Positions 1-64,000 of a stretch of DNA of 64,000 nucleotides are shown piece by piece. Positions within the stretch are counted from its first letter, which is position 1. Each line of letters starts with the position of its first letter. The translations under genes and the position numbers were made by a program. This DNA is from Eledone cirrhosa (taxonomy: Eukaryota): the NCBI GenBank assembly GCA_964016885.1, contig OZ024743.1, positions 20,646,001-20,710,000 of the forward strand, read 5' to 3'. Below the pieces are notes generated by a model. It searched no databases, was not told the origin of the DNA, and was given only the letters and a program-made list of their open reading frames with translations.

Positions 1-17
1 ATCAAATCGATGATTAT

Positions 18-18
<1 letters not shown>

Positions 19-60
<42 letters not shown>
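19..60. repeat. (CT)n microsatellite
   Basis: Perfect CT dinucleotide run. Confidence 0.95.
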
Positions 61-63
<3 letters not shown>

Positions 64-352
64 AAGGTGCATGGCTTAGAGCATTGGGCTTGCAATCGTG
101 AGGTTGTGTGTTCGATTCTTGAGCAAGAAACTTTATTATACGTTGCTCCAGTTTAATCAGCAGTAGAAATGAGTTGTGACATCACTGGTGTTGAGTTATA
201 GTGGCCTTTGCCTTTCCCTTAGACATGGGAAGGGGAGACTGGTATGCAAGGGCGACTGGTTCTTTCATAAACAACCTTGCCTGGAATGTGCTTCAGAGGG
301 GGAACTTTCTAGGTACATATCCCATAGCCATTCGTGACCAAAGGGCGTCTTT
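61..352 (+). mobile_element. tRNA-derived SINE (family 1, GTGAAGGYGCATGGC head)
   Basis: A-box-like TGGCTTAG and B-box GTTCGATTC, then a central GAGCAAGAAACTTTATT...CAGTAGAAATGAGTTG block. Homologous copies at 22390-22510 and 32342-32690. Confidence 0.85.
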
Positions 353-354
353 AT

Positions 355-434
355 ATATCTATCTATCTAAGGCGGGTAAAATTCCCGAGATCCATGGACG
401 AGTTCTCTCCAGCGGTCTCTGTCCCTCATTATCG

Positions 435-436
<2 letters not shown>
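355..436 (-). mobile_element. Extreme 5'-truncated 3' end of an RTE-like LINE with (TAGA)n tail
   Basis: Near-identical to 24187-24270, the 3' end of the minus-strand LINE at 24181-24880. Confidence 0.85.

Positions 437-437
<1 letters not shown>

Positions 438-500
<63 letters not shown>
438..500. repeat. (TA)n microsatellite
   Basis: Perfect TA run. Confidence 0.95.
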
Positions 501-503
<3 letters not shown>

Positions 504-690
504 AAAAAGTATGACCCCGACGGCAGAGCTCAAGCCATTTCGATGGCTATTTCTGGACCAGAAATAGCCGTCGAAACGGCTTAAGCTCTGCCGTCGGGGT
601 CATACTTTTTCCTATTTCCCACTCTACTACCCTAAGTATTGAGTACTCTGGTGTGTTATGGTCCATCTGGTTCCTTACCACATTTCCTTT
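499..690 (+). mobile_element. Penelope-type fold-back remnant: ~117-bp palindrome (499-615) carrying the 3' half of a hammerhead ribozyme, plus unique tail
   Basis: Near-perfect inverted repeat centred at 557. Right arm reads GAAA-CGGC-loop-GCC-GTC-GGGG (helix III plus GUC triplet). Flanked by (TA)n on both sides. Confidence 0.6.
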
Positions 691-824
691 TATATATATA
701 TATATATATATACTGTAGTGATGAAATATATATAACCAAGTGGTCAGTAGCTCTGATTGAGTACTGACTTTTGACAACCCCTCTATCCAATGCCATGATG
801 ATGATAATAATTATTATTATTATC

Positions 825-1012
825 GGTGGATAGGCAGTATCAGTAGAGGGTCAGATGCCATGCTTTTCAGCATAGAGTTACGGCCCTTTACAGTGGGTTC
901 AAATCCCGTGGAGGTTAACTTTGCCTTTCATCCTTAATGGGGTCAATGAAATAAAGCACCAGTAATGCACTGAGATAATTGCTGGCCTTGTGCCAAAAGT
1001 AGAAACAATCAT
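825..1012 (+). mobile_element. tRNA-derived SINE (family 2, ...CATCCTTNCGGGGTCAATAAAATAAAGTACCAG...ACAATTATT)
   Basis: B-box GGTTCAAATCC. Homologous to 3998-4182, 39259-39426 and 46236-46343. Confidence 0.85.
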
Positions 1013-1041
1013 TATATATATATATATATATATATTTATGT

Positions 1042-1142
1042 AATAAACAACATAAGGCAATTATTCCATTTACCAGTGGTTTCTTAAAAGCAAAAAATTT
1101 TGCTTTCAATCCTCAGAATGAAAAAATCCTGGTCTGTTTATT
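1042..1142 (-). ncRNA. Type I hammerhead ribozyme (mirror copy)
   Basis: Reverse-complement arm of the palindrome keeps CTGAGGA...GAAA-CCACTGG-TA intact. Confidence 0.8.
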
Positions 1143-1168
1143 GAATTTGGATTTTAAAATCCAAATTC

Positions 1169-1269
1169 AATAAACAGACCAGGATTTTTTCATTCTGAGG
1201 ATTGAAAGCAACATTTTTTGCTTTTAAGAAACCACTGGTAAATGGAATAATTGCCTTATGTTGTTTATT
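1169..1269 (+). ncRNA. Type I hammerhead ribozyme
   Basis: Core CTGAGGA 1195-1201; 10-bp helix II TTGAAAGCAA/TTGCTTTTAA; GAAA 1228-1231; short helix III ACC-ACT-GGT; GTA triplet 1238-1240; helix I TTTCATT/AATGGAA, extended by AATAAACAG/TTGTTTATT. Confidence 0.8.
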
Positions 1270-2199
1270 ACATAACTATTAAGCTCTGTTACCTACATAG
1301 AGCACTCTTTTTTCCTGGACTTTTCCGACGGAATTACTTCATTTACACACATATATATATAAGGCAAGCTGCTGGACAGTTTCCATGTACCAAATTTTAC
1401 TCATAAGGTATTGGTTAACCTGAGCTTATAGTAGACACTCAAGGTGCCACAGCATGATGCAGACATTTATTTATTTATTTCATAAAAGTGCCTTATATGC
1501 ATGTTTCTATATTATTTGTTGAGAATCTATTGTAGAATATCACTAAAATGTAATTAGGGTAGCTAGAAGCCATTAAGGTTACAAAGTAAGCAAGAAGTGA
1601 AGATTGTTAGTCTCATCAAAGTAAGAATATATATTGTTAAGGTCATTTAATAATGAATCATTGACATTGAATCGAAAAAATGAAAGAGGTGGGGTTCAGG
1701 ATTTGGTTCAAAGGTTTTTATTGCAGATTTGAGTAATTGTTCCTATGATGTCTTGAACAATAACTTTTGTCTCGCTTAATTTATTTAGATTGAAAGATTC
1801 CTGTTGTTTATCATTGAAGAATATTTTATTAGATGAATTATTTGTGACCTTTGAAGGGGATTGTAAATTCAAATCATTCTAAGAAGACATGATTAATTAT
1901 CATATTGAACACATTGGTGTGTGCTAGAAGGATAATTGAACAGTAACTAAATTGTTACTTTCTTTGATTATGAAGCATACAGATGCATGCGTCAATATTT
2001 TGTAGATAAAGAGATAACTTATGGTTACTTCTGGATAACAACAATGCTTAAGAGTGTTGCTGAAAATGACATCCACAGCATTGGGTTTTATTACTGCTGA
2101 AGGTTTGGTCAAAATGTTATAGTAAATTGAAAAGATGAGAAAACTAGCTTGGAAGAAATATGTCTATGTGGCCCCAGAAAGGAAATTAGCCAGTTGTAG

Positions 2200-2476
2200 A
2201 AGATCACGCCACCTAGCTTTGACTTTGAAGGCAGTCGATTAACTGCCCTTAATTCTGACGTCAGTAGCTGAATACACTCTCTTTTCAACTTTGTGTGTTG
2301 ATGCGAGCAGACGCATTTCACTGTAACAAAACAGCGATATCACACCATGCGGTCACGGGATATTTGAACACCGCCACGAAATGATAATTACGAATTACCA
2401 ATCAAGGAGCAACTGATATGATAACCTGTTTTGTTTATTGCTCTGATTAAAATGCTCATGTACATATAATCTCGAG
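2200..2476 (+). promoter_or_regulatory. Candidate promoter / 5' non-coding exon with consensus CRE site
   Basis: Local CpG enrichment in a CpG-poor background; palindromic CTGACGTCAG at 2255-2264; good splice donor GAG|GTATGT at 2476/2477. Confidence 0.45.
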
Positions 2477-3997
2477 GTATGTTCTTTTTGCTTAATTGTT
2501 TACCTACACGTAACAACAAATAGAAGAGATGTTCTAACAGCCAAGCTAGGGAAACAAACTCCCCTCTAAATCGTAAAACAACGTAACCTTCTAATAGTGA
2601 TTGTTAAATCTCCAGAGAAGCTTGACAATAAAAATAAAATTGGACACCAGTCAAAATGTTCTGATGAACAGGTAAACAGCACCTTGATAAATATAATCAC
2701 TCCACTAAGAATTGAGAAATATTCACTGTAGTAGGATTTGTTAGTAAATTTAACAGTTATTTGTGATTTTCATTCTTTAAATTACAATTCGGCATAGCAC
2801 TGACAAACTGGATTAAGAATACACAAGTAGAGGGAAAAAGCTTATCATCTGTAAGCTCCAACATGTTACCCCATTAAGTAAAGTATAGCAGAAAGTATGA
2901 TGTGAAATGAAATTAAAATGCTTTTCCTAATGGTTGGTTGAGATGGTTAACAACTCTTCCCATGTAAAACTAGCATTAATCCGGCCAACTAGACAGCTAC
3001 CTAATATGCCAACTTCAGAAAGGTGCATTACATAATTTTATACAAATTTGTATAAATATTAAATATATGATAATTTCCTGTGATAAATAAATAAATTGCT
3101 AAACATATTTGCTGCATAGCAGCATTGTGGAAATATCCAAACTAATGAAGAGAGTTGTATGGTGTTATGACAAGTCACATGATTTGGTGTGGACAAGTGT
3201 TGAGTGTGTAGTATAAAATGCAGGCTTAGTAATGTTTTTAGTGTTGTCAGAGCAAGAAGTAACAAAACCTAGGTTTGTAAGTTTACCAGATTGTAAGTTG
3301 AAATTATTCTACATGGGGCAATGGGATGCTCCTTGTAGAGCAAGCCCAGGATGCTGAATATCCAGGCACTGACTCGGCTCCCTTGGAATATGTTTCTCAT
3401 ACTGGAATTTACAAAAACTGCCTTTCTCATATCAAGTTTATTGTCGTTGAAGGTGAATTTTGAGATGAATGAACATATATTTAGTATGAGAAATGTAGCA
3501 ATGTAGCACAAACAAATGCATCAATAGTCTTCTATTTTGCATCAGTGATATTAATAAAAAAAATATCTGTATGGCTTTAATACTTGAAGGATACATCAAT
3601 GAATTGTAAGCTATATAGAATATAATTTGAATTTGGCCTTTCATTGACTTTTTATATTTTTGTAGAATTATACAAGTTTTTAAAGATATTTCCATTGAAA
3701 ACATATTTTACTATCAATTGTTAAAATAATTGCAAACTAGTCACTGTTAAAATAATTGTTTCTAGTATAAGCATAATATTACAAGTTCAGAAGAAGAGTA
3801 TACTTGGTTAGACTGATATCCTGTACTTATCTGGTATATATTCTATCAACCCAAAAAGGATGAAAAGTAATATCAGTTTGGTGAAAATTAAAAAGTATAA
3901 ATATGCATATAAATGCCACAAGGCATTTTGTCTCTCATTCAACCACTTCAACCATTACATCACTACTGTTGTTAGAACAGCTATACTTGCAAATCTT

Positions 3998-4388
3998 GAT
4001 TGGCAGCATCGGTAGAGGGTGGGACGCCATGCTTTCTAGCATAGTTACGTCCCTTTACATTCTGAGTTCAAATCCCGCCGAGGTTAACTTTGCTTTTCAT
4101 CCTTACGGGGTCAATAAAATAAAGTACCAGTAATGTACTGGGTAATTGCTGGCCTTGTGCCTAAAGTAGAAACAATTATTATCATAAGTGTGGCTGGTTG
4201 ACTGAATCATTAGAACATTGGAAAAATGCCTTGAGGCATCTAGTTAGTCCTTCATGAGGTCAACGTTGCTTTTCATATTTTCAGAGTTGATAAAATAAAG
4301 TACTAGTCAAGTACTGGGGTTGCTATAATGGATTTGGGATTCAATACATATTGTTGCTGGCCTTGTGCCAATGTTAGAAAGAATTATT
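3998..4388 (+). mobile_element. Two tandem family-2 tRNA-SINEs (younger 3998-4182, older 4190-4388)
   Basis: Both carry TTTCAT...ATAAAATAAAGTAC...GCTGGCCTTGTGCC...ATTATT. Confidence 0.8.
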
Positions 4389-6402
4389 ACAATATTTACC
4401 TGCACTACCTTCTACTTACTCATGGCAAAATAGAGAAGAAAGCTTATTGCTAGATTAAGTTATGGGGGAGTCGGAAAGAATTTCGATGGAATGGGTAAAA
4501 TTTGTTTAGCATCTAAGACAAATAAATTTCTTTTGCTCTAGCCTACCCAGATAGGGTAGGGTTTCACACTTCAATTAACTTAGATTATCCATACAATTAA
4601 TAAACACAAACTCTGTAAATGTGTTTAAAATCTACAAATAGATGTTAGGAGATAACTTGAATAAGACTAATTAATTAAAATTTTTAGCAAATACAGATTG
4701 TGCTGTAAATGTTTACATAGGTAATAATAGTAGATTAAAACACTTCAATTAATTAAGATTATCCATGGAATTAATTGACACAAAATTAGTTGACACTATA
4801 TTATGTGTGAGACAAAACTGTCTTTGTATTTAATATGCAGAATGTACCCTTTTATTTAATATGCAGAATGCACCATTTTATTCAGTTAAACTTCTTAATC
4901 CTATATCTTGCTACAAAGTTTGATAAGCAATAGGAAAATAGGTATTAAGAAATAGCTCATGAGAGTTGTTTGGTCCATAGTATAATCTTGCAGACCTATA
5001 ATCAAAAGCATACCAGCTGTAACCATCTTGTATTTTTTATATTAGGGACTTCATTATATATTGTATTTTGTTTGATTTAAGATAATACAGGAGTTTTAAC
5101 TTCTCTTTGTAGGAAGACAATCAACAACATAATAGTTGGCTTCCATTGTTTGGGCAATTCATAAGTGTGCTGAATGTGAGGTCTGAATTGGTAATAATAA
5201 ATTCAAAATGGAATAATTGATAGACACTCTCCTGCTTTCAACTTTTCATATATCCTACTCCTATTAAAGCAGTCACAAAAATGACAAATTCCTATTTAAA
5301 ATCATTGATATGCTGATGTCACAATTCCCTAGCTTTTTGACAAAAGAATAAACAGTTTTGAGAATCTAACTGTTAGCAACATACAGAAAATGTTTACATG
5401 AAAGACATTCGTATGTATGATGATATATTAAGAAAAAAAGAAGTATTAAGCTAGAGAATTTGAAATTATTATAGAAGACCAGTGATTTGTATGTGCAAAG
5501 TTAATTTATGAGAAGTTGTAAAGTGAATCAATAAAATAACTGAGCATCTGTTGCTTTGATTAATATACACAAGAAAACTATGCTGGTATAGAAATCTCAT
5601 GTTAATGAATGATACTTGTAGCTGAAGTAAATATAAATAATGCAGAAGTGGCTAATTCAGAGCTGAGAAATATAGGTCTCATGAGGAAAAATGCTACAAG
5701 ATCAAGAAATATTCATGCATAACACTGATATTAAATCAATGAATATTGTAATCATTATGATGATGATAATGTTTTAGACATGATTCAATCGATTAACTCC
5801 TTTTCTAAATAAAAATAACCTATATACACACATGAATGAAAACATTCTAAAATATCTCAGTTGTAAAATTATTTTATTAAATTTAAATTAACTAGCTTAC
5901 ATTGTGAAATGTCAAATTAAATTTGCTATATTTGTGGATAGAGATGTTAATTTAATCTTAAATATACACTGAACATATTATTGAATATCCTACTTAGCTT
6001 TAACAAAATTATCACTATTTCAATGCAATCATACTATTTCACAATTCAAAAGTATAATTCTCATTATTCAATATTTTTTGTGTGTGTGATTTATTGTGTG
6101 TAACATTCATGAATTTCTGTGATGAATTATTAATAGAATAATAAAAACGAATTAGTTATTAACCACATAGTTTGTTATTCTCGTGCCACTATATTTTGAT
6201 CAGTATCTCCTTTGATCAACTTTAGATGTCATATGTTTGTATATGCCTATGGTTTGACTAAAATTAAACTTTCGAACCTTTACAATTAACATAAGTTTCT
6301 AATATCATATCCACTAAACCATAGCCTTCTAAAGGAAGAAAATTGTATTGAAAATTAAAGCTTGTGAAACTTTGACAAGTATGTGCTTGTATATATACTT
6401 GC

Positions 6403-6512
6403 TACCACCTTTGTATATATATATTTCTATCTGCATTGCACCACCTTTCTGAAGTTCACTTCAAAAAGCCAGTACAATGCAGACAGAAATATATTTATAT
6501 ATAAAAGTGGTA
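6403..6512. repeat. Degenerate ~110-bp inverted repeat
   Basis: TACCAC...ATATTTCTATCTGCATTG...TGAAGT pairs with ACTTCA...CAATGCAGACAGAAATAT...GTGGTA. Confidence 0.7.
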
Positions 6513-6959
6513 TTGGGGTAAAGGATGACAAATAAAATAAAACAAAACAAAATAATGTTTATTTTACATAGTATATTTCATCATATTTAATGGTAAATAC
6601 TTTCTTTTCAAATGAAAAAATGAGAAATAATACATCCACCTTTGTTGTGTCCGTGTGGATTGTGCATATGTTGAGCAGTCATAAAAGCCACTCTGCTCCC
6701 TATAGCTCTATTCTATTGTTCATCAGTGGTTTCTGTGTGTTTATAATCAAGGCCTCCTTAATTCTTAAATTACCCACATTCCTCCCTGTTACTGATATGA
6801 TGACTGCAAAGTTTTAGTTGCAGCATTTATCAAGGAGATTTTTGACAGAGGAAGCTCTTGTGGTCATGTGCACTTTAATCCATATGTGTAACATCCGGAC
6901 AGTACTTCCATTGTATGAGGAACCACATTGTCTGTAAGTGACCCTGTAGGACACATTAA

Positions 6960-7300
6960 TTCTCATGTGTTAAATGCCACAACTGAGACATTGAGGCCAT
7001 CATATAGGTGGTGAAGATGACTCAGGAATTTAAGAATTGAGGAAGCCTTAATTATAATAGAACGAAGCTACATGGAACAGAGTGACTTTTATGATTGCTT
7101 TACCATGTGCAATCCACACATACAACATAGGAAGGATCCATTAGAGGAGGATATATCTATGTTTTGCTTTATCTGGAGACTCCATGACCAGGGAAGTAAA
7201 ATACCCTACATTAAATGGAGTATCCTGGACACAGCATGCTTTAACCCCTATAAGCCAGGTGGCTGCTGTGTGCTATGCCAAAAGGCAACCGGTGTTTGGT
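6960..7300 (+). pseudogene. Fossil Penelope-like element GIY-YIG endonuclease C-terminus
   Basis: ORF 7072-7332 contains IWRLHDQG..IKWSILDTA..PYKPG..CVLC, matching the PLE C-terminal pattern IW.LK....I.W.IL..A..Y......C.LC as I recall it. Confidence 0.65.
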
Positions 7301-8151
7301 CTGAGATAACTTATTTCTGTATTCACTACTAAACCCTATGTCTTGAGATTGTTCCCCTATCCATTACCTATGGACCTGCCAGGTAGAGGTTCTCTCTCTT
7401 GACCAAAGGAGAATATTATCTGTTGAAATATTTTAGACAAATATTACAATTTACTGAAAAATATGATTAAAACTCATGTATTGGTTTATCTTAAAAAACA
7501 ATATTATTTTACAAGGCTTTTTTTATGGCTGAAATAGCTTCATATCAAAATTTTATCTATACAGCAACACCGTTGTTTTCATAGTCGCATGAGCTTCTGT
7601 CGTGTAAAGAACACAACAGCCTCCCTAGTGTTGGTAATCTACATGATAAATTCACCCAGTGCATGCTATAAGTAGTTGGTGATTGATTGGAAAGGGATCC
7701 AGCCACAGAAAGCTTGCCTAAAAAGGGTTCGGAAGACTCTTTAGTTGTGTCAAAGACATGATAGAATATAAGATCGGACATAACTGAGTTGCAGCCCCCC
7801 CCCCCCCCCCCCCCCATGTTTGTCTGTCTGGGAAGACAGTAACTCAGATTCAATACTCACTTGGTCGATGTAGACCCGTTCAACTCTTGCTAGCTGGGAA
7901 AAACAGATGTTAAACAATGATGATTATATTTTTAAAATATTATATACAGTAAACAGATTGTTTGCTGTTTTTCTGAATACACACTGGAGAGAATATCCAG
8001 CACTGTTTGCTTAACTTTAGCAATTCTAAATAGTTTTTCATACATAACACTATGTAAATATCTTGCTAGACACATTTCATATCATATAGAGGAGAATTGT
8101 TATAGCAATATTTTTCTCTGTACACAGAAGAAAATGATTTTATTTAAACTG

Positions 8152-8156
<5 letters not shown>

Positions 8157-8240
<84 letters not shown>
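8157..8240. repeat. (TA)n microsatellite (left flank of retrozyme array)
   Basis: Perfect TA run; a matching run lies at 9487-9537. Confidence 0.95.
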
Positions 8241-8244
<4 letters not shown>

Positions 8245-8386
8245 ATTAGAATTGGTGCTCTGAAATAGCTATATATATATGAATGTATATATAGTGTATT
8301 TTGCAATACACTGTATGCTTAGTTAAAAGCATTTCGAAGACCTTATGCTATTGTTTTAGAGTAGTGACAGACTCACTTACTTTAAT

Positions 8387-8477
8387 TTTCAGCACACAGG
8401 GGAGATAAAGCTGACAGGGCCCTGTTTTGCATTTATTGATGCTTATCAAAGCCAACTACTCCTCCTGTTTGCTGAAA
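8387..8477 (-). ncRNA. Hammerhead ribozyme copy with G12A mutation (probably inactive)
   Basis: Reverse complement of the 9303-9393 motif. Confidence 0.75.
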
Positions 8478-8610
8478 TCATGGATGTTTGGTTCTTATAG
8501 AATTCTAGTAAATAATCAGGAACTGATTATACAGAGCGGTTGCCGGTCAAGCAGAAATTGAAAATTAGAATTGGTGCTCTGAAATAGCTATATATATATA
8601 TGAATGTATA

Positions 8611-8850
8611 CTCAGTTTACTCAGCTGTAGAAATGAGATGATAGGGACTGGGGTCCCTATTATTCCACTGCAAAGTGGTCGTGGAGGTGCCACGGAAAAA
8701 AAAAAAAAAAAAAAAAGCACCCAGCACTCACTGTAAATGAGGTTGGTGTTAGGAAGGGCATCCAGCTGTAGAAATCAAGCCAGAATCAGTTCCCGTCCCA
8801 CCCTTGCAAGCAGGGAAAAGCGGACGTAAAATGAATGAATGAATGAAAAA
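8611..8850 (+). mobile_element. Young composite SINE / non-autonomous RTE nested in the retrozyme array
   Basis: TSD AATGTATA (8603-8610 and 8851-8858); empty site visible in sister unit at 8281. 3' end CCCGTCCCACCCTTGCAAGCAGGGAAAAGCGGA matches the RTE end at 57747-57779. (ATGA)n tail. Confidence 0.9.
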
Positions 8851-8983
8851 AATGTATATATAGTGTATTTTGCAATACACTGTATGCTTAATTAAAAGCA
8901 TTTCGAAGACCTTATGCTATTGTTTTAGAGTAGTGACAGATTCACTTACTTTAATTTTCAGCACACAGGGGAGATAAAGCTGA

Positions 8984-9074
8984 TTTCAGCAAACAGGAGG
9001 AGTAGTTGGCTTTGATAAGCATCAATAAATGTGAAACAGGGTCCTGTCAGCTTTATCACCCCTGTGTGCTGAAA
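8984..9074 (+). ncRNA. Type I hammerhead ribozyme, U3-A8 core variant (intact GAAA)
   Basis: Helix I TTTCAGCA-ACAGG-GGAG..GGCT / AGCT..CACC-CCTGT-TGCTGAAA; core TTGATAA 9012-9018; helix II GCAT-CAATAA-ATGT; GAAA 9033-9036; helix III CAGG-GT-CCTG; GTC triplet, cleavage after 9048. Confidence 0.85.
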
Positions 9075-9302
9075 ATTAAAGTAAGTGTGTCTGTCACTAC
9101 TCTAAAACAATAGCATAAGGTCTTCGAAATGCTTTTAACTAAGCATACAGTGTATTGCAAAATACACTATATATACATTCATATATATATAGCTATTTCA
9201 GAGCTCCAATTCTAATTTTCAATTTCTGCTTGACCGGCAACCGCTCTGTATAATCAGTTCCTGATTATTTACTAGAATTCTATAAGAACCAAACATCCAT
9301 GA

Positions 9303-9393
9303 TTTCAGCAAACAGGAGGAGTAGTTGGCTTTGATAAGCATCAATAAATGCAAAACAGGGCCCTGTCAGCTTTATCTCCCCTGTGTGCTGAAA
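9303..9393 (+). ncRNA. Hammerhead ribozyme copy with G12A mutation (probably inactive)
   Basis: Same fold, but ATGC-AAAA-CAGGGCCCTG-TC instead of GAAA. Confidence 0.75.
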
Positions 9394-9483
9394 ATTAAAG
9401 TAAGTGAGTCTGTCACTACTCTAAAACAATAGCAGAAGGTCTTTGAAATGCTTTTAATTAAGCATACTGTGTAATGCAAAATA

Positions 9484-9547
<64 letters not shown>

Positions 9548-9879
9548 GTATTAGTTGATAAATGAACCAAAACAAACACAGGGATGCAAAAATACAAAGT
9601 CATATATATATATATATATGTATATATATACATATTTTTTGTGTGATGAAGGCATACCATAATATATATATACATAAATATATATTCATTTTTAAGGCTT
9701 AATAGTGAGTCTTGTTATTCTGAAGTTTTGCCTGCAAACACTAAAGTAAAATAAATATTAAAACTCTACTGCAGTATTAAGTACTCCTTTCTCTCAGCCG
9801 TCAACTGGCAGGGAAAGGGGATGTTGAAACGATTATGATATATATATATATATATATATTACTACTATATATATATATA

Positions 9880-10200
9880 TCATTATCATCATCATTTAAT
9901 GTTCATTTCCATGCTTGCATCATGTTATGAGACAATTCAGTTCAGGTAACCATATCTTGCTCATACATATCTGTATTTTTGCTTGGTTTTAACAGCTGGA
10001 TGCTTTTTGTCATATCATCAGCATGGCCACCTCATAGGGTGGACTGGGTGCTTTTTGTTGTGCCACTAGCACAACCATCTTACAGGATGGAGTGAGTGTT
10101 CTTTTTGTTGTGGTATCAGATCAGCATACAGGGTGGACTTATTGCTTTTTTCATGGCAACTGCAATGTGGGAGATCAGATGTAGAACGTGTCCAGGTTTC
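9880..10200 (-). mobile_element. Degenerate RTE 3'-UTR fragment with (GAT)n tail
   Basis: CATCATCATTTAATGTTCATTTCCATGCTTGCA...CAGCTGGATGC; next to (TA)n. Confidence 0.65.
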
Positions 10201-10619
10201 ATATTTTAATACATGGATTAAGCAGGCAAGATGTGGCAGGGGTGAGGGTTTGGAGGTAAGCAAGTTCAACCTTGATGAGGTGCACAGGATACATAGCTGG
10301 TGAGAACAGGGTATTAAGATTGGGAAAAGTGAATGGGGAAGAATGAAGAGAAGATTGGTGCACACTATCATCTCTACATGTTTGCTTCATTTCATCTTGT
10401 GCACATAGGAAGGCAGGTCTTCTGCATATAAGACATGCCATTTTACAGAAGACCTGTCTTCCCAAGTGAGTAGGAGGAATCAATTGTGAAGAAACTGAGA
10501 AGTGTAACAACATTTAGGTACTCACCTTCCTGCATGCATCACTTTCCTGCCCCACCTACCTCTCTACCTACGTTCCTCTACTCCTTTATCCCCACTCTTC
10601 ACCCCATATCAACACAAAA

Positions 10620-11392
10620 GAGCAAACACTGGTGCAATGATAAAACGTTTGGTTGGTGTTTTGAAGCACATCTAGCCATAGAAACAATTCCAAAACTAAA
10701 CTTATGAGCCAGACATTGTCACCAGTGGTGTAATCTCAGATTGTGACAACCGATTTAACCCATACAACATACAAGCATGGGAAAATGACAATGATGAGGT
10801 ACTTTTCCAACCACCCTCATTCACCTTCTCTATGCAACTCATATCTGCATAGAAAGCTGGCCACACCCCACAATATACTTCCAAACACAAATACATGACA
10901 TAATACTTGCTTTCGTACTATGGAATGACTCCTCTCACTTGGCCTGTGACATGTACCTCATTCATCCTCTCACCACTGACTTCTCAGATAGACTAAGGAC
11001 ACAACAAGCACTCAGATGGCATAATGAAGTAGTGCTGACGACACAATAAAATAGACACATCCCACTCTGTGAGGTGCTCGTACTGTTGCCAAGACAAAAA
11101 CAAGTCTATCCTGTAAAGTGGTTGTGTTGATGCTACAACAAAAAGTACCAAGTCCATCCTGTAACGTGGTAGTGTTGGTACCTCAACAAAAAAGCACTCG
11201 GTCTGCTCTGCAAGGTGAAAGTGTCGGTATCACAAAATATACTGCAAACTGTTTGGCATTAGGAAGGGCATCTAGTCATAGAAACTAAGCCAGAAGGGGA
11301 ATGTTTGAGCAAGACATGATCACTTGACCTGTCTAACCATAGAACGTGACAACCCATCTAAACCATGCAAGTATGGAAAATAGACATTAAAG
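10620..11392 (+). mobile_element. Degenerate RTE 3'-UTR fragments with tandem ~45-bp subunits
   Basis: Repeated GTGNNACAACAAAAAGYACC...CTGTAAAGTGGT units followed by AGGAAGGGCATC and CCATGCAAGTATGGAAAATAGAC. Confidence 0.65.
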
Positions 11393-11403
11393 GCTGGTGC
11401 TAC

Positions 11404-11452
<49 letters not shown>

Positions 11453-12367
11453 CCATTGAGTATTATTTGTTGATGATCACCCCATAAATGTTTGTATTTG
11501 AATACACCACATCTAAAGATCTTAGGCTGCCATACGTTTGAGTGTTAGCTGAATTGTTTATTTTTGTGACTACATCAGTAAGCAATAATGTTTTCTATTC
11601 AATCATTAAGAACAAAAGATTTCCTTTACTCTTCAATGCAAGATATTTTTACTGCTGCAGACACTTTTCAGCATTATTGATTGAAATACTCCTCTGACTA
11701 AAAGAGAATGCTTTTTCTGTAACTCGTTCTGTATTCCCATTTCATTGAAATTATCATTTACCTGTATATCATTAACAAGGCAGCGAATTAGCAGAGTTGT
11801 TAGAATGTCAGATAGAATGCTTTGTGGTATTTCTTCCAGATTTCTGCGCTCAAATCCTGTTGAGGTCAACCTAAAAAGAAATGTACCAGTCCAGTACCAA
11901 GATCTATTCTTCCTCTGTCATTCTCTCTATTTCCTCTTCTTTAGAAGAAATCAGCTGTGTCCAGACCTTGAGAGGTGATGGTCTCTACTAGACTTAAAGT
12001 GTCCAAGAAATGCCACATATCACTGCAGCCCCCCTATGACAGTCATATGTGTATATACATATCATAAATATTTCTGATCATAATGATCAGTTTAATTATA
12101 ATCCTCACTAACTATGTTTTAAAGTATTTTCATCTTCTAAACCAAATTCACCTGGAAACTTTTAATTATGTAAAGTTTACAAAGAATGTTGAACATCTAT
12201 TAGTTTTGTATGAGTTTCAATGCTATTCTTAAACTAGTTAACAATACTTCATTTTGCCTGGCAATCACAGTTTTAATATAATTTTATGTATTGAAAAATA
12301 TTAAGGGCAATAATTTCTCTTGAGACACAAAAGCAAATTCTTTTATAGTATATGGAGGTATTGTTAA

Positions 12368-12811
12368 CCTTTTGAATACTGAGCTCCTGAACATTTTGTG
12401 AACACTACACTGGCTTTCTTTTACATCACCATCTGACTCAACAGTACAGAATGTACTACTATACCAACTCACAACACCATCATTAATAAGTTCAGAATAA
12501 TTTCTGTTTCAATATCACTATTGTCACTCTGTTCACTATCTTCATTCGAATTTAATATTTGGGTTCTTAAATGATCAGCTAATAGCCTTCTCTCAGCTAT
12601 TTCCAGTGATTTAAACCCACCAAAATCAGAAAAATTCATGAAAACACACTGATATATTTCACTGAAGATACATGCTGACACCTTATTAGCAAGACAGTTG
12701 CTTGACAATTTGTTTATAATCTAAAATGCTTGGCAGTTGATTGATCAGTCAGTCATATTGTGAGCACTACAATTCTATGGCCAATAGTACGAACGTTCAT
12801 GGTTGAAAGGG
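12368..12811 (-). mobile_element. piggyBac-like deletion derivative
   Basis: TTAA-CCTTTTGAATACTGAGC ... GTTCATGGTTGAAAGGG-TTTA imperfect TIRs; minus-strand acidic peptide NSNEDSEQSDNSDIETE resembling a piggyBac transposase N-terminus. Confidence 0.5.
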
Positions 12812-13174
12812 TTTATTTATGACCAATATTATCAGTTCTTCATATGCATTATTTATGATTAGCACACACATCACAAAAATTGGCTCTTTGCATTTGTTTG
12901 TGTCATAGAGCAAGTTATAACTATTAATCGTTACTTAAATATAGAGGGGGGGGGGGTTCTTGATTGTTTTCCTTGCCAATTAATAACAAAAATAAACATT
13001 CTAAATTACTGCATATTTCTAAACCTTAAAACGTCATAAAACTCATTGTAAAAATTGTACCATAAATATGGCTACATCCTTATTAAAAATACATACACAT
13101 AATCATATTTACTAGGTTAAGATGATTAATTCATAGTTTATATATTACTGTTAATTACTGCAGCAAATGCAGAT

Positions 13175-13330
13175 ATGACTTTGTGGTGAAGAAATATGCT
13201 TCATGAGCATGTGGTTCTGGGTTCAATTCCATTGTGCAACACTTTGGGCAAGTTTCTTCTAGCATAGCTTTGTGTTTACCAATGTCTTGTAAACTGAATT
13301 TGGCAGCCAAAAATTGTTCAAGAGTTTGCA
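13175..13330 (+). mobile_element. tRNA-derived SINE (family 3), degenerate
   Basis: GTGGTGAAGAA...GGTTCAATTCC...TTGGGCAAGT..CTTCTA. Related minus-strand fragments at ~1365-1455 and ~44770-44890. Confidence 0.65.
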
Positions 13331-13371
13331 TGCATAATATATATAAATGATCAACAGCATCATCATCAGTG

Positions 13372-13460
13372 GGTTGGCCTATATTTGAATCAGCTTATAT
13401 TCGAGTATATACTGTAAATATATATTATGTCGAGTATATACTGTAAATATATATTATGCT
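13372..13460. mobile_element. Tc1/mariner(pogo)-type MITE end with local tandem duplication
   Basis: CAGCTTATATTCGAGTATATACTG-TA terminal motif; CGAGTATATACTGTAAATATATATTATG occurs twice. Confidence 0.5.
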
Positions 13461-13490
13461 GTACATCAGCATGAGGTGAACAAAACTGGT

Positions 13491-14330
13491 ACATCATCAT
13501 TGTTTTATGTTTGTTTTTCATTCTTGGATGTGTTGTTATGAACCAGCCCTAGATTTGTAATGCCAGTTACCTTACAAATTGTACCAGGTGCATTTTATCA
13601 TGCCACCAACATTATTTCTTTACAGTGTGTATTAAGTGCATTTTATCATGACACCAGCACTGTCACTTTACAGAATGTCCTGGGTGCATTATATTAAAGA
13701 GGTTGTCAGGTACTTGACAGTGCCAAAGGGTCCTAATGGGTACATTATATCTGAGTTTGTCAGGTAATTGGCAGGGGTAAAAACTCCTTTGTTGTCCTGG
13801 TCTGTTCACCCATCACTTTATGCATCCTACTGTGTCACTGATACTATAGAGGTTCTCTCCTTCACTGCAGTATACAGGAACCTCTCCAGACTATGGAGTC
13901 TCTAATCTCTTGCCACATTTCCTTTTAGTGTTTCAGTGCTTGTACTGGTGAATGGGTATTTTGTAGTATGGCATATCTCCAGTCAACTTAATCCTGTGTT
14001 ATCTCCTCCAAGGGGTTCAGTTTCTTGAGATCACTCCACAGCCTTATCTCATATCATACTTCTCTCTCTCCACTACAGGTTCCATTTTCTTTAAGTGCTC
14101 AGTATTTTTTAATACAACTCTCATTCTCTTTATGCATAACATGATCATACCAGCACAATCATTTCCCCTGCATATTACATTTGGTTATGTACACTAACAT
14201 TACACATCCAGTAGAGTCTGCATGTCTAATTCATTTTTAGCCACCGCAAATCTTCTGCACTGAAATTCGACATCTTGCTGCTATGAAGTATAGCAGTTCA
14301 AACATGCAATTCAAACAGAAATATTTTGCG
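13491..14330 (-). mobile_element. Old 5'-truncated RTE LINE
   Basis: (CAT)n tail at left and tandem 3'-UTR subunits; minus-strand LCWYDHVM (from LRWYGHVM) at ~14135-14160. Confidence 0.65.
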
Positions 14331-15390
14331 GGAATTCATGTCCAACCACATTAATTTAATTTATTACAAGAATCACTTTACTTTTTTATTCTAATGACAT
14401 CAGTAAAATAGTTAGCAAAGTACCGGAATGGAATTTTTGTTATTCCTGATGGAGTCAAAGGGATGCCATCATGATATATGATGTGCCTCAGGCATTTTTA
14501 ACCTGGCAGAGCCCATCACTTCCACAGCTGATTTCTTCAGAGGAGAGGGAGGAGGTGAGAAGAAGTAAAGAGGAAGAATTTACCCCACTACTGGACTAAT
14601 ACTTTTTTTTATTGACCTTGAAAGGATGAATGGCAAAGTTGATTTCAGCAGGATCTGAACACAGAATATGCCATGAGCTGGAATAAATACCACAAAGCAT
14701 TCTATACAGGGATGGATATATGTAAGTAAGAAGAAAATTCTGTTGATGCTGATGCCTCAGCATGGCAACAGTCCAATAACTGAGATAAGTAAAATCATAG
14801 AGAATCAATGAGTTACAGTGTTACATACATGACTTTCTGTCAAAGGGTGCACCTCACAATTCTCTACTGCAATAATTCTTTTCTATATTTGAGGCTGTTG
14901 ACTTTCATATGTAAATTTTAAAGATTTTGAGACAAAAGTAAGTGGGGTCAACATTTTATTTATAATATTTTAGTTGATGCAGTGTTTGTTTTTCTTGAAA
15001 ATTAAACTGTGGAAAGTATTTGCTTTCACTGTAGCAAGTGTTTTTCTATTAATAAGTATCATTAAGAAATTTCCATTGCTCTTTTATGAGAGAAATAATT
15101 GTAAACACTTGTCTTGTTTGTTTATGTTTATAAAAACATTTTACTGTAATTTATGTTAGAAGAAAGAAAGTTCTTAAACAACAATACATCAGTCAAATTT
15201 CTTATAGGCTTTATCCCTTTTATTAACATTTTAATTTAAATGCAATATAACAATAAACATTATCTTCATTTTTCCATATCAATTTAATACTTCTTTTCAG
15301 AATGTTTATCTGCAAATATCCTATAGCATGTTGTTGAAAAGAATGTATTAATATGTATTAACATGCTTGGCATATAGAAATATTTGAGGC

Positions 15391-15628
15391 ATATATATAT
15401 ATATGTGTGTGTATAAATATATATGTATATATATATATATGTGTGTGTATATGTTGGTATATATATGTATATATATATATGTGTGTGTGTGTGTATGTAT
15501 ATATATATATATGTGTGTATGTGTGTGTGAGTGTGTGTATACACTCACAGACAGACCAACACACACATATGCAACCATGGAAAATGGATATAAAAGAAAG
15601 GAAGGAAAAGATATATATATATATATAT
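15391..15628. repeat. Compound (TA)n/(TG)n microsatellite
   Basis: Direct inspection; explains the spurious YI/CV/HT ORFs here. Confidence 0.95.
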
Positions 15629-16243
15629 GAATAAATTTCATATGTGCTATTCAGAATGAATGCATGACCAGAATATATATTTTTTCTAATCCATCAATCA
15701 TACCGTATGTTTGTTCATTTTTATAGAATTAAAACTAATGTATTAGAAGCCAATCTTCCCCATTTCCAGCTCATGGACGAAACATAGTGAGAGCTGTTTT
15801 ATGTCATTTTACAAAAAAACACACAAAGAAAGCAACCCTCAAACAAGCTTTTTATTTGGTATTCTTTTCTGACAATTTATCTCCTCTCGTTTTCATTAAA
15901 ACAGAACAAAACAAAACAAAAGTACTTGATCTGTACATGAAAGCATAACAATGATTTATTTTCTTATAGATTTGTCAACAAACTAGAAAAAATCCTGTAT
16001 AGGAATATGCTAAAGATTCTTTCTTGTTGAAATAATGTGAATAAATTGTTGAATATATTTCACTTCTTTGACTTTGTCTAGATCTTATACATTTTTGTAG
16101 CTTAAATTAGGATTAACATAATATTTTGAGTACTTTTAGAAATTAAAAACAAAAAATGAATTGTTAAATGTCAACAAAATTATGTTTGGTAGTATCATCT
16201 TTTGAGTGAATATACTAAAAACAATTGTACATGTGTCAATGTA

Positions 16244-16579
16244 CAGGATGGTTCGAAAGTCTTGTTACCCCCTACCAAAAAGTAATGAGAAACAGTTTAT
16301 GTTTCTATCGCAGTATCGTCCTCTTCGGAGGAGCTGGTTTGCCAAATCTTGCAGTGAAGTCATGTCGCACATCCTCTATGCACTTGCCAGAATGCACACG
16401 ATCATGTGTTCATACACTTGTAAGCAGCCTCTCTTCCACACTGTATGGGCTCTGAAATAGAATATTATATTACTATTATTGTATATTATAATTAATAATA
16501 TTATATATTATTAAAACAAAAAATAATGAAAGTTAAAACAATATGTGACAAGGGGTGACAAGACTTTCAGACCATCCTG
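16244..16579 (-). mobile_element. Internally deleted Tc1/mariner transposon (DUF4817-like HTH remnant)
   Basis: ~29-bp TIRs CAGGATGGTTCGAAAGTCTTGTTACCCC / GGGGTGACAAGACTTTCAGACCATCCTG; TA on both sides. Minus strand reads PYSVEERLLTSV*...VRHDFTARFGKPAPPKRTILR*KHKLF. Confidence 0.88.
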
Positions 16580-16714
16580 TATAAATATGTTATTGCTACT
16601 AGTTTCAACATAGTTAGAACTATGTAGACTCCAGGAACTCTAATAAAGAGTAGGTATAAATAGTGTAAATATGCACTCTAAAGAAAACAAAATAATAATC
16701 TTATTAATCATTAT

Positions 16715-17012
16715 AGTGGTACTCCGTCAGTTATGCCGATACAATCAACAGAACAGCCTGATCGTGCAAGTGGCTGAGCATTCCACAAACGTGTATACTC
16801 TTAACATAATTTTCAGGGAAATTCAGACAGACAAGGAATGTGACAAGGCTGACTCTTTGAATTATAGGTACAACTCATTCTTGCCATCTGAGTGGACTGG
16901 AACAAATGAAATAAAGTGTCTTGCTCAAGGACACAGCATGCCACTAGGAATCGAACTCACAACATTATGACCGTGAGCCGAATATTCTAGCCACAAAGAC
17001 ACACATCTTCAC
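16715..17012 (-). mobile_element. tRNA-derived SINE (family 4)
   Basis: GAAATAAAGTGTCTTGCTCAAGGACAC...GGAATCGAACTC (reverse B-box). Homolog on + at ~38480-38730; related head at 43865-44110 (-). Confidence 0.8.
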
Positions 17013-17309
17013 AATATTAATCATTATCTCTTGTTTATTTGTATTGTATATGCTATTTTCACTATGCACATTATGCTAAAGTGCATATCTATAATTTATA
17101 ATTTATCACATACTAATTTCTTCAAAAAGTTAATTATCTTGAATATATTTCTTTCAAATTATTTTATATCCAATTCATAATATTTTCCTTGGTATTATGA
17201 TTAATGTTTAGTTAAGGAAAAGTAAAGGTATATAAGATATCAGTTATATGTGAGAGTTTCTGCTGAATATGCAAAACATTATCAAATGATTATTTCTATT
17301 TATTTTCAG

Positions 17310-17532
17310 ATTTAATGGCTCGTTATCGGCGAAGCTTTCAAAACAATGCAAACAACCATAAAGCTCCAATTGTAATTGAGAGCAGCATGAGGGCATCACA
17401 TCAGATTGTCAGTCATGTTTTGAATATTCTTCTAGAAGAAGTTATAGGTTTTACAAACGTCATTGTTAAAGATATTGAAACCATGAACACCACAGTAATG
17501 CTTAACAGAATTGTTGGCTGTCCAATTTCCAG
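17310..17532 (+). CDS. Internal coding exon (phase 1 to 2) of host gene; resembles a periplasmic-binding-fold ectodomain, possibly Venus kinase receptor / class C receptor-like N-terminus
   Basis: Acceptor TTTATTTTCAG|, donor CAG|GTCAGA; open frame LMARYRR...APIVIESSMRASHQIVSHVLNILLEEVIGFTNV...LNRIVGCPIS. Exon call is solid; the family assignment is recall only and unverified. Confidence 0.75.
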
Positions 17533-17699
17533 GTCAGAAAATGCTTATAATTTCTTCTATATGTTGCAGTTCTTGAGTACTTTGAAAAAAAGAAATTACT
17601 ATTTCTCTGTTTCCCAACTTATCTATTTGTTTTCTGTCAACTTTTGATTTTATATATGCATATTTAGGTCATTCATATTGTAATCTAACTCATACTGAC

Positions 17700-18560
17700 T
17701 GATGTATTCCAGGGCAGGAAGGATGGCTTCACCATATGCTATCATACTGACGGCAAACGCTTCAACTTGATATGAAAATAGGATAAAACCAGCAGGATAG
17801 AGGACACACTGTGCAAATTCTTGTTTATGGATGATGATGTTCTCAATGCAGGCCCAGAATCAAATGCAGCAGTGCATGAACAGCCTCTCCTTTACCTTCT
17901 ATTACTTTGGCCTCATCATCTGCATAAAGAAAACCAAAGTCAGGCACCAACCAACCCTAACAAGGAGTATAGGGCACACACCATTACAGTCAGGGATCAG
18001 GCACTATTACCCATTAACACACTGACATAACGTTTCATCACTCTCTCAAGAATTGTCCACTTTGAGTATGATGTCAGCCACAGAGTTGCTAGTCTTAGCA
18101 TCACCTTCAGTATCATTCATAATGTTTTCAAGCCTAATCGAAAGTCTATCGAACTGTTGCCTCTGCAAACTTCTTTGCATATTATTAAGTTGTGGACTGT
18201 TTATAGCAGCCATTACAACATATGTAATCTGATTCTGCCTATGCAAAATGCTGCACATATTTTAGCAGGTCCGGTTTCAGATATTGAAGTCTTCAATCGC
18301 ACAATGTTAGCTATGATTTCTACTCAGCTGCACTTGTCTGGTTATATTGTTTGAATGAATGATGAATCATTTTCAAAATGTCTTTCCTACAGAGAGTTGT
18401 TAAGAGAAAATGTTGAGGCAGTACACAGAGCAAACATTACAAGGATACTTTCAAGTCTGTCAAAGACTTGAGCAGTGCATGTGCAGCTTGTGCCGTGTCA
18501 TGAGAGAATCTCGTTGCTGAGGCATGTACATTATGCACTTTCATATTTAAATCAATCATA
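17700..18560 (+). mobile_element. Ancient BovB-type RTE LINE fragment (RT C-terminal half)
   Basis: Degenerate motifs FMDD, FGLIICIKKTKV.HQP and SLHIIKLWTVYSSH (from LLYGSETWTVY.RH). Confidence 0.7.
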
Positions 18561-19379
18561 ATGTCTGAGCAGACCAGGAGCAAGCAAGATAAGAAGTTGA
18601 AACTGAAATGGTCAGAGCTACTTGCACAGTAAAAAAACCAAAAGGAATTGTCAGCCACTCCCACAAGTGATGTCATGGTCATCTCTATGAATGGACAAAT
18701 GAAGATTATGCTCTAGCTGAACTATATTCTAAATGAAGAAAGAAAAGAAAAAAAAAATTAACAATTTTCAGATTATATTGATTAGTTTATACTAAATAAT
18801 AAGAAAATAAATTTATCTTTCTTCTTTGATTGAATTGGTCTCTTATTGGTGTTTTTTATAATGCGTCTCATCTTCAAACTTATCTATTTTACACTGTTAA
18901 CTTTCACTTTCTTTGTTTTTAATATATAAATTGCCTTATAGCAGTATAATGAAAAAAAAAAGAAAATTATTTTCATTTTATATTTTGCCCTGATTTAAAA
19001 AGAAAGTTGAAAATACTTTTTCTGTTCATATTCTCTTTCTGTGCATTTTTCTCTCATAAATCAGAATAAAATTAATATCTAGCATAATATTGTTTTCTTA
19101 TTTAGTCAGATGGCCTTTTTTTTTTGTAAAACATTTGGGTGTGGTTTATTGAATCAATTGAAGTAATTATTGGGAATCATTTTGTAAAGATAAAATTGTC
19201 TTTTTATTTTTTTTACTTTCTAGCCAACAACAAACACATCTATCTCCACATTTTGTATTGCATACTTTATTCATTTTATGAATAATTATATTATAAAGTT
19301 TTTGAAACACCATATCATAAATAACTTCTAGATATGCTTTTTATTTAATTCTCTTCATACCATTTTATATTTCCTTCAG

Positions 19380-19403
19380 AAAAATACTAAATTTAAAACC
19401 AAA
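19380..19403 (+). CDS. Candidate 24-nt microexon (phase 2-2), RKILNLKP
   Basis: TTTTATATTTCCTTCAG| ... AAA|GTAAGC; in frame with the 17310 exon. Confidence 0.45.
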
Positions 19404-20539
19404 GTAAGCTTTATATCTTACTGTAAATCAAAGTAAGCTTTATAGCTAACTTTGGTTAAATTTAATATATTTTCTTGAATTCTTTACTTAGAATTCATAA
19501 ATAGGCCTTCCTGTATTTAAGAAAAAGAAATCTTTTGAACATTTCTATACATTATTAATTACTTATATGCATTTGATTAAAATAAAAGATAATCCTCAAT
19601 TTAAATGGATTGAAAATATTTCTGATGCATATGATTTTTTAATATATTATAATAGCTGTTGCTAGTGCTTTTGCAATTGAAATTGATGATGTACTTCAAA
19701 CGAGAGAATAAATGGACCAACAAACTGTTTGGTTAAAATAGTACTTAGAATATTTTTATACATTTAAACATTATTTTTTTACATATGATGTCTTATCTTG
19801 TAAATAAATCACTTGGAATTATTTTAGATTCTATTCACTGTGAAATCTATCTCTCATTCTATGTCTAACTACTTATCTCTTCCTCTTGTTTTCTTATTTT
19901 TTCTTTATTTATTTTGCTCTTCTTTGCTCCTTCTCATTCTTTATAATCTCTATGTAATAATTTCATGTAACTAATGCTGTATTATAATAATAACAGATAT
20001 GGTTGAATCCTCACAAGATGCACTATAAATACCTTCGTAAACTACTATCTCTACAATCTGTCAGTACTTGTCAGTAAATTAAAGCCTGATTTAAACAAGA
20101 TTTTCATCTTGGCTGATTCACACTTCAATTTAAGTTTGTAAAAGAGCAGTCATCACTATTGAATGTGGACATGATGCTGTACTGGTAGCTTTTGATCCTT
20201 TAGGCACATTTACGCATTGGCTGTTTATCATTTGTTACTAAAACACTACATTTGAAGGAACTAGTGATTTTCATCTGAATTTTCTAGTGCACTTTATTTC
20301 ACTAGAAATTTTTGAAATTATTTCTAAGTGCACCAGAAAAAGAGAAGGTAGGAACTCTATAATGTGTACACAATATTAAATGTAGATAAACAAGACATGT
20401 AGTGGAATAGCAGACAGGTTAACAGAAAAGTTGGTTTTTGTGTGTAGCAGATGGACAGGAATAGTTGGTAGTAAGAGCACCAGTAAAATGAACACTTTTC
20501 TAATCCCAGAAAAGTAAAATAGAAGTAGTTGATAGCTTC

Positions 20540-20975
20540 TGTTACTTAAGTAACCTAATTAGCAGTGGAGTTGGTTGCTCTGAGAGTATAGTAGCTGTTC
20601 AAGGAGCTACTGCCTCTGTTGAGAGCAAAGACATTCACTCTCTAAGTGAATGGCAGGTTTTATGATGCTTGCATGTGAAGTGTAATGTTACATAATACTG
20701 AGGCATGGGCAGTGGATGCACATGATATGTGAAACTAAACAAAGACAAGTTGAACATACTTCAATGGATGTGTAATGTTTGTGTGCATGAGTGGAAAGGA
20801 TAGATGTACTGAGCAAAAATCTGTGTAGAGGATGATCGTTAGGTGAAGAAGTGCCAAGAGATCCTATGGAAGGAAGCTGGGGAAGACATGGGCTGTGATG
20901 AGAACTGATTTCAAAATGCTGAACCTCATAGTTATGTCAAACAAATGCAATGAGTGGAGGGAGTCTCTGTACATT
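20540..20975 (+). mobile_element. Old RTE 3' fragment nested in Gypsy
   Basis: GGCAGGTTTTATGATGCTTGC, GTGAAGAAGTGCCAAGAG and GGAAGACATGGGCT resemble 57330-57660. Confidence 0.65.
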
Positions 20976-22809
20976 TGTAGAAATGGTTGTAAAATGGCTA
21001 CCCATATGACATTTTAACTGCTTTAAAAAACATCTTCAAATAGCCTACCAATGAAATCATAGTCTGATACACAAAGAATTGGCCATAGAGTCTGTTGTTA
21101 AATATGTGAGTTATCTTTAGAAGCATAGCTTATAATGTCACTTCAAAAATGTGATTGCTGACTCATTCAATAATAAATGAATTCATGATTCATTTATGAT
21201 GGGAATCTCTTTTGCCCATATTTAAACCAAACCACTGGAAAACATATCACAAGCTTTGTGATCAGCTACATGCTTAGAACATTGCTATGAATGATTCTTA
21301 TACAATTTAGAAGTACAAATTTGTGTAGCAGTCTCCAGCCGAATGGCTAGAGTCCTACATCTGAGAATTTCATATCTGAAACAGCTGTGTGTAATCTAAG
21401 ATTCTTGACTAAAGACTGTAAGTGTACAATATTAGCAGTTTTAGATAAAATGACTACTCCAATCAAGAAATGTTGTGTACTAGAATTAAAGACAAAATGC
21501 CATAGAACACATACAGTCAAGTGTATTACTTTACACTATCTTGTTACTGCAAAGATGTTATTTTTGGTATTCCTCTTCTGAGCAAACACCAGCATTGCCA
21601 CAATAGGACTTTGGGGATTGCTCTGTGATTTCATTAAAATTTGGTCTAACAAAATCTCTCACCAGCTTTTAAACTAATAGTTACAAAATCTCACAAATTT
21701 AAATCGTCTGATACTCAATTCATTCAGCTAGAAGTGAATAGAATTCTCAAAGAAGGTATTATCATGCTAAGTGATCTGCTCTATCAAGCACAAATGATTG
21801 TCATTAACAATAACAGCAAAAGGAGATTAGTGGTTGTCCATTTTGTAACTAGTAATAAATTCACCTATCTAGAATCTTACCCAATGCTCAACTTAACTTA
21901 GTCAAAGAAATGTCTTCTTAGAAAATATTTAGAACTATTGACTTATGTAGCACATAATGCTATGCTGTGTTACATTTCCATGCATGAGTATTTACCACTT
22001 TTGTGGCAGATCCTCAATTATTTCTGTCAAAACATTTTAGATTAATTCTTACAAAAGGTATTGCATGTTTGCAATGGATTGTAGACAATCATATTCATGA
22101 AAAGGATTGGAAGGCATGTAGGCCTATTTGGATGATGTCACCATATGTGATAAAAACCAAAGAGTAAAATAACAAACATTTATAGAAATTCTTAAAAGTT
22201 GTTTATAAATCTATTATGATACTGAATAACACTAATTGTAGATTTTCAACTGAATGTTTGTATTCTAAGTTATCAATTTAGCTATAATGATCTGCATCAT
22301 GATTCCTTATGTTAAACTTCACTGAAATAAATATCTACCCATATAATATGAACTAATAAACATGTCTACCAATAGACTTAAGTTCATTTGTGAAGGCACA
22401 TGGATTATTGGTTAGAGTGTTCAGCTCATGATCATTAATTCATGAGTTCCATTCCTGGACTGGTCAGTACATTATGTCCTTGAGCAAGGCACTTTATTTC
22501 ACATTGTTTCATAGCATTACCAATAATACAATCTCTGGTAACAGAACAAAAATTTAAAAAAGCATCCTTGTTGGACTGCATTTCTATTACTTGGAGTGAA
22601 ATATGTGAAGCTACTAGGGACAGAGAGACATGGTAATCTGTTGCTGAGGCTGCCTCTTGTTTCTCTATATTAGATTGAGATGAATCTGACCTTACTAATA
22701 AACATGCCTACTAAATCCTTATTTTGACTCTGTTAGTGATTTTACCAATGACTTTCATGTTACTCTGAAGGAATAATGTTTTCTGATTTATACTCAAGGC
22801 CAACAGGGG

Positions 22810-22975
22810 AAAATCAATTAAATTGACCTTGGTGCATTACTGGTACTTTATTTTATCCACTCTCTAAAGATGAAAGGCAAAGCTAACCTCAGCAGGATTT
22901 GAACTCAGAACATGAAGGGCAGTAACTCTATGCCGTAAAGCATGTTGTCCAATGCTTACCTATTACTGCCAATCA
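22810..22975 (-). mobile_element. Family-2 tRNA-SINE
   Basis: CTGGTACTTTATTTTATC...GATGAAAGGCAAAG...GGATTTGAACTCAGAAC. Confidence 0.75.
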
Positions 22976-24180
22976 GAAAGATGCAATAGCAATCAGTAAC
23001 TTAAAAATATCTATTATGAAATCTGCCTAGGTTAAAGTATCCCAACCTCTATTCACAGACAAAATCAATGCATCTGATGCCACCATTAAATCTACACTTA
23101 ATAGAAATAGTAGGCATCTAGCATTCTTTTCTTGGACACTAAATTCTGCTAAAAAATCATTGCACAATAGAAAGAGATTTATGTAATAGCTGAGGTCATT
23201 TTCATTCTGAGAAATCTGTAGCATATATGTTCAATATAAAACACAATAGTAAGATTATAAATGAGAAAATAATCCACAAACTCGTGCTGTTCTGTCAAGA
23301 AATCTGACATCATCTTGAATATTTTAATGCTGCCAAAGATACACTATTTCATAACTTTTGTTGTGCTGCTTCACAGTAATGCAGGTCCCGATACCATCCT
23401 GCTGTTACAAGTTTTTCACCTTTTCTTCAACTCATTGTATCTATGCATCCCTTTCATTTCATGAGCGTTGATTGTAAATTGTCATTACCATCTGTATGAT
23501 GGAATAAATATCTGTTAGTTGTTGTCAATGAATATTGCTATTTTCTGTTTAATTTTCCAACTGTCATTTCTGGTTTGACTCTATTATTTTTCATTTCTGA
23601 TTTGCCTGGGTGTATCTACGAGATTGAGGAATTTTTTCATGCTTTGCTAACTGAAGATTTTCTTGCATGATAGGGTCACCCAACTAGCAATTTAACTCCA
23701 TACCACTCTAGCAAAAATTGACAGTGTTGGTACCATCTTGAAAACTTTAGAATATTCAGAGTTATCTATCCACACATAGGAACCACTTTAGCATTTGGTG
23801 TCGATCCTATATGTACATACACAGATTATACACCCCATGGGCACTTATTTGACTACCCCATCAAAATAACTGCTAGAGGAATGAGCATGCCACCTTGATT
23901 TACCTCACCCAGAAAGGTTCTGTTGTGAAGGTACATATGTAGTAATGATGGCCCTTTAGTTTAAGAAGTTAAGCTATTAAAATCATCCACAATATGCTCA
24001 CATTTATTTTCCCATTGGTCTAGAAAGTTTCATAGCAATAAGGAACTTCGCCTCATCATGAAATATCCTATATATGGCTAAGGTTAACTATGACAAGAGT
24101 GTTCTAACTGAGAGCATCAGTATTTTTGAAAAGTGCATCGGCTTTTCTAATTTGACTCTTGATAAAGCACCTAGACAGGA

Positions 24181-24880
24181 ATCTGTATCTATCTATCTAT
24201 CTAGGACGGATAAAATTCCCGAGATCCATGGACGAGTTCTCTCCAGCAGTCTCTGTCCCTCATTATCGCTGCCATGTCCTGTGTCTCCAACAGACCAGTG
24301 TCTGTCCTTAGGGCATCAACATACATTAACCTTGGTCTTCCTCTTCCAGTGTGTCCATGCAGGGGCTCCTACAGGGGCACTGAGTGCAGTGTCAACTCTG
24401 GATGTCCAGCTAACCTCAGTCTCCTCTGTGTCACTTTTGAGCTGACTTTTGGGAGGCTCCTATACAGCTTTGAGTTTTTCATCTTCAGTGTATACTGATT
24501 AATGTTCAGAGCCATCCTCAGCATACTCGTGTAGCATCCATCCACCATCTGAGTGAGCTTCTTGGTCAGTGTCCAAGTCTCAGACCCGTACAGCAGCACA
24601 GACTCCACTACAGCAATGAAGAGGCGGATCTTCAGGTATTTACGAAGGTCCGACTTCCACACCGATCTCAAACTGTGGTACACTGCCCAGGCTTTGTTCT
24701 TCCTCTCAACCACATCATCTTCCATATTCCCAATCCTTGCTCCCAAATACAGGAAGTCCTCAACTAATTCCAGCGGCTTCCCGCCTACATTAGTAATTCC
24801 CTCTGGCTTCTCAACATTCTCTACCAGACATTTTGTCTTAGTCTCATTCATTCTCAGCCCCACACTCATCGACACTACAA
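24181..24880 (-). mobile_element. 5'-truncated RTE-like LINE (RT C-terminus) with (TAGA)n tail
   Basis: ORF 24369-24893: GLRMNETKTK..VEDFLYLGA..LLYGSETWTLT..RRLRLAGH. Confidence 0.9.
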
Positions 24881-26594
24881 AATAATTAACCATTTATGAA
24901 ATTTGTTAAGAAATCCAGTTACACTTGAATATTTTGTATGATATGATTATACATTAAAATATTGAAATTTTGAGATATTTCTTGTATGTAATTTTATAGT
25001 TAGAGGTGGGGAGTTGATGTATTAAGTTCATGTAAGTAATGTTGTAAATTTCTTAGATAAATCTCTACTACTGGCTACTGATGCTATAAATACCCTTGTA
25101 AACTGGTATCTCTACAGTCTGTAAGTAAATGCCATTAGATGTTTAGTAAATTAAAACCTGGTTTCAACTGACTTTTTTTCTTTGGTTATTCATAATTGAT
25201 ACTTTCTGCTTAAGCCATAATAGTCATTTCCTCTTCATCTTCTTAATTTCTTCAACCATCTGAGGCCTTCATATGTCTTATGAAACCATGGATCCACACC
25301 CAAAAAGTTCCTTTCCAATGTGCAGGCATTGGCAAGTTTTATATATATGTATATATATTTTTTTAAGATCAGTTATCCTTGATGCATGCATGTCTTCCCT
25401 CTCCCTGCCACAGGTACAGTCCAAGGTAAAAGAAAGGGCTGATATAGCTTGGCACTAGTAATGCAGCAGGTGAACCTCAGAACACAAAAGAACCAAAGGA
25501 TATACCATAGGACATTACATTTGATGCTCTAACAATGTTGTCAATACACCACACTCAACTGAAAAGATGAAATGCAATGCTGGCATTGGCAGGATTTGAA
25601 CTTAGACTGCAGAGATTTGGAACACATGTTGCAAGGCATTTCCTACCCTCCAATCATATAAAAAAAGTTAATCTTTTCCTATATTCAGTCTGTGTTTGTT
25701 TAAATTTCTCAAATTAACCTTAATTTGTGAAATGCTTCAAGGATTGCATTTATTAAAATATCCAATGACAAATGTAAATCATAACTTGTAACGATAGAGG
25801 GGAAATAAAAACAATCCTATCATAACAAAAAAATTAAAATTGATCATAAAATTTATTCAATCATTGTATATACAAATGTCTATAAAAATGATTTTATGGT
25901 ACTTTTATAATTGCTAAACATTATCAATCTTCAGATTACTTTAATCTTAAATAGATAAATTTTAAAAATGGTTGACACTTTTCATTTAATTATAAACTTC
26001 CAATATCCTGGTATTAGTTAGTGCTATAGTAGAGATCTCATTACAAAATCAATGCAACAGATGCTGCTAATCATATTAAGGTTCTTTTTAACAGAAATAT
26101 TTCATTCACTGATATGGAATATTAAAATCAATGTATTTAAATGGTAAAATAAAATTCTTCATGCAGCATATAATTAAACATTTAGAATTCTATATAACAA
26201 ATTTAATTAAGTAACAAAATATGTTGTTATTATATATAAATTAAATTTATTCACCTGATTAATTCGTTCAGTCACTCATGAACTCTAATTAATTTCAGTC
26301 ATGTATATTTAAACTATTTGAAGAACTGAATCCACTTCATTTCACAATACCATTAAAAATGATATCAAATTATTTAAACCGCTAAACAAAATTCATAGAA
26401 AATTATAAAATTTGTTAATAGTTATAAACTGTACATGCTTAAAGTGAAATTGTTGTTGATATTGTCTACGTTTAGAGCTTTGTTGCTCCACAAAATAAGT
26501 AACAGAGTCCTAAAATATATTCTCTCGAATTTTGATATTTATATATGTAAATAGAACATATTTTAAGAGAATAAATTTCCTGATTTTTTTTCAG

Positions 26595-26612
26595 TTCTAA
26601 CCTGGAAGACAG
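26595..26612 (+). CDS. Candidate 18-nt microexon (phase 2-2), SNLED
   Basis: CTGATTTTTTTTCAG|TTCTAACCTGGAAGACAG|GTAAAT; frame-preserving and in phase with the upstream exon. Confidence 0.55.
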
Positions 26613-29600
26613 GTAAATTATTCATTCTTCTTTATTTTTAATATATTGGCTCATTTCAAATATTTTTGCTGTTATATACTTGCCTTTAGATTTTTTCCTC
26701 GCTCAATAAATTTATTATTTTATTTTTAATGTTATCACTAAAATACAAACATTAAATTTAAACTATGTGTCTCATGTGTCCATTACGGAAGTGAGGAATC
26801 ATTGAAAACCTCTTGCTTTCAAAGACATGTCAATAGAATAGAATTTATAAATATGAAGTCAGTATTTATAACTTAATTGAAATCTGTTAGAAACTTATTC
26901 ATCATAAAAAGTTGCCTATTGAAAAGTGATAATAGAAGTTTTATAACAAAAAAAAAAAAAAAAACTATTATATTTAAATCTTTTTCATTTTAATCTTTTG
27001 CTGGTCTTAATTTAGGTTTAATATATTTTTGGAGGCTACGATTTCAGAGATAAATTTTATATTCGTTTCTTTGTGGGAAAAAACACATTGGTTTTAAATT
27101 TTATGTTTAAAAAGAAATATTTTTTATAAAAGGGAAGTATTATTTGATTACTTCGTAGGACAGCATCATTTTGCCTTGCACAATGTAAATTAATTCTAAA
27201 TTAATAAAATGTTAACTCTTTAGGCATTTCCCATACATTAGTGAGAAAAATGCATTGAAACTCCAGTGATAGTAACAATTCGGTAACATTGGAAGAACAT
27301 GTTTCTTGCATGAGTATTTTTAAAATTGCAAAATAATTCATTATCAAATTTCTTGATCAACCTTAAACTAGATGGTTTGTCTTTCCTATGAATTTAAATG
27401 AAACTTAGTGAATAATTTGTTATAATTAAAAACATGAAGATTTTCCAAGCATTAAATTTACTTAATTCAGTTCAATTCTCCTTTTCAATTAAATGCATAG
27501 GATCATTTTGCTTGAAATAATAGCATTACTGCATATGCTAATTAGTTAAATCAAGAAAGGAATCAATAAAACTATAAGTAAATTTATAATGTCATACCTG
27601 CCTTACTATACAAATTAAGGCAAAAGCCACGTTTCAATATAGTACTTATTAAACTTTACATGTAATTTTAAATATTTCATGACAATAAGAGAGATTATTA
27701 CTTAGAATTGGAAAATATTGTTTGTCAGGAACGACGTATATTTTTTATGCTATGAAAATGCAAGTTTCCTACATAATATAGCTGTTTTATATTGAAGTGA
27801 AGAAATATTCAATATTGATTGGTAGAAACCAATTAGGAAAAATATTTTTGAAGTCTTGTTGACTTTGCAAGAAAAAAGAGAGAAATCATAAAACTTTACT
27901 TAATACTTACAGAAGCTGGTTTCAATCGACTAGCTTGCTTTGTGGGAGGAAAAACAATATTTTGATTCTTCAGAATAAAGTACCATATTGTCATGTAATG
28001 TGAAGTAAAAAAATAAATTAAAGTTTTACTGTGATCAAAAACAAATTGGTAGTTTTTAGAACAAGTAGTATTATATTTAAAAATTTATCTTCAGTAGAGT
28101 GATTCACTTTGGTAGACAGTGTTCAATCCATTTTGGTTTTTAATCATTAAAAAGCTATTGAAAATGCTAAGGTAGTGAAAACCACTCTATTGTAGAAACA
28201 ATATTTCTCATATCTCATCCTCATCGACTCTTCAATATTTTTGTTTCGATTTATTCACTTTGGAAATATTGGGATTTTTTCTTCAAATTTTAATGAACAT
28301 TTTTTATCATATCTTATTGTTTTAACCCTCTCAAATTATAATATTTATAATATTATATGTAATAATATTAAACTATAATATTTATGTGTAGAAAATATGT
28401 TAAAATTCCCCATGCTCTTTAGAAAATGTTATCTATTTCCACTTTAAAAAGATATTTTTCTGTAAGTGTTTTAATAGTGCGTAATATATTATGGCATTAA
28501 TATTTTTGTATCAAAATAGCAGAATAGCCATCACAGTTGATAGGGCAATGCTGATACCATTTATGGAATTGGTAATCTAAATATACACATACATGGGTCT
28601 AAATTCTATTGCACCACAAAATAAGCTGCTACTGACGTTCCTAATATCAATACATCAGCAAGTCAAGGCATATGCTGTATCTCTAAAATTAGAGCTTGTA
28701 TAACAAAACTGATAGTATATTTGATAGTATATAACCAATAAGTTATAACCAACATGTGTGTTGATCAGTATATTTCATAGAAGTGAGAAAATGGGGATAT
28801 ATTACAAAAGAAAGAAATTGACAACATAGTTTACAAAACCAATGATATCCCACCTCCAAATTAGCCAAGAACAATTCTCAGATATAAGTTAGGAAAAACT
28901 GTGTTACTCAGTGTACGAATGAAGTTTAGAATATAAGTATGTACTTTATTATAACCATGAAGCTCCATCATTCTTCTTCTGTATTGAAATTTGCTTCTAT
29001 TTATGTAACCAAATCTAGAATATAAGTATACGTTCATATTAAATTGATCATTTCTCAATTTATACTTCAGTACAAATTTAAATTTTAGTATAAAAATATA
29101 ACCTATTTTATGGAAAGTACCTTAAACATATAAACTATATTTTACCACAGCATTTAAAAATTACTTATGAAATACCTTTCAAATGCTCTATTGACACAGT
29201 GTTTAAACTTGACAGAATAACATCAAATTTCAAATGAAGGTCAACATTTGATAAAGTTGTTCGATGTCAAATTAAAACTTCATTAATTGAAATATCTAAA
29301 TTAAAGGCAAATATTCTAAAATATGATTGAATAACAGTTATTTATGTTAATAAAGAATACAAGTTAATTGAATATTTCTAATGGCTTCTTAAATAGCATG
29401 ATTTTATACCATTTCATAACAATGCTTAAAGTTCCATGGATCTCTGAATTATGAAAAATCTAAGGAAGTAATATCGATTTTAAGAACTGGTTTATTTATT
29501 TTAATTTATGTTCAGACTTGAAAATTCCACTCTAGTCTTAAAAATAATAAATGCTATCATTTTTCTGGAAATATTTAAAAGTTAAAGCTATGTATTGAAT

Positions 29601-30342
29601 ATTTTAAATATTTTTTCATGATGTTTCCGACATCAAATATTTGTACTGATAACCTTTAACCATAATTTCACAGTTATCTTTAGATGTTCTAAAATCAAAG
29701 CAGTATTAAAAGGAGAGGCTATACTAATTTCCTCTTATGCATGAGAAATGACTGCATACATTCACAAACCAATACACATACATATTTTATAATTTATTAT
29801 ATATAATTTAAAGCAATATTAAATGATAGTTTAAATGTTGCCTTTAATTTGTATGTTCAAACTGTACCACATGTATTTCAAACTGCTCATTTCAATTGTC
29901 TACCCAGTAAAGTTTAGAAGCCATTCCACTGGATATTAGTTACTACACCACTGATTTTGACAAATTTATTTTTAATTCCAGAAGCATTTCAGCTGTTATT
30001 GATAATCAACATACAAAGTTTAAAAAAACAATTAGTGTAATAAATCTGAATATTTAAAGTTGGAAGTAATCTTTAATATTTAGTGAAATAAGTAAATGCT
30101 GTTTATTTTATATGTATAGCTTTTATAATTTGTTTTACATGGAAACATAAAATGAAAAATTTAGAATTATGAACATAAAGTAAACAAATATTGATACAAA
30201 ATGTTAGGTCTATAGTCATATCTAAATTTTCATTTCTAAGTTATTGGTTCTTTCAAGTGAAAATACTGCAAGCATGTCATATAATTTTTTCTGTTTGAAC
30301 TAGTCCATAGCTCGATAAAAAAAATGTCAAAATGTTGAATAC

Positions 30343-30344
<2 letters not shown>

Positions 30345-30381
<37 letters not shown>

Positions 30382-30405
30382 GACACACACAGACACAAAC
30401 ACTCA

Positions 30406-30481
<76 letters not shown>

Positions 30482-30496
30482 TGTATGTACGTATGT

Positions 30497-30527
<31 letters not shown>
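30345..30527. repeat. Compound (TA)n-(CA)n-(TA)n microsatellite
   Basis: Direct inspection. Confidence 0.95.
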
Positions 30528-30528
<1 letters not shown>

Positions 30529-31932
30529 CAGCTAAAATTAAGAGATGCAGTTAAATCAAATAAGAAAATATTTAATTGATTTTATTTTTCTACTGAAAAG
30601 TTTCCGCACTTAGCGAACTTTAATAAAATCTAATTAGCGTCTTACAAAGATAAATACTTAACCAATACCAGAAGACAGTATTTCCTCATGAACCCATCCT
30701 CGTGTGAGAATTAAATGTATTTCTGAGAAGCCTTTTTTAAAGAAATACTTCTTGTTTGTTAATGTATGCTAAAACTCGTATTTATACTTTTGTTAAATAT
30801 TCAGTATTCCTATAGCATAGTCAAAAGGGAATTGAAATGGAATTCAAAAGAACTATTAGTTATCAGATTAAGCAAAATGATTGAAAATGTATTCTAAATT
30901 TTGTGAAATGAAGAAAAATGAATATCAAATTGACAGAATTTTTCTTTTTTTTTTTTAAGTTATTGTAAAAGAAAAAGTACCCAGGGACAAGGACATTATT
31001 TTTTGTCCCTTTGACTGTAATATACCAAGTGTCATTGTAGTAGCTATCAGAGTTTTCAATGGTTACTACATAATAATGTATATATTTTCTCCAAGATAAA
31101 GATTAGTCTATTGAATGCTGCACATATGAGAAGAATTTGAGTTCAATAAAATACTGCATCAATTATACAGTTTACATGTTGCTTACATATTTTGTTTTGT
31201 CTTGGGAAAACTAAATTTATTTTAAAATGCCATATACAATAAACATCTTTGTTCTCTTTCTACTTTTCACCTCAGCGCTTCTTTCCATATCTTCTGCTAT
31301 CTTCCTTTGCTATATTTTATAACACCTTTGCACCCATGACTCATTATTCATTGGTTATTGTCCATACCAACAAAGTTATTTCTCTTCCATACACCAGTTG
31401 ATGCCTTTAATGGGAAGCTATTATTTCAACTCAATTGTGCTCTATCTTTCATGCATGGTAATATTACATAACCAATGGAGTATAGTCACTTTATTTTTCC
31501 CTAGCTTCCACATATCTTCTATTTAAAATCTTTATACTCACTAAGATGCAACATCATATTCCTTATGCATTCCTCATTTCACACAGGAATAGAAAACTTT
31601 TGTTGTTGTTATTGTTCAGGTCTAATTGGATATACCCAAAATCACTACCATTCTAGCAGTGATTATTCTGACACTACATATATCTATAACTATATTTTTC
31701 AGTGTATACTTCTGTTTTTAAGATTGTAAGGTGTGAGAATTTGGCTTATATTTCTAACAGTTTCATCAACTACATATAAATCCCCTTTATGGTTTCCAAA
31801 CGTTTACCTATTTTTGCCTCTTACTACTATGCTTACATGACAATTATCTGAAATACTAATTACATATTGGACATAAGAAAAATTTCCTGCTAAATCAAAA
31901 TGAGTTATCTCAACTGTCCATCACTTTCTTAA

Positions 31933-32010
31933 CCTCTTCAGTGCCATAGATGAGATAACGCGTCATAACATATATGCATTCCAGTGCCACAGACTTGTGT
32001 TAACATGTTT
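31933..32010. mobile_element. Terminal fragment of the piggyBac-like MITE family seen at 39554-39778
   Basis: TTAA-CCTCTTCAGTGCCATAGATGAGATAAC...ATGCATTCCAGTGCCACAGA is the reverse complement of ~39716-39782. Confidence 0.7.
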
Positions 32011-32341
32011 GAACACTTTTCCAAAAGTTCATAACTTCAAAGTTATGAACTCGTTTCCAACAGTTCATAACTTCAAAGCTAGATGGGGTTACCAGTTTAT
32101 TGATGTGATGTTTGTCAATCATTCAGATATGTGTTGTTAATAAATGTTTGTTTACAAAAATAGTCATTTTACTAGGAAAAAAAACCCGCACAGCAACCGG
32201 CTGTGTGAAATATATGCGGCAGTCAACATGGGTGTTCATATTGCTAACTATTTCTCTACACCTAACTCTTCTGATCATATTTTGTGTACTCATTGTTTAC
32301 TCTGATCACATAGTAATGAGTTAATAGTTACATATATATCA

Positions 32342-32687
32342 GTGACGGTACATGGCTTAGTGGTTTTTGTTACTGGACTTACAATCATCAAGTCATGATT
32401 TTGGATCAGTGGGCACAATGTGTCTTTTTGTAAGATACTTTCATGTAAGTCCAGTCATCTCAACTGGAGAAAACGAGTTGTGACAACACTGGTACTAAGG
32501 TGTATTAATCTTTGCCTTTCTTGTAGACAATGTAAGTTTTGTGGTAAGAGTAGACATGAATGCATGAGTGACTACTGGTCTTCCACAAAACAACCAGCCC
32601 TGGTTTGTGCCTAGGAGAAACCAACCTATGGTTTGTCAGTCATGAGTGCATAACACATGACCAGTCATGGCCAAAGGTGGGGTAGAC

Positions 32688-32690
<3 letters not shown>
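32342..32690 (+). mobile_element. Family-1 tRNA-SINE, older copy, followed by (CT)n
   Basis: Aligns by eye with 61-352. Confidence 0.75.
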
Positions 32691-32734
<44 letters not shown>

Positions 32735-35339
32735 ATGTATCAAGCAAGGTCACTTTTCAGACAACATTAGTGTTTTGTGCTCTGTATGACTAATTATCAC
32801 TTTGGTCCTTGCTATGCTGACTATTAATCCAATGGACTATATGCCATTCTCCTTTATTCAAATATTTCTACAATGAGAACCAGTTCATAGATATAAAATT
32901 TCTTAAACATAAGAAAATCTTAATAGCCTGTCTTGCAAAAGTAATACCTTTTTATAATGTAGAGGAAGGGGCACAGAGTATATGACACTTTTCAAGGCTT
33001 CCAAGTCTGAAAAAAGAAAATCAGAAAGTTACGTTGAGACAAGAAACCTAGCTAGAATGCTTGCATCAGAGATGATTCTACAAAATGTAGCCAACAGCAA
33101 TGCGGGCATATTAAACTGGGCAACAGATTAAATCTAACACTAAAATTTGATAAGTATTATTTCTCTGTAAAACCCTTCATATTCTTCTATTATCACATGC
33201 TATTGGTGAAGGTTATTGGTGTTATGAGCTTTACAGAAGAAATATATTTGGAAACCCTGCTTCTAATGAAGTGTTTAAATATAATTGTATTATAAAATGG
33301 TATTTGGTGTCTAAAAAAAAATGATAAAGGCCCTAGGGGTACTGTTCTGATATATGACATGTCTTGGGTAATTTAAACCTGGTGGAGCCCATCACTTTCC
33401 TGGTCAGATCAAAATTAATTTCTTCCAAAGAGAGAGAGAAAGAAAGAAATGCAGAGGAAGAATCAACACCAGTAATGGACTGATTCTTTATTTATTGACT
33501 TCAAAAGGATGAAAATTGACCTCATCCAGATTTGAACTGAGTGCAATTAGTCAGAAAAATACTGAGCATGTTTAATCCAACACCCTAATGACTGTCTATT
33601 TACTACCCTATTTGAAGTGTACAGCCTATTAATATTGCCCACCTATGTAAAGCCCATTGAACAACAATAAACAGGCTTTCCTGTTCAATATAAATGTACA
33701 AGCCTATATAGAAGAACACATTCTGGATTAACCTTTGCTTCTGTTTAATGTATTCTATTCAAGAAACATTTATTTCGATGTTGAGTTTTATCTATAATAA
33801 AACAAGACACTTCTTAAATGAACAATTATTCAAAAAAAATCATTAAAAGGATATCTCTTCATTTCAATGAACTTTCTCTTTCTGTTTTGTCAGAATAACT
33901 ATTTCCATTTTTTTAGTGCTGCATTGTGGTGATCTTGTGATGCCCAGGAACAACTTTACAATCGAAAGTAGGGAATTCTGGTGTCTTGTGGCAACTTCAT
34001 AAACAATAAAGAAAAAAAAACAAATCAGCAAGGCTTTTGTATTTGTTCGGGCTGCTATGAATAGATGACAAATCTCTCTCAGATTGCTCTCTGATATCTT
34101 AAAAAGGAAGGAAATGTTGGATGTAGTTTTAGATACACTGTGTCTGAATAGAAAAACAGTATGGTCATACCCATGTGATATTTATAGGATAATATGAGAT
34201 CTGTTATAACATTAGTTGAAATTTATATATGTATATTTTAGATGCAAAATAAGGATTAGATGTAACCAATTGCTACAGTTAAATAAGGTACTGAACAAAG
34301 AAACAAACTATAATTAGGATGGTTAATAGTCTAAGTAAGGTTGTGAGATTTGAAATATATAGGGTTTAAGGTTTGGTGTGTTTTTAATTCATTTTATTTT
34401 AAATACATTTCAACATTTTTGGCCTCAATCTGATATTTGGTGATAGATTCTGGAGTTCAATTACTGTTCTGTATATGTACACATATATCTTAGAAATAGT
34501 TCCTGATATTAAAGTCGTCAAACTAAAGTTAATAATGACGTCTTACTTTCTACATTTCTGTCTCCCGAATGTCATTCAAATAGCAAAACTCAATTCATTT
34601 TAAGGATGCTGTCAGCTAATATATTTCTATCTCCTATTCGACATCATATTTTCATTATAACTTCAGAATATCTAGAGAGAAAACTAGTTTGAATACATTT
34701 AGATTTACTTTTCCATATATGATTCTGCCAAGTATCATTTAGCTAGTCTGGTGTTAGCTTTAGGGAGGGTGTCATTCTTATAAATGATCAAGTAATTGCT
34801 TTATTTATAAGCAAGATCATCAGCTGAAGTACATATCACCTCAATTTTTACTTTTTTCGATTTTACTTGAGATTTACCTAGTTTGGCTCACTCGTTTGAT
34901 ACTTTTGTCTGCTTTTATATTCTCTTTGGCTTATATTTGCTTGAATTTTTTTTTTTTTTTAATTTCCTTATCTATTAATCATTGAATATAATTGGTTGTT
35001 CACTCAGCAATGTTTTCTTTTTTACATACAGAATTATTTACTTATATTTTATATTGCTAACTAGTGTTTGCTATTTTTTATTAAAAATGTTCTTGAATAA
35101 AACAATTCTGTGAATAGAATGTGTATGTAATATATATATATATTGTCTGTGTGTGTATTTATGTATCATCATCATATTCACTGCCTAACGTCCATTTTTC
35201 CATAGTGGCATGAGTTAGACGAGTTATCCTGTTGTGAGCAATGCTAGGTCAGGTGGCCATGTCATGCTCATACAGAACCAGTGTTTTAAAAAGTATATGT
35301 AAAAGGCAAACAGAAATAACAACACAATTGGTACAGTAT

Positions 35340-36060
35340 AGGAAGGAATATATTAGATTAATGCTTGAAATAGCAGGAAGAGGTCTTAGCGTTTTGGATG
35401 CTAGTCCTTCATCTGAAGAAAGAAGGAAGGGATGAGGAGGGTGGAATCAGAAAAAATGTTTTTAGAGAAAAATAACAGGTTCATCCATGTTGCCATCTCT
35501 TTGATGGTGTTTTATGTATAATACACTATTTTAGAAAAGTGGATGATGGAGCACGTCTACCTGAAATGGAAAAAAAAAAACATTTTGTATATAGAGCTAT
35601 ATGCGTGCGTGTGGTTGTGTTGTTATACGTCCATACAAAGTTAAGAGGATATGTGTGTGTATATGTAAATTAAAGAGTGTGTGTGTGCTTGTAAGTATGA
35701 AGCTGTGAGTAAAAGTATGTCAATATAAGGGAGTGTGTGTATACAGAGTTGTGAAGGGAAAAGTAGAATTGTGTGTGCATATACACCCGGAGCTTACCTG
35801 AATTTCCACCAGGAAATCTTTTCGTACCACTGATATTTTCTTTGCTTCTTGCATTATTTAAATATACCATGACTCTTTCTCACTTTTCCTCCAATATACT
35901 CTTCTTACTTCCACCGTCTTCTCACCTGTTTATTTCTCTCTCACCCCAGTACTCTCACAACCTCTCCCCCTATTTGCATCCAATCCTCTGTGCATCTCTC
36001 TAACCTCATCTTCACAGAAACAAAATATAACAGCCACATCACATTTTTAAGTCCCCCACC
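35340..36060. mobile_element. Degenerate Penelope-like fragment(s)
   Basis: Minus strand CAGATGAAGGACTAGCATCCAAAACG (decayed CTGATGA..GAAAC) at ~35383-35420; + strand LTETKYNSHITFL resembling a PLE ORF start at ~36010-36050. Confidence 0.4.
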
Positions 36061-36084
36061 TACCACCCCATTGCCCTACTATAT

Positions 36085-36365
36085 ATCATCATCATCGTTT
36101 AACGATATATATATGTGTGTGTGTGTATATATATATATACCGTCTAACCCATGCTAGCATGGAAAATGGACGGTAAACGATGATGATGATGATGATGATA
36201 TATAAAAGTGTGTGTGTGTGTGTATATATATATATATGTATATATGTATTATCATCATCATCACTGGTTACTGTCCATTTTTCCACGCTAACATGGGTTA
36301 GCTGAGTTGTCGCATCGTGAGACGAGCCAGGACATATGACCATGACATATTCATACACACACACA

Positions 36366-36422
<57 letters not shown>

Positions 36423-36540
36423 GTATACATCATTATCACTATCATTGTTGTTTTAATACCTGCTTTCCCTGCTAGCAAGAGTTGGATGAGTCTACATAGA
36501 TCAAGTCAGTACTGAAGCAGAACCACAGATCTTCCAGTCA
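36085..36540. repeat. Cluster of short RTE 3'-tail insertions in both orientations within (TA)n/(TG)n/(CA)n
   Basis: CATCATCATCGTTTAACG (-), CCCATGCTAGCATGGAAAATGGACGGTAAACGATGATG (+) and further minus-strand tails at 36250 and 36430. Confidence 0.75.
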
Positions 36541-37052
36541 GGCCAGAGATATATATGTGTATGTATATATATGAGACTGTACATATATGTGTATGTATAT
36601 ATATGAGACTCTACAACAACTTGAATCAGCAGTTGGAATATTCCAACCACTTATTCACAGTTATTAAAGACCTGGGGATGATTGGGATTGGAGGAGTTTG
36701 CTCTCACTACTACTATAACAGCCACTGCCTGCAAGGGAGGAATGGGGGAAATGGGCTACTAGCAAAATTCGTTGCTACAATGATGACTCAACATCCAGCG
36801 AGAGTGATGTAAAACTGAGATGGACCAGCACTTCCGCCATAGTTCTAGGACCAACTCAGGGGCTGACTGGTGAAGAAACAACTTCAACACATTTTATATA
36901 TATACTTTATTTCACTAGCCATTGAAAGTTATTTAATTGTTACATAAAATGAAGACTGCAGATTCATGAGGTTATTTCTTACCATAGTTATTGAATCATG
37001 CTAGATTATCTTACTATTTCAGAAATTACTGCTTATAATATATAATCCTCAT

Positions 37053-37490
37053 GGTGGTGGATTGGTAAAATGTAGGATAAAATTCCATTGCAATATTTGT
37101 TCTGCTCCTAACATTTTGAGTTAAGATCACACCAAGGTCAATTTTGTCTTTCATCCTTCTGGAGTCAATAAAATAAAATATCAGTTAATGTGCTGGCCTT
37201 TTGTCTAATTTGGAAATCAACATATTATACTCATGTATGGAGTTTCATCTGTTCTGATATGTTTAATTATTAAGTAATTATCTTGTTGAAAATGAAAAAT
37301 ATAACAGTTAAGAAAACAATTATTTCTAATCTAGGCACAAAATCTACAAAGTATTTGACTGGTATTTTATTTTATCAACTCCAGAAGGATGAAGGAAAAG
37401 TTGACCTAAGCAAGATTTGAACTCAGAATATAAAGAATAGCAACAAATGCTGCAAAGTATTTTATCTGAAGCTCTAATGACTTCGCCTCT
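37053..37490. mobile_element. Two convergent family-2 SINEs (37053-37228 +, 37316-37490 -)
   Basis: Family motifs in opposite orientations. Confidence 0.7.
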
Positions 37491-39258
37491 CCCACAGTTA
37501 ATTATCAATTAAATAACCAAAAGAAAAAAAATAGATTCACTTTCCTAATTTGAGTTCAAGACATTGGCATTCTGTAGTGCAATTAGCAACATTGGTTATC
37601 TAGCAAAGATATATGTGTTGCTTGAATTCTACAAGTGGGTTTATTTCTCTTTTCTCTCTCTCAAATTAATTTTAAGAGTATCTAATATGACTTTATGTTG
37701 GAAGTCTCAGCAATTAATTCATATCTTTAGTGAATTTGAACAACCATTGACACAGAATTTGTTACTTGTAACTCTGTTGCTGTAATTGCTGAGATAAAGT
37801 GATTACCTGTTATGTTCAAAGTTAATTTTAAGATAACTTTAATCTATCTCTGCATGAATATTAATTTTATGAAACTTATGCTTTATACAAATGTCTTCTT
37901 ATTAGTTGTGACTAGTGTGTCTATAATTTTCACTTTTCATATCATCCCAAGTGTAATCTATTAGTAATTTCACTGTCATTATAAATAGAATATAAGACTA
38001 AGATTAGCCAGTTGTCATAAATCTTTTTTTTTTATACAGAAATGTTTTTTTTTGCTCCTTTTATTTTACCAAGTCGACATTATACCATCTCTCAACAGGT
38101 ATAGTGGAATACATATGGGGCAATGTAATCAAAAGCTAGAATGGTGTTTTTTTTCTTTGTTTTAACATTTGCTTAGTAGTTTTCACAATTGGTTCTATGA
38201 AATTATTTTATTTATCTCTTAAAAGTGTGACAAACAATCAGTTGATTGAGTTTTCCTATTCAGTAATATCCATCAATATGTGATTAGTACTATGACTTCC
38301 ATCTTGGGAATTCTACATGTGTGTAGACTTTGGAAGAAATCATTTGGAAATGTGTTTAGTGTAGGATCTGGCCATAGGAAGAAACACAGTAGAGCCAAGT
38401 GAGGAGATGTAGGCTTGAGTGGAGGGATTATGTAGATAGCTAGTTCAGGGGTAGTTATAGATTTGTATAGCAGGTATAGAGCAGTATGCTATGTCTTTGA
38501 ACAGAACACATTATTCCACATTGCAGCAGTTCACTCAGCTTACAAAATGAGTTGTACCTCTAATTGAAGGAGCCAGCATTGTCACACACTGTCATACTGT
38601 ATCTCCCCGAGAACTACATTAACGATGCACATGCCTGTAGAATGCTCAACCACTCATATACTAACTTCGTAATCAGACAGTTATGTTGATTGAATCTGCT
38701 AGAGAAGTCATCATTCAAATGACAGAGGTCTAATAACAGGACAGGCAGAAGAAGCAGTATCTATGAGCCACTGGGTGTAGCATATAGATGTGTGAATCTT
38801 TATTAAATACATCTATAAGAAAACTAGTCTTAGATAAATATGTAGGTTTTACCTGTGTTTTATAAGAGTCAGCAATCATTGTACTTCTGACCCAAAAGTA
38901 GAAGTCTATGTTTGGGATGAAGTTTTAAGAATGGAAGTTATCATGAGAGATCATCAGAGAGTGCATGTGTGTTAGTATTTGTAGTGACCTTCATTGTGTG
39001 CTATTCTTGTATAAAGAGAATTAATTACATTAGTCTTTGTGTAGTGATTATATTCTGGTGCTGTTGAAGGAAACTGGTGTATTAGGTCCCCATTGAAGGA
39101 GTTTTACAATGAGTGATCATTTAAGTTGTGCAGTTCTGACTTAAAACGACTTGGTTGCATGCTTTGAAGTTATTAGAAAATGGGTTAAATTTGATTGCAA
39201 GCAAGTCCTTAGTGTACAGAAGGAAGAATCTAAAAACATAAGTTGATAGTGTAATAAT

Positions 39259-39426
39259 TGTTTCTACTTTTGGCACAAGGCCAGCAATTACCCAGTACAT
39301 TACTGGTACTTTATTTTATCGACCCCGGAAGGATGAAAAGCAAAGTTAACCTCACACCGTAAAGGGACGTAACTATGTTGAAAAGCATGGCGTCCGACCC
39401 TCTACCGATACTGCCAATCCACTGCC
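39259..39426 (-). mobile_element. Young family-2 tRNA-SINE with 16-bp TSD
   Basis: TTGATAGTGTAATAAT at 39243-39258 and 39427-39442. Confidence 0.92.
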
Positions 39427-39553
39427 TTGATAGTGTAATAATGTGTGGAAGACAGAGCCTTGTCAATGCATGCTAGAACAGAACAGTTGGATAAGAATCC
39501 TCAGATTCAAGAGATTGGGCAGCAACTATGGGAACTGCAGCACAAAAACTTAA

Positions 39554-39778
39554 CCTGTTGACTGCCACATTTTTTCACAGCTACAGTTGTTGTACTCAGT
39601 TTTCTTTTCTGTAAAATGACTGTTTTGATTGACAAATGTCACATCAATAAACTAGTAACCTCATTTAGCTTTAAACTGTTGGAAATGAGTACAAACATGT
39701 TAGGATGAGTTATCTCATCTGTGGCACTGGAATGCATACATGTTAGGATGAGTTATCTCGTCTCTGGCACTGAAGAGG
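39554..39778. mobile_element. piggyBac-like MITE (225 bp)
   Basis: TTAA|CCTGTTGACTGCCA ... TGGCACTGAAGAGG|TTAA; 42-bp subterminal tandem repeat ACATGTTAGGATGAGTTATCTC. Confidence 0.75.
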
Positions 39779-40769
39779 TTAAATTCTCTGCTTAATGGAC
39801 TCAACAAAGTAAAGGTTAAAAATTCCCTTCGATCACAAATGACCATGGATTTTGCACATAGAAAGTTCTCCTCTGAGGCATGAACCCAGGCAAAGAAGTT
39901 TTTGTGGAAGATTAGCAGTCTTGCATGCATACCAATCTCTCTCCACTCCATCGATGTCAGGCAAAACCAACTGACAGGAGACTCAGAGATAGACATCCAT
40001 CAACTCTGTCTCACTTATAGATCCAGCCAGATCATTTAAAGAAGTTGCTTCTGATAAGAGGAAGAGGGGGACAAGGGAAGAAAAAGAAGAATCCAGTGCC
40101 TTATCTACTCTATTATTTCACCTCTATTGATTGGATTTTTCAATCATTGGAATGCACACTATTAGTTAAATATCTTCTCTAAGATTAAATACCATAAACA
40201 TTTAGCTATTTTTAAAGAAATGAAGTGTTGTTGATTCTCAAGGAAAATATATGAAGTGTATATACCTTATTTATAGAATTAAGTTTTCACGCCACTGGTT
40301 ATATTCTGAAAATTTCTAAAAATGAAGTAGATTCAAATTGTAGATTAGAAAAAAATCATAATACAATAAAAAGAAATCAATGTTGATGAGAAAATAGCTT
40401 TCTGTTCAATAGATTAAAATTCTCCATCAATATTTTATTTCATAGAAACTGATTTTTTATTGTTCATTATATAAATGAAATTAAAGCTATAGAGGTTTTT
40501 GTAATGGTTTGTTAATAGTGATTAATTCTATACTATATTTCTAAGTTTCTTTTCAATATTACTATTACAATATTGTTAAAAGTTATGTCAGCTGTAAACA
40601 TTTGTATAGAATCTCTTGCAAGGATGCCAAATTCTGTGTGTGATTTGTGTGTTCAGTATTTAGAATACCTTTCATATAAAACTAGAAAAACATATATAAC
40701 ATTGTAGATATTTCATTTTTTTTTTATTTGTTCTTATCTGAAGAAAGTCTGTATTCAGGACCTCTGCAG

Positions 40770-42420
40770 GTCCTCTGAGATTAAGATTGAAGTCACTCAC
40801 CTTCTGCTTGAACAGTCAACGACTGAGGTAAAAACATGTGTAAGGAAAATCTTTCAAATGATTGATGCTTTTGAGAAGAGATAGATGTAGTGGTTGGCAT
40901 AGGACTTGTGGTATGAACGTTATATGAATGACAAGACGAAAGATGAGTGGGTGGGGGGGGGGAGGGCATGAGGTCAACTAAATCAGAGGTGCAGAGGCCA
41001 CTATAGTAAAAGTAGATGAGGCAGAGACAGAAGACAGCATATCTGTGTGCCGGAGGCTGGAGTGTGTTTGTGATTATCTTCATGCCCGTGTGTCAAGTGG
41101 CTATTCCTTGCAAATGTCAATCTTTGTGTGTAGCAACAGTACCATCCTAAATGTGAAAGTACTCCATTGTGAGTCTTCCTCAAGCTTTGTAATGTGTTAA
41201 TGGGCATTATAGGTCGAAGTATTTTGTTGTTTTGAAGAGAAGGGCCAGTCATTGATGCAGAATTTGCTATGTTGAAAATGTGTATTCAGTGATAGTAAAG
41301 CCTAATATATAAAGTGACCCTGAAGATTCTAGTTGCATGCTGTTCATATTTAGATGGGCATATTTTGTTGGTATGTGCAGTGATTTGCAGGATCTTATTG
41401 GTTGATGTTTTTGCAGTTTCTGTTTGTGGAGTAGTGTATATTTTGGTGAAGTGTCTATGTTGTAATACAGATGACAGGCAGTTCAATGTAAAATATTAAG
41501 GAGCAATGAAGTTTCGTAACATCTGTGTGGGAGTTGGTATTGTTGGAGGAGGTAAATAGGATATTGGTGTTTAGGTGGAAGAGTGTAGAGCACAAAACCA
41601 TACCTTAGGCACATCAGAATTAACAGATTGTGGGCCAGAGAGTCCTATCAGCATTCACTGCAATACTGCATTCTGTTAGGAAGCCACTGATCCCAGAGAT
41701 GAGAGACAGCTAAAACCCAGTTTGAAAATATTGACAGAAAAGTTGAGTGCCAGATATAGTAGAAGCTTTTCTGAAATCCATGGCAGCAGCATTTCTTTTA
41801 TTATATTTCTGAAGGATTAGAGAACACTGCTGACTGACATATGAAATTAAAACTCCAATAGATATGGTTTTATGAAAGCCACATTTGTAATCATTAATGA
41901 GGGAAATATATTCAAAATGCTGAAGAAGATTGCTGTTAGTGGTTGTCTCCATCACATTTAAGCTATTAGAAGTGAGTATAATGAGGCTGTAGTTGGTAGT
42001 AGAAGGGGTCGTTCTTGTTAGAAATGAAACACACTGTAGCATATTTTCAAAGAAGGTTACATTTTTTCCTGAGCGAGAGAGAGATTAGAGAATTTGGTGA
42101 GGTTACGAGCTTGCTCTGAGGCATATTGTTTGAATATAATGGAAAGGATATTGTCAGTACCAGTTACCTTTTTGATTTAAAGTGACTGAAAATACTTTTA
42201 TGTTTGATATTTGTGTCGGGTGAACCTGGTATTGTAGAAATTTACCTAGTGTAAGCAGTGTGGAATTGGATACAAGATGGCCAGTAAATGTGGGACGATT
42301 TACTTTGCAGGCATTACATTTTAGATTGAAGGAATAGAATGTGGGGCTTGCATGTTAGTAAGAAATGAAATGTAAGGTTTAGGTTTCATTGGGAACTATG
42401 ATCATTAGGGAAGATGAGGG
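40770..42420 (-). mobile_element. Ancient CR1/L2-group LINE fragment
   Basis: Minus-strand decayed RT motifs: PSTTNYSLI, MDFRKAST (from LDISKAFD), DVP*GMVL-like segment near 41600 and MEYFHI. Confidence 0.65.
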
Positions 42421-42469
42421 AGATTGTCCATGTTTAGTTATAGCTTTTAGTATATCAAGAAATATAGCA

Positions 42470-42625
42470 CAGTCATGGGCAAATTGCTGACCATGGGTCA
42501 CATGCATACCATTTGGCTTTCTGAAGGCATGCCTGATAAAAAATTACCTCAGATTGTGTTAGTAGTGCCTTATGATGACCCATATCTTATGTGATCCACT
42601 ACTTGAAAAAGGTTGCCCATTCCTT
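42470..42625. mobile_element. hAT-like MITE
   Basis: CAGTCATGGGCAA ... TTGCCCATTCCTT termini; flanks ATATAGCA / GTATAGAA resemble a decayed 8-bp TSD. Confidence 0.4.
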
Positions 42626-43864
42626 GTATAGAAGTCTGTAGTGTGATACCATAGCAGGATAATTGAGTAGTTAACAAATTTACTGTGATATTTGAATAAC
42701 GTGGTGGCTCCAAATTTCTTGTATATACTGCTTTGCCTATCAAAGTTATTAATCTAGCTGAATAGATATCCAATTTTCTTTAAAATTTGATTACAATTTA
42801 AATTTATATCTGTCACTTTATTTTACTATAAGAAACCAGTTTCCTAATCTAATTTCTAATATCACTTATTCATCAAATTTAATATGAATCAATGTTTAAC
42901 ATTTTTTAAATGCTATCCATCGTGTTGTCCATATCTAAATTTCATTGTATAAACAACATTAGAAAAAATACCTAAAAATGTCAAATTCAGTATTACCTCT
43001 TAAAGATCACTTAATGCATGAATATAATACTTTTTTTTATTACCATTATCATGATTGTTTTCATGTCATCATCACTATACATAATCATGTTGGTTCTAAT
43101 TTCTCCTTAATTTTCTTGCATTTTTTCAACGAAGTAAATTTTCTTGTGACTCAGAGATAATTTGTCTGGTAGATCTTACTTGATTGTAGTTGAGATCTTC
43201 TATTGCAGATGCAAACTAGTGTGTGTGTGCGTGCATCTGTTAGTGTTTTAAAGAAAATGGCTTGCACTTCTCTTTTCTATGATAATATATGTTGATATTT
43301 TGTTAAAATAGATAAATAAACATAAATTATTTTAAAATACCACTACTACTTTTAAAGTACGAAATAATAATTATTAAGAAAGAATTGTGAAATATAAAAT
43401 TAAAAAATATAAATTTGTGAGAGAACTTTTAAGATTTTAAGTAAAATTCATTAAGATTTGGTGATTATGTGATTCAATGGTAATTTATAATAATTATCAT
43501 TAATATCACAATGCTTTTAGAATTTGCATTGAATAATGACAATATTCTATTTAGCATATGTCATTACATCTTTTGTGAAATGCATTAATAATAATGCATT
43601 TCAATTAATATTTAAAAGGATCAAAGACTTGGTGGAATTTGGAAAATAACTAACTTGCCCATTATTAATTTGATGTACATGACATTATGAGAAAAGATTC
43701 AAATGTAAACAAATACATTTTTAAATGGACACATTTTGTATCAGGGATGTCTGAGATATTAAAAAACAAAAATTTTACATTCTCCTAACTGCCACCCAGG
43801 TATTCTTTAGTCTACCCGATTCTTATATCATTAGCTTACAAGGTATATACATACCTCTCTGAAG

Positions 43865-44110
43865 TCTGTCTCAAACCAGGAGGCTCATCAGGCCAGTGCT
43901 TAGCCCAGTTTCATGGCTTGAAGTGACTGAGAGTACAAGACTCCTACCTGGACAGGATGCCAGTCCATCACAAGGTTAAACACCCAACTAATGCTGACTC
44001 ATTTTCAGCTGAGTATACAGGAGCAATGAGAAATGAAGTGTTTTGCTCAAGACAACTCTGCCCAGGAATTGAACCCGGCACCCTTATCACTAGGCCATGC
44101 ACCTCCACAA
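43865..44110 (-). mobile_element. tRNA-derived SINE
   Basis: GAAATGAAGTGTTTTGCTCAAGAC...GGAATTGAACCC reverse B-box. Confidence 0.75.
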
Positions 44111-46748
44111 TATATATATATAAGATCATATCATTCTTGTCCCACTGCTTTCTCAATTTCTAGAGCACAGTTAATCTTATAAATTTACTTTACTCTTTCA
44201 AAGTTCTTTAGTTAATATGTATTCCATGATGATTTGTCTAAGAACGATATATTTCAAGTTAAATTACTAAAAGCTCGAAGATAAAGTAGGTGATTGTGGG
44301 TTCTTAACTGACACTTATGATGATTTAACAAAGTTTAAGTTAGAAACTGACTTCTAAATAGATGCTGCATGTAAATGGAAAATTTGAGATAATGACAAAA
44401 CAAGATATCAAAAATCAAGACATTTCTTTCTACAAAAGGAACTTCTTTCCATAACATTGTATCTATTTATGTTTTAAATTTATATTGCATTTTGCATAGT
44501 GTCTTTGGTTACAAGTTTCAGTTGGTCAATCACTGGTTCACTGCATTTACAAGGGTGACATGGTCAAAGAAGTATGTTTGTAATACATGACTGCATATAT
44601 AAGGGAGAAAGTAACTAGGAAGCATGCATGTAACCTTGAACTGCATTAGCTAGAGTGAAAGGGATAAAGAAGCATGTGTGTAACCCAAGTAGAACAACGC
44701 CACAGCTATTTTTGTTTGGAAGCACCAAATTTTCGCTTTTCTCTTCAATGTTTACATTGGCAAAATACACATATGATAGCACGGGTTTCCATCTACAAAA
44801 TTCTACTTATAATGTATTGGTTAGTTTGAGGCTATGACAGAAGTCATCTGTTTAAAAGTGCTGTGCACGGAGATAGAATCCAAAGACCAGAAGACTTGTC
44901 TTCCCATGGGCACAGGTTGAAGCATACATCTAGTATGCACCACCTTTCCCTCCCTCTCTTCCAGACACCACTCATGTTCTAACATTGCACCCATGTCCTA
45001 AAACTCCACCCATGCACTAAAATGGACATTAAACAGTGATGATGATTAAACATGAGATATAGAAATCAAGTTATATATAGTTTATTGAATAACTAAGTGT
45101 ATATCTTGTGTTTATTGTGAAAGAAGAAATATTTGTTGAAAGAGGTTTTGTGTCATGGGTAAAAATTTACTGAGAACCAGGAGCAGTTTTCCTATGCTGA
45201 GAACCAAATCATTATTCCCATTTATCCGAACAATTTTATTAACTCTTTGAACAGTTTCATCATTACATTTAGTTGCTCCTTATGGTAAGCTTAAAACCTG
45301 ACATGTCACTCAAAATAATATATGTTTTACAAGTTATAGAAGTAAGATAATTGCAAGTGTGAAATATTTTAAAGACTTTGATCATATTAATTCTAGTAGT
45401 AAATGAACCAAGTATCTTACAGCAATGCCCTTTCAGTAGAGTGTAATTTTTCCACCAGACAGCATTTCTCCTATAATGTGAAATATAATATCCAGTAATA
45501 CACATAGATTCTGAAATCAATATTCTTAAGCGTGATATCTTTAGACATTTTCAAAAGTACATAACACAAATATATTGCCCACATTTTCCAGCTATTTGTA
45601 ATTTTGTAATCGAAAATTTAAATTTTAAATGGCCTGCAAATGTGCATTATAAGCATCACTCTAATCACCAATAAGTTAGTAGTTATTATAAACATTCACT
45701 TAGAGACATGTCTAGATAATGTACTGTTGTTTGAATTCTCATGCTTTCTGTGTCAATGAGTGAAAATGAGATTTTCTGAAATTGAATATACCCCCTTCAA
45801 TATATAATGTGTGTAGTAGAATAAGTTTTCATTCCTTGGGGCACAAATCATTCAATTGAAACAAAAGGACTATAGCATTTTGTCAATGCCTATTTTAGCC
45901 TGGTATATTTTATTTGCTTTGCTTCTTAAGAGCATGAGACATATAAAGGATAATTGCTGAATTTGATTTATACAAATCCTAATGCTATTACTCTCATGAA
46001 GAAAGGACAATGAATTATTGTGTAACTGTTTATAATTTTATTAAAATCTTTTCAATTGTATATATTCACTAAGAGGTTTTAGCATTTTATATTTTGCCAC
46101 ATTATGGATGAAGTAAGAAGCATTTTAAATTATGATTCTTTTTCTACAACTTCTATCCTATCCACATCTTGCTAACAGAGAAAGCAGACATTAAATGATG
46201 ATCTGCATATTTTAAAATCAATCAAATCTTTTCAACCCGTCAAGGTTAACTTTGCCTTTCATCCTTACTGGGATGATAAAATAAAGCACCAGTAATGCAC
46301 TGGGATAATTGCTGGCCTTGTGCCAAAAGTAGAAACAATTATTAAAGAATCATAATATTTTGATATTCACAAATACATAGAATTAGCCACTGTCAAATTT
46401 GTCTAATTGTATTACTTTAATTCTCCAAATCTTTTGATGGTTGGTCCATGACCAACCAAGAAGCTATTAACTTATTTGGAATTTCATGGGTTTTCTGATT
46501 ATCTACCAGTTAGGTAAGGTTTTAATCTATTTGTTCTATTTAGTCATAATAGCAATATTTGTTGTGTGGGTAGGGAGGATAACTTTATGACAGTGCACAA
46601 CAAAATAATGGTTCACATAAGATCTGCAGAACATATCTTCATTATTGAGAGGTTGTAGTACATGTTGAATATACTCAGTGATTGTGGATCAGAAAGCTAT
46701 ACCCAGTGCCACATCAACAAAACTAAAGTAGTATATACTGACATATAT

Positions 46749-47220
46749 CATCATCACCGTTTTACGTCCGTTCTTCCATGCTAGCATGGGTTGGACGGGT
46801 TGTCCTGTTGTGGGCAGTGTCCGGTCAGCTGACCTTGTCTTGCTCATACGGGAACTGATTCTGGCTTGATTTCTATAGCTGGATGCCCTTCCTAACACCA
46901 ACCTCATTTACAGTGAGTGCTGGATGTTTTTTTTCGTGGTGCCTACAATTTACAGTGTGGGCTGGGTGCTCTTTTGCTATGGCACCTCCACGACCACTTT
47001 GCAGTGGGAGGGTCTGGGGGCATATTGTCTATATGCTTCAGCTTTGGCTTGTACCCGTGGGGGATCGGGTCTGCTGTATTACTGCATGACGCCAGAGGTC
47101 ATGGTCATGTGTCATTGCCTTTGAGAGGTGTAATTGGGTATGGTCGGCTTTTATCACCTCATCCCAGGTCTTCTTGGGTCTTCCCACTCTGCAGTTTCCA
47201 TCGACTTCTAGTGCATGAAG
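46749..47220 (-). mobile_element. 5'-truncated RTE related to copies A/B (ORF end plus long 3' UTR)
   Basis: Minus strand EVDGNCRVGRPKKTWDEVIKAD..LHLSKAMTHDHDLWRHAV followed by the AGGAAGGGCATCCAGC UTR and (GAT)n tail. Confidence 0.85.
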
Positions 47221-47529
47221 TTACACATACACAATGAATATACACGTGCTCATAAAATAATAAACATTGACAAATATTCTTATATATATTAATTAAACTG
47301 AGTAAAATGTTTGATACCTCCCACATGCAATGTCTTCACCTTAAAAAAAATAGGCATAAATAGTTTACAAGGATTTAATTGGGATTATTCGCTTATTGGC
47401 TGACACGGAGCTGAGATGAACTCACTGATGTAATTTTCATCAACACAAAATTAATATATTGAAATATAAAATATGTAAATATTTTACTGCAATATTGACA
47501 TGATTTTGATTTTGTATCAGTACTGCCGG

Positions 47530-47565
<36 letters not shown>

Positions 47566-47566
<1 letters not shown>

Positions 47567-50005
47567 GAGGGGTCAATTAAGGCCAAAAAGCAGGCTTGGA
47601 AAGTATGGCAGGATGGGGGAAGTAGAGAAGACTATCAAGTGGCCAGGAGGGAAGCTAGGAGACAAGTGTACTTAGCAAGAAGGGAAGCTGAGGAAAGAAA
47701 GTTCAAGCATGTTCTACAACGCGATGACCAAAAACGTGAGGTGTTCAGGATTGCTAGGCAATGTGTCAAGGAAAACCGTGATATTGTCGGGGAGAAGTGT
47801 GTACTAAACGACGATGGCACACTTGCCATCACCGACGCTGATAAGAAGGTAGCTTGGAAGTGTCACTATGAAAGGTTACTAAATGAGGAGAATAAATGGG
47901 AGAAAGACAGTCTCCCCCATATCGACCCAATAGAGGGACCAGCAGTGTTAGTCGAGGGGAGTATAATAAGTAAGGCAATCAAGGATATGAAGACGGGTAA
48001 GGCGGCTGGGCCTTCGGAAATAGTTGCTGAGATGCTGAAGGCATCTGGCACGGTGGGACACACCATGGTCACCCGCATAGTTAACCAAGTCGTACAGAAT
48101 GGGGTTGTTCCGAAGGACTGGCATAGCAGCATCATCGTTAACTGTTATAAGGGTAAAGGAGACGCCCTAGATAGGAGTAACTATAGAGGCATTAAATTAA
48201 TCGACCAGGTCATGAAGGTCACGGAAAAAGTAATAGCGCAACTAATCAGAGAGAGAATTGACCTAGATGAAATGCAGTTCGGGTTTGTGTCAGGCAAAAG
48301 TACCACAGACGCTCTTTTCATAGTACGACAACTACAGGAGAAGTACCTAGCTAAAGGTAAACCCCTCTACTTAGCTTTTGTCGACTTGGAGAAAGCCTTC
48401 GACAGAGTCCCCCGCTCCATTATCTGGTGGGCTCTTAGAAAACTAGGCGTTGACGAATGGCTTGTGAGGGCTATACAAGCCATGTATAAAGAAACAGTCA
48501 GCAAGGTTAGAATTAACAACGAATATAGTGAAGAGTTTAGCGTAAAAGTTGGCGTCCATCAGGGCTCTGTTCTCAGCCCCCTACTATTTATTATTGCCCT
48601 TCAGGCTATAACAGAGGAGTTCAAGACAGGCTGCCCATGGGAACTCCTATACGCAGACGACCTGACACTCATAGCGGAATCAATGGCCGAGCTAGAGAAG
48701 AAATTCCAAACATGGAAGCACGGCCTAGTGTCAAAAGGACTTAAAATTAACCTGGCTAAGACCAAAGTTCTAGTTTGTAGGAAAGAAAACAAGGCGGCGG
48801 TCCCTTCTGGGAAATGGTCGTGCTCGGTGTGTAGGAAAGGCGTAGGTAGAAACTCCATTTTATGTCCTAAATGCAAAGTATGGGTGCATAAAAGATGTAG
48901 TGGGATCACAGGTAAGCTAACTAAGAACATAGATTTTACATGTGGCCGGTGCTCTGGTGCAATAAGTAGCAGCAAGTGCCCACAAAATACTACCTCTTTC
49001 AATTGCGCAGAGGGTTCTATAGAAATAGTGGACAGCTTCCGTTACCTGGGCGATAAAATCAGCAGTGGGGGAGGGTGCTCTGAAAGTACTGTAGCTAGAG
49101 TCAGAACTGGTTGGAAAAAGTTCAGAGAGCTTATACCACTATTAGTTGCTAAAGGGTTCTCCCTAAAAATGAAAGGCAGGTTGTACGATGCCTGCATACG
49201 AACAGCAATGCTGCATGGCAGTGAGACCTGGGCATTGTGTGCAGAGGATATACGCAGACTAGAGAGGAACGAAGCTTGCATGCTCCGCTGGATGTTTAAC
49301 AGTAATATACGTGAACGGCAAAGCATAAACGAACTAAGGAAAAAATTAGAGATAAGAGGGATCAGATGTTGTTTACTCGAGAGAAGGCTACGTTGGTATG
49401 GACACGTGATGCGCATGAAAGTCGATAGCTGTATAACAAAGTGCAGGGCAATAAAGATAGACGGTAGTCACGGAATAGGCAGACCTAGAAAAACCTGGGA
49501 CGAGCTGATAAACTCCGACATCACACACTTACACCTCTCCAAGATAATGTCACTGGACCGAGACCTTTGGCGGTACTCAGTAACAGAGAAGACCCGCCTT
49601 ACCTAAATATATAGTAAAACCTACTCCAGCCAGTAGGCATCTCTAACAAAATACACCCCGTCCCACCACCCCCACCCCCACCCCATCCACACCACCCCGT
49701 TCTATGTAAAGTTATGTTGGTGCCGCGCCATCCAGGCCGAAACAAATGAGATCGTGTAGGTGTCACGACAAAAAAACACACAGTACACGCTGTAATGTGG
49801 CCGTGTAGGCAACACGGTAAAAACCTCCCAGACCCACACTGTAAATGTGGTTGGTGTTAGGAAGGGCATCCAACTGTAGAAAACCTGCCAGACAGTCCTA
49901 TGCGAGCAAGACAATCACTCTTGCCTCAAGTGGGACTACCCTCGTCCAAACCCATGCAAGCGTGGAACACGGACGTTAAACGTTGATGATGATGATGATG
50001 ATGAT
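47566..50005 (+). mobile_element. RTE LINE copy A (5'-truncated, no endonuclease)
   Basis: Starts mid-ORF right after (TA)n and ends in (GAT)n; about 98% identical to copy B by eye. Confidence 0.95.
47639..49606 (+). CDS. RTE reverse transcriptase with PHD-like zinc finger (uninterrupted, 5'-truncated)
   Basis: NYRGIKL, QFGF, FVDLEKAFD, GVHQGSVLSP, YADD, CSVC..CPKC..HKRC..CGRC, HGSETW, RLRWYGHV, GRPRKTW. Confidence 0.95.
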   Translation: MARREARRQVYLARREAEERKFKHVLQRDDQKREVFRIARQCVKENRDIVGEKCVLNDDGTLAITDADKKVAWKCHYERLLNEENKWEKDSLPHIDPIEGPAVLVEGSIISKAIKDMKTGKAAGPSEIVAEMLKASGTVGHTMVTRIVNQVVQNGVVPKDWHSSIIVNCYKGKGDALDRSNYRGIKLIDQVMKVTEKVIAQLIRERIDLDEMQFGFVSGKSTTDALFIVRQLQEKYLAKGKPLYLAFVDLEKAFDRVPRSIIWWALRKLGVDEWLVRAIQAMYKETVSKVRINNEYSEEFSVKVGVHQGSVLSPLLFIIALQAITEEFKTGCPWELLYADDLTLIAESMAELEKKFQTWKHGLVSKGLKINLAKTKVLVCRKENKAAVPSGKWSCSVCRKGVGRNSILCPKCKVWVHKRCSGITGKLTKNIDFTCGRCSGAISSSKCPQNTTSFNCAEGSIEIVDSFRYLGDKISSGGGCSESTVARVRTGWKKFRELIPLLVAKGFSLKMKGRLYDACIRTAMLHGSETWALCAEDIRRLERNEACMLRWMFNSNIRERQSINELRKKLEIRGIRCCLLERRLRWYGHVMRMKVDSCITKCRAIKIDGSHGIGRPRKTWDELINSDITHLHLSKIMSLDRDLWRYSVTEKTRLT

Positions 50006-50587
50006 ATATAAATTCCTTAATTCTTAATCTAGCGTATTTTCAAACCTTAATTCCTAGCGTATTTTCAAACCTCAATTCCTAATTCTAGCGTATTTTCAAA
50101 ACAAAACAAAATCCTTTTCCTTCTTCCTCCTTTCGAAACTCTAAACTCCCGCTTCCTCGACCCCCCCCCCCCTTCCCTCTACTTCGCGAGGGCATGGCGG
50201 TCAACCGCCCAATACACACACATCATGCGGCCAACCCCCCCTCTCTCTCTCTCTCTTAGCTCTCTCTATATATATATATATAAGATAGAAATTCACTTCG
50301 CCAAATTTCATTGCATTGCTGTCTCCACCACGATATTCATGTAACGTAATGTACATATTTTTCTTTCATCTCTACCTCCACACTCCGATTTTGTATCAAG
50401 TCCAAATAGCCAATCTATTGCTAAAACAATCTACATTTTTTGTATCATTAATTGTTAGATACGAAAGTTTTTGTCGTATTGAACAGAACAAATTTTGTAT
50501 TTTTGTTAATCGCTTGTTAAATGCAAGGACCCCATTCAATCATTACCTTCTATCTAGCTACCCAACACCCCTCCCTCCCGCCCCCAT

Positions 50588-50682
50588 GCACCACCATTGC
50601 TATTACGTGGACCAATCATAAGCCAGAGCCCCCACGCATCACCAGTATTATTATTACGCGGACCAATCATAAGCCAGAGGCC
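50588..50682 (+). promoter_or_regulatory. Duplicated CCAAT-box module in RTE 5' UTR (candidate internal Pol II promoter)
   Basis: TATTACGYGGACCAATCATAAGCCAGAG at 50601 and 50652. Confidence 0.5.
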
Positions 50683-50786
50683 TATACTATCGCTTGCCTG
50701 GTTGCCTTTCGATATATGATGGATGGATGGACTGCGGAATCCTGGAGAGTGGAGGAGAGAGAGAAAAATCTGGACGCTCAGCGACA

Positions 50787-53700
50787 ATGCCAAAGATAAA
50801 GATAAAGACAAATTCACCTCGTGGACGAGAATGCGAGCACTCCTTATTGTTTCGACCGCGGGCGGCTAATATAACCCCATCGCCCCCCGCCCCCCACCGC
50901 CCCCAACCCCCAAACGCAATCCAAAACTTCAGAGTTGGTACCATAAATGTAGGCACCCTAAAGGGTCGCGCTAACGAGGTTGTAGAAATGCTTGAACGTA
51001 AGGAGGTCGATGTTTGTTGTATTCAAGAGACCAGGTGGAGGGGTGGGTCTGCTAGATTCATTGAGGGTAAAAAACGATGTTATAAGCTTTTCTGGGTGGG
51101 AAACGACGATGGGCTGGGTGGAGTAGGAATCATGGTAGCAGAAAAGTGGGCAGATAAGATAATAGACGTAAATAGAGTGAACGACAGAATAATTAAAATA
51201 CGACTTGTCCTCAATAGAACTACGGTGACAGTAATATCTGCGTACGCACCCCAATCCGGACTGCCCGGCACTATAAAAGACAGATTCTATGAGACACTGA
51301 TGCTAACTACCTCCCAAATATCCGACAGTGACTATATAATTATTGCAGGCGACCTAAATGGTCACGTTGGACAACATTGTGACGGCTACGACGAAATCCA
51401 TGGAGGCTATGGGTTTGGTACTAGAAATGAGGAAGGCTCCAGAATCCTGGAATTCTGTGATGTAAATAACCTAACTATCTGTAACACTAACTTCAAAAAA
51501 CGTGACAATCACCTGATCACCTATAGATCCGGGGAACACACAAGCCAGGTAGATTATATCCTCACCAGAAGACGTGACAGAGTGTCTGTTGTAAACACTA
51601 AATCCCTCCCCCATGAAGAATGCACCTCCCAACATAGACTGATAATTAGCGACCTCATAGTCAGGACGAGACGTACTCGACAGCAGAAGAGGACTATCCT
51701 CAGGAGAAAAATATGGAAGCTAAAGGACCCCACAGCCAGGAATAAATTTCAAAGCATATTACTTGATGCTTTCGACAGTAAGGAAGAACATTTAGAGTCG
51801 GACAATATAGGGGGAGAGTAGGAATTTCTGAAAGCAAACCTGCTGTTGGCGACAGACGAAGTCTGTGGCTGGAGCAGGCCTGTAGGCAGGAGGAGAGTAA
51901 CATGGTTGTGGAACAGTAAGGTGGAGGGGTCAATTAAGGCCAAAAAGCAGGCTTGGAAAGTATGGCGGGATGGGGAAGTAGAGAAGACTATCAAGTGGCC
52001 AGGAGGGAAGCTAGGAGACAAGTGTACTTAGCAAGAAGGGAAGCTGAGGAAAGAAAGTTCAAGCATGTTCTACAACGCGAGGACCAAAAACGTGAGGTGT
52101 TCAGGATTGCTAGGCAATGCGTCAAGGAAAACCGTGATATTGTCGGGGAGAAGTGTGTACTAAACGATGATGGCGCACTTGCCATCACCGACGCTGATAA
52201 GAAGGTAGCTTGGAAGTGTCACTGTGAAAGGCTACTAAATGAGGAGAATAAATGGGAGAAAGACAGTCTCCCCCATATCGACCCAATAGAGGGACCAGCA
52301 GTGTTAGGCGAGGGGAGTATAATAAGTAGGGCAATCAAGGATATGAAGACGGGTAAGGCGGCTGGGCCTTCGGAAATAGTTGCTGAGATGCTGAAGGCAT
52401 CTGGCACGGTGGGACACACCATGGTCACCCGCATAGTTAACCAAGTCGTACAGAATGGGGTTGTTCCGAAGGACTGGCATAGCAGCATCATCGTTAACTG
52501 TTATAAGGGTAAAGGAGACGCCCTAGATAGGAGTAACTATAGAGGCATTAAATTAATCGACCAGGTCATGAAGGTCACGGAAAAAGTAATAGCACAACTA
52601 ATCAGAGAGAGAATTGACCTAGATGAAATGCAGTTCGGGTTTGTGTCAGGCAAAAGTACCACAGACGCTCTTTTCATTGTACGACAACTACAGGAGAAGT
52701 ACCTAGCTAAAGGTAAACCCCTCTACTTAGCTTTTGTCGACTTGGAGAAAGCCTTCGACAGAGTCCCCCGCTCCATTATCTGGTGGGCTCTTAGAAAACT
52801 AGGCGTTGACGAATGGCTTGTGAGGGCTATACAAGCCATGTATAAAGAAACAGTCAGCAAGGTTAGAATTAACAACGAATATAGTGAAGAGTTTAGCGTA
52901 AAAGTTGGCGTCCATCAGGGCTCTGTTCTCAGCCCCCTACTATTTATTATTGCCCTTCAGGCTATAACAGAGGAGTTCAAGACCGGCTGCCCATGGGAAC
53001 TCCTATACGCAGACGACCTGACACTCATAGCGGAATCAATGGCCGAGCTAGAGAAGAAATTCCAAACATGGAAGCACGGCCTAGAATCAAAAGGCCTTAA
53101 AATTAACCTGGCTAAGACTAAAGTTCTAGTTTGTAGGAAAGAAAATAAGGCGGCGGTCCCTTCTGGGAAATGGTCGTGCTTGGTGTGTAGGAAAGGCGTA
53201 GGTAGAAACTCCATTTTATGTCCTAAATGCAAAGTATGGGTGCATAAAAGATGTAGTGGGATCACGGGTAAGCTAACTAAGAACATAGATTTTACATGTG
53301 GCCGGTGCTCTGGTGCAATAAGTAGCAGCAAGTGCCCACAAAATACTACCTCTTTCAATTGCGCAGAGGGTTCTAAAGAAATAGTGGACAGTTTCCGTTA
53401 CCTGGGTGATAAAATCAGCAGTGGGGGAGGGTGCTCTGAAAGTACAGTAGCTAGAGTCAGAACTGGTTGGAAAAAGTTCAGAGAGCTTATACCACTATTA
53501 GCTGCTAAAGGGTTCTCCCTAAAAATGAAAGGCAGGTTGTACGATGCCTGCATACGAACAGGAATGTTGCATGGCAGTGAGACCTGGGCATTGTGTGCAG
53601 AGGATATACGCAGACTAGAGAGGAACGAAGCTTGCATGCTCCGCTGGATGTGTAACAGTAATATACGTGAACGGCAAAGCATAAACGAACTAAGGAAAAA

Positions 53701-53962
53701 ATTAGAAATAAGAGGGATCAGATGTCGTTTACTCGAGAGAAGGCTACGTTGGTATGGACACGTGATGCGCATGAAAGTCGATAGCTGTATAACAAAGTGC
53801 AGGGCAATAAAGATAGACGGTAGCCACGGAATAGGCAGACCTAGAAAAACCTGGGACGAGCTGATAAACTCCGACCTCACACACTTACACCTCTCCAAGA
53901 CAATGTCACTGGACCGAGACCTTTGGCGGTACTCAGTAACAGAGAAGACCCGCCTTACCTAA
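50787..53962 (+). pseudogene. RTE EN-RT polyprotein (~1058 aa if repaired), with one nonsense and one frameshift lesion
   Basis: APE motifs TINVGTL, IQETRW, SAYAPQ, GDLNGHVG, QVDYI, QHRLI. TAG at 51819-51821 at a Trp position; GGGG at 51972-51975 versus GGGGG in copy A. Confidence 0.92.
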
Positions 53963-54362
53963 ATACATAGTAAAACCTACTACAGTCAGTAGGCATCTCT
54001 AACAAATACCCCCCCCCCCACACCCCCCCACCCCACCCACCCATCCACACCACCCCGCTCTATGTAAAGTTATGTTGGTGCCACACCATCCAGGCCAAAA
54101 CAAATGAGATCGTGTAGGTGTCACGACAAAAAAACACACAGTCCACGCTGTAATGTGGCCGTGTAGGCAACACGGTAAAAACCTCCCAGACCCACACTGT
54201 AAATGTGGTTGGTGTTAGGAAGGGCATCCAACTGTAGAAAACCTGCCACAGTCCTATGCGAGCAAGACAATCACTCTTGCCTCAAGTGGGACTACCCCCG
54301 TCCAAACCCATGCAAGCGTGGAACACGGACGTTAAATGTTGATGATGATGATGATGATGATG

Positions 54363-54364
<2 letters not shown>

Positions 54365-54393
<29 letters not shown>

Positions 54394-54545
54394 AGTGGTG
54401 TGTGTGTTTGTATGCATGCATGAGTGTTGGTGTGTGAGTGGTGTGTGTGTTTGTATGCATGAATGAGTGTTGGTGTGTGAGTGGCGTGTGTGTTTGTGGT
54501 TTGTATGCATCAGTGTTGGTGTGTGAGTGTGTGTGCGTGTTGTGT
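54365..54545. repeat. (TA)n plus degenerate (TG)n minisatellite
   Basis: Repeated GTGTGAGTGGTGTGTGTGTTTGTATGCAT units. Confidence 0.9.
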
Positions 54546-54589
54546 CAATAAGCGGTTTTTTTTGGGGGGTTTTTTTTATGACCATGCTG

Positions 54590-57500
54590 TAAAATGGAGG
54601 GGTAGAGAGGGATCTTGAGTCTAGTAAGACATCCTCTCTAGTGCTGGTGGCACAAATAAAAGCACCCAGTCCATGCTGTAAAGTGGCACTGGTGTTAGGG
54701 AGGGCATCCAACCAGTGTATCAATGCCAAAACGCTTATCAGCACAGCAACAAATAGGAACAACAACAAAGTATGAAGACGTCGCATCTCAGAGTTGCAAC
54801 ACTTAATGTTGGCACTCTCAGAGGTAGATCTGCTGAAATAGCGGAGATGCTGGAGAGAAGGCATGTGGATGTGTGCTGCGTGCAAGAGGTGAGATGGAGA
54901 GGTGCCTCTGCGAGACTAGTCGTAGGCAAACGTCTTAGCTATAAGCTTTTCTGGATAAGTAAGGATGATGGGTTAGGGGGAGTAGGCATTTTCCTGGCTG
55001 AGAGATGGATCAATAAGATAATAGAGGTAGTTCGAGTTAGTAATCGAATAATTAAGCTTAGATTAGTTGTAGGCAGGAGACTACTGACAATCATCTCTGC
55101 CTATGCTCCCCAAGCAGGCCTAGGCAAAGATGAGAAAGACTGCTTTTACGATCAACTTTTACAAACAACCGCAATGACAGAGGACAGAGACATTGTTATA
55201 CTAGCAGGAGACTTCAATGGTCATGTTGGACAGCTCCAGGATGGTTACACTGGGGTACATGGTGGGCACGATTACGGCTCAAGAAATGAAGAAGGAGTGA
55301 GACTTTTTGAATTTTGTGATGCAGGTACACTGACTATTTGCAACACAAACTTCCAGAAACCTGCCAATCACCTAATAACCTACAAATCTGGCGAGCACAT
55401 AAGCCAGATTGACTTCTTACTAGTTAGGCAGCGGGACAGGCAGATAGTGTCTAATACCAAGGCATACCCTGGGGAAGAATGTACCCCACAGCATAGGTTA
55501 GTCGTTAGTGATATCTCAGTAAGCAAGAGATGGAATGAGACATACAGGAAGGTGTGGAGAAGAAAGGTCTGGAAGCTAAAAGACCTTTCACTAAAATACA
55601 AATTTAGGAAAGCCCTTCATGATGTATATGACGAAAAAGAAGACGATTTAGAGACGTATGACATAGATAATAACTGGAATTTCTTACGTGACAACTTGCT
55701 GCAGACTACTGATGAAACTTGTGGCTGATGAAACTTGTTACTGATGAAACTTGAGACAAAAGACTAGCATGGAAGGCTTGGAAAAAGGGTGGGAGTAGGG
55801 AAGAATATACAGCCGCTAAGAGAGAAGCTAGACGTCAGGTGTACTTAGCACGCAGGGAGGCTGAGAGTAGGAGGTTTGCCAATGTTCTGCGACGGGAAGA
55901 TCAGAGGCGTGCGGTGTTCCACATTGCAAGGCAGTGTGTCAATGCAAATCAGAAAGTTGTTGGAGATAAATGTGTCTGGGATGATGCCGGTGTACTTAGT
56001 GTCACGAATGATCAGAAAAAGGAGGCCTGGAAATGTCATTATGAGAGACTGATGAATGTGGAGAATGATTGGGAGAGAGAGAAATTACCCTTAGTAAATC
56101 CGACAGAGCGACCAGCTATTGAGATTCACGAATATAGGGTCCAAGAGGCGATTAAGGAAATGAAAAATGGTACGGCTGCTGGACCATTTGGAATAGTTGC
56201 TGAGATGCTGAAGGCATCAGGGGACGTAGGGACTAAACTGGTTGCACGCATCATCAATCAGGCTATATATGGTGGTGTCATACCCAAAGACTGGTGCAGC
56301 AGTATTCTCATAAATTGCTACAAAGGTAAAGGGGATGGTCTGGAGAGTAGCAATTATAGGGGTATAAAACTGATGGATCAGGTTATGAAAGTGGCAGAAA
56401 GGATATTAGCACAACTAATTAGAGAAAGGGTCAAACTAGATGAGATGCAGTTTGGTTTTGTGCCTGGGAAGAGTACAACATATGCCCTCTTCTTGGTGAG
56501 ACAATTGCAAGAGAGGTTCTTAGAGAAAAATAAGCCACTATACTTAGCCTTTGTTGACCTAGAGAAGGCCTTTGATAGGGTACCCCGATCTGTCATCTGG
56601 TGGTCCCTAAGGAAGCTAGATGTTGAGGACAGTGCAAACTTTGTACAGAGGTACTCTCAGTAAAGTCAGGGTAGGAATGGAGTTTAGTGAGGAATTCCAG
56701 ATACAAGTAGGAGTACATCAAGGTTCGGTCCTCAGCCCGCTCTTGTTCATTAGTCCTCCAAGCCATAACAGAGAAGTTTAAGACTGGCTGTCTATGGGAA
56801 CTTCTCTATGCTGACAATCTGGTTCTTATAGCAGAATCAGTAGAGGAGCTAGAGAATAAATTCTGGCTATGGAAACAGCAGTTGGAAGCAAGAGGACTGA
56901 GAGTGAATCTAGCTAAGACAAAAGTGTTGATGAGTAGAAAAGAGGACAAAATTCTGATTCCGTCAGGGAAATGGCCATGTTCGATATGCAGAAAAGGAAC
57001 TGGCATAAATTCTATAAAATGCACACAAAGCAGATACTGGGTCCACGAGAGATGTAGCGGGATAGCAGGCAAACTAACAGGTAGGGAGAAATATGTATGC
57101 AGTAGATGTACAGGGAAATTAGACAGTAGAAGTCGCATTGATAGACACATTTTTCAAATGCAGGAGGGCGCTATAGAAGTGGTTGATAGCTTCCGGTACC
57201 TAGAAGATCAGATTAGCATGGGAGGAGGGTGTTCCGAGGCCATAGTATCTAGAATAAGGATGGGTTGGAAGAAGTTTAGGGAGCTGCTTCCTCTGTTGAC
57301 GAAGAAGGGTTTCTCACTGCGTACGAAAGGCCGGTTGTATGATGCCTGTGTGAGGAGCGCGATTCTGCATGGTAGTGAGATATGGGCAGCAACTGCAGAG
57401 GATATGCCTCGGCTGGAGAGAAATGAGGCAAGCATGCTCCGTTGGATGTGCAGTGTAAATGTGCGTGAATGACCCAGCATGAATGTGTTGAGAGAGAAAC

Positions 57501-57797
57501 TGTGTCTGAGTGGGATAGAATGTAGTGTACGGGAGAGGAGACTGAGGTGGTATGGACATGTGATGCGCATGGAGGATGACCGATGGGTGAAGAAGTGCCA
57601 GGAAATGCCAGTTGAAGGAAGACATGGTAGAGGTAGACCACGACAAACATGGGCGGAGGTGGTGAGAACAGACCTCAGATCGTTGTAGCTCACGGTGGAG
57701 ATTACGAAGGACCGTGACGAGTGGAGAGATGCTGTGCTGAATAAGACCCGTCCCACCCTTGCAAGCAGGGAAAAGCGGATATAAAATGATGATGATG
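54590..57797 (+). mobile_element. RTE LINE copy C (different subfamily), full length but decayed
   Basis: EN ORF 54772-55728; RT fragments 55839-56663, 56882-57472 and 57479-57688; frameshifts, stops, YADD changed to YADN (~56807-56818); short 3' UTR and (GAT)n tail. Confidence 0.93.
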
Positions 57798-59765
57798 AAT
57801 TATTTCAAAAGAAATAATGAATATAAAGGCATCAAGAAAGAAATGGAATTTTTACCATTGATGGATACTTGTTTTTATTAACTATTTTTAATTGTTTTTA
57901 ATTCTGTAACCAAATATATTTAGTGTAGTGCATAAATCTAGGAAATGCACATAAACATTATTCAATGATATTTCACTCTTTCAGCTCCCTAAATTGATTT
58001 TATTTTGTTTGCAACAAGAATAAATTATATTTAAGAGGCTACGCCATGTAGTATAACAGTATTGTATGTAATATAATATGATGCCAGGGAAATGTTTCAA
58101 GGGCAAATGAGATTTCAAGTCACTGAGGCATTAGAAATAAAATGCAATGTTAATAGCTTTAAATTATTGATTTAATTATAACTAGAACAAAATATAAAGC
58201 AATGTGTTGACGATTGTTCAAACTATATCATTCAATCCTAATTACTGTTGATAGAAATAGCACAGATGTATGATATGCACACACGCACAAACACACACTT
58301 GTACATATGGTGCATCCCAGAAGCACACAGTTGATTTTCTACTGACTAGTAGGTTGGTAAGTCTTGAGAGATAAATAGAAAACGTCAAGTTATACCTTAA
58401 ATTTGCTTGATGTCTGATAGTATAATGGGTGAGTAGCCACAGTTGCTTCCTCACTAATAATACCACAAAGAACCATTGAAATTACTTGAATTGTTGAAAT
58501 ATCAAGCAAGCTCAGGTCATTAAATTGAAATACTTATAGCATCTCTTGTGTCTGTTATTCACTCTTTATGTTCATTGCATCACACCTTTCATGTCGAATT
58601 GGTCATTACTGGTCGCAGAAGTACCATAAAATTAACTATTAAAATTCCTAAATGAACTAATAAAATTGATTCTATTTTCAATGTGCTTAGGTATATATTT
58701 GGCTTTTTTTCCATTTATAAACATTGTCATCATCATTGTTATCTTTTTCACATCTGTTTTTTTTTTTCTTTTTCTTTTTTCTGCCAATCAGGCATTGGTT
58801 GGAAAGGCCTGAAATCCTCTCACCATTCACCTTAACCTTTTTTCTTAGTAAATAATTATCTGTATTGAAATGTATATAAAATATGAAATTAAAATTTATC
58901 ATCATCATTATCATAATCATTGTTTTATGTTCGTTTTCCTTGTTATTAAGGGTTGGATGTGTCATCACAGAGTGGTCAGTACTCAAACAGAAATGCTGAT
59001 TGTCAATGGCTATCATATAGTATCAACGTAAAGTTGTTTATATTAATTGATCTACTTCAGTACTTAATTGTTAATAAGATTGGCCCATTCAGCTGTTAAG
59101 AGGAATAATCAAGAAAGTATTTTATGTATTTCAAATTATTTGAAATTGCACTATATTATTGCAGAAACGTTTTTAATATATATTTGACTATGGCAAATAG
59201 TAGTTTCAACATATTAACTGAGGTAGTAGTAATTCCAATTTCTGTGAAGTGTTTATGTAATTTTAATCTCCTGTATCAATGCACAAGTGTTGTTGATATT
59301 TGGTAAATTGGTTTGTAATAAAAATATTTCTTGTGCAGTTAAAAATGTTAGCTCTTGGGGATTAATGTATTGAAAATATGTTACTCATCAAAACCCTATT
59401 TAAACATTTATTTTATCTCTCTTTATTATATCTAGTGTCGTATAATCTAAAATGAAAGGAAAAACATCATTTGAAAATACTCCAGTCTCCAAATTAACTT
59501 ATGAACAAGTGAACTCAAATAAGAAAATATTGTGTTCAAACATTAACTCTTTAAGCACGAAACTCAACATATATCGTGTGAAATACATCATAGGAATTAT
59601 GATTGCTAAATAAAATATCTCAGAAATGATATACACAATCGTTATATATATTTTGAACTTTTGTGGCAATAGTCATTTTTTTATTATAAAACTACTTATT
59701 AGTAAGCATATAAAATTTTGTCATGCTTTGTTTAATAATAATAATTATAGTTTTTAATAGAATGA

Positions 59766-60640
59766 TCTTCTCTTCTTCTTTGCCCAATTATATCTAAGAG
59801 GGTAATGGGGGTGGGGGGGCAGAGTCCTCAGATACTCCTTCCAGCGGGTCCTGTCAGAAGTACCATCTCCAACTGGTCTGGTTGGATCCCCAAGCGAGAT
59901 CAGCCAACCTCATGCATATTATCCAACCATCTTGTTTGGGGTCTACCCGTGGGTATCCTGCCGCTTGGTTTTGCCTGTAAAATCTGACCAGCAATTCTTT
60001 CTTAAGACATTCTAACCACATGCCCATAGTATTGGAGCTGTGATCTCACAATTCAGAGAATCAGCAGCTCTACCTATTGTATCTCTGATCTCCGAGCTAT
60101 GTATTGCATCAAGTAACGTTACTCCAAAGAGCCTTTGGAGGAACCTCATTTTGGCCGCTTGTATTCGCAATTATATTCTTTTGGTCATTATCCAAGATTT
60201 ATGACCATAAATAAGGGTTGGCATGAATATTGATAGCGAGTTTGGCTTTAACACTTGCCCCCTTCTTCAGATTACTGAATTCTGAAACTGGAGCATTACT
60301 GCATCAGCTCCTGCAATTCTTGCACTTAATTCAGCAGCCTCATGCCTTCCATCACTCGTGAACATGGCCCCAAGATACTTGAATTTCTCCACCTACTTCA
60401 GTGGAACTCCATTCCCATGTAGAGTGCACTGCACAGGCTTCCTTGAGAGGACGAATGTCTAAATTTTTGCAGTGCTGATTTTCATTCCAGCCATGCAGCA
60501 CTCAGCATCAAAGCTATCACATGCAAGTCGGAGATCAGCTTCTGTCGAGTTAAGTAACACCGGGTCATCTGCAAATTTCAGCCGACTGATTTTACACCCA
60601 CCATTCATGATACCACTTCCAACCTGACTGTGACAAATAT
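59766..60640 (-). mobile_element. 5'-truncated RTE (Expander-like) LINE fragment with (AAG)n tail
   Basis: Minus strand KFADD, GMKISTAK, EKFKYLG, PTLIYGH, QLQYYGHV, GRPQTRW. Confidence 0.85.
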
Positions 60641-61139
60641 GAATTATCAACTTATTTCTGATCTGAGTATTTTAATTTATTATGTAATTAGATTGTTATA
60701 GAGTGTTATTTTACCAATGTTTATATATAGAAGAGTGTTTAAAAGTCAAGAAGAAAACTTATCAGTAATTACACTTTTCTCCCTGATTACATTTTCAAGC
60801 AACTCTTAAGAAATTAAGAAAACTTACAGCTAACTATTAAGAAAATTAAGAAAACTTATAGCTAACTATTCAAGTGTGCAGTTTGGTAGAAAATCAATTC
60901 CTAAATATACTAATTTCAAAGCTTAGCAAAAAAAACATCCATTTTTTTAGGAAACAAGTATCATCAGGTAAATTGATTGTCATACTTTTCTGGTTTTTAT
61001 TGATCCCAACCTTGATTAATGAAAGCCGAGGTCAACCCAAACAGGATTTTAACATGAATATTATGTACATAAATACTACAGGGTATTGAGTTCTTCATTC
61101 TACCATTTCTGCGCTATCATTTTTTTTTTCTTTTGCTCA

Positions 61140-61520
61140 TAATCATCATTCAACGTCTATTTTCCATCCCCTGCATGGCTTAGATTTTCTGTCATGTTAT
61201 GAAGCTAGACAAGTCAGGTGATCATACCTTGTTCATACAATCTATTTTTTGGCTTGGTTTTCTACAGTTGGATGCTCTTCCTAATGCTAACCACTTTGCA
61301 GTGTATACTGGGTGCTTCTTGTTGGATAGCACACCCACCTTACAGAGTGGGCTGGGTGATTTTTGTCATGACACTGGAACTACTTCATTACAATACTAGG
61401 GTGCTCAGTGTATGAGGTTAAGGAAGAGTCTATAAGAGTTAGATGCTTACCGGAGGCAAAGTCATCCCACCATGAGACAAAGAAGTGTTGGGTTATGGAA
61501 GTGACCTGAAGCAGGTGGGT
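61140..61520 (-). mobile_element. Degenerate RTE 3' end
   Basis: CATCATTCAACGTCTATTTTCCAT...CTACAGTTGGATGCTCTTCCTAATGC. Confidence 0.7.
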
Positions 61521-62267
61521 GATGTCTTACATATTGTGAAACATATATTAAATATATCTATGTATGCTAGTTCTGTAAAGCTACTGATGAGCTAAATCCA
61601 TTGCTTGGTCTTTATATATATCCTTAGTGATATATTCATTTCATCACTTTTACTGTTAAGGTTGGTATGAATATTACAAATCTTATTTCTCTTAGAAATA
61701 TGATATAGTACAAGAATTGTCTGCTTGCATGTATGTTCCATCTATATATAATATGAAAATAAATGTTGTTGTTTAGTGCCAGGTCAGCTCTACTTGAGTA
61801 GACATATTATCAAAAGAGTTCCAGCTGTGAATATTATGTCATATTTTCAGGTATAATATACATTTTCTTGCATTAATCCACACACACACACTGCATATGT
61901 CTACCTGTCAGCCAATCAAGGCTATGGAAACATGGACTTATAAATGATTATATATATACTCTGTATATTTTGTGTTAGTTAATCAAATGACACTAATGTA
62001 CCCAGGATTGAGTACATGATGAAATAGACATGTAGATTTGTATACTCCTGTCAGAAGGGGTTTGAGGAAACAACACCAATAACCTGCCCATAGCATATCA
62101 CAGAATGGAATCTGCAGGAGTAATTTTTATTTATGTAGTTTTTTGTTCATGTAATAGCTGTCTGATAAGGTTGTAACTGTTATATAACAGTTACCATCAT
62201 ATTATGTATAACAGAGATTATATAATCAATAAAATGAGATACATATTAACCTACTGGCTTCCACTGT

Positions 62268-62368
62268 CTTATATAGTACATTTAAAGTTTCATACACTTA
62301 ACATGTATGCACGACCTTAGGTCACACTTATATGTTAAGAGTATGAAACTTTAAATATACTAAATAAG
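62268..62368. repeat. Degenerate ~100-bp palindrome
   Basis: CTTATATAGTACATTTAAAGTTTCATAC-ACTTAACAT / ATGTTAAG-AGTATGAAACTTTAAATATACTAAATAAG. Confidence 0.85.
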
Positions 62369-62540
62369 CTCTTTTCCACGAGATTGTGCATTATTTTCCT
62401 TGACCTTTTATCTATGGATCTCCTACATATACGTGTATATATATAGTAATAATAATAAATGTGAAGACTAAAATCCAAAGAGGGCTCGATAAGGATAAAT
62501 ATATATCAAATATATAAGAACCCTAGAGCAAATATTTATC

Positions 62541-62612
62541 ATGTCACTCGTGTTACCTCAATTTGGGAATATATATATATATATTCCCAAATTGAGGTAA
62601 CACGAGTGACAT
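62541..62612. repeat. Perfect 72-bp palindrome centred on (AT)n
   Basis: ATGTCACTCGTGTTACCTCAATTTGGGA-(AT)n-TCCCAAATTGAGGTAACACGAGTGACAT. Confidence 0.95.
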
Positions 62613-63140
62613 AAGACAGACCCTGTCCACCCTGTAAGGTGGCCATGCTAATATCACAAACAAGTGGTTGCTGTTAGAAAAGCCAACCCAAGACTCTATG
62701 AGCAAGACATGGTCATCTGACCTCATAATTATGACAGCTCATCTAGCCCATGTTGAAAATAGATATTAAATGGTGATGAGGATGATGTTACGAACACACA
62801 CACACATCATCATCACCATCATCACCATTTTATGTCCATTTTATGTCCATTTTATGTCCATTTTCCACGCTAGCTTGGGTTAGACTGGTTGTCCTTTTGT
62901 GAGCAATGCCAGGTCGGGTGACCTTGTCTTGCTCATACAGGAACTGATTTTAGCTTGATTTCTACAGCTGGATGCTCTTCCTAACACCAACCTCATTTAC
63001 AGTGAGTACTAGGTGTTTTTTACTGTGGCGCCTACACAGTGTGGACTAAGTGCTTTTTTGTCGTGACACCTCCATGGCCACTTTGCAATGGGAAGGGGTG
63101 GGGGCATATTGTCTATATGCTTCAACTTCGGCTTGTACTG
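62613..63140. mobile_element. Two convergent RTE 3'-UTR fragments (62613-62787 +, 62805-63140 -)
   Basis: Family motifs and (GAT)n/(CAT)n tails meeting at a (CA)n tract; the minus copy closely matches 46749-47055. Confidence 0.8.
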
Positions 63141-63582
63141 ATATATATATATATATGTATACACATACATGTGTGTGTGCATATTATATCTTTATTATCT
63201 GTATGGAATATATAATAATTTAAACTTCTGATCAATATAATAAATAGTTTATTCTGATTTGTATTTGAACATTTAGAAAATACAAATCAGAAATTTTATT
63301 TTTCATCTCTGTTGCATTTTATTGTCGATTTATTGATCAGTTTATATTTGATATTTCAATAACATTTATTTAATCATTCTGAAACTAATATTATTTTGAT
63401 TACTGAATTTTGGATTAAAAGCAATATCTTTCGTTTTGATACATATAGTCAACTATTTCCGTTATTTTGCCATTATTCTGATGGGTAGCTGAATTATTTT
63501 CATTTCATTTTACTCACAATCTTGCTAACTGAATACATTGTTATTTTTGTAGTTGAGCAAAACATTGTTCATATTAGCTATT

Positions 63583-63930
63583 ATCATCATTTAACATCCA
63601 TCATCCATGCTAGCAAGTGTTGGGCAGGTTTTCATAGACTGAGGCAGTGCTGAAATGATGCTACTGACCTCACAGTTGGGCAGCATACTTACAACATGCT
63701 TATGTACATTCCCACTCTCTATCGAGTGCATTTTATCATAGTACCAGCACAAGCTGTGTTCTGTGAACAAGATGGCAAATACATTGATGCAGTGACACAT
63801 GCTGCATCAACCACTCCAACTTATGTGATTCATATTTCGAGCAGGATGAACTCCTCCCAATTTTGCAGAAGTAAATGGCAGTTCTGGGATTGTATACACC
63901 AGATGGAGGTGTCAGAGACAGTAGCAATCT
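63583..63930 (-). mobile_element. Old RTE 3' fragment
   Basis: Minus strand LCWYYDKM (from LRWYGHVM); CATCATTTAACATCC tail. Confidence 0.6.
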
Positions 63931-64000
63931 GAATTAAATTTTTGATAGGTATTGTTGTTGATGTTTAGCCTCAGGTCATCTCTGACTGAACAGACCTAGA

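Follow-up and report, generated by a model that had tools for sequence, protein, structure and literature searches.

A head-to-head insertion of a 319-nt hammerhead retrozyme in Eledone cirrhosa and the relation of its inversion point to the predicted cut site

Anatomy of the inverted locus

The stretch of the Eledone cirrhosa genome analysed here, hereafter the window, spans 64,000 nucleotides of contig OZ024743.1 and contains an inverted structure that sits between two (TA)n tracts, at 8152–8240 and 9487–9551. The left tract is the putative insertion target: the same type of flank is found at most copies of the family and at an autonomous Penelope-like element. Between the tracts, two arms of a tandem, non-coding repeat with a unit of 319 nt meet head to head. 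The plus-strand arm comprises a full 319-nt monomer (8981–9299) followed by a second, partial monomer (9300–9487), which covers unit positions 1 to about 188 and stops at a short 3′ end. The minus-strand arm is split in two. Its distal part (8240–8610) runs from unit position 241 to 1 (8240–8480) and then from 319 to 192 (8481–8610), and bears the long, or ‘tailed’, 3′ end. Its proximal part (8851–8983) runs from 199 to 67, has its 5′ end at the junction and is the mirror image of 9047–9179.

The two parts of the minus arm are separated by a 240-nt plus-strand insert (8611–8850), flanked by an 8-nt target-site duplication (8603–8610 and 8851–8858), which arrived later than the retrozyme and is no part of it. 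The simple-repeat 3′ end and the abundance of this element suggest that it is SINE-like: it ends in (TGAA)n and A, and is very abundant, with related pieces in the window at 11253, 46760–47007, 49819, 54177, 57747 and 62937.

At the centre of the structure the last 3 nt of the minus arm, TGA at 8981–8983, overlap the plus arm, just as the initial annotation had stated, and the plus arm begins at 8981. These bases correspond to unit positions 69, 68 and 67 of the minus arm and to positions 1–3 of the plus arm. As TGA belongs to both arms, the true 5′ end of the minus arm is at 67, 68, 69 or 70. A DNA rearrangement within a tandem array after insertion, or an assembly chimera, is a very improbable source of this inversion. 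In the four sequencing runs covered, of 13, no read or contig spans the junction, which speaks for such an origin; these runs contain the family, none of them with the private variants of this locus. Against it stand a divergence of about 3% between the arms, the presence in one of them of the later insert with its target-site duplication, and the finding elsewhere of 174 distinct inversion junctions, whose 3′ ends are fixed and paired. The arm divergence, the later insert and the recurrence of the same architecture genome-wide thus make a chimera unlikely.

The hammerhead fold and the retrozyme family

The plus arm harbours a predicted type I hammerhead domain at 8984–9076 on the plus strand. 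The 5′ strand of helix I starts at 8984, the U3–A8 core occupies 9012–9018, helix II lies at 9019–9032 and GAAA at 9033–9036; a palindromic helix III and the GUC triplet complete the domain. Since GUC is located at 9046–9048, the cut is predicted at 9048|9049, equivalent to unit positions 68|69. The core of this copy is intact, with a G-U at pair 10.1–11.1. A further domain, in the distal minus monomer (8385–8477, minus strand), has G12 replaced by A at 8428 and is predicted to be inactive, and the second monomer of the plus arm shows the same replacement at 9352. G12 is a conserved catalytic residue of the hammerhead.

Folding of the single strand recovered the long helix I and helix II. Across 227 distinct domains from the fetched loci, the named pairs of helices I–III are 93–97% paired, although the copies are related and Fisher P values overstate their independence. 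The helix II pairs 40–51 and 42–49 are compensatory, C-G and U-A having switched together; the helix III palindrome covaries; and pair 1.1–2.1 is U-A in the family of the window (family 1) and C-G in a sister family (79 of 84). Pairing and covariation across these 227 domains indicate that the fold is under selection, as far as sequence can tell, and corroborate the type I hammerhead-like fold, and the position of its cut, proposed in the initial annotation. The conserved core, three helices and covariation that characterize type I hammerheads are all apparent, yet an Rfam scan returned no family at gathering score: only HH9 matched, at 13.7–17.9 bits against a cut-off of 52. The core is the U3–A8 variant, as reported for a Penelope-like element of Schistosoma, and a palindromic helix III has been associated with cleavage as a dimer (PMC4209133).

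Head-to-head insertions of the 319-base repeat number in the thousands, and the locus is an ordinary member of the family. A 29-mer near the 3′ end of the unit has 3,144 exact matches in the genome, and arrays of more than 25 units occur. The loci of the first 100 of these 3,144 matches, segmented with a jumping aligner, provided a sample unselected by breakpoint position, in which 86 of 122 5′ ends are inversion arms and 36 are joins to the flank. The Penelope-style head-to-head inversion recognized at the outset is therefore not only real but the usual form of the family. The 3′ ends are fixed at either a short site (about 188–211, blurred by TA) or a long site (about 236–241), both of which run into (TA)n. 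One short and one long 3′ end are combined at 86 of 117 simple two-arm loci among all the family-1 loci fetched, that is, at 86 of the 94 loci with both ends classable (P about 4e-18). Rare variants are shared at a rate of 18% between the arms of one locus as opposed to 1.2% between loci.

The inversion junctions themselves show an excess of microhomology. The 174 distinct junctions include 66 with inserted bases, five that pass through a 14-nt inverted repeat in helix I and 103 others; overlaps of at least 3 nt are present in 35% of these 103 scorable junctions, compared with 7.6% expected of random blunt joins. The helix I inverted repeat (unit 4–17 and 81–94) accounts for the most repeated single junction type (L059, L120, L181, L191 and L202).

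A sister retrozyme family, younger, with a unit of 316 nt and about 86% identical to the unit of the window, has GGCU after its cut site. It came to light through a pattern aimed at family-1 truncations, which gave 1,117 matches: nearly all the matches listed belong to the sister family. Its loci include L287–L306 (for example G000:C1:6519000–6522800), and the monomers of the L287 array round to 100% identity, as expected from rolling-circle copying or a very recent expansion. At two sister-family loci, L369 (G000:C3:136920800–136922200) and L363 (C2:404507900–404509300), a 3-nt duplication lies just 5′ of the cut, with a stuttered repeat around it; these duplications are possibly scars of template jumping.

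In several respects the family resembles the animal non-LTR retrozymes, which consist of non-coding tandem units, 170–400 nt long, each with a single type I hammerhead whose palindromic helix III lends itself to the cleavage of dimers; these retrozymes are dispersed as dimers to multimers, and have been proposed to have a Penelope-like origin (PMC7229834; bioRxiv 10.64898/2026.07.22.740005). Tandem non-coding units in this size range, each with an apparent type I hammerhead, and many dispersed copies are likewise found here. Unlike the published retrozymes, most copies in this genome are inverted head to head within (TA)n, with arms that end at two fixed 3′ sites; the core is U3–A8. The term ‘inverted’ is absent from the main text of PMC7229834 and occurs only in a reference title in bioRxiv 10.64898/2026.07.22.740005. 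The second resemblance is to GIY-YIG Penelope-like elements, which share the inverted 5′-truncated copy, the tail at one end, the bias towards (TA)n targets and a hammerhead in the repeat (PMC8557442, PMC3846280, PMC11167929, PMC4209133). The inverted, 5′-truncated copy with a tail at one end (PMC8557442) and the (TA)n target are what the loci display. The retrozyme differs in that it has no open reading frame and the whole element is the repeat unit. In the Penelope-like papers the tail is described as optional or present at one end, whereas the pairing of a short with a long end is quantified here. On the best reading, the retrozyme is a non-autonomous element of Penelope type.

The inversion point and the predicted cut site

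The initial annotation had placed the breakpoint of the array at the predicted cut, and had taken the coincidence as a footprint of self-cleavage at this locus. The positional statement holds in that the interval 67–70 includes 69, but the minus arm, read literally, continues to match for 2 nt on the far side of the cut (UC|AGCU). If two arms were joined at random with an overlap of 3 nt, position 69 would be covered in about 2.5% of cases, and the genome contains thousands of copies. Under self-cleavage, the minus-arm cDNA would have run to the 5′ end of a cleaved RNA, at A69, and then been joined to the other cDNA, the two extra matching bases being a coincidence. An end truly at 69 would be mistaken for one at 67 with a probability of just 3.8%, whereas the junctions of the family often show 3-nt overlaps. 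A rough model, in which the excess of ends at 69 is weighed against the microhomology background, gives odds of about 0.16 to 1.9 for a cleavage-defined end over a microhomology join.

A histogram of breakpoints across copies had been set beforehand as the test of the footprint, random spread being the outcome that would speak against it, and spread is largely what was found: the 122 ends of the unselected sample fall on 97 of the 319 positions. Position 69 is covered by three of the 122 ends, from two loci: a single junction with a palindromic AGCT contributes both of its arms, and the third end also uses AGCT; 14 positions are covered as often as position 69 or more. Moreover, the arms read through 116 complete ribozymes, 72 of which have all 12 core nucleotides intact, and at the locus itself the plus arm reads through an intact-core ribozyme. 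The census suggests that the RNA is for the most part copied without having been cut, and that ends set by cleavage make up a small minority at most. The footprint reading of this junction is not sustained by these counts, and the match between inversion point and predicted cut is likely to be due to chance, because in other copies the inversion points lie all along the repeat.

A sample enriched for the cut region permits a closer view of family 1. It was selected by an exact anchor at 87–104 and a non-consensus base at 32, among 183 matches listed of 194; rows intact by eye were left out, 13 same-strand joins were set aside and 142 ends were scored. The density of ends is 1.4 per nt in 33–66 (49 ends) and 4.7 per nt in 74–87 (66 ends in 14 nt), with six ends at position 69. 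Over positions 53–79, these six ends compare with a mean of 1.9 per position (P 0.013), and position 74 has seven. The sister family served as a replicate of this test, with 50 loci fetched among 100 matches listed of 140; two of its 25 ends in 53–79 lie at 69 against 0.88 expected, which is not significant (P 0.22). Both families combined display eight ends exactly at 69 versus 2.8 per neighbouring position, with a Poisson P of 0.008, or 0.04 when overdispersion is allowed for. The density of ends is also higher immediately 3′ of the cut, with 37 in 10 nt, than immediately 5′, with 35 in 16 nt (P 0.03).

The self-complementary AGCU that follows the family-1 cut is a confounder, as it can itself attract joins: of the eight family-1 inversion ends at 69 in the junction list, four are joined through an overlap of AG or AGCT to another position of the partner, or have AGCT in both arms. 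The cut of the sister family has no self-complementary AGCU downstream. Three further patterns were considered and rejected. The pile-up of ends in 74–87 is no evidence of cleavage, since its positions belong to the 3′ strand of helix I and some of its ends are switches by way of the 14-nt inverted repeat. A first impression that ends stop sharply at the cut gave way to the 49 ends in 33–66 of the larger sample. Small deletions in the ribozyme, viewed as scars of cutting and rejoining, seemed to lie near the cut in eight of 22 cases by eye; exact placement under a microhomology-weighted null gives four of 22 versus 2.4 expected (P 0.20).

Self-cleavage as the origin of the junction in the window is decidedly unlikely on this evidence. 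The interval 67–70, the family-wide excess of eight versus 2.8 at position 69 and a fold that appears to be under selection speak in its favour, as does the precedent of R2, in which the cut of an HDV-like ribozyme is related to the 5′ junction (PMC3774820). Set against these are the 3.8% coincidence that it needs, the cover of the cut by only three of 122 unselected ends, the non-significant excess in the sister family, the AG and AGCT overlaps in half of the family-1 inversion ends at 69, and the lack of clustering of small ribozyme deletions at the cut. That the minus-arm end is cleavage-defined is quite improbable, because inversion junctions are enriched in microhomology and the overlap extends 2 nt beyond the cut. 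For the family as a whole a cleavage-defined class of ends is possible, amounting by an estimate from the counts to about 1–2% of ends at most. In R2 the cut site correlates with the type of junction across species (PMC3774820), whereas in the retrozyme ends are not concentrated at the cut and show a local excess only. A literature search of titles and opening lines of abstracts, with subscription journals mostly outside its range, found no report of retrozyme 5′ ends mapped against the cut site.

Formation of the inverted copies

The initial annotation had also suggested that reverse transcription folded back or switched template at the junction. One cDNA would have reached unit positions 1–3, snapped back via TGA and copied its own strand. 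Aligned as mirror images, the arms of the locus share about 97% identity, G12A is present in both distal monomers and a variant of 2% frequency is common to all four monomers, as would be expected from such an event; self-priming has been proposed for Penelope inversions (PMC3846280). Near-symmetric junctions, which may represent a fold-back subclass, do exist in the family: they account for 15 of 174, 13 of which fall in unit 69–92, in the 3′ strand of helix I (L213, L178, L131, L104 and L207). Fold-back is nevertheless disfavoured and must be rated unlikely here. The long 3′ end, at unit 241, is present on the minus arm only and absent from the terminal monomer of the plus arm, a short end combined with a long one being the rule in the family, and the mirror of the proximal plus monomer lacks two variants private to that monomer (unit 78 and 108). 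A rare variant at unit 159 is shared at the locus, but out of register. The shared G12A, the 2% variant and the out-of-register variant fit a common template, with or without later conversion; gene conversion could be an alternative source of variants shared between arms. Elsewhere, an identical 14-nt ribozyme deletion in both arms of one inverted locus (L341/L342, G000:C2:14876183–14879700) supports a shared template.

The account that we consider probable is that a hammerhead-type retrozyme with a 319-nt unit was inserted head to head at this locus: a Penelope-like enzyme would have primed two cDNAs at a (TA)n break, and these would have been joined by a 3-nt microhomology that probably overlaps the predicted cut by chance. 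The retrozyme would be mobilized in trans by an element encoding a reverse transcriptase plus GIY-YIG. The enzyme would cut (TA)n and prime once from either broken end, using two fixed internal sites of an RNA template that is presumably mostly uncut and either multimeric or circular. The cDNAs would terminate at dispersed positions, with a preference for helix I, and would then be joined head to head by microhomology or end joining. In twin priming of L1, two primed cDNAs are joined head to head, often with microhomology. The retrozyme insertions appear analogous in both respects; unlike L1, both primings would occur at fixed internal sites of a repeated unit, there is no poly(A) tail and no target-site duplication is visible in (TA)n.

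Work on Penelope-type insertion has shown that two internal start sites of reverse transcription define the tail and that both strands are cut and extended; ribozyme mutants insert normally in vitro, and no RNA-seq ends were seen at the cut (PMC11167929). The mechanism outlined above agrees with that study on both strands, two start sites and the dispensability of cleavage, and departs from it in the pairing of a short with a long end, as the start site there is without strand difference.

The feature is real, the retrozyme belongs by its sequence to a known kind, and the coincidence with the cut is probably fortuitous at this locus. Of greater use is the finding that 86 of 94 inversions combine a short with a long 3′ end. 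We advance only tentatively the broader idea that every inverted copy records two non-equivalent primings, one to each side of a (TA)n break and each at its own fixed site in the RNA, and that about 1–2% of cDNAs end exactly at the hammerhead cut. If true, the copies would provide a genomic footprint of in vivo hammerhead cleavage and would show directly how Penelope inversions arise. The family is a useful natural data set for two questions raised in the literature, namely the formation of the inverted structure of Penelope elements (PMC8557442) and hammerhead cutting in vivo (PMC11167929). Both the pairing of short with long ends and the slight excess at the cut merit a full census, for which several thousand copies in two sister families are at hand.

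A candidate partner is encoded in the same genome. Among 50 loci read of 10,596 GIY-YIG candidates, one Penelope-like family has a 938-aa open frame with a reverse transcriptase, a GIY-YIG domain and a Cys motif before the endonuclease. Its terminal repeats contain a U3–A8 hammerhead-like motif, and its copies are flanked by (TA)n, include head-to-head inversions and have two 3′ ends, one long and one short, about 63 nt apart. Beyond the type of ribozyme core and a few terminal bases there is no alignable homology between this family and the retrozyme unit, and the 64-kb window contains no relative of the candidate protein. The 938-aa family is apparently young (L413, L414, L417, L420, L421 and L426). 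A third, more distant tandem family, with a period of 310 nt and 75–78% identity to the 3′ half of the unit, occurs at L411:5100–6900 (G000:C3:322191000–322198500), where it adjoins a sister-family insertion and a GIY-YIG remnant.
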